From IMG/VR virus record IMGVR_UViG_3300010400_000024, positions 1 to 56,899 of that record: a stretch of DNA of 56,899 nt. One strand, given 5' to 3'. Below, piece by piece: positions 1 to 56,899 of this stretch. Position 1 is the stretch's first letter. The number at the start of each line of letters is the position of its first letter. The notes beneath the pieces are model-generated. The model searched no databases and was not told the DNA's origin. It saw only the letters and a list, made by a program, of their open reading frames with translations. The translations under genes and the position numbers were made by a program. The stretch is from a virus (lineage: Duplodnaviria > Caudoviricetes).

Positions 1-11
1 ACATTAAGATC

Positions 12-416
12 ATGCAAAACCCTGTTGTAGAAGTAAAAGGGCCAACGTTCCTCAATTGGGTACAAGTAGTTCAAAAGGTACTATCGAAAGAAGATATTGC
101 ATTCCATAAACGACATTACATTTGGGCATCTAAGCAACTTCTACGCAGATGGAAGCTGCTAGGTAATGTTAGTGCATGGACTTGTATTCACAGGCATGAA
201 GGTGCCTGGAATGATAGTGGTTCTCCTTATTGGGGAGGACTTCAAATGGATATTGGATTCCAAACAACTTATGGCAGCGATATGATTAACAAGTATCACG
301 GTTATGCTAATGTTTGGCATCCCTACGATCAAATGATCGTAGCTCAACGTGCTTACAGGAGTGGAAGAGGTTATTATCCTTGGCCCAATACTGCAAGGTA
401 TTGTGGTCTAATCTAA
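12..416 (+). CDS. Rpf-like (resuscitation-promoting factor) lytic transglycosylase; may be 5'-truncated at the window edge
   Basis: W-x-C-I-x-x-x-E (catalytic Glu) ... YWGGLQM ... Q-x-x-VA-x-R ... G-x-x-PWP-x-x-x-x-x-C, the Rpf/transglycosylase pattern; frame is open back to position 1. Confidence 0.8.
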   Translation: MQNPVVEVKGPTFLNWVQVVQKVLSKEDIAFHKRHYIWASKQLLRRWKLLGNVSAWTCIHRHEGAWNDSGSPYWGGLQMDIGFQTTYGSDMINKYHGYANVWHPYDQMIVAQRAYRSGRGYYPWPNTARYCGLI

Positions 417-425
417 GGAGTAAGA

Positions 426-563
426 ATGGATTTGCTACTTCTACTTGTTTTGGTTCTAGTTGTATTTGCAGTATTTGGTGGGCTAGTGCTTAGTAAGTTT
501 CTCTGGCTTCTATTGATTGTCGCACTACTAGTGTTTATCTTTAGTCGCCGCTCAACAGTATGA
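426..563 (+). CDS. small membrane protein (45 aa, two hydrophobic segments)
   Basis: AAGGAG RBS then MDLLLLLVLVLVVFAVFGGLVLSKFLWLLLIVALLVFIFSRRSTV; stop overlaps the next ATG; not in ORF track. Confidence 0.7.
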   Translation: MDLLLLLVLVLVVFAVFGGLVLSKFLWLLLIVALLVFIFSRRSTV

Positions 564-802
564 CTGAAGCATCTTATCCTCATCCAGTTAGCATTAGCGA
601 TGAAGCTATTGCTAAACTTCAAGTGGTAGATGACTTAACGCTTGAACCTTCTACCGTTGAGGATATGCGTCCTACGCAGGCATACAAAGATGCAGTACAA
701 GAAGTGATTGAGGCTAGACAAAGACAACCACACACTCAGAAGAAGGTACCACTAACAGAGGCTATTGATACTCACCTTGCTAGACGAGATATCACAAGAT
801 AA
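560..802 (+). CDS. hypothetical protein
   Basis: ORF coupled by ATGA overlap to the upstream gene. Confidence 0.6.
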   Translation: MTEASYPHPVSISDEAIAKLQVVDDLTLEPSTVEDMRPTQAYKDAVQEVIEARQRQPHTQKKVPLTEAIDTHLARRDITR

Positions 803-1244
803 CATCTGTCCTGTTTGTGGCAGGCTTGAAACGCTTGTTGAACAAGTCGGCTTTTGCCACTCTTGTTGCGTTAAAAGGAGTATATGTCCTTTTTGTGGCA
901 AGCAGGAGGCTAGAGTGGCAATCGCCGGCAAATGTAATTACTGCGCTAAGAACAGGTGGTTCATAGAAAACGCAGATGCAGTTGAGAACTACATGCGTAC
1001 TGGATTGACGTACAGTATGGCGGTTGTCAAAGTCATGTTTGATAATCGTCCTTTGTGTTTTGTATGTGGTGATAAGGTTAAGGGTAGTAGATGGAAGCGC
1101 GAGGACAACTTCTGTAACAAACAGTCTTGCAAACGCGAAGCCAGATACTACAAGTATCTAAGAATAGATAAGAACAAGACTAGACAACAAGCATTGGAGA
1201 TTATCAGTGAGCGAATCAACGCCAGAAGTAAACAAGTCGCTTGA
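765..1244 (+). CDS. Cys-rich zinc-finger protein
   Basis: multiple CxxC pairs (CPVC, CHSC, CPFC, CNYC, CFVC, CNKQSC). Confidence 0.6.
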   Translation: MILTLLDEISQDNICPVCGRLETLVEQVGFCHSCCVKRSICPFCGKQEARVAIAGKCNYCAKNRWFIENADAVENYMRTGLTYSMAVVKVMFDNRPLCFVCGDKVKGSRWKREDNFCNKQSCKREARYYKYLRIDKNKTRQQALEIISERINARSKQVA

Positions 1245-1422
1245 GAATGCAATGCGTGATGGAAACATTCCTCTCAAGGAACGAACTGAAAGCGGTAAGA
1301 CGATCACTTGCTACAACCCATCTTGTCCCGATTATAAACGGGAACGCCCTTACGACGAACCTTGTAGTTGTAAACGTACCACTATCAAATCACCGGGCGA
1401 TACAAGTAGTATGTACTTCTAA
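1207..1422 (+). CDS. small Cys-containing hypothetical protein
   Basis: CYNPSC...CSC; fits the operon. Confidence 0.5.
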   Translation: MSESTPEVNKSLENAMRDGNIPLKERTESGKTITCYNPSCPDYKRERPYDEPCSCKRTTIKSPGDTSSMYF

Positions 1423-1445
1423 GAAAGGAAAGGTGGCTCAAGAGC

Positions 1446-3059
1446 ATGAGCGCACTACCACTTAATAAACCAACGCCTGATAGAGTCATTGAGACTCCTG
1501 AATGGCAAATGCAGGATATTGATTATCTTGCATCTAAGCCCTATTCAGCCAATTGGTCTGAAATGGGTTGTTACAAGACTTCTACTGCTTTGTGGCTAGC
1601 GATGCGTAAGGTGCAAGGCATTGAAAATCCCTCCATCTTGTTTATCACTACTGCTGGTGGTAAAGGCACTTACTTTGATATGGTGCCTGAGATTCTCCCG
1701 AACTACACTTTGTTTAACGTTGGGACTCAGGGCATTAGTATTGTCCTTCCTGGCGGTAAGCAAGTTAAGGTGCAGAAGGAACTTCCTGACAGAATTGACG
1801 TTCCTCATATCATCTTGACACACTACCAAGTTTTCGCACGATGGAATCATAACAAGCTTGACCCTTGTATTGACTGTGAAGTGACAGGCATACAAAAGGT
1901 ACCAGGGATGGACTTGGAGATTATCTGTCCTACGTGTAATGGTGCCATGTTTGTCAAGAAGCCTCTGCTTATGGCAGACTACTTGAACAAGCATGAATGG
2001 GACTTTGTCGGTGTTGACGAGGCACATAGACTTAAGGGTAGAGAGACTAAATGGACGGTTGGCATCAAAAGGTTGAAGGCCAAGCATAAGCACATTATGA
2101 CTGGTACTGGCTTTATCAATCGTCCTGATGAAATCTGGTCTTTGCTTGACTTCCTAGCTAAAGGCCAGGATATGAACTTCGGCTCTTACAATCGCTTCGT
2201 GGAATACTTCTGCGAGATTGACGATTGGAGTGGCTATCGCAAGGTTGTGGGGGTTAAGGAAGATAAGAAGGACGAGTTTAGAACACTCGTTAGAGAGTAT
2301 GGAGTTAGGCGCACTCTCGATGAAGTAATGCCCCACATCAAGAAGGCGATTAAGGTTCGTAAAGATGTTGAGCTTTCAACGGTACAGAAGCGTATGTACA
2401 ATGAGATTAAGACTGAGTTAAAAGCACTCGATAAGAAGGGTGAACCATTCCACTCACCTAACGTCTTGTCTGCACTACAGAGGTTGCGGCAGATTTGTGT
2501 CGCCACTCCTGAAGTAGTAAAAGACGAGTACGATGAAAAGCTTGAGAAGCGTGTAATGAAGATCAAGCTGGTAGAGCCATCAAGTAAGCTAGACGAGTTG
2601 ATGGAACTAATCGACGGTATGGAGTGGGATGATGATAACAGGCAACAACTAGTGGTCTTTAGTAACTTCCGTGATCCGCTGGAACTACTGAAGGTAAGAC
2701 TAGAGAAGGCTAATATCCCTTACATTCATATGGATACGAGTGATGATGAAGAGACTAGATACAAGAAGTGGCATGATGAGTTTCCGAAGAAGGAACATCA
2801 AATCTTCATGTCAACTCTCCAATTGGGTGGAGAAAGTATTAATCTCACCAGTGCCCAACACGTTTGCTTCCTTGATAGGTCTTGGAGTCCCAAAGACAAC
2901 AATCAGGGTATTGGTAGAGTTAGACGCCCTGGACAATCGGGTGAGCCAGTTGTTATCAATATTGAAGCAAAGGGAACTACAGATCAGAAGCTAGAGAGGG
3001 TTAACGCAGAGAAGGAAGGTTGGTTCAATGAAATCTTCGGTGACGAAGATGAGATTTAA
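1446..3059 (+). CDS. SNF2-family (SF2) helicase
   Basis: EMGCYKT Walker A variant, VDEAH, MTGT, motif V GGESINL, motif VI QGIGRVRRPGQ. Confidence 0.9.
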   Translation: MSALPLNKPTPDRVIETPEWQMQDIDYLASKPYSANWSEMGCYKTSTALWLAMRKVQGIENPSILFITTAGGKGTYFDMVPEILPNYTLFNVGTQGISIVLPGGKQVKVQKELPDRIDVPHIILTHYQVFARWNHNKLDPCIDCEVTGIQKVPGMDLEIICPTCNGAMFVKKPLLMADYLNKHEWDFVGVDEAHRLKGRETKWTVGIKRLKAKHKHIMTGTGFINRPDEIWSLLDFLAKGQDMNFGSYNRFVEYFCEIDDWSGYRKVVGVKEDKKDEFRTLVREYGVRRTLDEVMPHIKKAIKVRKDVELSTVQKRMYNEIKTELKALDKKGEPFHSPNVLSALQRLRQICVATPEVVKDEYDEKLEKRVMKIKLVEPSSKLDELMELIDGMEWDDDNRQQLVVFSNFRDPLELLKVRLEKANIPYIHMDTSDDEETRYKKWHDEFPKKEHQIFMSTLQLGGESINLTSAQHVCFLDRSWSPKDNNQGIGRVRRPGQSGEPVVINIEAKGTTDQKLERVNAEKEGWFNEIFGDEDEI

Positions 3060-3726
3060 ACTAACACTGGTGGCAGTAGTGATGTTGTTTGTCACTACTG
3101 CTGCCAACTGGCCTGACCCTCGTTTGGATGCTATCTCATCTAAACTAGCAACACACAATAGTCCTGTCTACTGTGAGAATGATCCAACAGAGTGGAACAA
3201 TTGGGAAGTGATGCTAGGTAGACAGCCTAACACTACAGGCGGATTTACTTGGCATCCTGGTATTAGTGCAAGACGGCATCCATTCTTTATGCAGTTTGAT
3301 CCTAACACTGTATACATAGGCCCGGAAGCTTGCGGTGGTCTACATGCTATCCTTACTGACACCACTGTAATTACAGCTAACTACGAAGCTTATGGTATTG
3401 GTGTATTGATCCATGAAGATATGCATCAGGCTTTAAACTCTAACGATGAAGGACTGGTAGAGTGTACTGCGTACCGTCAGTTTAAAGACGTTACTGTCAA
3501 CTACTTCAATGTTCCTCTTACCACTACGATTGTAGTACCTTACACTGTTAGAACGATCAAGTATTACTACAAGCGGGTTAAGGGTAAGAGAGTTCGTAAG
3601 CACAAAGTTGTCTACGTTCTCAAGTATCGTACAGACACGATAGACAATCCTTTCTTGTTTACTCTAATCCGTGATGAGGATTTTCAACACAGTAACATGC
3701 CTCCCGCGTATAGAACTTATTGCTAA
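3049..3726 (+). CDS. secreted HExxH metallopeptidase-like protein
   Basis: signal peptide MRFKLTLVAVVMLFVTTAA; LIHEDMHQ..DEGLVEC zincin-like motif. Confidence 0.55.
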   Translation: MRFKLTLVAVVMLFVTTAANWPDPRLDAISSKLATHNSPVYCENDPTEWNNWEVMLGRQPNTTGGFTWHPGISARRHPFFMQFDPNTVYIGPEACGGLHAILTDTTVITANYEAYGIGVLIHEDMHQALNSNDEGLVECTAYRQFKDVTVNYFNVPLTTTIVVPYTVRTIKYYYKRVKGKRVRKHKVVYVLKYRTDTIDNPFLFTLIRDEDFQHSNMPPAYRTYC

Positions 3727-3920
3727 TGCACATCAACGATCACCCCGACCACGATCATCGTTACATGAAGTGGTGTGAACACTTGAACGTACAAGAAATT
3801 TCTACGTTCGGTCAAGGCGTAACGCACTACATCTGTGAGGATTGTGGAGCCACTTGTCTTATAGGACAAGCCGAAAACTGGATGCCTAATCTAACAGGCA
3901 CACGAATACAGGAGAGTTAA
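3720..3920 (+). CDS. hypothetical protein with putative zinc ribbon
   Basis: CEH...CEDCG. Confidence 0.5.
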   Translation: MLMHINDHPDHDHRYMKWCEHLNVQEISTFGQGVTHYICEDCGATCLIGQAENWMPNLTGTRIQES

Positions 3921-4025
3921 ATGAGTAACTGGGCTTGGCCGATTGCGACCGTTATCAGCGTTACGGTGGTATCCGCGGCAACGTGCTTTGTGTTCTATTT
4001 GGCTAATCGGGATAAAGAGGATTAA
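3921..4025 (+). CDS. small single-TM peptide (34 aa)
   Basis: AGGAG RBS; MSNWAWPIATVISVTVVSAATCFVFYLANRDKED. Confidence 0.6.
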   Translation: MSNWAWPIATVISVTVVSAATCFVFYLANRDKED

Positions 4026-4031
4026 TCCTGC

Positions 4032-4060
4032 TTGACTTTTGGTTCGGTTTGTGGTAGGGT
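4032..4060 (+). promoter_or_regulatory. sigma70/HrdB-type promoter with extended -10
   Basis: TTGACT-N17-TAGGGT, TG at the extended -10 position. Confidence 0.7.
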
Positions 4061-4080
4061 GCTCTAGCTTGACAGGCGCT

Positions 4081-4122
4081 AGGGAGAGTAGAAGGGTAGT
4101 TCCCTATAACACTACTCTCCCT
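4081..4122 (+). promoter_or_regulatory. 5' leader hairpin upstream of the exonuclease gene
   Basis: AGGGAGAGTAG/CTACTCTCCCT 11-bp stem, followed by AATCACACA motif at 4126. Confidence 0.55.
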
Positions 4123-4164
4123 CTTAATCACACACCCCGTCCAGAGTAGCGACGGAAGGAAAAT

Positions 4165-5472
4165 ATGAGTACAACAACTAATGAAATAGTCATCCCTAGT
4201 AAGTGGGATATCATACCCATTCATACTAGCGATAGAGAAACGTTTAAGAACTGTCGTCGTAGATGGGACTGGTCAAGTCCTGCTAGACGTAACTTGGTAC
4301 GCAAGGTTAGAGTTAGTGGCGTGATTATGCCGCTATGGTTTGGTACAGGAATTCACGTTGGATTGCAACGTTACTACAATCCTGTATTGAGTGAAGACCC
4401 TGTTAAAGTTTTTGAAGATTGGTACAACACTGAGTGGAATGGTGGTTACGTTCATTACAACGATCTAGATCAATACGCTGATCGTGACCCTAAGCCTCAT
4501 GGTATTGAACAATACTATGACGTAAACACAGGAATGTTCGTACCCGCTATGTGGTTCGTTAAGGGTCTAAGTGAACTTCTGCCTGATCCCGATGAAGAAC
4601 TGTTTGAAGAGCATAGGGTATTGGGGATTGGTATGCTCACCTTCTACAAGGACTACGCTAAACGTGAAGATAACTTCCGTGTAGTTAGTGTTGAGCAGAC
4701 ATTCAGTGTACCTATCCGTGATCCTAATGGTGAGATTGTTAAGATGGTAGATAGTAGGCGTATGCCTAAAGAGTGGATAAGTGATAAGCCTGCTGCTTAT
4801 CTAGGTATGCCGAAGGAAGTACATGCTAGAGGTAGGCGCGATGCTATCGTTCAGGACAATGAGACTGGTAAGTACGGTATTATTGACCATAAGACGGCAG
4901 CTAAGATTAACGATGACTACTTTAGGCATCTAGACTTGGATGAACAATGCACTACATATTTGTGGACTGGTGAGGAAGAAGCAAAGATTTACGATCGAGA
5001 GTGGAAATCACTTGACTTCATTATCTACAATGCTTTGCGGAAGAACTTTCCTAAACCCCCCACAATGCTTAAGAAGGGTACGCCTAGTCTCGATAAGACT
5101 AAGGAAAGCCCTACTGCTGAAATGTTTATGAAGTGCATTAAGGACAATGGGTTGGAAATGGTGTTAGAAGGTTCTGAGCAAATGCAGAACTACTACACCT
5201 ATTTGTTGGAGCAAGGTGACAAGCTATTCATTCAACGTGGTGCGCCTGGATTGCCCTATGTTACTCGTAACAAGGCACAGAGGGCTAATGCTGGTAGAAG
5301 GCTGTACTACGAAGCGATGGATATGCTCTACAATCCTAACATCTATCCTAACCCAACTAAGAACTACAGTTGCTTGAACTGCATCTTTAGGGCACCTTGC
5401 TTGATGGCAGAAGATGGTAGCGACTACGAAGCTATGCTAGAAGATAGCTATCAGGCTAACTATGATCGTTAA
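4165..5472 (+). CDS. PD-(D/E)XK RecB/Cas4-like exonuclease
   Basis: FKNCRRRW, FGTGIH, VEQTF, GRRDAIV, IIDHKT, C-terminal CLNCIFRAPC. Confidence 0.85.
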   Translation: MSTTTNEIVIPSKWDIIPIHTSDRETFKNCRRRWDWSSPARRNLVRKVRVSGVIMPLWFGTGIHVGLQRYYNPVLSEDPVKVFEDWYNTEWNGGYVHYNDLDQYADRDPKPHGIEQYYDVNTGMFVPAMWFVKGLSELLPDPDEELFEEHRVLGIGMLTFYKDYAKREDNFRVVSVEQTFSVPIRDPNGEIVKMVDSRRMPKEWISDKPAAYLGMPKEVHARGRRDAIVQDNETGKYGIIDHKTAAKINDDYFRHLDLDEQCTTYLWTGEEEAKIYDREWKSLDFIIYNALRKNFPKPPTMLKKGTPSLDKTKESPTAEMFMKCIKDNGLEMVLEGSEQMQNYYTYLLEQGDKLFIQRGAPGLPYVTRNKAQRANAGRRLYYEAMDMLYNPNIYPNPTKNYSCLNCIFRAPCLMAEDGSDYEAMLEDSYQANYDR

Positions 5473-5635
5473 TTTTACTAATCTAGTTAACGGCACTAGT
5501 ATCTCACTAGATGTTTCTATAGTACCACGAATAGATGACAACTGGATACTGCCGCAGTTAGGTTGGGTAAAAATCACCCGAGTAGAAATAGATGTTAGAG
5601 ACGAGGTAATGAATATCGCGGTGTTGTGTAAATGA
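5462..5635 (+). CDS. hypothetical protein (57 aa)
   Basis: ORF MIVNFTNLVNG... filling the gap, overlapping both neighbours. Confidence 0.5.
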   Translation: MIVNFTNLVNGTSISLDVSIVPRIDDNWILPQLGWVKITRVEIDVRDEVMNIAVLCK

Positions 5636-5967
5636 CCGTTGAGATTAAAGACCCGATTCAAGCTGCTGGCCTTGGTATGATAGAGTTGCCAAGGTCAGTA
5701 ACGCCCGATGAAGGTGATAGTCAGTACGAAGGGTATTACTACCTAAAGACGGATGAATACTTCTGCACTTGTAGGCAGCGTCCTTGGCGTTATCTTCACT
5801 TCGACAAGAAGGTCATTGTTTGGCCTACTAACGATGACATTGCTCTGTTGAAGAACGCACAAAACCTCAAAGATAGCGGGTTTAATCCTAAGATCGTTGA
5901 GTACAATGTAATGCTTGGTAAGGCTATTCCTTGGGATGATATCCCTCATGGGTCAGACCTAGTATGA
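5632..5967 (+). CDS. hypothetical protein
   Basis: ORF in operon. Confidence 0.6.
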   Translation: MTVEIKDPIQAAGLGMIELPRSVTPDEGDSQYEGYYYLKTDEYFCTCRQRPWRYLHFDKKVIVWPTNDDIALLKNAQNLKDSGFNPKIVEYNVMLGKAIPWDDIPHGSDLV

Positions 5968-6121
5968 CCGAGGAAGTTTATACCGATGGTGATTTGTTGG
6001 CTCAGATAGAAGCTGAAAGTGAAACAGCTATAAGCCTTGGAATGATTAACCATCCCTCTACCGTTAAAGTTCTGCTTGAAGGATTTATTAGAAAGATTGA
6101 AAAGCAGCGTAATGGCATTAA

Positions 6122-6373
6122 GTGGTGGGAAGAATGACTAGTGTACCCCTAGACGTTAATGCGATCAAGGCACTACTTGGTAATGATGAGAAGAAGCGTC
6201 AACTACCTCCGCAAGTAGGGCCGATCAAGTGGTACGATAAGGAAATGCGTTGTGCTAGTAGAGGGTGTGGTAGTCCAACGTACATTAAGTTTCAAGGCAT
6301 ACCTAACTGCATGATACATACGCTTAGACTTGCTAACGAATTGATGGTGGAACATGAAATCGGTACTAGCTAG
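6122..6373 (+). CDS. hypothetical protein (CxxxxC ... CxxH)
   Basis: ORF in operon; start may be ATG 6135-6137. Confidence 0.55.
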   Translation: MVGRMTSVPLDVNAIKALLGNDEKKRQLPPQVGPIKWYDKEMRCASRGCGSPTYIKFQGIPNCMIHTLRLANELMVEHEIGTS

Positions 6374-6575
6374 TCTCGTTAAACTCAACGGGCCTAGTGA
6401 GACGTTTCCTTACGCTCTAGTAGGTAGACCACTTCCTAACTTCATTCCTAGCGAGTGTACGGTAACAGGAGAAATTCATGTTCTCTTAACTGTTGCTGAG
6501 GATGCTAAGGTTGAAGCTGAATACGATTGGCATCATCAAATGATGGGATGGAAATTGAGAGGGGGTGATAACTAA
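6354..6575 (+). CDS. hypothetical protein
   Basis: ORF in operon. Confidence 0.55.
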   Translation: MKSVLASLVKLNGPSETFPYALVGRPLPNFIPSECTVTGEIHVLLTVAEDAKVEAEYDWHHQMMGWKLRGGDN

Positions 6576-7384
6576 TCGAAGCAGCAACCGTACCGCCTGC
6601 GGCTGATAGTATCCGTGATAAGTTGCAGGTTCAATCTCCCGAGGACGTTGTTCCGTACATTAACCTGCTTATCTATGGTGAGCCGGGTGCGGGTAAAACG
6701 TTTTTCTGCTCAACTGCACAGGATATCGAAGAAACGAAACCTATCTTGTTTGTTGACGTAGAAGGGGGAGTGCTTACAATCCGAAAGAGGCCAGATATCG
6801 ACGTTAAGGCCGTTAGAAGTATCAAGGACGTTGAAGATGTGCATAACATGATCTTCAAAGACCCTTCTTATTATCGAACGGTAATCGTAGATAGTCTGTC
6901 TGAGTTGCAGAAGCTCGATATGAGATTCGTGATGAATCATGAGAAGCAAAATTCTTCTAATCCTGATCGTGTTGATATCGACACTCCAACGCAGAGAGCA
7001 TGGGGTAAGTCAGGAGAACGTATTAGAAGGATTGTTCGCGCGTTCAGAGACTTGCCTTGTAACACGATTATGACAACGTTGGTCAGTACGGAGTACGAAG
7101 AAGATGATAAGGGTAAAGAGGATAAGAGCAAAGTTCGTTTGTTCTATCCTATGCTCCCTGGTAAACTCCGTGGTGAGATACCGGGCTATTTCGATGTTGT
7201 AGGTTTCTTGCAAGCTGACGCGGATAGGTCAGGTAATATCAAGCGAACTCTCCAAGTTGCAAAGACAAAGAGAGTGGTTGCTAAGGATCGTACCGGAAGT
7301 CTCGGTTTGGTTGTTAATGAACCTTCAATACCGATAATATGGAATATGATTCATAGTGACGAAAAGGTCATGAGCAGTACCTAA
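6575..7384 (+). CDS. Sak4-like / AAA_24 ATPase (ssDNA-annealing recombinase); start ATC 6575 or TTG 6623
   Basis: LIYGEPGAGKT Walker A, VDVEGG, VIVDSLSELQ Walker B, AKDR; adjacent to exonuclease and SSB. Confidence 0.85.
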   Translation: MEAATVPPAADSIRDKLQVQSPEDVVPYINLLIYGEPGAGKTFFCSTAQDIEETKPILFVDVEGGVLTIRKRPDIDVKAVRSIKDVEDVHNMIFKDPSYYRTVIVDSLSELQKLDMRFVMNHEKQNSSNPDRVDIDTPTQRAWGKSGERIRRIVRAFRDLPCNTIMTTLVSTEYEEDDKGKEDKSKVRLFYPMLPGKLRGEIPGYFDVVGFLQADADRSGNIKRTLQVAKTKRVVAKDRTGSLGLVVNEPSIPIIWNMIHSDEKVMSST

Positions 7385-7398
7385 CTTAAGGAGTTACT

Positions 7399-7905
7399 TT
7401 GTCTGACGATACAATGGGGCCACTCGATCTTTCAGGTGCCGATCTTACTGGCTTTGACCCTGTACCATCAGGTCAGTATAAGGTAGAGGTGTTTGAGTTC
7501 AAGCCCGTTAAGATTGACAAGGAAGATGGTAAGCTTCCCGAAGGTACACCCGGCTATGCAGTTCAGCTTAAGGTAGTCGGTGATACCGAAGGCGCAGAAG
7601 GTGAGGACTACGAGTATTTCAATCGTAGAGTGTTTACTCGCTTCTACCTTCCCGGTGGAGATTACGATAAGAGTAAGGCCGCTCGTATGAAGGGAATGTT
7701 CGTTAAGTTCCTTCTCGCTGTCGGTTACGATGAAGCCGAAGTAACGGGTGGAGCGTTCTCTGTTGATCCTGATGATGTTGTTGATCGTGAGTGCGTTGCT
7801 ACTCTTGGCATTCAGCCTGAACAGGGTGGCTATCCTGCACAGAATAAGGTCAACAGCTTTAAGTCGCTACAGGAGGTTGCTGCTAGTAGCTCAGGGTTGA
7901 TCTAA
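7399..7905 (+). CDS. DUF669-like single-stranded DNA-binding protein
   Basis: FDPVPSGQYKVEV N-terminus, NKVNSF C-terminus, acidic; follows Sak4-like gene; AAGGAG RBS. Confidence 0.7.
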   Translation: MSDDTMGPLDLSGADLTGFDPVPSGQYKVEVFEFKPVKIDKEDGKLPEGTPGYAVQLKVVGDTEGAEGEDYEYFNRRVFTRFYLPGGDYDKSKAARMKGMFVKFLLAVGYDEAEVTGGAFSVDPDDVVDRECVATLGIQPEQGGYPAQNKVNSFKSLQEVAASSSGLI

Positions 7906-7907
7906 AG

Positions 7908-8000
7908 ACTAGCTGGCTTTTCTACGGCGAAAGTACCAGCTAGTAAAGGGGGAGTAGTTTACGCTATCGTGCCGAAACGACCGTGTGACTACTCCCCCTT
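7908..8000 (+). ncRNA. tandem hairpin element between SSB and primase genes
   Basis: ACTAGCTGG/CCAGCTAGT and AAGGGGGAGTAGT/ACTACTCCCCCTT stems; loops GGCGAAA and GCCGAA. Confidence 0.55.
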
Positions 8001-8009
8001 ATCTAACCT

Positions 8010-10205
8010 ATGACAATATCCACACCAGACAGAGCGATTAGAACGCAGTTCTTCGATTATCTCTTTGGTAATGCCGAAGGCTACCTATGCATAGCTACAC
8101 AACCGTCCAATGATAAGAAGCTTTTTAGGCAACACTTCTTTCACTGGCCTAACGAGAGAGAAAAACTTTCAGCTTTCCTTACAGAAAATGTAAGAAGAAA
8201 GAACGTATGGTTCTGTACTTCTCTTCTTACCAAGGAAGAACGTAAGAAAGAGTTTTGCCAACCTAGCAATCTTTTGTGGTCAGACTTGGATGCTTGCAAC
8301 CCGAAGATTGTAGAGCCTGCGCCTTCTTGTGTTATAGAGTCCTCTCCGTTGAGGTATCAAGCATTGTGGAGATTGGATAAACAACTTGAGCCTTTCCAGC
8401 AAGAGGACTATAACAAAAGAATAGCGTACAAATACAGTAGTAATGGCGCTGATCCTTCCGGCTGGGACTTAACACAGTTGTTAAGAGTCCCATTGACGTT
8501 CAACTATAAGTATGAACAGGAAGGTGTAGACGTACCTGAAGTTAAGCTTCTTCAGAGCTTAGAGGTACTAGTGCCCTCAGTCCTTTTTAGTGGTATCGAG
8601 AAGCCAGAGATTAAAGGCGAGCCTGATGACGTACCCTTGCCTGACATTGATAAGCTGCCTTCTGCCGATACGATCATCTACAAGTATATCCACAACTTGA
8701 GACGTACTGCGTTCTCAACGTTGTATACTGTTACGCCAGAAGCAGATGTAGATTGGTCAGCTATCCTATGGCGGCTGATTATGATCTGCATGGAAGCTGG
8801 TATGTCTAATGAGGAAGCTTTCGTTGTTGCCATCGACAGCGCGTGTAACAAGTACGCTAGGGATAACCGTCCTGTCAATCATCTTTGGCAGGATATCTTA
8901 AGGGCAGATGTTAGTCAGAAAAGGCTAACGCTTATAACGAAGCAATTTGACACACTGGTCATGCCAGAGCTAATCAGTGAGTCTGAGTATAACAATCTCG
9001 GCAAGGATTTCATTGACGAGTACAAAGATTGGGCACTTGAAGCTACTGATGCTGTGGAGCAGTACCATGAGTTAAGCGCCGCAATATTGCTATCAAGTGT
9101 AATCGCTGGTGGAGTGATGCTAGACACAAGTTATGGTGAAATGGTACCTAACCTTTGGGGGTTGGTTCTAGGTGATAGTACGCTTACGAGAAAAACTACG
9201 GCTATGCGTATGGCGATGGATATTGTCACTGACGTTGAGCGCGATATCATACTCGCAACTGACGGTAGCGCAGAAGGATTGCTTACGGGACTTAGCCAAC
9301 GCCCTCATCAAACCTCAATTTTCTACAAGGATGAAGTAAGTGGTTTTATTGATAGCATCAACAAGAAGGACTATCTGGCTGGTATGCCGGAAACCCTCAC
9401 TCAACTATACGATGTACCTAGACTTTACACTAGACGCCTCAGGAAAGAAACTATCGTTATCACAAGTCCGGTCTTTATCTTCTTTGGAGGCGGGATTAGA
9501 GATAAAGTCTATAGTCTCTTATCGGACGAGTATGTCCTATCGGGGTTCCTTCCTCGGTTTCTCGTTGTATCGGGCGAAGCCGATATTGGGCGTATTAGGA
9601 GGACTGGCCCTGCTACCACGGGTACGAATGAAAAACGTGCCAATCTTGTGGAAAAGATGAGATATCTTTATCAGCAGTATTCCGGTGTTACTACGATGGA
9701 AGTTGCTGGACAGTCAGTTGATATAGCGAAGCATGTTAACGCTAGACTTAGTGAGAAGGCTTGGGAACGTTATGGCAATATAGAGATGGCGATGGTCAAA
9801 GCTGCTAGTGAGTCACAAATCTCTATGATGGCACTACCAACCTTTGAACGTATGTCGAGAAGTCTTTTGAAGCTCTCGGTGTTAATTGCCGCGAGTAAAC
9901 GTGAGCCTGTTAACAACGAACTCGTTGTTGAATACAAGGAAGTGGCTAAAGCTGCTTACTACATTCAACGTTGGGGAGGCCATACTATCGACCTGCTCCA
10001 CAACTCCGGGAAAGGTATGGTGGAACGGACTATCGAGAAAATCCTTCGTACTATCCAAAAGCATCCAGATATCACTAGGAGTAAAGTGATGCAGTATCAC
10101 CATCTAACATCTAGAGAGGCGAACGATATCCTTACTACGCTTGATGACAGGGGAATGATTCACATGACTAAAGAAGGTCGCGGCATAAGGCTAAGAGCAG
10201 TATGA
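8010..10205 (+). CDS. RepB-like primase fused to DUF3987-like helicase domain
   Basis: LWSDLD, IESSPLRYQALW, LLRVP in N-terminus; VLGDSTLTRKTT, KDEVSG, SGFLPRF in C-terminus; terminal wHTH. Confidence 0.8.
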   Translation: MTISTPDRAIRTQFFDYLFGNAEGYLCIATQPSNDKKLFRQHFFHWPNEREKLSAFLTENVRRKNVWFCTSLLTKEERKKEFCQPSNLLWSDLDACNPKIVEPAPSCVIESSPLRYQALWRLDKQLEPFQQEDYNKRIAYKYSSNGADPSGWDLTQLLRVPLTFNYKYEQEGVDVPEVKLLQSLEVLVPSVLFSGIEKPEIKGEPDDVPLPDIDKLPSADTIIYKYIHNLRRTAFSTLYTVTPEADVDWSAILWRLIMICMEAGMSNEEAFVVAIDSACNKYARDNRPVNHLWQDILRADVSQKRLTLITKQFDTLVMPELISESEYNNLGKDFIDEYKDWALEATDAVEQYHELSAAILLSSVIAGGVMLDTSYGEMVPNLWGLVLGDSTLTRKTTAMRMAMDIVTDVERDIILATDGSAEGLLTGLSQRPHQTSIFYKDEVSGFIDSINKKDYLAGMPETLTQLYDVPRLYTRRLRKETIVITSPVFIFFGGGIRDKVYSLLSDEYVLSGFLPRFLVVSGEADIGRIRRTGPATTGTNEKRANLVEKMRYLYQQYSGVTTMEVAGQSVDIAKHVNARLSEKAWERYGNIEMAMVKAASESQISMMALPTFERMSRSLLKLSVLIAASKREPVNNELVVEYKEVAKAAYYIQRWGGHTIDLLHNSGKGMVERTIEKILRTIQKHPDITRSKVMQYHHLTSREANDILTTLDDRGMIHMTKEGRGIRLRAV

Positions 10206-10729
10206 CTAACGCACGTAAATCAAGGGAGAAGCATCGTATGGAAGAATCTAAGATTATTGACGAACAGTTTGAACAAGAGCGCATTGAAGCTATGCGAGCT
10301 AATTGGGAAGTCTACTCTTGTAGTGGTAATCAGAATCATTTGCCTTCGTGTGAAGGCTGCGAGGTAAAGAAACTTCTTCCTATAGAGATTGAGATTATCA
10401 AAGAACAGATGCGTTGGGAAGAACTTGGTATGACTCCACTAGGTAGTCCTCCACAGGTACCTCAAATTCCTGGCATTCCCACTGATAGCTTTAAGCTTTC
10501 TATCGCAGTATCAGCATTGAATAAGATGATCGTTGAGAAGCTAGGTTTGGATGAAGAAGAGTTGAACAATAAGTATCGTGAACTATTGCTAGAGAGACTA
10601 GTAACTATCAGAGAAGCAAACGAAGAAGAGATGATTGCTGCACAGCGCAGACAAGAAATTGCTGTAGCTGGTGCTGGAATTAGACCGCAACTAATCGTTC
10701 CCGAACACATCAAGAGGAAGATGCACTAA
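10202..10729 (+). CDS. hypothetical protein
   Basis: ORF coupled to neighbours. Confidence 0.6.
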   Translation: MTNARKSREKHRMEESKIIDEQFEQERIEAMRANWEVYSCSGNQNHLPSCEGCEVKKLLPIEIEIIKEQMRWEELGMTPLGSPPQVPQIPGIPTDSFKLSIAVSALNKMIVEKLGLDEEELNNKYRELLLERLVTIREANEEEMIAAQRRQEIAVAGAGIRPQLIVPEHIKRKMH

Positions 10730-10968
10730 TGAGCGTACATACCGCAAACTATGATGCCATCAAGAACGAGCTGAACATGCCTATGGGTGAACCTATCTTC
10801 ATCATTAGGGCACAAGATGATGCGTCACTAGCTACACTGGTTGACTACATGCAGCACGCTAAGAACAACGGGGCTGGTACTGAGTTTCTAGATGACGTAA
10901 GTGGAGTTATTTACAGCTTCGGTGATTGGCGTGCTAACAACGAATCTCGATGCAAGACACCCGACTGA
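10729..10968 (+). CDS. hypothetical phage protein
   Basis: EPIFIIRAQD motif; TAATG coupling. Confidence 0.6.
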   Translation: MSVHTANYDAIKNELNMPMGEPIFIIRAQDDASLATLVDYMQHAKNNGAGTEFLDDVSGVIYSFGDWRANNESRCKTPD

Positions 10969-11195
10969 TGGTTGAGGAAGTTAACCATCCAGAACATTAC
11001 GGTGGCGGAGATAACCCTTATGAGGTTATCAAGGTCATTCATGCACTTGGGTTGAACTTCAATCGTGGTAACGCTTTCAAGTATCTTGCTCGCGCTGGTA
11101 TCAAGAATCCAGCTACAGCAATAACAGATTTGCAGAAGGCTATCTTCTATCTCAACTATGAGCTAGAACTCTTGGAAGGGAAAAGAGAAGTCTAA
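10968..11195 (+). CDS. DUF3310 / T7 gp1.7-like nucleotide-kinase family protein
   Basis: VNHPEHY...GNAFKYLARAGIK...DLQKAIFYL. Confidence 0.8.
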   Translation: MVEEVNHPEHYGGGDNPYEVIKVIHALGLNFNRGNAFKYLARAGIKNPATAITDLQKAIFYLNYELELLEGKREV

Positions 11196-13531
11196 TGATG
11201 CGTAAACACCCACTAGCTAAGTGCGAAGAGTGCCCACTAGCTAAGAAGAAGATCGCTCCTACTAGTGGGCCTAAAGATGCTAAGTATGCGTTGGTTAGTC
11301 GTAGCCCTGGTAGGCACGATGTTAGTGATGGTTATCCATTTGCCGGCCCTAGTGGTAGAGTAGTTGATTACCTGCTTAAACAGAATGGACTTAAACGTGA
11401 AGAGATTATCACCACAAATGTCGTTTTATGTGAAACAGATGATCCACCTAAGGAAGCAATCGCAGCTTGCAAAGATCGTCTTACAAGTGAACTGCAAGCC
11501 GTTTCTACAATCATTGCAGCAGGCGCAGAAGCAGTTAAACTATTTACAGGCAAGACGATCGACAACGCTCGAGGTTTTGCTAACGAGCGTAACGGTAAGC
11601 GTATCATTGCTACTAACAATCCTGCACTAGTACTTCGTGATGCAGATAGCTTCCCTAATCTAGTAAAGGACTTTAAACGTGCGATCAACCCTCTTCCAAG
11701 GCCGGTACTTCCGAAGGTCACAATTATCCGCAACGTTGCACAAGCACAGAAGCTCCTTAAAGATTTGGTTGATAATCCGCCACCCTTACTTGCAGCAGAT
11801 ATCGAAGCAAGAGGCGGAACTTCTCATAGAGCTGAACTCGCGTGTATTGGATTCTCTGCAACTGGAGAAAGAGCACTCGTCTTTGGAGCAGAGGTTATCG
11901 GGGATTCAGCATGTTTTGAATTGCTCAAAACACTTCTTGAATCCAGAACAACTAAGTTCATATGGCACTTCGGAAAATACGACGTAAAGGCGTTGAGGTT
12001 TAATGAAATCAATGCTAGAATTGATCACGATAGTTACGCGCTTAGTATCGCCTGTGATGAAAGACCTGGTGTGCATAGTCTTGAGTATATGCTTATGGAT
12101 GAATTTGGTTGGCCTGATTACGAGCCTGAGTCAGTCAAGAAATTTAAAACGACAGGACAGATAAATGACCTCAATGAACTTTTCGAATACAACGGCTGGG
12201 ACGTTGCCGGAACCATGCAACTCTTCACTATGTTGCAACGCAGGGCTAAAGAGGACAAAGTCTATGAACTGTACGAAAATCACCTACTCCCTATCTATAG
12301 ATCATTCGTGGATATTGAGCTTCGTGGTTTTCATTACGACGTAGAAGAAGCTGCTAATCTCAGAGAAGCATATGTTATCCCTAAACTTTGGGAACTCAGG
12401 GATAAGCTTAGGCAAGTTGTAGGTCATGAGGGTTATAATCCTAACTCACCTAAGCAATCAGAAACGATCATTTATGATGAGTTGGGTCTTAAGCATCAGA
12501 TCAAGACGATGATGCAGGTTGACAAAACCCGCTCCACAGACCACTACATTCGGCTTGAAGTTATTGATGGTAGATTCAAGTGTAACCCTGGTAAGAGGGA
12601 GAAGCTTGTTGATTGGGCTACCAACATGGAGGTCTACAGCAAGATCAATAAGCAGAAAGGAACTTACATTGAAGGACTCATCCGTAAAGCTCTTGACGAT
12701 GGGAAAATCTACACAAGCTTCAAATTTGGAGCCGTCACTGGACGTACATCTAGTGAAAAACCGAATATTCAGAACATTACGCGGTCAGGGCATCATGGTA
12801 TCCCTTCCATGCGAACCCTCTTTAAGCCTAGTCCCGGTAACGTCATCGTTCAGGCCGATTACTCACAAGCAGAGCTAAGGTGTATCGCAAAGTTTAGTGG
12901 TGATCCTGAGTTGAACGCGATCTACATGGACAGCAGTAGAAGTCTGCATAAGGAACAGGCTCTAAGATTCTATGGAGAGGGTTATACCAAAGATCAGTAC
13001 GTGTACGCTAAGAGTATGAACTTCGGTATAACCTATGGTCAGGGGCCTGAGTTGTTTAGAGACTTGTACCAAGTACCTGTAGAAGATGCTGAAGGATACA
13101 TTGCTGCTTGGTGGGAACGATTCCCTGTTATCCTTGAATGGGTTGAAATGGTCAAGCAACAAGTAAAGACAGGGGTGGTGATAAACCCGTATGGACGAAA
13201 GCGAAGATTCCAGCTTATCACAAGAGAGAACAAATCAGCAGTTGAAAGACAAGCTGTTGATTTCCTACCACAATCTACTGCAAGCGACTTCACACTCGAA
13301 GCCGTTGTTGAACTCAACAAGCGTGGAGTACCAATCGTCGCGTCGGTACATGACAGTATCGTTGCAGATGTACCGGAGGATGAAGCGTATGATGTGGGGA
13401 GGATGATGAAGGAGGTTATGGAGCCTATACCTCGTAATCGTTTTGGATGGGAACTACCATTCCTCGTAGACGTAAGCATAGGTGAAAGTTGGGGAACAGT
13501 CGAAGAAGTAGAATTGGAGGTAGCTGCTTAG
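11195..13531 (+). CDS. polA: family A DNA polymerase with N-terminal family-4 UDG-like domain and 3'-5' exonuclease
   Basis: CEECPL..PFAGPSG..TNVVLC UDG-like; ADIE exo I; TGRTSS, ADYSQAELR (motif A), AKSMNFGITYG (B), VHDSIV (C). Confidence 0.95.
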   Translation: MMRKHPLAKCEECPLAKKKIAPTSGPKDAKYALVSRSPGRHDVSDGYPFAGPSGRVVDYLLKQNGLKREEIITTNVVLCETDDPPKEAIAACKDRLTSELQAVSTIIAAGAEAVKLFTGKTIDNARGFANERNGKRIIATNNPALVLRDADSFPNLVKDFKRAINPLPRPVLPKVTIIRNVAQAQKLLKDLVDNPPPLLAADIEARGGTSHRAELACIGFSATGERALVFGAEVIGDSACFELLKTLLESRTTKFIWHFGKYDVKALRFNEINARIDHDSYALSIACDERPGVHSLEYMLMDEFGWPDYEPESVKKFKTTGQINDLNELFEYNGWDVAGTMQLFTMLQRRAKEDKVYELYENHLLPIYRSFVDIELRGFHYDVEEAANLREAYVIPKLWELRDKLRQVVGHEGYNPNSPKQSETIIYDELGLKHQIKTMMQVDKTRSTDHYIRLEVIDGRFKCNPGKREKLVDWATNMEVYSKINKQKGTYIEGLIRKALDDGKIYTSFKFGAVTGRTSSEKPNIQNITRSGHHGIPSMRTLFKPSPGNVIVQADYSQAELRCIAKFSGDPELNAIYMDSSRSLHKEQALRFYGEGYTKDQYVYAKSMNFGITYGQGPELFRDLYQVPVEDAEGYIAAWWERFPVILEWVEMVKQQVKTGVVINPYGRKRRFQLITRENKSAVERQAVDFLPQSTASDFTLEAVVELNKRGVPIVASVHDSIVADVPEDEAYDVGRMMKEVMEPIPRNRFGWELPFLVDVSIGESWGTVEEVELEVAA

Positions 13532-13704
13532 TGGCTAAACGGATGCGTAGACTAAGGGCAGTACAAGTTTGGGACAGAGTAGGTCAGCGTTATATGTTGG
13601 TTGAGCAAAGTGGCTTTAAGGGGCATTACGGTAAAGAGTTGAAAGATCGTAGACGTAGGGGTTATCTAGCTAAACTAGCAAGGAGGAAGAACCGTGGCAA
13701 GTAA
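13531..13704 (+). CDS. small basic protein
   Basis: GGAGG RBS, GTG start; Arg/Lys-rich. Confidence 0.5.
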   Translation: MAKRMRRLRAVQVWDRVGQRYMLVEQSGFKGHYGKELKDRRRRGYLAKLARRKNRGK

Positions 13705-13969
13705 CAGTGTAAATACTGACCCCGGTATTGTTGAACGTTATGGTAACAGTCAGCTTACTCCATCAATTATCATCGGCTTTGATGCGGAAGGAGCTGAGTA
13801 TATCACTAGGAAAATTCTGGATAATAGTGGTGATTGGACGGCTTGGGAGCGTATCGGTGATTGGTGCTATGATCCTGATAAGTCGTATTATGCTGGTTTG
13901 GAGGGTTGTCCCTTTAAGCTGGATAACACAACGTCTGACGGCTCACCCGCAGCAGGGACGGATGGCTAA
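13694..13969 (+). CDS. hypothetical protein
   Basis: AGGAGG RBS. Confidence 0.55.
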   Translation: MASNSVNTDPGIVERYGNSQLTPSIIIGFDAEGAEYITRKILDNSGDWTAWERIGDWCYDPDKSYYAGLEGCPFKLDNTTSDGSPAAGTDG

Positions 13970-14080
13970 CGTCTTCAAAACCCCCTGCCGCTGCCCCGCT
14001 CCCGCGATCGTGCCGCAAAGAGGGAGGTACACCTTGCCCGAGGCTGAGAATCGCTCCTATGGATTACTAGAAAGCAATTT

Positions 14081-14566
14081 ATGGCTAACACTATAAAGGT
14101 TATCAGTATTGATCCTGGTGTTACCACAGGTTACGCAGTAGGTGTCATCACTGATGGCTACATGAAAGTGCGATGTGACCAACAGAAGTTTACTCACTTA
14201 GAGTTGAATGACTTTCTTGTAGGTAATCATCCAGATGTAGTCATATGCGAGAGGTTTGACTTCAGGAAGAAAGCAGTAGGAGTCAACCTTTATCCGGTTG
14301 AGATGATAGGTGTTGTTCACTTCTTCATCCAAGAACGTAAGCGTAGAGATTTACAAGTAGACTTGTATCTACAGAAACCAGCAGAGCAAGGTAGCAAGGC
14401 TTACTGGACGGACGCTAAGTTGAAAGAATTTGAAGTCTACGATAAAAGCCATGAACATGGTAGATCAGCTATGAAGCATTTACTGTACTGGTATACATTC
14501 GGTGCAGGCTTCCAATACAACAAGAAAGAGTTTGGGCCTTGGGATGAAACTAAGCAGAGCGTTTGA
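14081..14566 (+). CDS. RuvC-like Holliday junction resolvase
   Basis: ISIDPGVTTGYA, VVICERF, H-x-x-S/DA-x-x-H. Confidence 0.75.
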   Translation: MANTIKVISIDPGVTTGYAVGVITDGYMKVRCDQQKFTHLELNDFLVGNHPDVVICERFDFRKKAVGVNLYPVEMIGVVHFFIQERKRRDLQVDLYLQKPAEQGSKAYWTDAKLKEFEVYDKSHEHGRSAMKHLLYWYTFGAGFQYNKKEFGPWDETKQSV

Positions 14567-14696
14567 TATCTTAATGGAAGAAGTAGCGAGAATTCCAACA
14601 AGAGCGGATTACAACATTAATCACAATGACCTCTATATTGCTATCGAGGATACACAAAAAAGGATTAGGGCTGAAGAAGAGAAGGAGGAAGAATGA
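14543..14696 (+). CDS. hypothetical protein
   Basis: short ORF MKLSRAFDILMEE...; start approximate. Confidence 0.4.
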
Positions 14697-15640
14697 CTGA
14701 TTACTTTAAAGAGCCTGGGTTGTATACAGATCAGATTAATCCATTCCCGTTTGGTGATGGAGTTACTTGGCCTTATCTTAAAGAGAGTGGTTTTAAGTGG
14801 GCTAGCTTCCAATGCTACAATAGCCAGCTTTTCGCTGGTACAAAGGAATACGATCTAGCTGCTGTTAAAGCACATGGCTTTGAGAACGTAGGTGTGTGGG
14901 GAGTTATCTACTCACAGGCAGATTACTACAATGGTGGTAAGCAGATTGGTATGTCTGCTAAGAAGCAAGGCGCGCAGCATGTGATTATTGACGCTGAAGA
15001 GTGTCATAAGAACACTAGAGACTTGTCCAAAGGTGCAGAGATTATCAAAGGTCTGCGCGATGGTGGTTGGACTGGTGCAGTAGACTTGTCAACTCTAGGT
15101 AGTCCTAGCAATCCGATGATTAATGATTTTGCTATGGATACGAAGTCGTTTACTGATACTGGCGGCTCAATCCAGCCGCAAGACTATTGCAATGATTACG
15201 CAGAGTACACTCCTAAGAACTCTTCACTGTATTGGCCGAGAGTTGGAGTGCCTAAAAATCTGATTAACCATACTATCGGACTCTACCCAGGCAAGCTAGG
15301 TAAGATCACTGGACTACAGTGGGTAGACTTGTTGAAGCAAGCTGGTGTTGGTAGGAACTTCTCTGTCTATCAAGTCCAAGATACTACTAAGAAAGACTTT
15401 GATGCTTTGGCGGCTTACCTTAAGGAACTGTCCACAACACCAGTAGCTTACAACAGCACAATGGCTAAAGCTGATATGCTCTTTGCTGCACAGAAGTGGC
15501 TAAACGGTCAAGAGCCTAATCTACAGTTGTTCTCAAGGATTCGTCAAGCAAGAAGAATTCTTCTTACGACTGATCCTCAGTGGTCTACTCTTAGTAGTGA
15601 GGTAAAGACTCTTCTAGACGATAATGGTGTTAAGCAGTAG
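14693..15640 (+). CDS. putative glycoside hydrolase (TIM-barrel, GH25-like DxE motif)
   Basis: alternating beta/alpha pattern, VGVWG, HVIIDAEE, IQPQDY; AAGGAGG RBS. Confidence 0.5.
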   Translation: MTDYFKEPGLYTDQINPFPFGDGVTWPYLKESGFKWASFQCYNSQLFAGTKEYDLAAVKAHGFENVGVWGVIYSQADYYNGGKQIGMSAKKQGAQHVIIDAEECHKNTRDLSKGAEIIKGLRDGGWTGAVDLSTLGSPSNPMINDFAMDTKSFTDTGGSIQPQDYCNDYAEYTPKNSSLYWPRVGVPKNLINHTIGLYPGKLGKITGLQWVDLLKQAGVGRNFSVYQVQDTTKKDFDALAAYLKELSTTPVAYNSTMAKADMLFAAQKWLNGQEPNLQLFSRIRQARRILLTTDPQWSTLSSEVKTLLDDNGVKQ

Positions 15641-16108
15641 ATGCCAAGGAACGGCGAAGTTAAGATGGAGATACGTCAGTGGGATGGCGTATGGCAGAAA
15701 CGATGTACACTATGTCGTAAGTGGAAGCCGATTAAAGATGGGTTCTATACACGTAAGAGTTATCGTGTAAACAACTCATCTGTTCGGCTTCCACGACCAC
15801 AATGCAAAGTATGCACGAATAAGATAAGTGGACAGAAGAAGCATCCTGACCTAGAGCAGCATGGACTAGTTGAATACAGGAAAATCAGTAAGGTAGTCGA
15901 TGCTACGATTAAGCGAATTGGGCAGGCAGAGTTTGCAAGGAGAGCCAAGTACGCTTCTCCAAAGCTATGGGAGTTAAGAACAGGAAGGAGAACTAAGATT
16001 CACCGAATAACAGCTACTAGGCTTCTGCTAGTATGTCAAGATGTGATAGAGTCCGGTGAAGTTAAAACACATAACGAGATATGGCAAGGAACACGTTTAA
16101 CTAAATAG
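15641..16108 (+). CDS. zinc-finger plus HTH DNA-binding protein
   Basis: KRCTLCRKWKP...F...CKVC zinc motif; IGQAEFARRAK..LWELRTG XRE-like HTH. Confidence 0.55.
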   Translation: MPRNGEVKMEIRQWDGVWQKRCTLCRKWKPIKDGFYTRKSYRVNNSSVRLPRPQCKVCTNKISGQKKHPDLEQHGLVEYRKISKVVDATIKRIGQAEFARRAKYASPKLWELRTGRRTKIHRITATRLLLVCQDVIESGEVKTHNEIWQGTRLTK

Positions 16109-16110
16109 TA

Positions 16111-16155
16111 AAGGGGCACCTTTGACCCAGGAGAGAAAGTCGGCAGGTGCCCCTT
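16111..16155. terminator. hairpin between convergent operons (probable bidirectional terminator)
   Basis: AAGGGGCACCT/AGGTGCCCCTT 11-bp inverted repeat. Confidence 0.65.
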
Positions 16156-16172
16156 CTTAACCCCGTTAGAGG

Positions 16173-16451
16173 TTAAGGCGTGGAAACGTTAGTACCAGGC
16201 TGAACTACAACGTCCTCCGGTGTAGTGAATTCGCTAATGCTACTATCATCAGAGTGAGGTACTCCTGACTTGGCTTTACCTCTACTGGTGATGTAACTGC
16301 TCGCCAGAACTGCTTGCAAGATTGGCGCGAGCCAATTGTACTTTGTGGCGACAAGATCAAGAACACCTGATTCTTGTAGAACAAGTACAATCTGACCTAG
16401 AACCATAAGCCAGAACTCACTAGTAAGATAAAAGGCTTTGGTCTCTTTCAT
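16173..16451 (-). CDS. holin
   Basis: two TM segments, TSEFW and YITSRG-x-AK motifs; follows the endolysin. Confidence 0.7.
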   Translation of the reverse strand: MKETKAFYLTSEFWLMVLGQIVLVLQESGVLDLVATKYNWLAPILQAVLASSYITSRGKAKSGVPHSDDSSISEFTTPEDVVVQPGTNVSTP

Positions 16452-16455
16452 TTTC

Positions 16456-17193
16456 TTACCTCCCTACGTGGACGAATGCGATTACGTCTGATTTATTGCG
16501 TACTGTGTTCATAACCATCCCACCGTTGCTAAAGTTAGTGGGGCCGGTGTTACCTTCCCTACCATTAAACTTCGTCTTTGAATCAGAAGTCCAAGAACCG
16601 AAGAACCCAACGTGATCGGGAACACCATCGTTATCCCAATCAAACAGAGCGAGGTTGCCCTTCGTCGGATTGTAGGTAATAGCCAAGCTATTCCTACCAG
16701 CTCTCGCGTCGGCAAGGATATAAGGAACGTAAGCGTAAAACTTACCCCTCTTAAAAACCCTGCTACCTACACGGACTCCACAGTAACTACAGAACATAGC
16801 GCACCATGCTCCGATAACCCCGTACCACACACTGAACATACTTCTGTTAGAATTACGAGGATGCTCAGTCTGACCGATGTACTTACCTGCTTCTTTCCAT
16901 AGCTTCTCACCATACGAAGTTTTCTTAGCTACTCTACTTCGTTTGGTTGTCCTCAACCTCATTGCAACGTTTGGCTTCGTAACACCCTTGAGCAAGCTAT
17001 AGAGCATATCTCCTGCTACTTGGTCAGGCTTGCGATAACCGAGCCAGTATTTTGCTCTATAGACCGCCCTTGCAGTATCAGGGCCAAACTCACCATCAGG
17101 TTTACCCTGTAGATAGCCATGCCTCTTCAACTGATTTTGCAACGCTCTTACGTGTGGCCCTTTAGTATGCGGGCTTACTAACGTCAGTTTCAT
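16456..17193 (-). CDS. endolysin: peptidoglycan-binding domain plus CHAP amidase
   Basis: GPHVRALQNQL..DGEFGPDT PG-binding; AWCAMFCS and DHVGF, EGNT CHAP motifs. Confidence 0.9.
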   Translation of the reverse strand: MKLTLVSPHTKGPHVRALQNQLKRHGYLQGKPDGEFGPDTARAVYRAKYWLGYRKPDQVAGDMLYSLLKGVTKPNVAMRLRTTKRSRVAKKTSYGEKLWKEAGKYIGQTEHPRNSNRSMFSVWYGVIGAWCAMFCSYCGVRVGSRVFKRGKFYAYVPYILADARAGRNSLAITYNPTKGNLALFDWDNDGVPDHVGFFGSWTSDSKTKFNGREGNTGPTNFSNGGMVMNTVRNKSDVIAFVHVGR

Positions 17194-17605
17194 GCGTATC
17201 TCCTGCTCTCCTGTCTCGTTTACCTTCTTCCTCATGGATCATTTCAATTAATAGATTTCTCCTCTTTTCGATGACAATACAACCGAACGTAAGTACAAAG
17301 TTAATCATGAGAAATGCTACCGTAATAATGATCGAGACTGTTGTTACTGGTGCGTTCGGATTTGCAGGTTTTGCCGCCATTGCAGCAAGTCCTGATACAA
17401 TAAATCCGAACTCTACAAATGTAAACAAGAAGTAGGTATAGACGGTTATGATTGCTGAGTATTCACGAATGCCATTTATTTGATTTCTTCTCAGAACACT
17501 AACATCACCCAATGCTCGTCTGAGAAGTCTGATTGCGTACCAGAAACCAGGAATGGATGCTAGAGTCCAAACCAGTTCTGTTACGCTAATTGTATCTGGA
17601 AGCAT
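17162..17605 (-). CDS. membrane protein (3 TM), lysis module
   Basis: hydrophobic segments; position next to the endolysin. Confidence 0.6.
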   Translation of the reverse strand: MLPDTISVTELVWTLASIPGFWYAIRLLRRALGDVSVLRRNQINGIREYSAIITVYTYFLFTFVEFGFIVSGLAAMAAKPANPNAPVTTVSIIITVAFLMINFVLTFGCIVIEKRRNLLIEMIHEEEGKRDRRAGDTHETDVSKPAY

Positions 17606-17606
17606 T

Positions 17607-17768
17607 TTATTTCCTTGTCATGTTGTCTAGCTCTATTTGGATACGCTTCAGATGTGCATCTATATCTTTGCGTTCGTCCACTTCTTGCTCAGCACGTCTT
17701 ATACTGCGTTTGTTCTGCTCAACAGCCTCGTCTATTTCTTCCTTCATAGTTTTCTTTTTACGGAGCAT
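17607..17768 (-). CDS. small coiled-coil protein
   Basis: MLRKKKTMKEEIDEAVEQNKRS...; likely start downstream of the ORF-track start. Confidence 0.45.
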   Translation of the reverse strand: MLRKKKTMKEEIDEAVEQNKRSIRRAEQEVDERKDIDAHLKRIQIELDNMTRK

Positions 17769-18009
17769 CTTCCATTCCTCTAAGGGCATCGAATGCATCG
17801 GTTGCAATCTTTGCACCATGTAGGGCCGTACGACGCCATGCGTTCTTTTCGTTCTCCATCTTCCTAAAACGATCCTGTAACTCTTTGTAGTGCCATCCAA
17901 ACACCCACCACCTTCTATAGCCACCATAGATAATGAGGATAAGAATTACAACTACGCTAGCCTTAGAAACGTAATCCAGCAAAGTCAATGAGTCTGAAAA
18001 AATCATCAC
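17758..18009 (-). CDS. membrane protein (holin/lysis accessory)
   Basis: one TM followed by RRWWVFGW and coiled coil. Confidence 0.55.
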   Translation of the reverse strand: MMIFSDSLTLLDYVSKASVVVILILIIYGGYRRWWVFGWHYKELQDRFRKMENEKNAWRRTALHGAKIATDAFDALRGMEDAP

Positions 18010-18419
18010 TGTTCTGCTCTAAATGAAATGTTTGCTAAAGAGAAAGATACGTTTGATCCTGCATAAGGCGTTACGACGCCATTTGTATCAACCGATGCAG
18101 CAGCAAACAGTGCATTTGACACACAAGCGAACCGCATGATCTTTAAGGGTCTAAATCCTACTGGCAACGTTAAAGCAGTAGACGGAACTGTGCCTGATTT
18201 TATGACCCCTTTGAGCAATACTATGCCTGAGCTAGTTCTTGAGTAAGCAGCGGTATCTTCTGAACCACCGAAGTTTACCCACGTACCTGCTAATGTTGGC
18301 GCTATCCAATCAATTGCACGATCTAGTCCACGAAGCGTAGTAAGCATATCATCATGCTCACGCAACTGGCGTTGCAGTTGACCGATGATATCGGCGCTAG
18401 AGCGAGAGCGTTCCATCAT
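18006..18419 (-). CDS. tail fibre/tip-associated protein
   Basis: WIAPTL..W, GIVLLKGVIK, TLPVGFRP motif typical of fibre C-terminal domains. Confidence 0.7.
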   Translation of the reverse strand: MMERSRSSADIIGQLQRQLREHDDMLTTLRGLDRAIDWIAPTLAGTWVNFGGSEDTAAYSRTSSGIVLLKGVIKSGTVPSTALTLPVGFRPLKIMRFACVSNALFAAASVDTNGVVTPYAGSNVSFSLANISFRAEQ

Positions 18420-20940
18420 CCACCGTTAGTGACCATTCTTCGTCGCCCTCATCAGTAGGCGTACATTGAATACCAACAACACGCATATCCTGATCTATGA
18501 ATTCGTACCCTGTATCACCAAAAACCCCCACAGTGTCTCCGAGAGAAATCTGTGTCCAAACATCAATCGTATCTTTAACGACTGTTAGGGTTATCTCTCT
18601 ATGAGGGGTAGCGTTTCTTGCGGCTTCTGACTGAGTTTGGCTGATTAGATCAGCTTCGGCTGTTACCTCAGCAAAATCAACTGATGTATCAAGCCGTCTA
18701 AAGGTAGCTGCTTCAACTGAATTGACAATAACGCCTGCCCTCGATGAACTTGTTTGAGCAGTTCCCAACGTATGCGTACCTGTGGGGCCTCTATTGTTAT
18801 AACTCATTTTATAGATGTTTTTGCCTTGTTCCAAAACAATTCCACTTGGCCCGCCTCTTTGTGGAGAATAGATGTTAACCTTCTTATCCCAAGAAATATC
18901 GAAATCGAATCCGGGCGTCTGCTTTGCAAGGTTAACAATCTTGCTATGCATATCTTCATTATCGTTGGCTTCGATCTTATAATTTATCAGGTGACCAATT
19001 GCTACTATTGTACTTAAGTCGAGTACAAGCGAATTAGCCTCAGCCTGAATTCTAGTCAACAAGTCCTTCACAACTAGAGCGATATCTCTATCCGCCTGAA
19101 GGTAAAGATCAACTAGAGGGTTATCAGGATCAAAGGGCCATTGTCTCAATTCAAGATAATGTCCCCAATCAAGTCCTGCTACTTGAACAAGTCCTGCTTC
19201 TATATCGTCAATACTAACGGCTGTATGCAATCCTCCCATAACGGGGGTAGTACCACGAAAAAGAACAAAATCTGTAACATACGGATAGAGGTTCTCCGTG
19301 GTGCAGAGAGGATGAAGTACATCCAAGTCATAGTTGCAATAACCAACTCTATTTAGATAAATAGCGAAGTCCAGATTTTTAGGGTACACATCACCGAGAG
19401 CCATACCTTGATGAGTAAAGTGAGTTATTGACCAATACGTTACTTTAGGTTCTACTGGAGGAGGCCCAGCCGAAGGAACTATTTTTCCTCCACCCTGAAA
19501 TGGAGGCGCGGGAGGTACTTCTAAAGTTGTTGAAGGTGTTAGTTTAAGAAGTACTGTAGCAGCATCAGTAGTTGGCCCTGTTGGTATATCTACACCACTA
19601 GGAGTTAACTTCAATAATGCTGTTGCAGCATCTACGCCTGCTTCAAGTTCAGCAGCACTCGGAGTTAGTTTAAGAGGTACGGTCGCGGCATCAGTACTAA
19701 CACCAGTCTGAGTATCAGTTCCCGAAGGCGTTAGTTTAAGGAGTACTGTGGCAGCATCAATGTTAGTGGGGTTATCACCGAATGCAACAGCGATAAATTC
19801 ACGCGCTGTTCCGTTAGATGTGCCCCAGTTAAGCGTGTAACCATCAGAATCAAAAGAAGAAATAGTTGCATCATTATTGGGGCTACCTTGAGTAGCAGCA
19901 TGACGCAGCGCAGCACTTACCGTACCAGACACATTTGAATCTGAAGGATTAACGTTATCTAATGCTCCGAACCATGTAGTTCCTTGATTAGTACCATCGG
20001 TCGCACCAATGCTTAAGAAAGCATCACCCAAATCGAGTGAAGTACTAGCAACCTTGTTATTACCGAAGAACAAAAGACCTTTAGGTGTGAAGCCGACACC
20101 CGTTTTGGCTTGGGTACCAGAAGTTGTTTTCTGTGTATCAACCCCAACAAAATAACGTCCACCCTTTAGAGCTAAGAATGGGAATTGGTCGCCACCAGCA
20201 AAAGTAGAAAAATTGATTGTGAAACCATCACTATCAAAAGAAACAAAATCTGCTTCAATTGAAAGGTTATCCTGGTTGGTATATACAGTTGCAAATGCTT
20301 TATTGCTTCTTTGGTAAGTGGCGGATTGTGAAGGAATAAGATTATCTCGATCACGAACCAAAGTAGTGGCTCTCTGTGAAGTAGATGCCATTGCACTAAG
20401 ATGAAAGTTTAGACCGGCTTCCGCGAAATTGCTTGGATCATTATCACCTGTTATAAGAACGAAATCAGGTTGAAAACCAACCCCCGTAACTGCAAAATTT
20501 CCCGATGCGGTTGGATCAGTAAATTCACCTACGAAAGCATTGGTAATATCACTTCCACCCAAAGCCAGGTAATGAACATGCTTGTTCAATCCAAAAGCAG
20601 TTACGCTTAGTGTAAACCCATCAGAGTCCATGCTAGTTAGATCAGCAATCCATTGTTCGTTTCCAGTACCACCGGGAACGCTTAGGATTCTATCGTTTCG
20701 GTATAGACGGCTCGTGTCTGTTGGGTTAACTGCATCCATTGAAATAACGCCTACACAACCTCTTTGTGAAGAACTGACACCAAACCCAAAAGCTATCACA
20801 CCGTTGGTACCGAACCCAACAGCACTCTGACCATTACACCAAAGAATTAGGGCTTTAGGTTGAAAACCTAAACCTGTGATAGCTTGGCTGCCGGTACTAG
20901 CTCTACCGGAAAAAGCGCCCTTAGAGGTAAGCAGAGACAT
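18397..20940 (-). CDS. minor tail protein: repeated beta domain, DAATVLLKLTPS repeats, ReqiPepy6-gp37-like C-terminal domain
   Basis: GLGFQPK/GVGFQPD/GVGFTPK + DSDGFT triple repeat; four ~22-aa repeats; C-terminal hub-like domain; tail module position. Confidence 0.7.
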   Translation of the reverse strand: MSLLTSKGAFSGRASTGSQAITGLGFQPKALILWCNGQSAVGFGTNGVIAFGFGVSSSQRGCVGVISMDAVNPTDTSRLYRNDRILSVPGGTGNEQWIADLTSMDSDGFTLSVTAFGLNKHVHYLALGGSDITNAFVGEFTDPTASGNFAVTGVGFQPDFVLITGDNDPSNFAEAGLNFHLSAMASTSQRATTLVRDRDNLIPSQSATYQRSNKAFATVYTNQDNLSIEADFVSFDSDGFTINFSTFAGGDQFPFLALKGGRYFVGVDTQKTTSGTQAKTGVGFTPKGLLFFGNNKVASTSLDLGDAFLSIGATDGTNQGTTWFGALDNVNPSDSNVSGTVSAALRHAATQGSPNNDATISSFDSDGYTLNWGTSNGTAREFIAVAFGDNPTNIDAATVLLKLTPSGTDTQTGVSTDAATVPLKLTPSAAELEAGVDAATALLKLTPSGVDIPTGPTTDAATVLLKLTPSTTLEVPPAPPFQGGGKIVPSAGPPPVEPKVTYWSITHFTHQGMALGDVYPKNLDFAIYLNRVGYCNYDLDVLHPLCTTENLYPYVTDFVLFRGTTPVMGGLHTAVSIDDIEAGLVQVAGLDWGHYLELRQWPFDPDNPLVDLYLQADRDIALVVKDLLTRIQAEANSLVLDLSTIVAIGHLINYKIEANDNEDMHSKIVNLAKQTPGFDFDISWDKKVNIYSPQRGGPSGIVLEQGKNIYKMSYNNRGPTGTHTLGTAQTSSSRAGVIVNSVEAATFRRLDTSVDFAEVTAEADLISQTQSEAARNATPHREITLTVVKDTIDVWTQISLGDTVGVFGDTGYEFIDQDMRVVGIQCTPTDEGDEEWSLTVDDGTLSL

Positions 20941-21296
20941 TAAGCTAGTAGAGCCCTACCAGCATCAGTGATAACCCATCCAGCATCTATTACTTGAGTT
21001 ACCGTTTCAATCTGTAGATTTCCATCCTCATCTGTTAGAGGAACTACTGAGTCGTTCTCGATTACAGGATTACCTGCAATATCTCTTTCTACTTGGATAA
21101 TGTCAGTAGATTCTTCTACTGTGAAGAATTCAACGTATTCCATTTCTTGCAATTCAGTTAACGCCTTTTCGATTCCTTCAATATCTTCAATCCCTTGACT
21201 GACAAACGCACTAGCATAGGGAGAGCATAGATAACCCGATGATTGCCAACTCAACACTTGTAGAACTGCTGCCTGCATTGAAGTCAAATCAGCCAT
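20940..21296 (-). CDS. hypothetical acidic protein
   Basis: ORF in tail operon. Confidence 0.55.
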   Translation of the reverse strand: MADLTSMQAAVLQVLSWQSSGYLCSPYASAFVSQGIEDIEGIEKALTELQEMEYVEFFTVEESTDIIQVERDIAGNPVIENDSVVPLTDEDGNLQIETVTQVIDAGWVITDAGRALLA

Positions 21297-21720
21297 TTTT
21301 TCTCCTGTGCATCAGAAATGCTAGTGCGAAACGGGTACCACTTTCTACACGCTGTACTCGATGCATCATGTTACTTTCAAAGACAACAGCTCTGCCACGC
21401 TTATGCTCAAACAGTTTGTCCTTGATTTCCAAACCGCCATCTGAATCGTTTAGAGCATAAACGAGCGAATAGTCATCTGGACGGATTCCTTCGTTATGCC
21501 ATCCATATCCATCAACCGGGCCTTGTGTAACTGTCATCCAAGGACTTGTATGAAGCTCTGTAAACTCAAAGCCCTCACACCTTGCAAGAAGTTGATTTGC
21601 GAGGGTATTCACACCAGGCAAGACTTCTTCCAACTCAGGATTGTAGATGAAGTTAAACTCTTCCCTCTGAGGGATACCACTAAGATCAAGCTCATGTGGG
21701 TAGTGAAATACCGTAATCAT
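21289..21720 (-). CDS. 2OG-Fe(II) oxygenase (prolyl-hydroxylase-like)
   Basis: YGWHNE, GGLEI, AVVFESNMMHRV, GTRFAL. Confidence 0.8.
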   Translation of the reverse strand: MITVFHYPHELDLSGIPQREEFNFIYNPELEEVLPGVNTLANQLLARCEGFEFTELHTSPWMTVTQGPVDGYGWHNEGIRPDDYSLVYALNDSDGGLEIKDKLFEHKRGRAVVFESNMMHRVQRVESGTRFALAFLMHRRKNG

Positions 21721-22787
21721 GCTACACGACTAAGCTTTGACTTGGTGATGTAAGCAGGAGTATCGGTAGGCTCTGACCCTGTTTGTGGGCCAACGGTGAT
21801 ACCAGTCGTCTTGGTGTCAGTGTTAGTAGGTGTGTTACCGCTACCCGGTGAGTATGTACCACCACCCGGCCCTGAAGTACCGAAGGCAAACTGTGATGTA
21901 TGGAAATGGCCCGGATCAGTTACAGTATGCTTATGCTTCATACGTCTAACGCCGATAGCCAATCCGTCACTATCACCAATCGCATCGTGATCGGCATGAC
22001 CACCTGACGGGGCGTAGCAAACTGCTGTACGACTTCTTGAATCTGGCAAGTTAACAGTCGTACTGCCATCACCCACACCGAACGTTGTTCCAATTCTAGC
22101 AAACCATGTTGAGTAAGTAGTACGGCTAATCGCACTACCATCTTCAAGGAGATAAGTACCTTCTGTGAGGGGTGGAGGCGTAATTGAATTCCACTCAAGA
22201 CTTCCGCCTACGGGGAATCCTCCACCTAGAGCAAGACCAGCACCTACCGCTACGAACGTTCGCATATCTCTAACGTTTGCAGCAGTAGAAGTCAATGAAC
22301 CAGCAGCAGCAGGCACAAGAATGTAAGCGAGTAGAAGAACACTCTTAGAAGCCTCACCGAGCGTTGTCAAGTTAGCTGCACCGTTAGCATTAGCCAAGGT
22401 AGCACCAGCAGTAGGAGTGCCAGGAACAACCTCAATACGCGCTTCACTAAACCCTGACGAGTCATGTGCTGTATCCATGACTCGCAAAATAAAGCTGTCA
22501 ATACGTGGTAACGTTGCATGACCAGCACCAACAGCAAGATCGGTATTAGATGTGACATACTGCCTATACATACCCTGGTCGGCAACGTTCTGACCAAGGA
22601 TATAAGCAGTACCAGCAGCGGCTCTACACGTAAGCCCTGAAACGAAGGTAACTGCATAACTACCAGCGCCCACAACGCCCGGACTCATTATGTCTGCAAA
22701 CCATTTTCTGTCCGATCTTGCATCATAGCTCTTAGGCTGAAGATACAGTGGATCGGGAGTAAGCACAGCTTGCGTATAAACTGCCAT
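21717..22787 (-). CDS. minor tail protein with tail-collar domain
   Basis: LPRIDS..GTP N-terminal domain; FPVG...DGSAISRTTYSTWFARIGTTFGVGDGSTTVNLPD collar motif. Confidence 0.8.
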   Translation of the reverse strand: MAVYTQAVLTPDPLYLQPKSYDARSDRKWFADIMSPGVVGAGSYAVTFVSGLTCRAAAGTAYILGQNVADQGMYRQYVTSNTDLAVGAGHATLPRIDSFILRVMDTAHDSSGFSEARIEVVPGTPTAGATLANANGAANLTTLGEASKSVLLLAYILVPAAAGSLTSTAANVRDMRTFVAVGAGLALGGGFPVGGSLEWNSITPPPLTEGTYLLEDGSAISRTTYSTWFARIGTTFGVGDGSTTVNLPDSRSRTAVCYAPSGGHADHDAIGDSDGLAIGVRRMKHKHTVTDPGHFHTSQFAFGTSGPGGGTYSPGSGNTPTNTDTKTTGITVGPQTGSEPTDTPAYITKSKLSRVA

Positions 22788-22796
22788 TCTCCCTCC

Positions 22797-23678
22797 TTAA
22801 ATCATGTAGGCATTACGAAACATTACATTACAATGCGAAGCTGTTGTACCTGAATCTGCTACATAGCGGATAGTATTAGTTAGTTGTGGTTCTAATGCCC
22901 ACCAATCTGATCCAATGGCATAGTTATACACATTGCCACTACCATTAAGAATGGCAGTATGCTTTCCGAAATCAACTGTAACGTAATCCGTAGCACTTGA
23001 AATTGTCAGCCCATTAAGAACGAAATACTTGATTTTACCATCGCCTCTGAACAAAACCAAACGAGGACTTGTACAAGGCCCGTAAAATGTAACTACCGGG
23101 TAAGTTTCAATATCACCTGTGTTGCTGATAACCGTATCATTACCGCCAACTGCAACATCGTAGATTTTGTTGTAGGTTTTATTGTAGGTTCTACCACCAA
23201 CGTTTTCAGTAGCGCCAAATGGTAGATCAACCGAATACCAAGCACCATAAAGACGCGGATCAAACGCTTTGAAGTTAACCTGATATTTACCGGCGCTAGG
23301 ACTCAAAGCAGCCAAAGGCATTTCAGGCCAACCATCAATAGTACACTCAGAAGTCAAATCCTCGTTATACCCTGTAAACCTTATTGTTAGAGTACCAACT
23401 TGTGTATACCCTAAATGAGGTCTAGGCAAACAAGCCCGAATAAACTTTCTTCTTCTAGTCCAGTAATCAGCTGAAGTGTTTTCTAGGATATCTCCACTAC
23501 AATGAAACAACCTTTTACCGAGCCAAGTCATGCCAGGATAGATACCATGTTCTTGGGACTTGGTTTTTTCATTGAAACGCATATCGACTTCAGTAGTAAA
23601 CTCGTTAAAAGGAACAAACTGGTCATTGAAGTCAATACTGTTACCTAGCACATTAGTAAACTTAGCAGATTCAATCAT
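22797..23678 (-). CDS. distal tail protein (Dit-like)
   Basis: directly after the tape measure; FKAFDPRLYG, NTGDIETYPVVTFYGP. Confidence 0.75.
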   Translation of the reverse strand: MIESAKFTNVLGNSIDFNDQFVPFNEFTTEVDMRFNEKTKSQEHGIYPGMTWLGKRLFHCSGDILENTSADYWTRRRKFIRACLPRPHLGYTQVGTLTIRFTGYNEDLTSECTIDGWPEMPLAALSPSAGKYQVNFKAFDPRLYGAWYSVDLPFGATENVGGRTYNKTYNKIYDVAVGGNDTVISNTGDIETYPVVTFYGPCTSPRLVLFRGDGKIKYFVLNGLTISSATDYVTVDFGKHTAILNGSGNVYNYAIGSDWWALEPQLTNTIRYVADSGTTASHCNVMFRNAYMI

Positions 23679-26600
23679 CAGTCGGTTCTCCTATTAACAA
23701 GTCTAAACGTGGCTTTCTCCAAGGTAGCAGGCAGGCTTTCGCCTTGTGCCTGATTAACTGTCAAGTTGTAAATCTGATTAGCGGGAGGATTAACTAGCGT
23801 AGAAATAACACCACCACTACTACCAGTACCGATATGTGCTGGCCCTTCAGCACCAGTAGGTCTATTAGGTGGTGGTGCAGGAAGCTGGTTTTCCTCGATT
23901 AGACTCTTAACGATTTCAGTGAAGTAATCCTTGAGGTAGTCGCCTTGTGACCTAATACCCCTAACGATGTTCTGAGCGATGTTCACACCGTAATCGAACC
24001 ACAAGTCCAACTGCTGATTCAGGTGCTTCAATGTATCGGTGGTAATCGTATCTTCCTTCTCCTGCCACATCTTAACGTACTTATCCAACTGCCCTGCTGT
24101 CATATTGTTCAATGCGTTCAGCATTGGGATAGCTTGTGGCCCGAGTTGACTTAGCTGCTCGATAAGCGCAGGTGGAAGTCCCTTGTCAATAAGACCTTGC
24201 AACAAGTCCTGATACGTGTTCCACTGATCCATCTGAGTCTGCAAGTCGTTAATCAAATCTTCGCCAGTAAGCTCTTTCGGATACTGCAACGCAGCCATTT
24301 GCTGCATAACATCAGCAATTTGCTTAACGATATCAGACATACGAGCCATAATATCAGACGTATCCACCGTTGTCTTATTAGCGATAGCTTGCATCTGATT
24401 CTGCCCGTCTTGCCACGTTGCGACATACTGAGTTATCTGCTGGTCTGTACCGCTATTCAGGACTTCAAGTTTATCTACAGCTTCGGGGCCTAAAGCCTCT
24501 AGTTGTTTAGCCAACTCAGGAGGAACCTTACTCGCTAGTGAGACAAGCAATTCACGCCAACGCCTAAACTTGTCTACCTGACTTTGCAAGTCTTTCTGCA
24601 AATCGTCAAAGCCTAGCTTCTTGCCCCATTCAAGTTTAGTTTGGACAGTCGCGCTAGCAAGCCAATCTCCACCAAAGAGTTGACCAAACGCTTGCTGCAA
24701 CTCGTCCTTACGCGCTGCAATTGCATCAATCAATCGCTGTGATGCTTCTCTCTGAGCATCAACCAACTGATTGTTCAAGTCTCCTATTTGGCCCTGGAAG
24801 TCTTTGATCTGACTAGCATAAGCAGCTCTGGCATCCTTAAGACCCTGACCGTAAGTAGCAGGATCAATACCCGCAAATAGATCACCGAACTGAGTAGCAG
24901 TTGTTTCTCTCAACGACGTATACATATCTTGGATAGTTGAGAGCAACGAGTCATGGAAATCTTTAGTTGCTTTCTTGATATCTGCTTGCGTAGCACGCAC
25001 ACTCCGCTTAACCTGAGCATTCGCCCTAAGCCAAGCTTGAACGTATCTACGCAATTCCTTCTCACTCATGTTTGCAATCTGAGCAATAAACTTAGCTGCT
25101 TGCGGCCCCTGTGCAGCCAACTCATCAATCAGCTCTTTCGGTACATGCCTCTTTGTAAGTTTAGCGATAGCGTTGTTGAATTGAGTCAGCGTACCAGTCT
25201 GAATCTTGATATCACCGATTAGCAAAGCATCGCTAATCTTCTTCTTACCTTCCTGAGCCTTCTGTATTGCTGCACTTGTGAAGAACTCGATACTAGCTGT
25301 GGCAGCAGTTTCAAGCATTCCAACGTTCTTCAAGATACCTTGGGTGATACCTTGCATCATTGGCTTACCAACTTCTTGTGCCATAACTGATGATGGTGAC
25401 TTGATACCCAAGGTGTTCTTAAACTGATTGACCGTTACGTCCCTTACGACGCTTTGGTGAACAGCAGGCATACCAGCTTGGATGCCCGCAGTAATGCTTG
25501 CACCGATACTCGCTAGTTCTCCACTCCCAGGAGGATGCACCTTAATGTGTGCATTGATAGGCTTCATAGCGTTCTGCGCTACTTGTTGAGCCTTCTTGAC
25601 TTGTGGTGCTGCACTTGGGAACGTAAAGGCAGGAAAGCGTAAAGCTTTAGGTACAGTTCGTTGTGCCGCTTTCAGTTTCGCTGTAGCCTTATCGTCTGCC
25701 TCTATCTTAATCCTTTGAGCCTTAACGCCTCTGAAGATAGCACCGATCTTACCAGGCAACGCGCGAGCAGAAGCAGGATCAAGTTCAGCTTTGATAACAG
25801 CGCGAATCTCTGGAATGGTTAGCATCCGTCCCATTCCCTTTGCAACGTTAAACAAGTCACCCATGATCTTGTTGGTGGGCATCTTAAACTCACCTAGTTT
25901 TGCCCATCCCTTAACGATCTGATCAAACGATCTTTGAACGCCTGCCGAACTTGCTACAGCCTGTGCTGTTAAAGCTCTAAACTGATTCTGCAAGTCAGCG
26001 ATCTGACCACGGATTGCCCCACTAGCTCTGATACCACCGGGAGTCTGCAAGAATGCTTGTAGCCTAGCAATCTCTTGTGAAAGACCTTTCGCCTTATCTC
26101 TAATCGCAACGAAAGAGCCAAGCTGCTTTGCGAACGCATTAAACTGTATGTTGTTCTTCTGTGTTGCAGCAGCCAACGCATTCATAGCGTTAGCACGATC
26201 CATCGTCAACGATTTAAGCTGATCGAGAATTGCAAGCCTTTGTGCGCCTCTAGCACCTGCTAGTTGCTTAGTGAGAGAAGCAATCTCTCTATTGATTCCT
26301 CGGATACTTATTCTAGAACGCTCCACATCTTCAGTTGAACCGACTAGCTGTTGAAACACGTCGCCAAACTTACGTGGAGCAGCACCAATGTCGAAAGCTT
26401 CCTTAACTCTCTTTGCTTCTCCTGCTACTGCCATCATGTGTAGCTTCCACAGTAGGAGTCCACCACCTATTGCTGCAACTATTCCAGCAATAGGAGCTAT
26501 TGCTGCTCCCAATCCTGTAGCACCAGCAGCCGCACCCGCGAACATACCTCTAAGCCCACCAGCCGCCATACCAACCCTAGCGCCAGCAGCCATGTTACCA

Positions 26601-28723
26601 CCAATACCAAGCAAGCCACTAATTACACCACCACGTCCTACAGTTAGTTGTGCGGCGGCAAGCCCTCTCATAGCGCCAGTTAGTTTAACCGCAGCAACGG
26701 CAGCAATACCCAACGTTATCGCAAAGCCTTGCCATGAACCGAAGGCGAAGTTAGTGATTACATCAAGAACGTCAGTTAACGCTGTGATATGACCAGTCAA
26801 AGCAGCAGCAGTTAGTCCTACAAGGACGAACATTGCGCTAAGACTACCCATCAGCCCTATATAACGCCCAAAGAAACTAAACATTCTTATCAAGGTTCCA
26901 GAGACAAATGCCAACGCACCACCAACTAGCATAAATACAGCAGCGTAAGCAGCCCAACGCCCAACCATGTTCTTAGTACCTTCATCCAACTTCTGCCACC
27001 AGTGAACTATTCTTTCAAGGTAAGGTGCCATCTGTAGCAGCGCAGGCACCACAGAAGCGCCAATTGCCAACGCCAACGCCTTCAACTGATTTACGAATAC
27101 ACCCCACCTAACACCAGTGGTTTTTTCCATTGCTTTCAAAGACTCTGTGAATTCGTTATGATCCTTCTTCACATCGCCTAGCATCTGCATATACGAGCGT
27201 CCATCCTTACCAGCTTTATCAAAGAATTGAACCAAGAAGGTAAACGCTCTACGTGCTTGAATCGTTCCGGTATTACCACCGATGTTTTTAAAGAAGTTCA
27301 TTGCATCGGTTCCACCACGACGCAACTGTGGGAACTTCGTTACGATCTTACCAATGATTTCATGCAGAGGTAGCAGATGATGAGTGGCATCCTCAACCGT
27401 GATACCAACATCTTTCAAGCCTTTGAGCATCTTCGGACTTGACAACGCTTCTAGAACGCGAGCAAATCCTACACGCGCTTTTGCAACATCTAGGTGCCGT
27501 GTCAAGAATGCGAAGGTACCAATCATTTCATCAAATGACTGGTTAGCTGCTCTTGCTGCGGGAGCAATCGTACTCATTGAAGTAGCAAACTGCTCAAACG
27601 TTATTCTGCCGAAACGAACAGCAGCAAAAGACTTCTGCATCTTGTTAGGCAAGTCAGCCATTCCGCCCTTAAAGTTGTTCAGGACGGTAATGCCCATATC
27701 AGTAGCAACCTGAACAGTAGTCATTCCTGCTACTGCTGCCTGTGCGAACAGCTTTAGAGCTTTGCGTCCACCAGCAAAGCTTACACTGGTAGACGAGTAA
27801 ATGTCATAAGCTGCTTTAGAAAAATCATCCGCTTGAGCCGGGAACTGCGTCATCAAAGAGCGGATATCTTCCTGAAGAACCTTAGAGTTCGCAGCGGTAT
27901 CTTTGAAGCTTTGTCCCGCCTTACGAGTCTGTGTAGCTGCAAGAGTTACACTAGTGTCGAACTTAGCTGCATTGTTCGCCATAACAGCCAAAGTGCCGCC
28001 GAGGACAAGTCCTGCATATTGCGCGATTCTTGCACTATGCTGAAGTATTCGTCCACCGGCGGCAACTTTGTCCCAACGAGCATCGCTCATTGCTTTGTTG
28101 TTAGCCGCTATTTGGGCTGTATTTAGTCGTAATCGGTCGCCGTAAGTAGCAATACGGTTACGCAACACATCGGCTCTAGCAGCAGCTTCTGCTTCTCTTG
28201 CTGACAACGCTTGGAGTGCCATGCTCTGCTTAGTTACAGAAGCACTAGCAACGTCCATCTGTCTTGCAAGATAAGCCTGCTTTGCAGCCAATCTCTCTGA
28301 ATCAATCCGTGCTGCTTTCAAACGCATTGAAAGTTCATCACGTATTGCAGAAGAAGGAGCTAACCTTCTACCACGTTCGAGTCTACTCATCTGAGCCTGA
28401 TTACGAAGCACTTGTGCTTCTCTACCAGCCTGAGAATCTGTAACTCTAGCAACTCTTAGTTTAGCGTTAGCTAATGCGTTCTCGGCAGCAAGTCTATCAC
28501 GCGCCATACCAATAGCACGTTTACCTGTTTCTAGAGATTTCAACTCGTTTGCAGCTATTTGTCTACCTAGCTGCATTTGGTTACGAGCAATTTGAAGAGA
28601 TTGTCCACGCGCTCTTAAACCGCCCATCGTGGACAACCCCTTCAAATCGCCAGCAACGCGACGCAAGGCTCCACTAGCCTGATTCTGTGCTCTGACTATC
28701 AGTAGTAGTTCGCTCGCTCGCAT
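23678..28723 (-). CDS. tape measure protein
   Basis: 1681 aa, Ala-rich helical, TP901-type core, hydrophobic central region. Confidence 0.95.
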   Translation of the reverse strand: MRASELLLIVRAQNQASGALRRVAGDLKGLSTMGGLRARGQSLQIARNQMQLGRQIAANELKSLETGKRAIGMARDRLAAENALANAKLRVARVTDSQAGREAQVLRNQAQMSRLERGRRLAPSSAIRDELSMRLKAARIDSERLAAKQAYLARQMDVASASVTKQSMALQALSAREAEAAARADVLRNRIATYGDRLRLNTAQIAANNKAMSDARWDKVAAGGRILQHSARIAQYAGLVLGGTLAVMANNAAKFDTSVTLAATQTRKAGQSFKDTAANSKVLQEDIRSLMTQFPAQADDFSKAAYDIYSSTSVSFAGGRKALKLFAQAAVAGMTTVQVATDMGITVLNNFKGGMADLPNKMQKSFAAVRFGRITFEQFATSMSTIAPAARAANQSFDEMIGTFAFLTRHLDVAKARVGFARVLEALSSPKMLKGLKDVGITVEDATHHLLPLHEIIGKIVTKFPQLRRGGTDAMNFFKNIGGNTGTIQARRAFTFLVQFFDKAGKDGRSYMQMLGDVKKDHNEFTESLKAMEKTTGVRWGVFVNQLKALALAIGASVVPALLQMAPYLERIVHWWQKLDEGTKNMVGRWAAYAAVFMLVGGALAFVSGTLIRMFSFFGRYIGLMGSLSAMFVLVGLTAAALTGHITALTDVLDVITNFAFGSWQGFAITLGIAAVAAVKLTGAMRGLAAAQLTVGRGGVISGLLGIGGNMAAGARVGMAAGGLRGMFAGAAAGATGLGAAIAPIAGIVAAIGGGLLLWKLHMMAVAGEAKRVKEAFDIGAAPRKFGDVFQQLVGSTEDVERSRISIRGINREIASLTKQLAGARGAQRLAILDQLKSLTMDRANAMNALAAATQKNNIQFNAFAKQLGSFVAIRDKAKGLSQEIARLQAFLQTPGGIRASGAIRGQIADLQNQFRALTAQAVASSAGVQRSFDQIVKGWAKLGEFKMPTNKIMGDLFNVAKGMGRMLTIPEIRAVIKAELDPASARALPGKIGAIFRGVKAQRIKIEADDKATAKLKAAQRTVPKALRFPAFTFPSAAPQVKKAQQVAQNAMKPINAHIKVHPPGSGELASIGASITAGIQAGMPAVHQSVVRDVTVNQFKNTLGIKSPSSVMAQEVGKPMMQGITQGILKNVGMLETAATASIEFFTSAAIQKAQEGKKKISDALLIGDIKIQTGTLTQFNNAIAKLTKRHVPKELIDELAAQGPQAAKFIAQIANMSEKELRRYVQAWLRANAQVKRSVRATQADIKKATKDFHDSLLSTIQDMYTSLRETTATQFGDLFAGIDPATYGQGLKDARAAYASQIKDFQGQIGDLNNQLVDAQREASQRLIDAIAARKDELQQAFGQLFGGDWLASATVQTKLEWGKKLGFDDLQKDLQSQVDKFRRWRELLVSLASKVPPELAKQLEALGPEAVDKLEVLNSGTDQQITQYVATWQDGQNQMQAIANKTTVDTSDIMARMSDIVKQIADVMQQMAALQYPKELTGEDLINDLQTQMDQWNTYQDLLQGLIDKGLPPALIEQLSQLGPQAIPMLNALNNMTAGQLDKYVKMWQEKEDTITTDTLKHLNQQLDLWFDYGVNIAQNIVRGIRSQGDYLKDYFTEIVKSLIEENQLPAPPPNRPTGAEGPAHIGTGSSGGVISTLVNPPANQIYNLTVNQAQGESLPATLEKATFRLVNRRTD

Positions 28724-29377
28724 TTAGTTGCTGATCCGCCTCATTCTTCTTATTGTGGTATTCATCAGTTGCTTGCAGAACCTTCTCTATGTATTTAAGG
28801 TGAGAAGGTTCTTGTTGAAATAACCCGCCCGGATTAGGTAAACAGTGTAACCTTTCACACAGGTAGGCTATCTCACACCAATTGTATACCTTCCTTCTTA
28901 AGTCTCGATCTTCGATTCGGTCGCCGCGTCCTGAGATGGCGAGGTAGACCGCTCGATAAAATCCTCCAACGACTCTTCACTCTCATCCTCATTAAGAGCA
29001 TCAATGAGAGCTTCTAGCTCTGATCCAACTTTAGGAGCTAGAAGCTGAAGTGTCATTGGATTACCGAAATCGAGCAAGACACCATTAACATCGGTGATGT
29101 TGTGTTCACCAACGCAATGCTTGAAGTCATAAGCTCTAGACCACTTGCTCAAAGTCTCTAGCTCAAACTTCTGAGTATCATCACCCTTACGACCTCTACC
29201 AGTCGCAGCCTCCATACTCATCTTCGTAGCCTTGTCACGACGTTCTAGCTTTAGACCGAATGGCAGAGGACGAAGCATGACATAACCATCTTCGTCCTCT
29301 GGCACATTCGGATTAGCTTTAAGCGTCTTAAGCTCAAAGCGTTCGTACTTGTTCGGATCAATCGTTCCAACTGGCAT
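28674..29377 (-). CDS. tail assembly chaperone GT (-1 frameshift product)
   Basis: slippery G-GAT-TTT at 28964-28958; the -1 frame reads FYRAVYL...LCERLHCLPNPGGLFQQ... to stop at 28676-28674. Confidence 0.75.
28898..29377 (-). CDS. tail assembly chaperone G
   Basis: position between major tail and tape measure genes. Confidence 0.8.
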   Translation of the reverse strand: MPVGTIDPNKYERFELKTLKANPNVPEDEDGYVMLRPLPFGLKLERRDKATKMSMEAATGRGRKGDDTQKFELETLSKWSRAYDFKHCVGEHNITDVNGVLLDFGNPMTLQLLAPKVGSELEALIDALNEDESEESLEDFIERSTSPSQDAATESKIET

Positions 29378-29405
29378 GTTCTCTCCTGTGTTAAACGATG
29401 CCTAT

Positions 29406-29537
29406 TTACTGGTCTGTACTTTCAGATGGTGCTGGTGTTTCTTCAGCAGGTGCTTCTTCAGTTGTATCCTCTTCCGGCTCACTAGCGGGAGTTTCCTCCG
29501 TACCGGGAGTTGTCTCTTCTGGCGCTGCTTCACTCAT
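29406..29537 (-). CDS. 43-aa acidic Glu/Pro/Thr-rich peptide
   Basis: AAAGGAGG RBS; MSEAAPEETTPGTEETPASEPEEDTTEEAPAEETPAPSESTDQ; not in ORF track. Confidence 0.65.
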   Translation of the reverse strand: MSEAAPEETTPGTEETPASEPEEDTTEEAPAEETPAPSESTDQ

Positions 29538-29563
29538 GTTATCCTCCTTTCCTCTCCTAAGGA

Positions 29564-30571
29564 TTACGTGATGTTTACTGCACCCTTGACGGTAATCTGA
29601 TAAGGGTTGCCGCCTGCGATACCAAGAGCGTGTCCAGTTGTCTGTGCCATGATAAGATCAGCGATACCACCAAGACCGATATCGTATGAATCATAGGCAC
29701 TTCTGTTAAACGTAATCTGGACACCTTCCGTTGACGCAGCGAACGTACCCGTAGGACGTACTGATTCAAGTCTAACTGCTCTCTGTGTGGCAGCCTTGAA
29801 GTTGTCGTACTCAGTACGGCTTACGAAGTCTAGCTCAGTTGTGTATCCTGCTTCCGTCTTACCGAAGCTGACGTAAGTAGCGCCACGGTTAGCAACAATG
29901 CGGTTCTGCGCTGAAGCATTGTAATTCATGTTAGCCGTGAAGCCGTTGAAGTCAACACTTGCAGCACCGAATGAAGGTGCCGTACCCGCAGCAGTAACAA
30001 AGACGCTGTGAGCATCTGCACCAAACAACTCAGGCGTGACCCATGTAGGCGTACCGTTACCACCTGGCTGCTGCTCGTTCTGGCCTACAATACCGAAAGT
30101 TACCTTTAGAACTCCACCGTCGATTGTCCACTCCATTGTATTAACGGAGCAACCACCGTAACCAAAGCCAATACCGTTACGAATAACTGACAACGATGCT
30201 GTTCTCTGTACCGCTCCTGAAGCTGCCGTACTTTGTGAACCAGCCTGTGAAGGAACGAAGTCATACGTCCAAGGATCAGCAGCACCCGTCTTAGTGATAG
30301 AGTGCCTTGAGCAGTAAAGAAGATAAGGCAGGAAGTTAGCATCAGCTTCCATAACAACATCGCCTTCGACGTGGTAGTAACCGGACTTAACATCGGAGTC
30401 GATAGTTTGTTGCCTAATCTGCTCTGAGTAGTACTTATCCTCAACGTAATGCAAACTCTCGCTGAGAATAGGCATGAAAATCGTACCAGCAGTAGTTGGA
30501 GGCAAATAAGTACCTACTGCCACTTCAAACGTAAAGGCTAGATAACCTGAACCGCCTAGACCAGCAGGCAT
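29564..30571 (-). CDS. major tail (tube) protein
   Basis: 335 aa beta-rich; G-x-G-x-L-x-x-x-x-E N-terminus; position. Confidence 0.85.
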   Translation of the reverse strand: MPAGLGGSGYLAFTFEVAVGTYLPPTTAGTIFMPILSESLHYVEDKYYSEQIRQQTIDSDVKSGYYHVEGDVVMEADANFLPYLLYCSRHSITKTGAADPWTYDFVPSQAGSQSTAASGAVQRTASLSVIRNGIGFGYGGCSVNTMEWTIDGGVLKVTFGIVGQNEQQPGGNGTPTWVTPELFGADAHSVFVTAAGTAPSFGAASVDFNGFTANMNYNASAQNRIVANRGATYVSFGKTEAGYTTELDFVSRTEYDNFKAATQRAVRLESVRPTGTFAASTEGVQITFNRSAYDSYDIGLGGIADLIMAQTTGHALGIAGGNPYQITVKGAVNIT

Positions 30572-31011
30572 TAGTTGTCACCTCCCGTATCGCTTGTAGT
30601 TGTATCGGAACTACTAGAACTAGTAGTATCCATTAGTGTAGTAGATTTTGGTGCTTCTACCACTTCTTCCTCTTCTTCAACTTCGGGAGTTCCATTGAGA
30701 TTAGCATGTTCAAAAACTTCACCCGTAGTTGGATCAATATTCATAGCCGTAGGATCAGACGAAGGTGTTGAGGTAACGTCTTTACCCAACACATCTTCAA
30801 GATCGGTGATAATAGGACTTCCAGAAACTTCAAGAAAAGCAGACTGACCGAGAATGTCGTTTGCTCCAACCTGCGCGTAAGCAGCGAAGTTTCTTTCCTC
30901 GTCCTCTGTTACCTCTCTAGCAGTACCGTTCTCAAAGAGACCTAGCCCATTAATCCCGAAAAGCATTCCTTCGGGATAATCAGGGTGATCCACTTTAACT
31001 GTAAGAGCCAT
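30571..31011 (-). CDS. hypothetical virion-module protein with acidic Ser/Thr tail
   Basis: AGGGAGG RBS before MALTVKV. Confidence 0.6.
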   Translation of the reverse strand: MALTVKVDHPDYPEGMLFGINGLGLFENGTAREVTEDEERNFAAYAQVGANDILGQSAFLEVSGSPIITDLEDVLGKDVTSTPSSDPTAMNIDPTTGEVFEHANLNGTPEVEEEEEVVEAPKSTTLMDTTSSSSSDTTTSDTGGDN

Positions 31012-31028
31012 GCTTAGATTTCCTCCCT

Positions 31029-31481
31029 TCAATTCCAGTGTTGTTCAGTTATACATTCCCAAGCGAGTCGTGTACCTACGATACCTTCACCCTTTCCTGT
31101 CCTAGCAGCAATAATGCCAGGAGTTGAAGATTCGACAAAACCAAAGATCACTCTTTGACCAAACGTTTTATCTTGCTCAATCAACGTTTCGATTGCTGTT
31201 GCAAACGCCAAATCTTCTTGACTACGCTCAGTGTGGGTTATCGTAAGCTGTGCATGATAAATCCAGATGATGCACCTAAGCGTAACTAGGAAAGTGTGCG
31301 TACCGTGTACTTCTTTAGTCTTAACACCAGGGCTAATCACTACGTTAGGATAGCGAGGAAGCAGATTCTCATCATACTGCCCCACATACTCCATGCCGAG
31401 TAGACCTGCGTTCTCACGGATAAGATCATAAAGCATCTCAACCGCTTCTTCAGGCGTGGTAATCAATTCTATGACTGGCAT
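31029..31481 (-). CDS. tail terminator-like protein
   Basis: size, YPNVVISPG, position upstream of the tail tube gene. Confidence 0.6.
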   Translation of the reverse strand: MPVIELITTPEEAVEMLYDLIRENAGLLGMEYVGQYDENLLPRYPNVVISPGVKTKEVHGTHTFLVTLRCIIWIYHAQLTITHTERSQEDLAFATAIETLIEQDKTFGQRVIFGFVESSTPGIIAARTGKGEGIVGTRLAWECITEQHWN

Positions 31482-32119
31482 TACCCGCCACCCAACATAG
31501 GCCCAAACTTACCACCAACCATAGTTTGAACCTTACCACTAGGTCGAACGTAGAAACCGCTAACTCCACCTTCAAACCAGGCATCGAACGCTTCGATAAT
31601 CATCATCTGTGCATCGAAGCTAATACCAACAAACGGACGTGCTGGCATACCACCACCAGCAAGAGGATCAATCTCAAATCCTTTTGCTGACAACTCTTCA
31701 AGGATTGTACGCATACCTTTACCGGCTGCTCCTGTTTCGTGGTAATGCCAATAAGGAGGAAAGCCTGACGTATCAATGAAAAGATCACGTCCATCAATCA
31801 AGTATGCACCATCACTAACTGCTGCATCATGCATAGCACCAGTCAACTGAAGGATAGGATGCTCTCCCCACCTTTCGATAGTGCTATCAGCTAGTGGTGC
31901 CCAAGCTTCACCATCAGGACTTGTCTCCGTATCGAAGTGTTGTTGCATGTCCTGTTGTGCAATGCCTTTAGCAGCTTCAAGTGGAGGAATGAAGTTCTCA
32001 AGATAACCTGCCAACTCCAAAAGTTTAGCGGCAACGACTGAAGGGTCAGGAACCCATGTTATCGAAACCGCTGCTTCACCTAATACACCACCGCCACTAA
32101 GGAAAAGAGTTTCGCTCAT
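31481..32119 (-). CDS. virion morphogenesis (Mu gpG-like) neck protein
   Basis: F..ETSPDGEAWAPLA.ST, ILQLTG, MPARPFVGI. Confidence 0.8.
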   Translation of the reverse strand: MSETLFLSGGGVLGEAAVSITWVPDPSVVAAKLLELAGYLENFIPPLEAAKGIAQQDMQQHFDTETSPDGEAWAPLADSTIERWGEHPILQLTGAMHDAAVSDGAYLIDGRDLFIDTSGFPPYWHYHETGAAGKGMRTILEELSAKGFEIDPLAGGGMPARPFVGISFDAQMMIIEAFDAWFEGGVSGFYVRPSGKVQTMVGGKFGPMLGGG

Positions 32120-32581
32120 TTAGCTAAACACCTTATCCATCGTGAACTTAGCGCCGGGAGCAGAAGCATTAGGATAGAAGTCGTCAGAGGTTAACGATGC
32201 TACGCCCTCAGCGGGAATCGGAACATTGTTAACATCGACCACTACTAGCACTCCTGTTCTAACTTGGTCAATCATCATGTTAGCTTCGTTATAAAGATTC
32301 TGAGCATACGTGTTTACAGTCTCGATATCCTCACTGTAAAGTAGAGCATACCACTTAGCAGCTATGAGCCTCCCCGCGATACCCCTAATAGCATCAGGGG
32401 TAGTCGCGGGAGAGACCCATGCTGTAAGTGTTGCTGCACTAAAGAAACCCGATAGCAAGCTTCGCACATATCTAGCAACGTCAATTTGAAGTTCATTGTC
32501 GTCACTATCCAACATCTTCGCCTTATCAGACGGAAGATGGGTGTTGATATCATCGAGACTCGCTAGGATTTCAGCAGCCAT
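32120..32581 (-). CDS. head-tail adaptor (Mu gp36-like)
   Basis: LASLDDI N-terminus, helical; position. Confidence 0.6.
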   Translation of the reverse strand: MAAEILASLDDINTHLPSDKAKMLDSDDNELQIDVARYVRSLLSGFFSAATLTAWVSPATTPDAIRGIAGRLIAAKWYALLYSEDIETVNTYAQNLYNEANMMIDQVRTGVLVVVDVNNVPIPAEGVASLTSDDFYPNASAPGAKFTMDKVFS

Positions 32582-33003
32582 TACGTGTCCTTGCCTCCAC
32601 CACTACTACTGGAGGTTGCAGACTCTGAAGGGCCAGTTGCAGGCTCGACACCTTCAGGCAGAAGTGCAGTACCAGTTGAAGCAGCGTTAATAGCAATTAC
32701 AGAAGCGATATTCTCTTCTGACGTTTCAACGTCAGTAAGAGCGCCTTCTGCGGCTTTACGCATTTCTTCCCGAAGGAACTCAACTGGACTACCCTGGAAC
32801 GTTTCAGGCATATCAGGATACGCCTGAGAACGTACAGCACCACTATCAATCAACTGCTGCCAACCATCATCGTCAACACCGAGAGCATCCTTATTAACGG
32901 ATTCTCCGGGTTTAACGGTGACTTCCTCTAGGTCAGGGTCTTTATGAGTCCCGTTGTTCTTAGAACTAACGATAGGACTCCATGCAACAAGATCCTTAGC
33001 CAT
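32581..33003 (-). CDS. hypothetical protein after the major capsid gene
   Basis: AGGGAGGG RBS. Confidence 0.6.
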   Translation of the reverse strand: MAKDLVAWSPIVSSKNNGTHKDPDLEEVTVKPGESVNKDALGVDDDGWQQLIDSGAVRSQAYPDMPETFQGSPVEFLREEMRKAAEGALTDVETSEENIASVIAINAASTGTALLPEGVEPATGPSESATSSSSGGGKDT

Positions 33004-33024
33004 TGTTTAAACCCTCCCTTCCGT

Positions 33025-34035
33025 TTACGGAATTGCTGCTACAGCGTTTGTGATGAGATAACCGGCAGTTGGTGACACAAGTTTAAGGTCATAGTTCTGA
33101 CTGACCCTAACAATGTCACTCTTACGACCATGCTCATACCATTTATCGGCAGGACGGATAGTACCATCAGGATACACCTGAGCAAACGTCTTACCGAACG
33201 TCTTAGTGCGCTGACCGGGCGTATTGTCTACAATACCAACCCATACGTCCTGCCCCCAAAACGACGTAATTGACTCAGTAGCGTCAATGTTATCCGCCGC
33301 ATTGTACTTACTATCTACCATGAACACGTTTTGAGGCGCTGGAACGTTAAGCAGAGCTTTCCAAGCCTCGGGATCAATCAGCGAGAAGTTCTTAAAGCGA
33401 TCCACAACTCGCGGATGACCTTCAACAACCCCAAGTGCATCAGTTGGGAAGATCATTGTATTAGGCCATCGTCCTGTGTCAATGTAGATACGCATTGCAG
33501 CAGTACGCAGGTTTGTAACAGGATCACTCGTTGAAGCAACTCCACCAGTGTAATCTGACCACTGAGAGGCACCAGCCAACGTGACCTTGTGGTTAGCAGC
33601 ATAGTTAGCGACGTTACGCATTACATTCGCTACTTTCTGCTCCCACTCAAGCATAATGCTACGAGTGATAAGATCAACAGCATCCCTTTCAGGATCAAGC
33701 TGAAGATCGCCACCAAACACAGCGTTAGCAAGACCACCCTGACTTGTTAGCTCTTGACGCTCTTCATCGTGGATGGGGGACTGAAGTGAATGCTCTTTGC
33801 AGAAGAACACATCTTCCGACCATTTACCACCACGAACCTCGTTAGCAACCGTTCCCGGCTCACGACGGGAGGGGTAGATCAACCAGTTGCTACGATCGTA
33901 TACACGGTATCGACCCGACCGTGTTCTAACAGGTGTAATAGGGAACAGTCTACTTGCATACAAATTGTTCTCCACAAAACCAGTAGAGAAACCTGTTAGG
34001 ATCGGATCACTATAAAGTTCACCAGGATCGTACAT
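33025..34035 (-). CDS. major capsid protein
   Basis: 336 aa; DPILT..S.G, LFPITPV, WSD...SDPV, AGYLITNA; strong RBS. Confidence 0.9.
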   Translation of the reverse strand: MYDPGELYSDPILTGFSTGFVENNLYASRLFPITPVRTRSGRYRVYDRSNWLIYPSRREPGTVANEVRGGKWSEDVFFCKEHSLQSPIHDEERQELTSQGGLANAVFGGDLQLDPERDAVDLITRSIMLEWEQKVANVMRNVANYAANHKVTLAGASQWSDYTGGVASTSDPVTNLRTAAMRIYIDTGRWPNTMIFPTDALGVVEGHPRVVDRFKNFSLIDPEAWKALLNVPAPQNVFMVDSKYNAADNIDATESITSFWGQDVWVGIVDNTPGQRTKTFGKTFAQVYPDGTIRPADKWYEHGRKSDIVRVSQNYDLKLVSPTAGYLITNAVAAIP

Positions 34036-34055
34036 TTATTCTACTCACCTCCCTC

Positions 34056-34445
34056 TTATGCCTTGATGTACTTAACGATTGCTAGATCAACAGCAATACG
34101 AACACCAGCGCCAGAAGCAGCCTGTCGTGCAACTCCCCAAACACGCTGAGTAGCAGCAGCAGCAACACAACGACCGTTTGCATCTACTGTAACGTCAGCG
34201 CCTCTAGTAATCGCTGCACCAGCTTCCCACTCTGTAGTACCATCTTCTCTAATCGAAGCACCTTTACCCTTAGCCAACTCAGCAGCACTAACAGCAAACT
34301 GAGAAACGCCAAGTCCAGCTTCGCCTAGAACAGTACAGGGAGTTACGGACTCAGCAGAAGCACCCGGCTTAACCGCACGAAACTTGGTAAGCGCGGCGTC
34401 GGTGTCATAGCCCTTATCCCTCTGATAGTTACCAATTGCAGGCAT
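34056..34445 (-). CDS. capsid decoration/cement protein (DUF2190-like)
   Basis: EAGAAITRGADVTVDANGR, GVARQAASGAG. Confidence 0.75.
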   Translation of the reverse strand: MPAIGNYQRDKGYDTDAALTKFRAVKPGASAESVTPCTVLGEAGLGVSQFAVSAAELAKGKGASIREDGTTEWEAGAAITRGADVTVDANGRCVAAAATQRVWGVARQAASGAGVRIAVDLAIVKYIKA

Positions 34446-34462
34446 CTATTGTAACCCCCTTT

Positions 34463-35119
34463 CTAGCTCTGACTTCTTGAACGAATACGCCGAGCCTCTT
34501 CAGCTTCTGCGTATTCCTTAGCAAGATCGGGATTCTCGGTAGCAGCCTGATGTAGTGCAACTTCAAAACTAACAGGCGTACCCTCAGCATTAGCCTTAAC
34601 CATGACTTCCTTTGCTTTCTCGGAAAGCATCTTAGCAGCAGAGCTTCCTTCACCTTCAGGATTCTCACGAACACGCCCACTACCGACTTCACCGTAATCA
34701 ACAATAGCCTTATCAGTAGTAAGAACATCGAGAACTTCCTGAAGATCAGTGATACTGGCCGTACCTTCATGGAACTTCTTAGCGATACCCTCGATCTTTC
34801 CAAGAGCAATACCACTAAGTCCCTTATTAGTGCTTACACGCTCTGCATCGTCGCCCTCACCCTTAAGAGTTACGATACGCTCGTAACGCTCAGAGAAGTT
34901 CTTGGCGATACGATCATCTTCTGCCTTCTGAAGCTTCTTCATTCTTTCAGCCTCTTCAGGGAACTCTTCAGCAAACTGCTTTGCTTTCTTGTTATCCTCA
35001 TGGAACTTCTTGAGAGGCGCAACAGTCTCGACGATTGCTACAATTTCAGCATTAACAGCATCGTCAGTTGCATCTTCGGGAAGTCCTAGAGCAACAAGAG
35101 TCTCCTTAGCCAATTTCAC
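34463..35119 (-). CDS. nested scaffold protein (internal start)
   Basis: in-frame AAGGAGGG-N7-GTG inside the protease gene, just after a disordered linker. Confidence 0.6.
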   Translation of the reverse strand: MKLAKETLVALGLPEDATDDAVNAEIVAIVETVAPLKKFHEDNKKAKQFAEEFPEEAERMKKLQKAEDDRIAKNFSERYERIVTLKGEGDDAERVSTNKGLSGIALGKIEGIAKKFHEGTASITDLQEVLDVLTTDKAIVDYGEVGSGRVRENPEGEGSSAAKMLSEKAKEVMVKANAEGTPVSFEVALHQAATENPDLAKEYAEAEEARRIRSRSQS

Positions 35120-36016
35120 GTCACTACCCTCCTTTGTGTCTTGTGGCGGTGGACTATCCCTACGGATACCCTCACCATCTTTATCTCCTGAAATATCTTC
35201 ACCATCTTCTCGTGGTTGAGGAGGACTACCAGTACCAGGCTCACTATGTTCCATATCAATTTCTTCTGCCTTGGTAACAACGCGCCAACTCTCGCCGTTG
35301 TTATCACTAGCAATCCACTTACCATCCTTGTACCGAAACTTTGTAGTTTCCTCTTCTAGCACCGCCTCCGAGAAGTTGATGGGAACCATATCTTTCATCC
35401 AAGGCTTATTAGTAAGCCCTCCACCGACAACAACGTTCTCAAACGTTTCGCCTGTTTCTTCGTCAAGATAATCATCGTAGAACATAGGGCTAAAGTACTT
35501 CCACTCACCATCTTTAATCTCTGACAATGCAGTAGGCGTAAACTCGATCTGTGCCCACACACCATCATCACGCAACTCCATATCTCGATACCAACCACTT
35601 GCTTTGTCACCTTTAGCCTTATCCGTACCATGCTCGTAGTCTGTGTTAATCTCGATCCTACGAACGTTCTCCTTGAAATTCTTGACGTAATCACTAGCCG
35701 TCTTGTGATTAACCGTTGTGTCACCATAAACAGGATGAGGCCAGTGACCAAACGGGAAAATCTGAATCCAAGGCAACTCACCTTCTTTAACATCAACCAA
35801 CGAGGCGCTAAAGTTCTTAACCGGAACTGCAACGCTTCGTTCGCTGAAATTCTTGCCACTATTAGCATAGATCGCACGAAGCTGTTTGACAGCATCAGCA
35901 CGATTAGCATGGCAACTACCATTACCACCATGAATAGGCGTATCCGTAGCCTTATCAGCTACACAGAACTGATCGCCTTTCTTCACTACCTTGTACTTAG
36001 TTGTTGGCATAATCAC
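34463..36016 (-). CDS. Mu-like prohead protease with C-terminal scaffold
   Basis: WIQIFPFG, DYEH, ASGW, WKYFSP, GGGLTNKP; coiled-coil C-terminus. Confidence 0.85.
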   Translation of the reverse strand: MIMPTTKYKVVKKGDQFCVADKATDTPIHGGNGSCHANRADAVKQLRAIYANSGKNFSERSVAVPVKNFSASLVDVKEGELPWIQIFPFGHWPHPVYGDTTVNHKTASDYVKNFKENVRRIEINTDYEHGTDKAKGDKASGWYRDMELRDDGVWAQIEFTPTALSEIKDGEWKYFSPMFYDDYLDEETGETFENVVVGGGLTNKPWMKDMVPINFSEAVLEEETTKFRYKDGKWIASDNNGESWRVVTKAEEIDMEHSEPGTGSPPQPREDGEDISGDKDGEGIRRDSPPPQDTKEGSDVKLAKETLVALGLPEDATDDAVNAEIVAIVETVAPLKKFHEDNKKAKQFAEEFPEEAERMKKLQKAEDDRIAKNFSERYERIVTLKGEGDDAERVSTNKGLSGIALGKIEGIAKKFHEGTASITDLQEVLDVLTTDKAIVDYGEVGSGRVRENPEGEGSSAAKMLSEKAKEVMVKANAEGTPVSFEVALHQAATENPDLAKEYAEAEEARRIRSRSQS

Positions 36017-37509
36017 GCTCCACTCGTAGGCGATTTTCCTACGTTACCCGGCTTCGTTTGTCCACCTGCACTAGCACCCGCAGGAAGAACAACCCCGCCA
36101 GGAGTAGTAGTCGTTGTCTTACTGATAGGAACAGGATTACCCTGCTCATCAGTCTGACCCTGCAACAAAATCTGCTCTCGTCTTTGCTGTTCAGTGAACT
36201 CAGGACGATCCTCAAGCTTAACCGGGATATCGAGAACATTACGGAACCACTGTTCAGTTTCCAAGTCCATAGTGATAGCGCCACTCTTGACCATGTTAGC
36301 GATACCGGCTGTCCACATCTGAACGTCCTTAGCCTCACCGATGTTGCGTACCTTCATCTTCGGGAACTGATCTGTTTCAAAGTTGTAAGCAACCAAGTTA
36401 GGGATCAAATACTGATTGAAGTACTCGCAGATAAGATTAGCCAAGTACTTCATCGCCTTAAGGAACATATCAGCCGCAGTAGCACCTGTAGCGCGTCCAC
36501 CACCACTACCTTCAATTCCAAGATTGAGGAACTGAACCATGATGTTCTTCATAATCATGTTATCATGGTGGTTCGCGCTTTCAAGAGCATTGACCAAGTT
36601 GCCACTCAACTCAGCAAACCCCACAGTCATGCGATTTGTGCGAACGATGTAAGAACTCTCATTCGTCCTAAGATTAGCACCTAGCTCATGTGCAATCTTA
36701 CGATCCTGTGGCGTATGTCCTGGGCCTAGCTCGATATCAGGAACACCAATACCATGACGCTCTTTCTGGATAGCATCAATACGGTAAAGAATGTCCTTGT
36801 AGTACCAGTGAGGGTAAGCACTCCGAAGAATGCTCTCACCTTCAAGATTACCGCCCGACTTATCGAAGGTAAAGACCATAGCCTTTTCAATCGGAATCTT
36901 TACCTCTTTAGATTGCCCATCAGCTTGAATAGCCTGCTGAAGAATCTCTATAGGGCCACCGTTATCATCGTAGTTAAACTGTGTAATAGTAGAAGCAGGG
37001 CGGGGAGCAAGCTTACGAAGCATTGTGTACTTGCGACGGTTTGCCATTGAGTTGGTTTTCTTTGGTGCCCACTCTCGCAACTCATATACTGGTTCAGCAA
37101 CAAAGAAACCATCCTCTAGCATCTGACAGATATTCTGCAAGACAACAAGCCAAGGAGTTGTCATTGCATGGAAGATGTTAAAGTCTACAAACTCCCAAAT
37201 CGCCTGATGCTCGTCTGTCTCGTCGTAAGCATCAATGTAGTAATCTCCACCTAAGATCGGTGTCTTACCAGCTCGTAGACTTACTCTTACCGAAGCATCG
37301 CCTCTTACCATCTTCTTGTAAGTAAGTGTGGCTTGGCGTCTATTAGCTAGCTCAGGTACAACCTCTCTAATAGAACTAGCTTGTGAGCTACCAATCTCTT
37401 CAAACCCAGGAGGCTTAATATCCGTTTGAACGGTATACTGCGTACCCGAAACTTGACGGGTAGGCGTCTGGTCTTTCTTCTTAAGAGTAGGTAGTTTGGG
37501 TGCTGCCAC
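36013..37509 (-). CDS. portal protein (DUF935/Mu gp29-like)
   Basis: GESILRSAYPHWYYK, ERHGIGVP; position after terminase. Confidence 0.85.
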   Translation of the reverse strand: MAAPKLPTLKKKDQTPTRQVSGTQYTVQTDIKPPGFEEIGSSQASSIREVVPELANRRQATLTYKKMVRGDASVRVSLRAGKTPILGGDYYIDAYDETDEHQAIWEFVDFNIFHAMTTPWLVVLQNICQMLEDGFFVAEPVYELREWAPKKTNSMANRRKYTMLRKLAPRPASTITQFNYDDNGGPIEILQQAIQADGQSKEVKIPIEKAMVFTFDKSGGNLEGESILRSAYPHWYYKDILYRIDAIQKERHGIGVPDIELGPGHTPQDRKIAHELGANLRTNESSYIVRTNRMTVGFAELSGNLVNALESANHHDNMIMKNIMVQFLNLGIEGSGGGRATGATAADMFLKAMKYLANLICEYFNQYLIPNLVAYNFETDQFPKMKVRNIGEAKDVQMWTAGIANMVKSGAITMDLETEQWFRNVLDIPVKLEDRPEFTEQQRREQILLQGQTDEQGNPVPISKTTTTTPGGVVLPAGASAGGQTKPGNVGKSPTSGA

Positions 37510-38982
37510 TTAGTACCCTATCGGTCTATCTAGGTTTAACCCTGTTTTCAGTGTAAAGAACCCTTCCGCTTCACTATCGCGGTAGTTAGCAGGATCATAT
37601 ATGTCCGATAGACTAGCCCCTTTGATAACTTCAAACTGGTTGAAGAAATAGCGTAGTGCATCAGGGCCGTGGTCATCATAGTCATGTTGATTACGGATAC
37701 CGGGTTTACTCTGCAAATTCCGTTGTGTTCTAGCTGCTGTAACAGGTGGAGTTTTCAGTTCTCCTAGCTGACGAATAAGCTCAGTACAGCTAGGATCAAC
37801 AAACAGTTTAGGTTGACCGTCAGGTTGAATCTTCATCCAACGTTTAACTGCTTCAACTCCATCACCCCAAGCTATATCACCATCGGCTTCAACCATTTTA
37901 TGCCAGATAAGCTCGATAGTCGCAATCTCATCGGCTCCGCGAGCATCGGCTGATACACGATCAAGGTGGTAGCCCTCAGGCATATTACGATTCATGAGAT
38001 AATAAGCATGTTCATACGTTGTCTTATATCTCTCTTGGTATTCCTGCCAAACATAAACGTTCTGCATCGGATCAACCATGATATCCAAGGCAACAAACGG
38101 ATCACTAAACCCAAAGTCCATTGCAACCCAAGTTTCCCATGCGGGGTTATAACGAATAGGCTTAACATGAACAGTCTCATCCCATTCATCGTAAATCTTA
38201 CCTTCAAACGAAGTAAACTCAGCGGCATACTCTTGCAGCCAGTAATGCAAGCTTACCTTGTTGTGAATTCGCACTAGTTCTCTATTACAACCGCAAGGCC
38301 CATGTACTTCGTAATGCTTAGGACTACTACTATCTCGATCAATGATGTTCTTACAAAGAGGATCGAATCCACCTGGATATTTAACTGTGTTCATCCAAGT
38401 TGGAAATCTCCAACTCTCATATTCATCTTCACTCAATGTCTGGCCGATCTTCCACATACCTTTGTACCAGTTGTTTCCTCGTGGTGTAGAAGGAAAGTCA
38501 CAGCTACCGAGTTTATCCGACAAAGCCGGCTCTAGGTACTGATCCCAGATCATCCGTGTATGCAGAGCAGCCTCACTTAGTACAGCATGATCTAGACCTT
38601 CACCAACCAAACTGTCAGGCTTCTCTGCGCTAACAACTTCAAGGATTGTGTTCCAAGGCATCTGAATACGCATATCGCCTTGCTTGACGTTGTATGACTT
38701 CCTAATCTTACTTCCCAACTTGAGTTTTCGAACCAAGTCGTCATATACAACGCGAAACTCCTTTTCACCAGTCCTATACGTAGTACCAACGATCCAGTAA
38801 TACGCATTAGGTACAAACATCTTCTTCGTTAGATCATGACCCACCATCTGTGTCTTACCAAATCTTCTTCCGCAACAAGGAATACGGAACCTTGCATTAG
38901 AATGGTGGAAAGGCCACTGACAATCGTGGGGGTTGTACTTGATCTCCTTAAACAGCGTTTCTAGATTGATATTAGTTTCCAT
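37510..38982 (-). CDS. terL: terminase large subunit
   Basis: CGRRFGKT Walker A, GEGLDHAVLSE, STPRG, MDFGFSDP, DDHGPDALRY. Confidence 0.95.
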   Translation of the reverse strand: METNINLETLFKEIKYNPHDCQWPFHHSNARFRIPCCGRRFGKTQMVGHDLTKKMFVPNAYYWIVGTTYRTGEKEFRVVYDDLVRKLKLGSKIRKSYNVKQGDMRIQMPWNTILEVVSAEKPDSLVGEGLDHAVLSEAALHTRMIWDQYLEPALSDKLGSCDFPSTPRGNNWYKGMWKIGQTLSEDEYESWRFPTWMNTVKYPGGFDPLCKNIIDRDSSSPKHYEVHGPCGCNRELVRIHNKVSLHYWLQEYAAEFTSFEGKIYDEWDETVHVKPIRYNPAWETWVAMDFGFSDPFVALDIMVDPMQNVYVWQEYQERYKTTYEHAYYLMNRNMPEGYHLDRVSADARGADEIATIELIWHKMVEADGDIAWGDGVEAVKRWMKIQPDGQPKLFVDPSCTELIRQLGELKTPPVTAARTQRNLQSKPGIRNQHDYDDHGPDALRYFFNQFEVIKGASLSDIYDPANYRDSEAEGFFTLKTGLNLDRPIGY

Positions 38983-39169
38983 TTTCAAGTCTCTTCTCTG
39001 CCAATGCAACTCTGTATGCTGCCCAGTGCGAAGCAACATTAGCATAGATACTGATAGCCGAAACAAAAGCTATGCTATAAATCCATCCAGTGTAAAGTGA
39101 AATTGGAATCATTGCTGCCCATACAAACACTAAGAACAACTCAAACTTACTGGATGCTATCAGGCGCAT
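38972..39169 (-). CDS. small membrane protein
   Basis: two TM segments; SIYANVASHW. Confidence 0.55.
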   Translation of the reverse strand: MRLIASSKFELFLVFVWAAMIPISLYTGWIYSIAFVSAISIYANVASHWAAYRVALAEKRLENGN

Positions 39170-39455
39170 GTTCCCACTGACCTTCCTTGATCCAACCATG
39201 AAGGCCACAAGAGCACCTAATAGACTCTTCCAACGTCAATGGCTCATCACTAGTTTTTGTCCAGATAGGTCTATCTCCCACTTCAGTCCAAAAGATAGCT
39301 ATAGCACATATCTCGTCATCCTTCTTCTGATGTGCTAGCATTACGCCTGAGATTTTATTGCGGTAACGAATGAAGGAGCCTCTAATTCCCTTCCCAAAGT
39401 TAATGATGAAATCCTGTTCAAACTCCCTATCTGTTCTATGGCCGATATCGCTCAC
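39147..39455 (-). CDS. hypothetical protein (PLTL..SI.C.CG.HGWI..G.W motif, DUF6527-like)
   Basis: motif in translation. Confidence 0.55.
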   Translation of the reverse strand: MSDIGHRTDREFEQDFIINFGKGIRGSFIRYRNKISGVMLAHQKKDDEICAIAIFWTEVGDRPIWTKTSDEPLTLEESIRCSCGLHGWIKEGQWEHAPDSIQ

Positions 39456-39799
39456 TTGTAGTCTTTCTTCTCTACAAGCCCGCTCTCAACCATAGCGTCA
39501 TTGATAACAAGACCATCTTTAGTGCGAGTGATGATTGCATCTACTCGACCGCCATACTTGTCGTAACCAACTGACGCCAAAGCAATTTTCTCGCCTACAG
39601 GCAGCAATTCCTTCAGTTTTGCCAAAGCCTCTTTAGCACCGGGTTGGAGAGGTTTCATCTCAGGAGCGTTAATGCCTGCAACACGAATTGATTGGCGTTT
39701 CTTGATAATACCCATGCCCATGTCGATATCACAGTAAAAGGTATCTCCATCATAATGATCAATAACTGTACCTCTAGGCCATTCCCATATCTCTGCCAT
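39452..39799 (-). CDS. thermonuclease (staphylococcal nuclease-like)
   Basis: YDGDT, IRVAGINAPE, DKYGGR. Confidence 0.85.
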   Translation of the reverse strand: MAEIWEWPRGTVIDHYDGDTFYCDIDMGMGIIKKRQSIRVAGINAPEMKPLQPGAKEALAKLKELLPVGEKIALASVGYDKYGGRVDAIITRTKDGLVINDAMVESGLVEKKDYK

Positions 39800-40101
39800 T
39801 ACGGATTCACCTTAAACTCCAACGGGCCAACATTAGGTGATTCTGGAGCGGCTGTGAAACGGGGATAAAGGAAGTAATGCCCAGAAGCCCAATTGCCGCC
39901 CAACGTAGTGTCAATGAGACAATGAAGCCTCATCTTATTCACCGCATCAACTGTGGCGACTTGATTGTTCATCTTCACATTGCCAGCTTTGTCCTTAACA
40001 TCATAGCGAGGACTCAACGTAGTAAGATCAGTGACCCCATTCAAGGTATCATCAATATCAACGATCAGTTCCTCGATAGAGCCGATAGTTATGCTTTCCA
40101 T
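39799..40101 (-). CDS. Ig-like/BppU-like virion protein
   Basis: beta-rich ~100 aa, GHYFLYPRF. Confidence 0.45.
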   Translation of the reverse strand: MESITIGSIEELIVDIDDTLNGVTDLTTLSPRYDVKDKAGNVKMNNQVATVDAVNKMRLHCLIDTTLGGNWASGHYFLYPRFTAAPESPNVGPLEFKVNP

Positions 40102-41903
40102 ACTCTCGCCTTCCATCGTGGTTTAGAAGATTTAGCAAAAAACCTCTTCATATCATTTGCCTGCTTAATCCTACTAACCATCTTTACCGTATAGTGCCTG
40201 TACATTCTGAATGCTACAAGATTAGATGGAGCGTAATTACCAAACCTCAAATACACCGTTGCAGCATCAGAGCCTAGTTGGACATATGTTTCATTGGCAG
40301 AGGGAGTAAGCCTTAACGTTGCTGTTCCCGTTTCAAGATAGCCAGCTATATCTGTACTGCTAGGCGTTAGAACAACTTGAGCTGTTCCTGTGTCACTTGG
40401 TTGATATGCCTCAACTGTAGAAACTGTGAAAGTAACTCGGGCCGTTCCACTATCACTTCCGTCAAATGTATCTGTTGATGTTGGTGAGAGTGACAACCTA
40501 ACGCTGCCTGATTCAACGTACTGAGCGGTATCCGAGCTGCTTGGGATGAGTCCGAGGTTGGCGGTGTTGCTATCGGTTCCACCGATAATCTCCGATCCGC
40601 TAGGAACTAGATTAATAGTACTAACCGAACCATCTACGAACTGTGCAGTATCACCAGTGGAAGGAATCAAGTTGACATTAACCGTTCCAGTGTCAACTCC
40701 ACCACCAGCGGGGCCTTCTTGTGTTGTTATAGGTGTCAACACTACAATCGCAGTACTGCCATCCACGAATATAGCTACATCAGCACTCGATGGTGTTAAT
40801 GCGACGATAATCGTATTCTGATCAACCCCCGAAATAATATTCGCAGAAGATGGCGTCAAAGCGAGGATAGCTGTGTTCGCCTCTACGTATTGAGCTATGT
40901 CTGCACTACTTGGTGTTAATAGCAATGACACAGTAGCTAGATCAACCGTACCATAGGCATCACTTACTGAAGGCGTCAATGCTACAATCACTGTGTTCGT
41001 TTCAACGTCCTGTGCAGTATCAGTAGACGAAGGAGTTAACAACACTACAGCAGTATTGCTATCAGTGAACTCCTTACCCTCTAATGCCGTCATTGTCAAT
41101 GCTAACAACACAGTGGTTTGATCTACAGCAGCAAACACTTCAGCAGTACTTGGAGTTAACAAGACTATCGCAGTTGCTGCGTCATTGGTGTTACCAGTCT
41201 GAAATTCTGAGGCCGAGGGCGTCAGGAAAAGGGTCAAGGTACCCGCGTCTATATAAGAGGCGATTTCGACCGCACTCGGGGCCAGTCCGAGGGCTACCGT
41301 CGCTTGGTCTATCGCAGCATTAATTTCAACTGCACTAGGCGTTAATAGCACACTTACAGTGTTTTGATCGACATACGAAGCTATATCGGCACTTGTAGGA
41401 GTTAAAAGCACCACAACTGTTGCCGAATCAGTGTGTTCTAAGCCTTCAAACGTCGTAGAAGGCGTTAATAGCAAAGGAACTGTCGCGCTGTCTGTGTACT
41501 CCTTGCCTTCTTGCGTTGTGATGGGAGTTAACGCTAAGTTAACCGTGTTGCTATCAACGAAAGCAGCAATATCAGAGCTAGAAGGAGATAGAACAAGTGT
41601 AGCTGTGTTACTATCGACAAAAGCAGCGATATCACTACTAGAAGGAGTAAGGCTAAGTCTAGCAGTAGCACTTTCCACCGCCTGTTCTGTATCTGCACTA
41701 CTAGGAGTCAATGTCAATACCGCTGTATTCGCTTCAACCATCTGTTCATTCTCAACAACAGACGGTGTAAGCTTAACACTGACAGTACCGTTCTCAATGA
41801 ATTGAGCATTCTCAACCGTAGATGGAGTAAGCTTAAGCGTAACAGTAGCACTGTCCGTATAAGCAACAGCCCCACCTTGGTTGAAGAGTAGTACTAGACT
41901 CAT
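40089..41903 (-). CDS. long tandem-repeat fibre-like protein
   Basis: about 25 tandem ~21-22-aa repeats D-x-x-T-x-x-(V/L)-x-L-T-P-S. Confidence 0.75.
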   Translation of the reverse strand: MSLVLLFNQGGAVAYTDSATVTLKLTPSTVENAQFIENGTVSVKLTPSVVENEQMVEANTAVLTLTPSSADTEQAVESATARLSLTPSSSDIAAFVDSNTATLVLSPSSSDIAAFVDSNTVNLALTPITTQEGKEYTDSATVPLLLTPSTTFEGLEHTDSATVVVLLTPTSADIASYVDQNTVSVLLTPSAVEINAAIDQATVALGLAPSAVEIASYIDAGTLTLFLTPSASEFQTGNTNDAATAIVLLTPSTAEVFAAVDQTTVLLALTMTALEGKEFTDSNTAVVLLTPSSTDTAQDVETNTVIVALTPSVSDAYGTVDLATVSLLLTPSSADIAQYVEANTAILALTPSSANIISGVDQNTIIVALTPSSADVAIFVDGSTAIVVLTPITTQEGPAGGGVDTGTVNVNLIPSTGDTAQFVDGSVSTINLVPSGSEIIGGTDSNTANLGLIPSSSDTAQYVESGSVRLSLSPTSTDTFDGSDSGTARVTFTVSTVEAYQPSDTGTAQVVLTPSSTDIAGYLETGTATLRLTPSANETYVQLGSDAATVYLRFGNYAPSNLVAFRMYRHYTVKMVSRIKQANDMKRFFAKSSKPRWKARVWKA

Positions 41904-41908
41904 ATGTT

Positions 41909-42805
41909 TTACGGAACCTTGTACTCCGTCCAACGACAAGTAGTGATCCACTTATCAGAAACAGCGTTAGCTGTGGCAACTGTGTAGTCGAGGAACACGC
42001 ACAGACCTTCTAGTGGACGCAACGTTACAACTTCATCCGCTCCTGGGAAGAATATCTCCCTATCAAACTGCTCGTAGCCTACCAACGTTAACGCTCGAGA
42101 GCCCCATGACTGTGTTACGATGGTTCCACCAGGCAAAGTCACAGTTAGCGTTGTACCTGAGCCAGTGTTCTCAGCAGATGAATCTTGCCATAGAGTTACT
42201 GAGGAATCACTGACTAAGTTGCTATCTGTTGGCACTTTGGTAACTGACGAGCCGTTAGTTGGTACCGCTGTAAACTTCCATATCCTAACTACAACAGGCT
42301 CTACTACCTTAGCAGCAGTAACCATCGAGTCTACGGTTATTTTGTCTACATCAACTAATCTCTTGCTACCAGTAGCATTGTGAATAGCAAAGATTTTCTG
42401 ACCAGTCGTACCAGCACGGCCTAGCGTTCTAAACGTGGCTGCGTAGCCGCGATAGAGGATATTTCGTTCATCAATCGGACTAACTCTTTGCGTAGCAACA
42501 ACGTAATTGACTACAACACCGATACCATGTGCTGCGGCAGTTGTACCGTCAATCCCCCTTGTTACAGTCCAGCTCGTAGTACCCTGGCCTCCTGTAACAA
42601 GCATTCTTTCGCCTTCAACGTCAATCTTGTACTGACCAGAGGCAGGAAAGTTTACAAAGCCCAAAACGACTAGTGTAGTACCTCCCGATCCTGGGTCAGA
42701 GTTAACAAGCGTATTGATATCGCTAACAGGTCTTTCGATAACATCAATCTCAGAAATACCCGAGGCGTTAGCGTTATCAGTTACTCCTACAGGTTTAGTT
42801 GGCAT
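41909..42805 (-). CDS. putative virion protein
   Basis: IDVEGERMLVT..WTVTRGIDGTTAAAH motif of phage structural proteins. Confidence 0.55.
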   Translation of the reverse strand: MPTKPVGVTDNANASGISEIDVIERPVSDINTLVNSDPGSGGTTLVVLGFVNFPASGQYKIDVEGERMLVTGGQGTTSWTVTRGIDGTTAAAHGIGVVVNYVVATQRVSPIDERNILYRGYAATFRTLGRAGTTGQKIFAIHNATGSKRLVDVDKITVDSMVTAAKVVEPVVVRIWKFTAVPTNGSSVTKVPTDSNLVSDSSVTLWQDSSAENTGSGTTLTVTLPGGTIVTQSWGSRALTLVGYEQFDREIFFPGADEVVTLRPLEGLCVFLDYTVATANAVSDKWITTCRWTEYKVP

Positions 42806-43559
42806 AAATCCGCCTATCCATTGGCTCATACATTTGACTTATAATCGGATTATCCACTCTATGACTACTTACATCGCTTCCTATAGGCAAAGCGTTAGTG
42901 GTTAGATGCAAACCGTCAATAATCCAGAAGTTACCGGCTGTAGAAGAGAAGTTAGCCGTTGTAGCGCCAATCCTCACTTCATCGCATCCAGTTGAGAAGT
43001 TTTGCGCTGTGCAACTAGCAGGAGTAGCAAGTCCTGTGTTGTCAAAGCCCTTGTAGCAGTTAATAGTCATAGTTCCGGTTGAGGCGTTACAATGCAAGTC
43101 CAGCTCAAAGCGCATCCACGTACTAAGAGGGATTACTGAGCTAGTTGTTCCTACTGTGGCATCAGCGGCAGACCTACAACTAATCGTTCCACCACCTGAT
43201 TCCATATCTACGCCTGCAATCCTAACTCCTGCCTTTCTAAACTCTACAATACGAAGTCCAGAAACAGGGATAATCGTGCAGTAGTACCACCATCGTAGTC
43301 TTAAGTCTACAACTGCTGAACCTATAGACGTAGAGTTCCAAGCAACATAGGTTATTGCTGTAGCCGTAGACGTTAGTGCCATCTTAATGGCTGTATTACC
43401 CTGAGCAGGCAACACCCCATTACTGTACTGGCACGTCATGTTAGCGCCAATAACTACAGAGTTGAAAGCATCAGCCTGACTATTACCACCGCTATTACCA
43501 GTCGTGACAGTAGTGCCGTCAGGCTGGCTATCGCAATCGTTAAAAAGCGGCAATGCCAT
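42795..43559 (-). CDS. putative virion beta-sandwich (lectin-like) protein
   Basis: Thr/Ser-rich beta pattern, STWMRFEL, FWIIDGL. Confidence 0.5.
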   Translation of the reverse strand: MALPLFNDCDSQPDGTTVTTGNSGGNSQADAFNSVVIGANMTCQYSNGVLPAQGNTAIKMALTSTATAITYVAWNSTSIGSAVVDLRLRWWYYCTIIPVSGLRIVEFRKAGVRIAGVDMESGGGTISCRSAADATVGTTSSVIPLSTWMRFELDLHCNASTGTMTINCYKGFDNTGLATPASCTAQNFSTGCDEVRIGATTANFSSTAGNFWIIDGLHLTTNALPIGSDVSSHRVDNPIISQMYEPMDRRIYAN

Positions 43560-43855
43560 TAATCTGGCCCTGGCGGTGGAAACAACTGCTCAAAAACAGC
43601 TTCTGCACTATTACCAGCAGCTTCAAAGACTTCAAAGATAGTTTGCGTACCAAGGTCAATACTAGCCGTTCCTAAGTTAGCGCCATTTCCGTTCTGGCCG
43701 CCAAACAAAGTCACTAAGTAGTAATGAGCATTGGCTGTAGGTACTTCTACGCCTGTTTGAGTAGAAGAAGCAAAAGGTCTATACACGCACGATCTAGCAG
43801 CAACGCCACCAACCTGCGTAACGCCAATCCCTTTCAGGTTAAGCGTCTGTGGCAT
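43559..43855 (-). CDS. hypothetical protein
   Basis: ORF in operon. Confidence 0.55.
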   Translation of the reverse strand: MPQTLNLKGIGVTQVGGVAARSCVYRPFASSTQTGVEVPTANAHYYLVTLFGGQNGNGANLGTASIDLGTQTIFEVFEAAGNSAEAVFEQLFPPPGPD

Positions 43856-44024
43856 CTTCCGCAGGAGGCGCCTGGATTAAATAAGTCTGTCCATGCTCTA
43901 ACGAGTAAGCAGAAAAACTCATACCTTCAGGCAACAACTCTTGCATCTTGCCTAAAGCCTCATTAACCTCTGCCTCGTCTACACCTTCACCTACTTCTAG
44001 GTCAATCGCATACTTAACAGGCAT
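43839..44024 (-). CDS. hypothetical acidic protein
   Basis: AGGAG RBS. Confidence 0.5.
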   Translation of the reverse strand: MPVKYAIDLEVGEGVDEAEVNEALGKMQELLPEGMSFSAYSLEHGQTYLIQAPPAEDATDA

Positions 44025-44039
44025 TATCTCTCCTAAGGT

Positions 44040-44097
44040 TAAGCCCCTGAATACTCTCTAACGAAGGGGTCTAAGTTTAGAGCGTTACAGGGGCTTA
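44040..44097 (-). terminator. intergenic long hairpin (terminator or processing site)
   Basis: TAAGCCCCTG/CAGGGGCTTA inverted repeat with inner CTCT/AGAG pairing. Confidence 0.5.
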
Positions 44098-44109
44098 TCG
44101 TTGTAAGTG

Positions 44110-44664
44110 TTAACCAGCTTTCAGCGTAGGCGTAACCTTCTCCGTATCACCGTTAGCAAACGTCCTCAATGCTGCTGTGTCACCAGCACAATACAACTGA
44201 CCAGCATTTAGTGTAGAACCGTCCGTAAGCACCCAACTATTCGCACCGTTCGGGTTAGGCGCCCCCGAGAATGCACCAAACGTCGTCTGATCTGATGTAG
44301 CTGACTGACCACCAGTAGAGAACGTGTTATCGAACGTCGAAGCAAGCCAGTCAATAGCGCCCTGTGCAATCGACTTAGCGATTGTCTGCCTTGCGTACCC
44401 TGACGCAGTAGTCGAACCAATCTCGTTAACGTTGCTTCCTGAGACTGTAGCACTCCACACTGAGTTACGGGCCATGTTAGAACCAGACCCCACAACTGTC
44501 GTACTCAACGCGAGTGTCCACGATGCAGGCGGTGTAATCGTGCCTGAAGCACCAAGCACGTAGTCCGTTACAAGCTGACTAAGCCTCTGGAACGCAATAA
44601 CAGCATTCTTCTCAGCATGTGCAGGAACTTCTGGTTCATACCTGTGATGTTCATGCATAAACAT
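44110..44664 (-). CDS. putative virion structural protein
   Basis: LALSTT, NEIG...GYARQTI, RTFANGDT pattern of phage fibre-base proteins. Confidence 0.55.
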   Translation of the reverse strand: MFMHEHHRYEPEVPAHAEKNAVIAFQRLSQLVTDYVLGASGTITPPASWTLALSTTVVGSGSNMARNSVWSATVSGSNVNEIGSTTASGYARQTIAKSIAQGAIDWLASTFDNTFSTGGQSATSDQTTFGAFSGAPNPNGANSWVLTDGSTLNAGQLYCAGDTAALRTFANGDTEKVTPTLKAG

Positions 44665-45098
44665 TATGGCGTCCCTGCCTTATTGTTATCGCCGTCCCAT
44701 TTACTAGCATCTAGCTCACCAGTCTCTGCCATCTTGTAGTTGCTCTCATGCGGCCCACTATCAACAACAGGAGAACTGATATCTCTTACGCTTGCAGCAA
44801 CTTGCTGAACACTAACCAAATCCCCAACACCGTGTTCGCTAATCGCACTATCAACAGCGGCAGTAATATCCTCTTTTGTAGCAACTTGCGACTCGTTAAA
44901 GTTAATCGGGTGTTCATCGTACTTGAGGACTTTGGCAATACGCTCGGCAGGCCCCATATCCGGGTTAGTCTGTTGAGCCTTCTCACCACTTTTAGCCCTA
45001 CGATGATGTTCGCTGATAGCACTAATAGCTTCAGCGTCATCTTCATAAGCGGCAACACTATGATTGCCAGTCTCGTAGATAATCTCGTAGTACTTCAA
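44664..45098 (-). CDS. hypothetical protein
   Basis: AGGAGG RBS. Confidence 0.6.
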   Translation of the reverse strand: MKYYEIIYETGNHSVAAYEDDAEAISAISEHHRRAKSGEKAQQTNPDMGPAERIAKVLKYDEHPINFNESQVATKEDITAAVDSAISEHGVGDLVSVQQVAASVRDISSPVVDSGPHESNYKMAETGELDASKWDGDNNKAGTP

Positions 45099-45484
45099 CC
45101 TTGAACCTCCTTCGACGGTATCGGAGAACTTTCAAACAAAGCACTTTCGTGTTCTTCACTCATAACCATATCTGTTAACGCAATAATGCCGTAAGCAGCA
45201 AAACGATTAGCCGCTTCTGGCGTACACCACCTACCGCTTAATGCCAAATGCAAATGCTCTTGAGCGGTATGCGTCTTAGCGTGGTCAAGCCTCCACTTAA
45301 GTCTATCCTCACCAGCCATCACCAACTCCGCACTATTTCTAAAGTTGCGGTCGCGCTGAGATTGATAAACGTCGCCACAGATGCAGCAACCAGCATGAGG
45401 CTTATTGATGTCAAAGTTGTGATTCTTTTGCAGGTGATAACCACCCGCAGCGCCAACAAGATACAAATGGCGCGGTCTACTCAT
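45095..45484 (-). CDS. hypothetical protein with C2H2-like motif
   Basis: CCICG...HAKTH. Confidence 0.55.
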   Translation of the reverse strand: MSRPRHLYLVGAAGGYHLQKNHNFDINKPHAGCCICGDVYQSQRDRNFRNSAELVMAGEDRLKWRLDHAKTHTAQEHLHLALSGRWCTPEAANRFAAYGIIALTDMVMSEEHESALFESSPIPSKEVQG

Positions 45485-45485
45485 A

Positions 45486-45827
45486 TTACTCAGTTGCCTT
45501 ACTCAGTGATTTAATGAGACGATCAATTTCATCTTCATCACCCTTAGCTTCGGCAGCTTTCATAGCCACGCTGAATATCCACTTACTCAAGTCTTTCCGA
45601 ACTGCGTCAGATTCGGAGTGATTAATGAGATACTTGATCTGCTTACCAGCATCAGGAACAAGCTCGATCAAACGTTTAGCAGCTTTCTCAGCAGTTTCTT
45701 GATCTGGCTCCGCGTTTTTAAACTCATCTGTTAGAGCTTCACGATAGATAGCCAACTCTGAGAGTTCTTTTTCTACTTGATCTTTGTATGCAAGCAACGC
45801 CGCTTCGTTATCTTGCGGGTTATCCAT
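45486..45827 (-). CDS. hypothetical helical protein, first gene of the late operon (candidate terminase small subunit)
   Basis: GAAGG RBS before MDNPQD; helical; the terS assignment is positional inference only. Confidence 0.45.
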   Translation of the reverse strand: MDNPQDNEAALLAYKDQVEKELSELAIYREALTDEFKNAEPDQETAEKAAKRLIELVPDAGKQIKYLINHSESDAVRKDLSKWIFSVAMKAAEAKGDEDEIDRLIKSLSKATE

Positions 45828-46069
45828 TATAACCTTCTTTCGATGGTTATGTAGCTTAACATGACGAGTATACAAGGTCTTTAGACTTAGTGCCAGCTAA
45901 CACATTCTTTAATATGGCTTGGTGGGATGCCCATTAGTGGCAATTGATACAGGAGGTTAAATCTCTTACGCGAGATACGGGGTAACGGTGCCCTGGATCG
46001 GCGCTCGTTTGCTTTAGAGTGCCTAGTGCAAGTCCGATGAACGTTTAACCCGAATGGAGGTCACGCCCG

Positions 46070-46357
46070 ATGCGCGCCAACCTAACGCACGACAGCGATG
46101 GATATCGCATCACCTCGACACGCAAAGTCGGAGGTACTCGACCAACACGCGACCGTTGCATCGCACTAACTGATTGTGTGTGCTATGATGCCGATGGTAA
46201 CGTAATCCGCACTATCCCTCGCACCGCGACTCTCAACCGCACCGCTCGCAAGTCTACACGCACTCCTGTCGAATCGACTGTGCAGCCTACACGCTACGAT
46301 TCGCGCAAGGATATCATCCTCGCCGCTACACTCGGAACGATCCACTCGGAGGTCTAG
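46070..46357 (+). CDS. hypothetical Thr/Arg-rich protein
   Basis: GGAGGT RBS. Confidence 0.55.
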   Translation: MRANLTHDSDGYRITSTRKVGGTRPTRDRCIALTDCVCYDADGNVIRTIPRTATLNRTARKSTRTPVESTVQPTRYDSRKDIILAATLGTIHSEV

Positions 46358-46423
46358 CATCGAGAGCAACGTTACGAAACACGGTAACGTTACTCTGTGT
46401 GCTACCAACGAACGGAGGTGAAC

Positions 46424-46534
46424 ATGGATACATTCTTGTTCTGGTACATTCCATACCTAGATACCATCACACCGCGTATCTTTGAATGGATCTACTATCC
46501 GCTGCACAACAGTACACTGTTCCTACCGTTCTAA
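46424..46534 (+). CDS. small aromatic-rich peptide (36 aa)
   Basis: GGAGGTGA RBS; MDTFLFWYIPYLD... Confidence 0.5.
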   Translation: MDTFLFWYIPYLDTITPRIFEWIYYPLHNSTLFLPF

Positions 46535-46547
46535 CCGAAAGGAAAGC

Positions 46548-46685
46548 ATGACGTTCCACGCTTTCAAAGGATGCGTCGCTTACGAGCTTCAAGTTGGTAA
46601 GCTAGTGTTCCAACTGTTCTACCAGAAGCAAAAGTATTTGCGCCGCTTCCATGTATGGGTTGACAGTTACGGAAGTTGGCGCTAG
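46548..46685 (+). CDS. hypothetical protein
   Basis: AAAGGA RBS before MTFHAFKG. Confidence 0.5.
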   Translation: MTFHAFKGCVAYELQVGKLVFQLFYQKQKYLRRFHVWVDSYGSWR

Positions 46686-46716
46686 AATACCTAAAACAAC
46701 GAACGAGAAAGGAACA

Positions 46717-46917
46717 ATGCCAAGCAAAGACAAAACACCCAACCGCACCTTGTCAGTTAACCTTGACAAGAGATGCGATTACACCAACTGTGCCGAGCAT
46801 GGTACTGTTAGCCGCACCATGCCGAACGGTACAACTAGAACACGCTGCATTGAACACCTAAACACCAAGCGAATCGACCCGAACGCCTACTTGCTCAAGT
46901 TTCTAAACCTCGCTTAA
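46717..46917 (+). CDS. hypothetical protein (CxxxxC...CxxH)
   Basis: AAAGGA RBS before MPSKDK. Confidence 0.5.
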   Translation: MPSKDKTPNRTLSVNLDKRCDYTNCAEHGTVSRTMPNGTTRTRCIEHLNTKRIDPNAYLLKFLNLA

Positions 46918-47364
46918 CAAAATCATAAGGGATTACGGAAGGGAGGTTAGATAAACCGAATATATCTTGGCTTAAGGCCGAATATATTAGTTAAACGTGC
47001 GGTTTTTACTTGACCGCTCAACATTATAACTAAAAAGGGGTAAACTTTACAACTTCATCATAAGTAAGTGCGCCGCTAGGCCGCATGGCTCCATCAGTTT
47101 ATGCAGTTTAGCAGTTATGAAGAAGGTTTTGCTTTCTAATAGTTACCAATCGGCCTATATATACGGTTTTATCGGGATTACGGAGCTAAGGGATTACTTA
47201 CTAATAGATACTAATCCATATACTACGTAATACACCTAAAGAACTCGACTCGTTAATATGCATAACGAGGTTTACAATCGAACGCCTGTTCCCCTAGCCG
47301 TAACTACGATTGCACAGAAAGGCCGGATATGCTAATCAGCTTTATCCCACTTACCATTATCTCT
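46918..47364. repeat. AT-rich non-coding region with short direct repeats
   Basis: GGGATTAC x3 (46929, 47174, 47190); CCGAATATAT x2 (46956, 46978). Confidence 0.55.
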
Positions 47365-47411
47365 GTAGTCTGCATAATGATCCAACTCGTAGGGATCATT
47401 AGGAAGTCTAC

Positions 47412-47440
47412 TTGACACCGATAGGAAGGGATGGTATGCT
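47412..47440 (+). promoter_or_regulatory. early promoter, probably giving a leaderless mRNA
   Basis: TTGACA-N17-TATGCT with TG extension; ATG 7 nt downstream (47447). Confidence 0.8.
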
Positions 47441-47446
47441 TTGTCT

Positions 47447-47638
47447 ATGAAAGAAATCAAGGCAGATGAGCATTACACGTACACCGATCTTATCGGTTGC
47501 ACAGTAACAGGAGCCGATACGATTAACTTGACATTGAAGCATCCCGATGGTAGAGTGTTTACCGTTGAAACCATCGACGATGGTTACGGATGGTCAGGCT
47601 TTAGTGTAATTCAAGTCGAAGGGAAGGAGGTGAATTAA
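47447..47638 (+). CDS. hypothetical protein
   Basis: ATG at the predicted +1. Confidence 0.6.
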   Translation: MKEIKADEHYTYTDLIGCTVTGADTINLTLKHPDGRVFTVETIDDGYGWSGFSVIQVEGKEVN

Positions 47639-47639
47639 C

Positions 47640-47936
47640 ATGGAGAATTTGACAGCAGCCGATATTACTGCTATTCTTGCGAATAGTCGTAATCGTGGTG
47701 GACAGGATCAGTTCCTTAAGGAGTTCGCCTCCTCAGAGGATATGTATCGTATCCTGAACGAGGTTCCTCAGTTTGCTGGTAAGACTAAGGAGCAGCTCGT
47801 TAGCATCAAGAATCAGCTTACGATGAAGGCTAAGAAGGCTGAGCTTACTAACATCAAGCTGGTCAAGAACGGCGATGCTATCCTGATCGTGAACACGGAT
47901 AAGCTCGTGATGGAGTCAGACGAAGACTCTGAATAA
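47640..47936 (+). CDS. small protein, paralog of 55698-56057
   Basis: AAGGAGGTGA RBS; shared RG..D..L.(E/D)F.SS, FAGK, (I/L)(V/I)NT and acidic tail. Confidence 0.75.
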   Translation: MENLTAADITAILANSRNRGGQDQFLKEFASSEDMYRILNEVPQFAGKTKEQLVSIKNQLTMKAKKAELTNIKLVKNGDAILIVNTDKLVMESDEDSE

Positions 47937-47953
47937 CGCAACAAGGCAAGGCT

Positions 47954-48059
47954 TTAGTTAGCTTGCCTAGAGTAGTAAGGCTATAGGTATGGGAGTTTCT
48001 CTACAACCCTAACTCCCTCAGTGTAGAGTATGCCTTACTACTCTAGGAAGGCTAACTAA
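47954..48059 (+). ncRNA. stem cassette 1 enclosing an H-type pseudoknot
   Basis: 28-bp stem with one G.A mismatch; inner GGGAGTT/AACTCCC; loop CTCTACA pairs with TGTAGAG. Confidence 0.75.
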
Positions 48060-48068
48060 GGAGGAATA

Positions 48069-48335
48069 ATGGATAACGAAATGATGCCCTCATACGTGTA
48101 CAACGAACACGATGATGAGCATACAGTTAAAGGCCCGAAGCCTATCCCTGAAGGGATGCATGAGTGCGATGGCTGTAATGGGTCAGGAGTTTACTACGGT
48201 AAAGGTGCTGTAGTGAATGGTAAGTTTGTCGGCTTTACTGGTAAGTGCTACCGTTGTGGTGGCAAAGGCCACCAAGATGATAAAGACCTGAAGCGTAATC
48301 GGTATTACGACAATCACGTAAGGAAGGTGTGGTAA
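48069..48335 (+). CDS. DnaJ-type zinc-finger protein
   Basis: CDGCNGSG and CYRCGGKG. Confidence 0.7.
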   Translation: MDNEMMPSYVYNEHDDEHTVKGPKPIPEGMHECDGCNGSGVYYGKGAVVNGKFVGFTGKCYRCGGKGHQDDKDLKRNRYYDNHVRKVW

Positions 48336-48553
48336 TGGATATCGTAACAGAAGATGGAGTGAAGTTGAAGGAAGGTGACAGGGCTTACGATTACTACAAC
48401 ATGAAGCCCGGTTACATTAAGCCTAACAGTATAACAATGGCACCAGATGCATGGTTCGACTTTGTGCATGATGATGGTTCGACCGATTTGCTTAACGGGC
48501 AAAGGATTTGTAGTGTAGAGTTTGCTAAGCGTAGAAGGTTTAAGGACGCATGA
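48335..48553 (+). CDS. hypothetical protein
   Basis: TAATG coupling. Confidence 0.6.
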   Translation: MDIVTEDGVKLKEGDRAYDYYNMKPGYIKPNSITMAPDAWFDFVHDDGSTDLLNGQRICSVEFAKRRRFKDA

Positions 48554-48759
48554 GTGGAGTTATCGACACCGACGGCACACAGTGGGAACGTTGTAACGGT
48601 TGCGGTGAGTTCGTGAACATGGACGACTTGCGCTACGAGCAGCCGAGTGAGAAGTTTAAGTACGGTAGGGACTTGTGCATTAAGTGTATTACTGAGACAA
48701 GCATAGCCGTTAAAAAATCCTACTTGACAGATAAGGGTTTACGTGCTATGCTTCTCTAA
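48550..48759 (+). CDS. zinc-finger hypothetical protein
   Basis: CNGC...CIKC. Confidence 0.55.
   Translation: MSGVIDTDGTQWERCNGCGEFVNMDDLRYEQPSEKFKYGRDLCIKCITETSIAVKKSYLTDKGLRAMLL
48724..48752 (+). promoter_or_regulatory. early promoter
   Basis: TTGACA-N17-TATGCT with TG extension. Confidence 0.8.
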
Positions 48760-48785
48760 GTAATCCAACCGGGAGGTAAGAGCAA

Positions 48786-49025
48786 ATGCAGGGAGTATAC
48801 GTAAGAGCTAGAAGGGTAGCAACTAAGAAGGCACTAAAAGAGGCAGTTGCGGAGAACTCGCACGTTGTCGCACTTGAGGCTACTAGCCTCTTTGGTAACG
48901 AGTACGACGGCTTCCTGTTTCAGGCACCTAACGGAGTTTACAACGTTGTCGGGCCTTGTCCTCACACAAACAGGAAGTGGTACGCAACGATCACAGTGAA
49001 GGATGGCGACGTTAAAGTCAAATAG
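48786..49025 (+). CDS. hypothetical protein
   Basis: GGGAGGT RBS. Confidence 0.65.
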   Translation: MQGVYVRARRVATKKALKEAVAENSHVVALEATSLFGNEYDGFLFQAPNGVYNVVGPCPHTNRKWYATITVKDGDVKVK

Positions 49026-49101
49026 CACTCACAGGCATAAGTGGGTGGTCACTAGAAAGGTAAGAAACACTGACCACCCACTTATCCGTAAGTGTGAGTG
49101 C
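49025..49101 (+). ncRNA. long hairpin at the start of RNA cluster 1
   Basis: GCACTCACA/TGTGAGTGC plus ATAAGTGGGTGGTCA/TGACCACCCACTTAT. Confidence 0.6.
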
Positions 49102-49140
49102 GGCGCGATTCAAAGACACCATAGAGGTAGATGGACAAGT

Positions 49141-49251
49141 TAGCTTGCATAGACTGTAGAGCGCATACCGAGCGAAAGGTGGCACTCATGGAGAGTTGGC
49201 AAAGTCAAGGGGTTCGATTCCCTCCACATTCTCTACAGTCTATGGAGGCTA
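49141..49251 (+). ncRNA. stem cassette 2 enclosing a mini tRNA-like RNA
   Basis: 21-bp stem TAGCTTGCATAGACTGTAGAG/CTCTACAGTCTATGGAGGCTA with G.G; GGGG-TTCGATT-CCCT T-arm. Confidence 0.75.
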
Positions 49252-49266
49252 GTTAGTCTCTATAAA

Positions 49267-49333
49267 AGAGAAAGTGCGAAAGCGTCGAGAGCTAGGAAAT
49301 CTCGGGGTGTATGGGCCTAGACACACTTTCTCT
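49267..49333 (+). ncRNA. multi-branch RNA with kissing loops
   Basis: AGAGAAAGTG/CACTTTCTCT; loops containing CTAGG and CCTAG. Confidence 0.6.
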
Positions 49334-49405
49334 AACAACATAATAGCTCACAGTTAAAGGAGGATAATAGCATCGGGTAAGGCTATTATCGTGCAGACGT
49401 TTTAC

Positions 49406-49566
49406 TAGTCTGCATAAGCTAGTAGGAGCAATTGCATAATAGGACAACAGTATAAAGCCTGCTCTGTCCCGGTAATGGTGAAGCAAACTACCGTAAAAGC
49501 CAGACGGTGTAAGTTGGTAGTTGAAAAGCCGTCATACCTTGCCGTCCTACTAGCTTATGGAGACTA
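49406..49566 (+). ncRNA. stem cassette 3 (~117-nt structured cargo)
   Basis: 22-bp stem TAGTCTGCATAAGCTAGTAGGA/TCCTACTAGCTTATGGAGACTA with G.G. Confidence 0.75.
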
Positions 49567-49587
49567 ATGAAAGGAGGTTAACGAAAA

Positions 49588-49713
49588 ATGGATAATAGAA
49601 ACCGTAATAACTCATGGGACGCAATTTGGCAGGATGCAGGTAAAGGCTTTAGATGGTTCTGCGGTATCCTGTTGTTTGTACTGTTCATGCATTCATGTGC
49701 AGGTGTAGGCTAA
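49588..49713 (+). CDS. small membrane peptide (41 aa) between RNA cassettes
   Basis: AAGGAGG RBS; MDNRNRNNSWDAIWQDAGKGFRWFCGILLFVLFMHSCAGVG. Confidence 0.65.
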   Translation: MDNRNRNNSWDAIWQDAGKGFRWFCGILLFVLFMHSCAGVG

Positions 49714-49865
49714 CTAGTCTGCATAAGCTAACGGGTGATATAGGAACGATAAGCGGGGCGAAAGCCTAGAATCTAGTGTCACTACACACTGGACGTGAAT
49801 CGTTCGCCGGTAGTGCGGAAAGAGGGTAATACGTACCCTCCATCCGTTAGCTTATGGAGGCTAGT
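49713..49865 (+). ncRNA. stem cassette 4 enclosing a kissing-loop RNA
   Basis: 25-bp stem with G.G; loops CACTAC and GTAGTG complementary; GAAA tetraloop. Confidence 0.8.
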
Positions 49866-49869
49866 AAAA

Positions 49870-49919
49870 CCTAGTGCTTAAGTGGGCCAGCCCATTAAAG
49901 GGTCAACACTTGTACTAGG
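49870..49919 (+). ncRNA. hairpin following cassette 4
   Basis: CCTAGTGC..AAGTG/CACTT-GTACTAGG. Confidence 0.45.
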
Positions 49920-49982
49920 ACGCATGGATGGCGATAAGCTAGCCTCCAAGAACTTTAATCACACACAAGCAGGAGAGTTGCT

Positions 49983-50225
49983 ATGATAGACCTATGCGAC
50001 AGAAACCACGAAGGACTTGTGGTGAAGTTGTGGTATCAAGAACCCGACGAAATCACTATTACCGTTAGGGACGAAAGGAACGGTGAGAACTTTGCACTCG
50101 AAGTTGATCCGAGAGATGCTCTCGACGCGTACTACCACCCCTTTGCTTACAGAGATAGAGAGGCAAGAGTTGGTGTACTGGCCGAAGGTGATGCTAAGCG
50201 CAACAACGGCGATTGCCTGCCGTAA
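49983..50225 (+). CDS. hypothetical protein
   Basis: AGGAG RBS; ALDAYYHPFAY. Confidence 0.7.
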   Translation: MIDLCDRNHEGLVVKLWYQEPDEITITVRDERNGENFALEVDPRDALDAYYHPFAYRDREARVGVLAEGDAKRNNGDCLP

Positions 50226-50255
50226 AATCGAAGAGCTAGCAGAAAGGTGTAAAGC

Positions 50256-50450
50256 ATGAATGATGGCCCACCACAGATAAGAGCAGTACCACCGATGAAG
50301 CACTACACAATGGAGATTACGCTAGTTGATAGCGGTCTACCATACACTGATAAAGAGGACGCCGAGAAAGCCGCTAACGAGTGGGCTAAAGAACTTGCTA
50401 GTGGTGAAAACTGCATGGTAGGTAAAGTAGTAGTAAGAGAAGATGCCTAG
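50256..50450 (+). CDS. hypothetical protein
   Basis: ORF in early operon. Confidence 0.55.
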   Translation: MNDGPPQIRAVPPMKHYTMEITLVDSGLPYTDKEDAEKAANEWAKELASGENCMVGKVVVREDA

Positions 50451-50604
50451 ACTAACTAGGATAAAGCTGCTAGAGTTGTGGCATCATGAATACAACCGTA
50501 TGTTGGCTAAGTATGGTGATCCGGTTTACGCCGTAAAACAAGCTGATGCAGCTTGGTCAGAACCGATAGCTCTCAGCAGCATATTAAGGAGTAAATATGT
50601 ATAG
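50443..50604 (+). CDS. hypothetical protein (53 aa)
   Basis: MPRLTRIKLLELWHHEYNRM...; overlaps both neighbours. Confidence 0.45.
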   Translation: MPRLTRIKLLELWHHEYNRMLAKYGDPVYAVKQADAAWSEPIALSSILRSKYV

Positions 50605-50788
50605 ATACGAATGTCTAGCTTACGTCTGTAAAGAGAATAACGTCTATTGGTCTGAAACGTATGTGAACAATAGAACGTTGGGGCGTAACATTAAAACTCG
50701 TGAAGAAGAAATGACTAAACTTCATAGGGAGCATTACCCTATTGAGTCTCATAACCACATTGTAAAGCGGAGGAAGGTTAAATCATAA
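50597..50788 (+). CDS. hypothetical protein
   Basis: AAGGAG RBS. Confidence 0.55.
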   Translation: MYRYECLAYVCKENNVYWSETYVNNRTLGRNIKTREEEMTKLHREHYPIESHNHIVKRRKVKS

Positions 50789-51054
50789 TGTCAGCAGATA
50801 ACGGCTTCGCTATCCTGTCACTAGATGATAAGCCTGAGTATTGGGGCATCTTCTACTATAGTGGTGAAACTGATAGCACTACTGCTTTGTCTAAGGATGC
50901 TAGAGATGTACTAGCTAATCCTATCACGGCTATCCTTAAAGCTCATAGGATGCAGAAGCAGGAGAGAACTGAGTATGGCGTCTATGTTAGTGAAGAATGT
51001 CTAACGGCGGCTTTTCTCACAATGTCAGATTACCTATCAAGTGGGATAGCATGA
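50788..51054 (+). CDS. hypothetical protein
   Basis: MSADNG...TEYGV; TAATG coupling. Confidence 0.6.
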   Translation: MSADNGFAILSLDDKPEYWGIFYYSGETDSTTALSKDARDVLANPITAILKAHRMQKQERTEYGVYVSEECLTAAFLTMSDYLSSGIA

Positions 51055-51212
51055 CTATGTACCACATAACAGGGGTAACGTTCTACGGCATAAGGTTTAA
51101 GATTCGCACTACTAACCGTTTGCACGCTGAAATGATTAACGTGCATAGAGGCACCTTGTGGCAAGTAGATAGGAACGGCAAGCGAAAGATTCTAAGGAGG
51201 TATGGCTGGTAA
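51051..51212 (+). CDS. small basic hypothetical protein
   Basis: ATGA overlap. Confidence 0.5.
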   Translation: MTMYHITGVTFYGIRFKIRTTNRLHAEMINVHRGTLWQVDRNGKRKILRRYGW

Positions 51213-51373
51213 TGGCTAAAAGGATTGTACTAGTCTTTGATTACTCTGATGCCACTGATGATGCAGGAACACAAAAGTTCCTAGAAGATGTGGCTAGAGA
51301 TTTGAACGAAGACTTAAGACATTACGTAGGGTATCAAGGATGGAGGGTAGAAGATGACAGTAGCTCAGATTAG
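51212..51373 (+). CDS. small acidic hypothetical protein
   Basis: AAGGAGG RBS; TAATG coupling. Confidence 0.5.
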   Translation: MAKRIVLVFDYSDATDDAGTQKFLEDVARDLNEDLRHYVGYQGWRVEDDSSSD

Positions 51374-51539
51374 AAAGATGGGTGAGCTTACTGGCGAATT
51401 GGGTGATGCTAAGAAGGTCAACTTCAGTCAGTGGACTCATGGTAAGTTTATCTCTTTGACATTCATGAAACTTAATGGGGAGGTATGGCGATACGATATC
51501 TATCCTAATGGTGAATATGAAGGAGAACAAAGTGTCTGA
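51354..51539 (+). CDS. hypothetical protein
   Basis: GGAGG RBS. Confidence 0.55.
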   Translation: MTVAQIRKMGELTGELGDAKKVNFSQWTHGKFISLTFMKLNGEVWRYDIYPNGEYEGEQSV

Positions 51540-51615
51540 ATGGATAATCAGAATCGTAGTTGGATTCATTATCTTTGTATGGGTATTCTTCGTCGTAGTG
51601 GAGGCTTTGTCATAA
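51532..51615 (+). CDS. single-TM peptide (27 aa)
   Basis: AAGGAG RBS, GTG start; SEWIIRIVVGFIIFVWVFFVVVEALS. Confidence 0.5.
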   Translation: MSEWIIRIVVGFIIFVWVFFVVVEALS

Positions 51616-51788
51616 TGACACTAGAAAAATATGAAGTGTTCATTAAGGGTAAGGATAAGATGATTCAAAGTTGGACATTGTTCTTTGAAGCTGAGAACTT
51701 TGCTCATGCAGAGGAACAAGCTCAAGATTACCTAGACGATAACGATGAAATCGTCAAGATAACAAAGGACTACAAAAATGCCGGTTAA
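51615..51788 (+). CDS. hypothetical protein
   Basis: GGAGG RBS; EAENFAHAEEQA. Confidence 0.55.
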   Translation: MTLEKYEVFIKGKDKMIQSWTLFFEAENFAHAEEQAQDYLDDNDEIVKITKDYKNAG

Positions 51789-52029
51789 GTTTGATAGACA
51801 GCATTACAACGCATTAGCTAAGCTCTTTAGGTACACTATAAGGGAGGCAGCGAGTGTTGACCTAGATGAGCGTAATGGTGTCATTAGATTTGCGATGGAA
51901 TGCACTCAATACTTCAAATTGGGTGATCCATTGTTTGACCCTATTCAGTTTCTAGATGCATGTACGCCCGAAGAGGATAGAGAGATTAACAATCTAAGCG
52001 AATTGTGGGTGAATGATGTGGGAAATTGA
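51778..52029 (+). CDS. hypothetical protein
   Basis: RQHYNALAK...FDPIQFLDAC. Confidence 0.6.
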   Translation: MPVKFDRQHYNALAKLFRYTIREAASVDLDERNGVIRFAMECTQYFKLGDPLFDPIQFLDACTPEEDREINNLSELWVNDVGN

Positions 52030-52324
52030 TAAAGACTACATTAACACTGACCCTGGTGATACAAATAGGGTAGGTGTTAAGGGTGAAACGGTTAACGTAG
52101 GATTTGGTCATATCATGCCTGAGTGGATTGACCTACCTAGTGACGCACCAGTGGTAAGGTTTCACATGAAGGATGATGATGGTCAGGTGTATTACGGCGG
52201 TTGGCTGCACAACGATGATGAATGTCTGAATCAGGATGCAGCTCTGCATTACGGTAAGTACGATGCTGGTTGTACTACCATCGAAGTCATGATTGACGGA
52301 AAGTGGAGGCAGGACATTGGATAA
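52013..52324 (+). CDS. hypothetical protein
   Basis: FHMKDDDGQVYYGG. Confidence 0.6.
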   Translation: MMWEIDKDYINTDPGDTNRVGVKGETVNVGFGHIMPEWIDLPSDAPVVRFHMKDDDGQVYYGGWLHNDDECLNQDAALHYGKYDAGCTTIEVMIDGKWRQDIG

Positions 52325-52589
52325 CGAGGTAATTGTAGAGAAGATGAAGGTAGCACTCGCAAGTGTAGCTGGTGATGCTCATGCGTTTATGAATCAGTAC
52401 GACATTAGTGCTGAAAACGTTATCGTTATCAACTTTCACTATGTTGAGAAGGCTGTTGAGAGGCTAATGAAGCTTTCTGACGATGATGATGGTTCAGAAC
52501 TAGTAGTGATTCTTCAAGTACTAGCAGCAGCTAGCTTTAGTACTGGATTCCTTCTAGGGTATCAGTTTGCCAATGACAGAAAATCTTAA
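52293..52589 (+). CDS. hypothetical protein
   Basis: ORF in operon; start may be TTG ~52317. Confidence 0.55.
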   Translation: MTESGGRTLDNEVIVEKMKVALASVAGDAHAFMNQYDISAENVIVINFHYVEKAVERLMKLSDDDDGSELVVILQVLAAASFSTGFLLGYQFANDRKS

Positions 52590-52734
52590 ACAATACACAG
52601 TGGTTATGTATCATCCTCTTGACCTTGCTAAAGCTGTCATAGCGGAAGAAGGTGTAAATGAGGAAGATGTAAGGGCTAAGATAGAGTTGAAGTACAGTAA
52701 GTGGGTAATCGAAGAGATTAAGGAGGCAAAGTGA
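52573..52734 (+). CDS. hypothetical protein (53 aa)
   Basis: MTENLKQYTVVMY...; overlaps neighbours. Confidence 0.45.
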   Translation: MTENLKQYTVVMYHPLDLAKAVIAEEGVNEEDVRAKIELKYSKWVIEEIKEAK

Positions 52735-52877
52735 CAGTTAAGTTTAGCCATCGTCCTGCAACTGCACCTATGGGTAGGTTTGGCGGTTGTTGGCAACTTA
52801 AGGTTGGTATCCAAGCTTCTCGTTCTACCGTACTTATCAGTCTACTTATCGCGGAGCTGAAAATCAGCTTTAAGTGA
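52731..52877 (+). CDS. hypothetical protein (48 aa)
   Basis: AAGGAGG RBS, GTG start. Confidence 0.45.
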   Translation: MTVKFSHRPATAPMGRFGGCWQLKVGIQASRSTVLISLLIAELKISFK

Positions 52878-52907
52878 GTTAGCGCAAATATCCGATCCAA
52901 TATCGGC

Positions 52908-52936
52908 TTGACATTTACTAGGAATTATGATAGGCT
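52908..52936 (+). promoter_or_regulatory. early promoter
   Basis: TTGACA-N17-TAGGCT with TG extension. Confidence 0.8.
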
Positions 52937-53145
52937 GGTCTAGCCGTCCTAATCACACAGGGGGTCTTATTGCTCTTTATGACTCCACCGCAGTTAGCAG
53001 CGATAGCGCAACTGCACAAGGATAAGACAGAAAGTATCACATTGCAAAAAGCACATGGTTTAGCCGGTTATCTTCAGATAACCTTTTGGCTAGATGATGG
53101 CAAATGGCACGACTTCTTACTAACACCAGAAGGAGAGATAGAGTA

Positions 53146-53304
53146 ATGGAAGAACAGCTTAAGGCTGAGTTGGTAGAACAAGTTAAGTCAATGAAGTGGA
53201 ATGCAGACATTGTCGTCTTGAATGACGATGGTGAAGAACTTGAAGTTACCGATGTAAGCTTTGACAATGAGCTGGACAGAGTAGTGATTCAGGTGGAAGC
53301 CTAA
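53146..53304 (+). CDS. small acidic hypothetical protein
   Basis: AAGGAG RBS. Confidence 0.55.
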   Translation: MEEQLKAELVEQVKSMKWNADIVVLNDDGEELEVTDVSFDNELDRVVIQVEA

Positions 53305-53305
53305 G

Positions 53306-53503
53306 ATGGGAGTTGTTGAAGATTTCTACAAGTCTGGTGATTTAGGCTTGGACGTATCAGCAGGGATAAGTCCAGAAGCAGTTGAAGCGTTGTTTAATGA
53401 ACTTGCAAATTTCCCTGATGTTATCCTAGCCGTTAGTGGCACCACAGTAATCTTGTATAACAAGAGGTATGTAAAGGTGGTGGTAAAGGACAATGGAAGT
53501 TAG
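53306..53503 (+). CDS. hypothetical protein
   Basis: ORF in operon. Confidence 0.55.
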   Translation: MGVVEDFYKSGDLGLDVSAGISPEAVEALFNELANFPDVILAVSGTTVILYNKRYVKVVVKDNGS

Positions 53504-53804
53504 ACTTAACAAGAGTTGGAACTGTCTATCTGCTGGTACTAGACTTCTAGTGCTAGCTGATGATAACGTTGAATGGGAAAAGCCAGGTGATCCAATTAGT
53601 CATGGCTTTATCACTGTAGAACTACTACACTCTAGTAAGAAACTGTTGGACATTGAGCCTCGTATGGCTTACCCGTTCGATATCGAGTATGACTACGTTA
53701 CTGAGTGTAGGCCGACAGTTGAGTACGTTCCTTCAGAAAACCGCCACAAGCGTAGAACTCTTAAACGTAATGAGTATGAACTCAAGCAAGCGTTGGGAGT
53801 TTGA
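53493..53804 (+). CDS. hypothetical protein
   Basis: AAGGA RBS. Confidence 0.6.
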   Translation: MEVRLNKSWNCLSAGTRLLVLADDNVEWEKPGDPISHGFITVELLHSSKKLLDIEPRMAYPFDIEYDYVTECRPTVEYVPSENRHKRRTLKRNEYELKQALGV

Positions 53805-53814
53805 GAGGTAAGTT

Positions 53815-54402
53815 ATGAAGGCAAGTAGCCTATGGCCGGGAACACACTATGCCTACCAGTATGGACTTGGTAGAGGTAGAGAACTTCCTTTGGACGCCAG
53901 AAGGATTGTGGTGCTTAGACTTGAAAGTACCCCTATCCCTGGTGGTAGAAAGTCTCGCACAGAAGCACTCGTAATGTTTATGGATGAAGAAGGTGGTGCT
54001 ATCACTGAAGGACGTGATAGTAAGCCTAGAATGGTAAAGGCACCTGATATCATCAACTTTTGGGACGATTACGAAATGGAGCGAGATGCTCTTAAGGAAG
54101 AGAAGAGGATTAAACGAGAGAAAAGACTACAGCAAGAAGCTCAATGGAAGAAAGAACGTGACGAACGTTGGGCTATTGAAGCGGTAGCAACGTTTATCTA
54201 TCGTGCGGCCGAAAGTATGCGTAGGTGGGAACGTGAAAGGCATCTACGAGAAGCTGCACAGATGGAAGAAGCACGACAGAGAAGGATTAAGAACGTTCTC
54301 ATTACAAGAGGCTTAACACGAGAAGCCATTGTAGTGAACAACGGCAGCGTAATACTACAACGGGACGATGTTGAAAGGTGGTTAGGTATTCAGAATGACT
54401 AA
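53815..54402 (+). CDS. hypothetical protein with charged coiled coil
   Basis: GAGG RBS; E/R/K-rich helix. Confidence 0.65.
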   Translation: MKASSLWPGTHYAYQYGLGRGRELPLDARRIVVLRLESTPIPGGRKSRTEALVMFMDEEGGAITEGRDSKPRMVKAPDIINFWDDYEMERDALKEEKRIKREKRLQQEAQWKKERDERWAIEAVATFIYRAAESMRRWERERHLREAAQMEEARQRRIKNVLITRGLTREAIVVNNGSVILQRDDVERWLGIQND

Positions 54403-54673
54403 TCCATTGAGTATGGATTTCATTAAAGCACTAGTGAAGAAACAGGAGTATAAAGAAGTGGGACATAAGCCCATCTTTACAAGCGAAGAGTTGAAGTTGA
54501 TTAAGACAACGATCAAGGCTGGACAGCAAACACTTCGTATGCGTAATAAGAACTTCCGAGTTAGGTACTTCATCTGGAAGAAAACCGAGTGGGTTACGGT
54601 TAAGCCTGTTATGGGCTTTGTCCCGATGTTCTCTTCACCAAAGGATGATGTACTAAGAGCGGAGATTCTGTAA
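54395..54673 (+). CDS. hypothetical basic protein
   Basis: ORF in operon. Confidence 0.55.
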   Translation: MTNPLSMDFIKALVKKQEYKEVGHKPIFTSEELKLIKTTIKAGQQTLRMRNKNFRVRYFIWKKTEWVTVKPVMGFVPMFSSPKDDVLRAEIL

Positions 54674-54674
54674 C

Positions 54675-54947
54675 ATGGACTTGACAGTTAGACAAGAGAA
54701 AGTAGTTAGACTCTTGTGGCGTCATAGCAGGTGGGACTCAACAAGGGTGATAACTCAAGACTTGAACATTAGGGAAGATTATCGTAGTGGTGTGTTTACG
54801 ATCGGTCAAGTAAGGTCTATCCTAGCGAGACTTGAGAATCGTGAAATTGTTGTACGCAGAGGTTTTCCTGCACGATGGCAGTTGACTACACATGCAAGAA
54901 ATCATCTACTCGCTAAGGGGTTTAAAAGTGACTCAAAAACCACTTGA
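54675..54947 (+). CDS. winged-helix DNA-binding protein
   Basis: LTVRQEKVVRLL...QVRSILARLENREIVVRRG...WQLT. Confidence 0.6.
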   Translation: MDLTVRQEKVVRLLWRHSRWDSTRVITQDLNIREDYRSGVFTIGQVRSILARLENREIVVRRGFPARWQLTTHARNHLLAKGFKSDSKTT

Positions 54948-55224
54948 TGTTGGTTCGCTTAAAGGCTTGTTGGCTAAAGAAGAAGAACGTGAAAAGAAAG
55001 AAACAGCCAACAAAATTCGTAATAAGAACTTCCCTACTGAACCGAGGGATTTCGATACTTGGTTTAAGCTACCTACTAGATTCGCTGACTGTCACCAGGC
55101 AGATGATTGTATTGATCCAAGGGTTGATAGGACTAAAACTGGACATACAATGGTAGCGATGGTAAATGGTAGTGAGATTTGTCGCTACTGTTTTCTTGCA
55201 GGAGCTAACAAAGTTTCTACATGA
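54892..55224 (+). CDS. hypothetical Cys-containing protein
   Basis: CHQADDC...ICRYC. Confidence 0.55.
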   Translation: MQEIIYSLRGLKVTQKPLDVGSLKGLLAKEEEREKKETANKIRNKNFPTEPRDFDTWFKLPTRFADCHQADDCIDPRVDRTKTGHTMVAMVNGSEICRYCFLAGANKVST

Positions 55225-55679
55225 AAGCGATTATCGGTCATATCGAGAAGGTCTACAATGCAATATTAGATCAAGCAACTGTTGAAGTTATTGATGGTAA
55301 CGAGTTGCATATTTACCGAGGGCAGATATCTAAGCTGTATGCTACCCTTGGTATTGCACAATCGTACTACACTGAGATATTTCAGCAGTTGGACGATCAG
55401 GGTTGTATCGTTATGCTTCAACGTGGTAGTAAAGGGGTAGACAGTGTTATCGTATGCCTCCATGAGCCGTCTGAGGCCGGATACCAGCCCCCGCGAGGGC
55501 CGAGGGACTTGACAAGCGCCGAGGACTTTGCTAATATGATCGAGGAACACAGATTGCTCGTTAAACTAGTAGGAGGTATGGATATCGTAGAAGCGTTTAG
55601 AGAGTTCGATAAGAGGTTGAAGCGCCTAGAAGATATACCGGGGCGCGAGAAGTTCAGTAAAACACAAACCGAAGTATAA
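55221..55679 (+). CDS. putative winged-helix protein
   Basis: ISKLYATLGIAQSYYTEIFQQLDDQGCIVMLQRG. Confidence 0.55.
   Translation: MKAIIGHIEKVYNAILDQATVEVIDGNELHIYRGQISKLYATLGIAQSYYTEIFQQLDDQGCIVMLQRGSKGVDSVIVCLHEPSEAGYQPPRGPRDLTSAEDFANMIEEHRLLVKLVGGMDIVEAFREFDKRLKRLEDIPGREKFSKTQTEV
55509..55537 (+). promoter_or_regulatory. early promoter (intragenic) for 55698 and RNA cluster 2
   Basis: TTGACA-N17-TAATAT with TG extension. Confidence 0.75.
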
Positions 55680-55697
55680 CTAAGGAGAGAATAGAAA

Positions 55698-56057
55698 ATG
55701 GCACAGGCAATTGACGCTCAGATGATTCAGGCACTTCTGTCGAAGCAGAAGAGTCGTGGTGATTACGATGCAGACCTTCGTGATTTCCTTTCGTCTGGTA
55801 ACGCTGGTGTAGAGATCGACCTGTCGAGTGGTCGTTTTGCTGGTAAGCGTGCGAAGCAGGTTAAGACTGGCTTCGACAATGCCCGTAAAAAGACTAACGA
55901 TCAGGGTCTTGTTCATCCGGGTGGTACTCTCGTTAAGGTCATTGCTATCAATGACAAGAACGATGATGAGGGTAATCCGAAGGGCGAGCAGGAAGAGCAT
56001 GTTTATCTCATCAATACTGCTCTGCTCGGTAGTGAAGAGGACGAAGCCGCAGCGTAG
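55698..56057 (+). CDS. small protein, paralog of 47640-47936
   Basis: AAGGAG RBS; shared motifs and acidic tail. Confidence 0.75.
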   Translation: MAQAIDAQMIQALLSKQKSRGDYDADLRDFLSSGNAGVEIDLSSGRFAGKRAKQVKTGFDNARKKTNDQGLVHPGGTLVKVIAINDKNDDEGNPKGEQEEHVYLINTALLGSEEDEAAA

Positions 56058-56112
56058 TATAGTAAGTTCCCTTGCAAAGGGAGAACATGGAGAGGGGCAC
56101 GAAAGTGCCTCT

Positions 56113-56209
56113 TTCCATATTAAGCCTCTGAAAAACGGTGTGATTAGTAAATCAGTTTGAACGGTAGCAAGTAAATACCGTTACGGTCACTCAGAGGCTT
56201 AATATGGAA
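56113..56209 (+). ncRNA. stem cassette 5
   Basis: 19-bp stem TTCCATATTAAGCCTCTGA/TCAGAGGCTTAATATGGAA; inner hairpins TGATT/AATCA and AACGGTA/TACCGTT. Confidence 0.7.
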
Positions 56210-56245
56210 GTATCCATAAAGTACGTAGCCGAAGTATAGGGCTAC

Positions 56246-56345
56246 CGGCACAGTGGGCACCTTAAGCAAGTGCGATAGTAGTGTTACGGGATAGTTACTC
56301 TGTAACAGCTTAAACTACTAGCGGGTTCGACTCCCGCAAGTGCCG
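56246..56345 (+). ncRNA. tRNA-like pseudoknotted RNA with canonical T-arm (not a decoding tRNA)
   Basis: CGGCAC/GTGCCG closing stem, GCAC/GTGC arm, TAGTAGT/ACTACTA arm, GCGGG-TTCGACT-CCCGC. Confidence 0.7.
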
Positions 56346-56373
56346 TTGTTATCACACAAGCAAAGGAAAAACG

Positions 56374-56454
56374 ATGAATGATCTACTAGATGTAATCATG
56401 TTCTTCGTAACAGTGGGAACGATTGTTCTCTTTGTTGTAGCTGTAACGCATTAA
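56374..56454 (+). CDS. single-TM peptide (26 aa)
   Basis: AAAGGA RBS; MNDLLDVIMFFVTVGTIVLFVVAVTH. Confidence 0.55.
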   Translation: MNDLLDVIMFFVTVGTIVLFVVAVTH

Positions 56455-56539
56455 CTCAGGTAAGATGGTATAGGATTCGATATCATATAAAAATCCTCAA
56501 AATTTTGAATTTGGAATCTGGTTAAAGAGGTTTAGAGAT

Positions 56540-56568
56540 TTGACAAGCGGTTAATTTTGTGCTACCCT
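56540..56568 (+). promoter_or_regulatory. promoter driving an apparently non-coding transcript
   Basis: TTGACA-N17-TACCCT with TG extension; AT-rich upstream element. Confidence 0.7.
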
Positions 56569-56575
56569 TATGGGT

Positions 56576-56673
56576 GCAGCGTCCCGGTTGGAAAGGCTGC
56601 TAGGAGGGTTAGCGTGGAACGTTCTTGTGTGAGGCGTATGAGCGTTAGCCCTCCTACTAAATAATCACACAAG
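56576..56673 (+). ncRNA. hairpin RNA whose loop is complementary to the TCACACAAG motif
   Basis: TAGGAGGGTTAGCGT/GCGTTAGCCCTCCTA; loop CTTGTGTGA versus TCACACAAG at 56665. Confidence 0.6.
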
Positions 56674-56679
56674 GCAGGC

Positions 56680-56785
56680 GTTAATGTTGCTTAGACTCCC
56701 TACTCTACACTTTGACCCTAAAGGGCTTGCGGCTAATAGGGATGAGATGGCGCATAGTGTAGAAGGGAGTCTAAGGAACATTAAC
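56680..56785 (+). ncRNA. stem cassette 6
   Basis: GTTAATGTTGCTTAGACTCCCT..TCTACACT / AGTGTAGA-AGGGAGTCTAAGGAACATTAAC with G.G. Confidence 0.75.
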
Positions 56786-56841
56786 TCCGTCGCAAAGTTA
56801 ATGTTCCGTAGCGAGACTACCCCCCGTAGTCTCTCTCCCCC

Positions 56842-56892
56842 GGCGGGTAAGATAGAGGTTCCCCTGAATCCATCTTACCCGCCAATTTTATT
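56842..56892 (+). terminator. probable intrinsic terminator
   Basis: GGCGGGTAAGAT/ATCTTACCCGCC followed by AATTTTATT. Confidence 0.55.
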
Positions 56893-56899
56893 GTATACA

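Follow-up and report, generated by a model that had tools for sequence, protein, structure and literature searches.

Near the right end of the phage genome analysed here, at 56246..56345 on the + strand, lies an element that is almost certainly a real, conserved structured RNA and that is the positional counterpart of the tRNA-Leu(UAA) gene of related phages. Most likely it belongs to a small, previously undescribed set of tRNA-derived RNAs of uncultured soil siphophages, with four members. Two traits of the set are unusual, namely the pairing that its D-like loop probably makes with the anticodon region and the visible replacement of a tRNA-Leu gene. As a whole explanation we favour, with middling confidence, a tRNA-Leu-derived, non-decoding RNA that would be cut out by tRNA-processing enzymes.

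The window, by which we mean the whole of the DNA analysed, corresponds to a virus entry in IMG/VR that is 56,899 bp long, with a completeness rated at 97%. Its source is an uncultured soil siphophage, and it carries a siphovirus-like gene set comprising an SNF2-type helicase, primase, family A DNA polymerase, terminase, portal, major head protein and tape measure. No match to positions 55000-56899 was found at the DNA level in the phage collection, and no cultured relatives were found (the capsid is less than 28% identical and orf119 is without a match). The element sits in a hairpin-rich intergenic region, an almost non-coding stretch between orf119 (55698..56057, + strand) and the end of the record, where it closes a series of small genes on the + strand. 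The upstream gene orf119, which served as bait for homologous loci, has neither a PHROG or Pfam match nor an assigned function; its homologues number 29 at E ≤ 0.001 in a large protein collection, and P0002 to P0010 are 59-88% identical to it (five of these 78-88%). Shortly 3' of the element follow an ORF for a hydrophobic 26-aa peptide (56374..56454, + strand), which starts 28 nt downstream with a purine-rich AAGGA preceding its ATG, and a predicted conserved promoter-like site (56540-56568). Because about 1.1 kb separates the homologues of orf119 and of the window's first gene (12-416) in G003, a fully syntenic relative of 58.7 kb whose capsid is 57% identical, we take the two ends of the window to be contiguous in the phage.

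Scanning metagenome contigs with an alignment of orf119 homologues yielded 16 loci, and a covariance model built from the window sequence alone (R1) matched in three of them, each time on the + strand and downstream of the orf119 homologue: L034 (2542-2684, 96.9 bits), L033 (3260-3383, 69.5 bits) and L036 (1047-1143, 33.0 bits). Under a second model built from the four sequences (R2) the same elements score 117.9, 124.6 and 75.9 bits respectively, figures to be read as those of sequences from which R2 itself was built. All three fold independently into the architecture of the window element.

That architecture, a cloverleaf-like four-way junction in the minimum free energy (MFE) fold of the window element, is closed by an acceptor-like stem of 6 bp, P1, formed by CGGCAC (56246..56251) and GTGCCG (56340..56345; all coordinates of the element are on the + strand). 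All six of its pairs are standard in the four sequences, and five of the six change on both sides. Directly adjoining the closing stem is another 6-bp hairpin, P0 (GTAGCC, a 9-nt loop and GGCTAC; 56225..56245), which appears in the MFE folds of all four members, with the same stem sequence in L034 and L033 and CCGGT/ACCGG instead in L036. Inside P1, the linker J1/2 (AGTGG, 56252..56256), which reads AGUGG, AGUGG, AACGG and UAAUGG across the members and ends in GG in every one, leads into a D-arm-like hairpin, P2/L2 (GCAC-CTTAAGCAA-GTGC, 56257..56273), with a 4-bp stem in which all four pairs change on both sides and a 9-nt loop. This loop is unchanged in three members and reads TTGGCAA in L036; its letters TTAAGC (56262-56267) are the 5' partner of a putative pseudoknot. 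Two nucleotides, GA (J2/3, 56274..56275; R-A in all four members), separate P2 from the long arm P3 (56276..56320). The latter consists of an outer stem P3a, TAGTAGT (56276-56282) with ACTACTA (56314-56320), paired over 6-7 bp in all four members with five both-side changes; a variable inner hairpin P3b (56283-56306), in which GTTACGG (56283-56289) faces CTGTAAC (56300-56306); and a 7-nt bulge, AGCTTAA (56307-56313), whose GCTTAA (56308-56313) is the 3' partner of the putative pseudoknot. The inner part of P3 measures 33, 65, 45 and 22 nt in the four members and holds the partner of L2 at its 3' end. Directly 3' of P3a, with a 0-nt spacer, comes P4 (GCGGG-TTCGACT-CCCGC, 56321..56337), a canonical T-arm with a 5-bp stem and a G-C closing pair; a T-loop TTCGAYT sits on a G-C pair in all four members, and the stem is GTACG/CGTAC in L033. 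Two unpaired nucleotides, AA (J4/1, 56338..56339; AUA in L033), lie between the T-stem and the closing stem, which is followed by TT in every member.

Only on the + strand do the T-loop motif and several G-U pairs make sense. By sequence, a UUCRA-type loop on a G-C closing pair, allowing a U54-A58 type pair, is present in all four members, and a scan for T-arms (five standard pairs, a G-C closing pair and a TTCRANN loop) over both strands of the window and 31 loci returned five rows, two of them the element (in the window and its copy L001), two real tRNAs and one a weak, G-T-rich intragenic site. The first-pass annotation of this DNA had listed the stems, loops and complementary hexamers described above, all of which lie on the + strand at the coordinates given; it was also right that there is no CCA (TTGTT follows the stem in the window) and no normal 7-nt anticodon loop, the long arm carrying an inner part of 22-65 nt.

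In a model-guided alignment of the four sequences, 98.2% of the 111 pair cells hold standard pairs and both sides change at 22 of the 30 pairs, observed values that were reached by none of 500 shuffles; slid controls, with the partners moved by 1-3 columns, showed pairing in only 28-43% of cells. Since a model-guided alignment is fitted to the model, we also tabulated helices by hand from their coordinates. For P1, P2, P3a and P4, all 21 pairs proved standard in each of the four sequences, with 17 changing on both sides. The homologue search proposed in the first-pass annotation has yielded three homologues in which all helices are kept through compensatory changes. Four DNA sequencing runs gave one further contig of 303 nt (56313-56615), covering the last third of the element and downstream sequence; its sole change, at 56348, falls outside the stem, so this contig is uninformative on covariation.

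The known family thus comprises four sequences, three of them with identical loops. An IMG/VR scan with an exact 32-nt pattern gave no match, and the loci found with a 5' pattern (two, in IMG/VR) and a 3' pattern (one, in genome contigs) do not match R1, so we regard them as chance matches. Protein-based scans with orf119, orf152 and the orf119 alignment brought no further member, and among capsid and helicase relatives (20 loci) the element was absent from the 10 helicase loci and from the viral records of five capsid loci. Two loci from a T-arm pattern scan, L051 and L052, are not members: they carry the same T-arm because the scan pattern required it, and L052 is a different tRNA-like small RNA.

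Screening against known RNA classes left the element without a name. ARAGORN in its default mode reported no tRNA or tmRNA in the window or in the three homologous loci, and with introns allowed at default thresholds it found nothing in any of the four members. With relaxed settings it read the window element as tRNA-Ser(act) with a 7-nt intron or as tRNA-Val(tac), gave an unnamed type in L036 and made no call in L034 or L033; the two named calls use a different pairing scheme, and we rejected them because the homologues do not reproduce them. Rfam 15 gave no match at gathering scores across the whole window and nothing overlapping the element up to E = 10 (55900-56899), tRNA and ribozyme families included. 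In the homologues the Rfam tRNA model found no match up to E = 1, and the sole Rfam signal was a local 17-nt match of the T-arm to tmRNA at 16.6 bits (gathering score 47). The core of the first-pass annotation, that this is a novel T-loop non-coding RNA and tRNA mimic, is supported by this lack of recognition by ARAGORN and Rfam together with the strong covariation, and the outcome it had named as counting against itself, recognition as a standard or intron-containing tRNA, did not occur with ARAGORN in default or intron mode. We also considered and rejected an attP remnant, as the acceptor-like stem has both its strands and the scanned ORFs include no integrase.

Measured against a canonical tRNA, only the T-arm (5-bp stem, G53-C61, TTCRANY) is intact in all four members. 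In place of a 7-bp acceptor stem, a 2-nt linker and a direct junction with the T-stem, all four have 6 bp, 5-6 nt and 2-3 unpaired bases; where a tRNA has an anticodon arm with a 5-bp stem and a 7-nt loop, then a variable region no shorter than 4 nt, they have 22-65 nt inside the long arm and 0 nt before the T-arm. The D-loop nucleotides G18 and G19 have no counterpart in CTTAAGCAA, the loop of three members; a GG is present in the loop of L036 only, and the conserved GG stands in the linker instead. The discriminator position is G in three of the four.

L2 and the bulge letters GCTTAA are invariant in the window, L034 and L033, though nearly every neighbouring stem pair differs, and the two are complementary (TTAAGC/GCTTAA) over 6 bp in all three, extending to 7 bp in L033. 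In L036 the loop TTGGCAA faces GCCAA near the 3' end of the P3 inner part, which allows TTGGC/GCCAA pairing with new letters. Complements of equal length arise in 3.5% of shuffles of the P3 inner part for the window (696/20000), 4.3% for L034, 0.7% for L033 and 5.4% for L036, the first three figures being mutually non-independent. The TTGG of L036 may simply be the ancestral D-loop. Given three non-independent members and this possible ancestry, we rate the L2-bulge pseudoknot as probable rather than proven; it had been proposed in the first-pass annotation, and the joint change of both partners in the divergent L036 lends it moderate support. If it forms, P2 and P3 would lie side by side, unlike the D and anticodon stems of a tRNA, which are stacked.

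Related phages suggest where such an RNA may have come from. Three of the 16 metagenome loci, from more distant relatives whose orf119 homologues are 41-43% identical to that of the window (L039, L041 and L042), carry a normal class II tRNA-Leu(TAA) of 82-84 nt downstream of the orf119 homologue and its hairpins. Counting the window, 17 loci extend at least 500 nt downstream of an orf119 homologue, six further loci being too short; four have the element at this place, three (L039, L041 and L042) have tRNA-Leu(TAA), and 10 have neither, some of which may be one phage sampled twice. A small hydrophobic ORF comes right after the tRNA in L039 and L042, its start 1-2 nt 3' of the tRNA, and one also lies 3' of the element in the window, L034 and L036 (the ORFs of the relatives were identified by eye from the sequence).

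Beyond this shared site between orf119 and a small hydrophobic ORF, the class II tRNA-Leu(UAA) genes of the relatives (L039, L041, L042 and G003) have in common with the element the type of T-arm, a G+C-rich acceptor stem, the lack of an encoded CCA, the letters CTTAA and a D-arm like that of L036. The bulge letters read C-T-TAA-R-C in three members, compared with an anticodon loop CTTAAAA in tRNA-Leu, and the 5' half of L036, GG-GTGG-TTGGCAA-CTAC, resembles the tRNA-Leu D-arm GTGG-AATTGGTATA-CAC. Both covariance models weakly match the tRNA-Leu genes (12.5-21.6 bits) and leave the tRNA-Met of G003 unmatched; R2 also touches a tRNA-Tyr (15.6 bits, E 0.22), and when aligned by MAFFT the elements and the tRNA-Leu genes match poorly except in the T-arm. 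Unlike tRNA-Leu, the element lacks a variable arm and a closed anticodon loop of 7 nt, extra bases flank its acceptor-like stem, its D-like arm has a loop complementary to what was once the anticodon region, and neither tRNA finders nor the Rfam tRNA model detect it. From the shared position and these short similarities, rather than from a tree, we infer that the element probably descended from a phage tRNA-Leu(UAA). The locus would then show, in a natural setting, how a tRNA can become a new non-coding RNA, a tRNA gene apparently having been converted into a differently folded RNA that is maintained by selection, and L036, which looks like an intermediate, less remodelled form, would mean that such an intermediate is still extant.

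The acceptor/T-arm module is what RNase P, 3'-end nucleases, the CCA-adding enzyme and T-loop modifying enzymes read, and RNase P and 3' processing require this module only. The element has kept this module in the form of its acceptor-like stem and canonical T-arm, and is therefore a probable substrate of tRNA-processing enzymes. In the explanation that we favour, a phage tRNA-Leu(UAA) gene would have been remodelled so that its acceptor/T-arm half was kept and its D and anticodon half became a docked pseudoknot. The element would be transcribed within the rightward early transcript, where the host tRNA-maturation machinery would recognise the acceptor/T-arm module, with RNase P acting at the 5' side, followed by 3' trimming and perhaps CCA addition. 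Cutting would free a stable RNA of about 100 nt, leave the upstream mRNA with the P0 hairpin as its end, and free the mRNA of the small downstream ORF. The hairpin that adjoins the 5' end of the closing stem in all four members fits such a role, as do the ATG that stands 2 nt behind the stem in L036 and L033 and the ORF start 1-2 nt behind the tRNA in L039 and L042. As a candidate RNase P substrate the closing stem is unusual, since in tRNA numbering it would consist of a -1:73 pair and five pairs, 1:72 to 5:68, followed by two purine-purine mismatches; by our reading of its letters, it would form 13 layers when stacked on the T-stem.

We advance this processing mechanism tentatively and by analogy. 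Signals of the mascRNA type are tRNA-like structures in longer transcripts that are cut by tRNA-processing nucleases. Plant mitochondrial t-elements, as described in the part of the source available to us, are also tRNA-like and are cut by tRNA-processing nucleases to give mRNA ends (Forner et al. 2007, PMC1920247). Going by that partial account, both kinds share the mechanism proposed here, cleavage of our element itself being a prediction; both are found in organelles or eukaryotes and are non-homologous to it, and in our element the non-acceptor half is strongly conserved too, more than a signal for cutting alone would require. If release by processing is what happens, bacterial viruses resemble organelles in using tRNA-like punctuation.

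In most discussions, phage tRNA genes figure as aids to codon usage or as spares against defences that cut tRNA. The strict conservation of L2, the bulge, P2 and P3a argues for a further function, one that the processing model does not name, and the released RNA of about 100 nt would very probably have a further role beyond its processing. Our most attractive guess is that it acts as a decoy for, or partner of, a factor that reads tRNA-Leu. Taken by itself as the full account of the element, a trans-acting mimic or decoy for tRNA-Leu biology, which would titrate an anticodon nuclease of the host defence, a modification enzyme or LeuRS or, in a variant, pair with the anticodon loop of a tRNA-Leu, seems to us rather unlikely. 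It would explain why the two complementary segments stay invariant in three members amid changing stems and why TTAAGC/GCTTAA and the TTGGC/GCCAA of L036 can both be read as a Leu codon paired to a Leu anticodon, and it would supply the added function that conservation beyond processing needs calls for. However, a loop and bulge paired in cis would not be free to bind, the 70 scanned phage ORFs include no defence- or tRNA-related protein, and the Leu reading of L036 comes without U33 (it has C instead of U before its CAA) in a comparison of four sequences.

The same letters can be read as a self-contained codon-anticodon mimic, in which the anticodon letters TAA (CAA in L036) pair with a D-loop rewritten as TTA (TTG), an idea that we regard as unlikely. 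Were it true, the RNA might divert or sense factors that inspect the anticodon loop of tRNA-Leu, be it an anticodon nuclease of a defence system, an enzyme that modifies the wobble base or the decoding site of the ribosome, or could open up and capture host tRNA-Leu; it would then represent a so far undescribed phage counter-measure or regulatory principle and a hitherto unknown interaction with the tRNA-Leu machinery or host defence.

We think that the element no longer decodes, as its structure suggests: the former anticodon letters sit in a bulge between two helices and are complementary to L2. The opposite reading, that it is a still functional, unusual tRNA-Leu(UAA) in which a hairpin of variable length was inserted 5' of position 32 and is removed or tolerated, appears improbable to us. 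With the inner hairpin removed, three members have a 5-bp stem closing C-T-TAA-R-C, with U33 and a purine at 37, and the element stands at the position of a real tRNA-Leu(TAA). On the other hand, a variable arm is missing although tRNA-Leu is class II; the 5-6 nt linker after the acceptor-like stem, the 2-3 extra bases after the T-stem, and the discriminator G and the D-loop without GG, each in three of four members, are all at odds with a working tRNA; and L036 gives a non-canonical loop. Neither is there an evident way to remove the insert, which shows no bulge-helix-bulge motif, is too short for a group I intron and escapes the intron mode of ARAGORN at default thresholds, and a Pfam scan of the 70 phage ORFs found no RNA ligase, splicing nuclease, Ro60 or CCA-adding enzyme. 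Codon use in the window agrees with a non-decoding element. TTA accounts for 6.9% of its Leu codons (ORFs of at least 150 aa, 12,966 codons) and for 5.4% in its close relative G001, compared with 22.2% in G003, which has a real tRNA-Leu(TAA) and nearly the G+C of the window. This argument is not uniform, being mixed in the metagenome loci, where samples are small: TTA makes up none of 60 Leu codons in L033 and 11-20% in the tRNA-Leu loci, yet 15 of 99 in L034 despite its element, a figure that would suit a functional tRNA.

The small ORF behind the element brings up a role in cis, with the structure as a riboswitch-like or protein-binding leader of that ORF and the closing stem controlling its start codon. 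An ATG does stand 2 nt after the closing stem in L036 and L033, and the docked loop-bulge layout resembles what we take to be the usual form of small ligand-binding RNAs. The ORF starts 28 nt downstream in the window, however, where it has its own AAGGA, and about 50 nt downstream in L034; a complete tRNA-type T-arm would be unexpected in a riboswitch, and real tRNA-Leu genes occupy the same place in relatives. We give little credence to this reading. That the element is a decaying tRNA pseudogene or a chance fold without function is close to refuted: its folding energy is unremarkable (z = -1.21; equalled by 23 of 200 shuffles) and the family is rare, with no further member in the pattern and protein-based scans of IMG/VR or in the genome-contig pattern scan, but 98% of pairs are kept through 22 compensated positions and invariant loops lie between changing stems. 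Very improbable, too, are the tmRNA-like domain and the small self-cleaving ribozyme that the first-pass annotation had offered as options, because, for all that the T-arm equals the tmRNA consensus T-arm (the 17-nt local match) and the fold is compact and pseudoknotted, ARAGORN run with -m reports no tmRNA, a tag reading frame and an alanine-type acceptor are both missing, and nothing points to a ribozyme, no Rfam ribozyme family matching up to E = 10.

Returning to the favoured reading of a tRNA-Leu-derived, non-decoding RNA, tRNA mimics are well known as a kind, among them tmRNA, YrlA, viral tRNA-like structures and t-elements. The tRNA-like domain of tmRNA resembles the element in having the same T-arm, directly after a long helix and with no variable region; unlike tmRNA, the element has no messenger part, pseudoknot ring or CCA, and it has a D-like hairpin. 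YrlA of M. smegmatis is reported to be cut by RNase P and to receive CCA (Chen et al. 2014, PMC4201824). As far as the available part of that paper goes, YrlA and bacterial Y RNAs are like the element in being non-decoding, in having a tRNA-type T-arm and in that they may have arisen from tRNA, whereas YrlA ends in a Ro60-binding stem and has a loop-closed acceptor-like stem and a Ro60-adjacent gene (PMC4201824). The element ends in its acceptor-like stem, and with this opposite topology, no TROVE/Ro60 domain among the 70 ORFs and no Rfam match, we rejected an identity with YrlA. Bacillus cereus 'tRNA-Other', again in the portion of the source at hand, is a tRNA-derived gene outside translation yet with a cellular role; by its description it differs from the element in being chromosomal and still recognisable as a tRNA (PMC3399842).

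The element is undescribed in the literature searched, and Rfam 15 lacks the family. In the part of its text available, a catalogue compiled from IMG/VR, with 10,006 candidate viral RNAs, names tRNA-like ones only where they overlap ARAGORN calls (PMC10690425), and the family may be listed in its supplementary tables. The R2 covariance model can be used for annotating the family.

Between orf119 and the tRNA-like RNA (56246-56345, + strand) lie two conserved hairpins on the same strand. The pair comes immediately 3' of orf119: the first spans 56087-56118, and the second (56113-56131 paired with 56191-56209) has perfect arms of 19 nt. A TCCAT segment is common to the two, and within the combined span (56087-56209) it could pair with either its upstream or its downstream partner. 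The same two-hairpin layout follows the orf119 homologue in two metagenome contigs that carry the tRNA-like element (L034, L033) and in two relatives that have tRNA-Leu(TAA) at its position (L041, L039). The pair may act as a terminator/antiterminator-like switch or as a processing site.

On the other side of the element, a promoter-like site (TTGACA, 17 nt, TACCCT; 56540-56568, + strand), which L034 also has, precedes a conserved hairpin with 14-nt arms (56601-56656, + strand). The hairpin block retains 77-80% identity in L034 and in two other fetched loci (L032, L047). The promoter-like site was absent from the output of a simple promoter scan. The next transcription unit probably begins in this region (56540-56656), with a structured 5' leader.

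Two of the relatives with tRNA-Leu also contain, by our by-eye reading, a hydrophobic ORF of about 25 codons with a TTG start (L039, 1931-2010; L042, 1820-1900), the two copies of which differ mostly at synonymous positions. The ORF starts 1-2 nt past the tRNA, where a ribosome-binding site would not fit, and this arrangement suggests a leaderless mRNA produced through tRNA 3' processing.

The window was also compared with G003, a fully syntenic relative of 58.7 kb. Whereas G003 encodes tRNA-Leu(TAA) and tRNA-Met, the window has no tRNA genes, and TTA makes up 6.9% of its leucine codons versus 22.2% in G003, at near-equal G+C (45.2% and 45.8% respectively). The ends of the window (1-30 and 56684-56899) adjoin each other in G003, so the assembly behind the 'linear' record was probably circularly permuted or opened at an arbitrary point.

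Separate from the main element, a structured RNA with a T-arm was found at 49147-49244 (+ strand), inside a gap of about 950 nt without long ORFs. Several small hairpins lie within its 14 bp closing stem, together with an arm that reads GGGG-TTCGATT-CCCT, and the predicted fold was matched in stability by none of 200 shuffles (z = -4.64). Neither ARAGORN nor Rfam called it, neither the single-sequence (R1) nor the four-sequence (R2) covariance model of the main element matched it, and blastn found no similarity to it among the fetched loci.

A different tRNA-like small RNA gene occurs in an unrelated IMG/VR contig, L052 (398-483, - strand), with a TTGACA/TATAAT promoter immediately upstream and a T-run downstream. 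ARAGORN did not call this RNA at default settings. Its acceptor stem is a perfect 7 bp, its D-arm contains GG, and a loop of just 4 nt caps its 'anticodon' stem; the T-arm is the same as in the main element, and the RNA scored 34.2 bits against R2.
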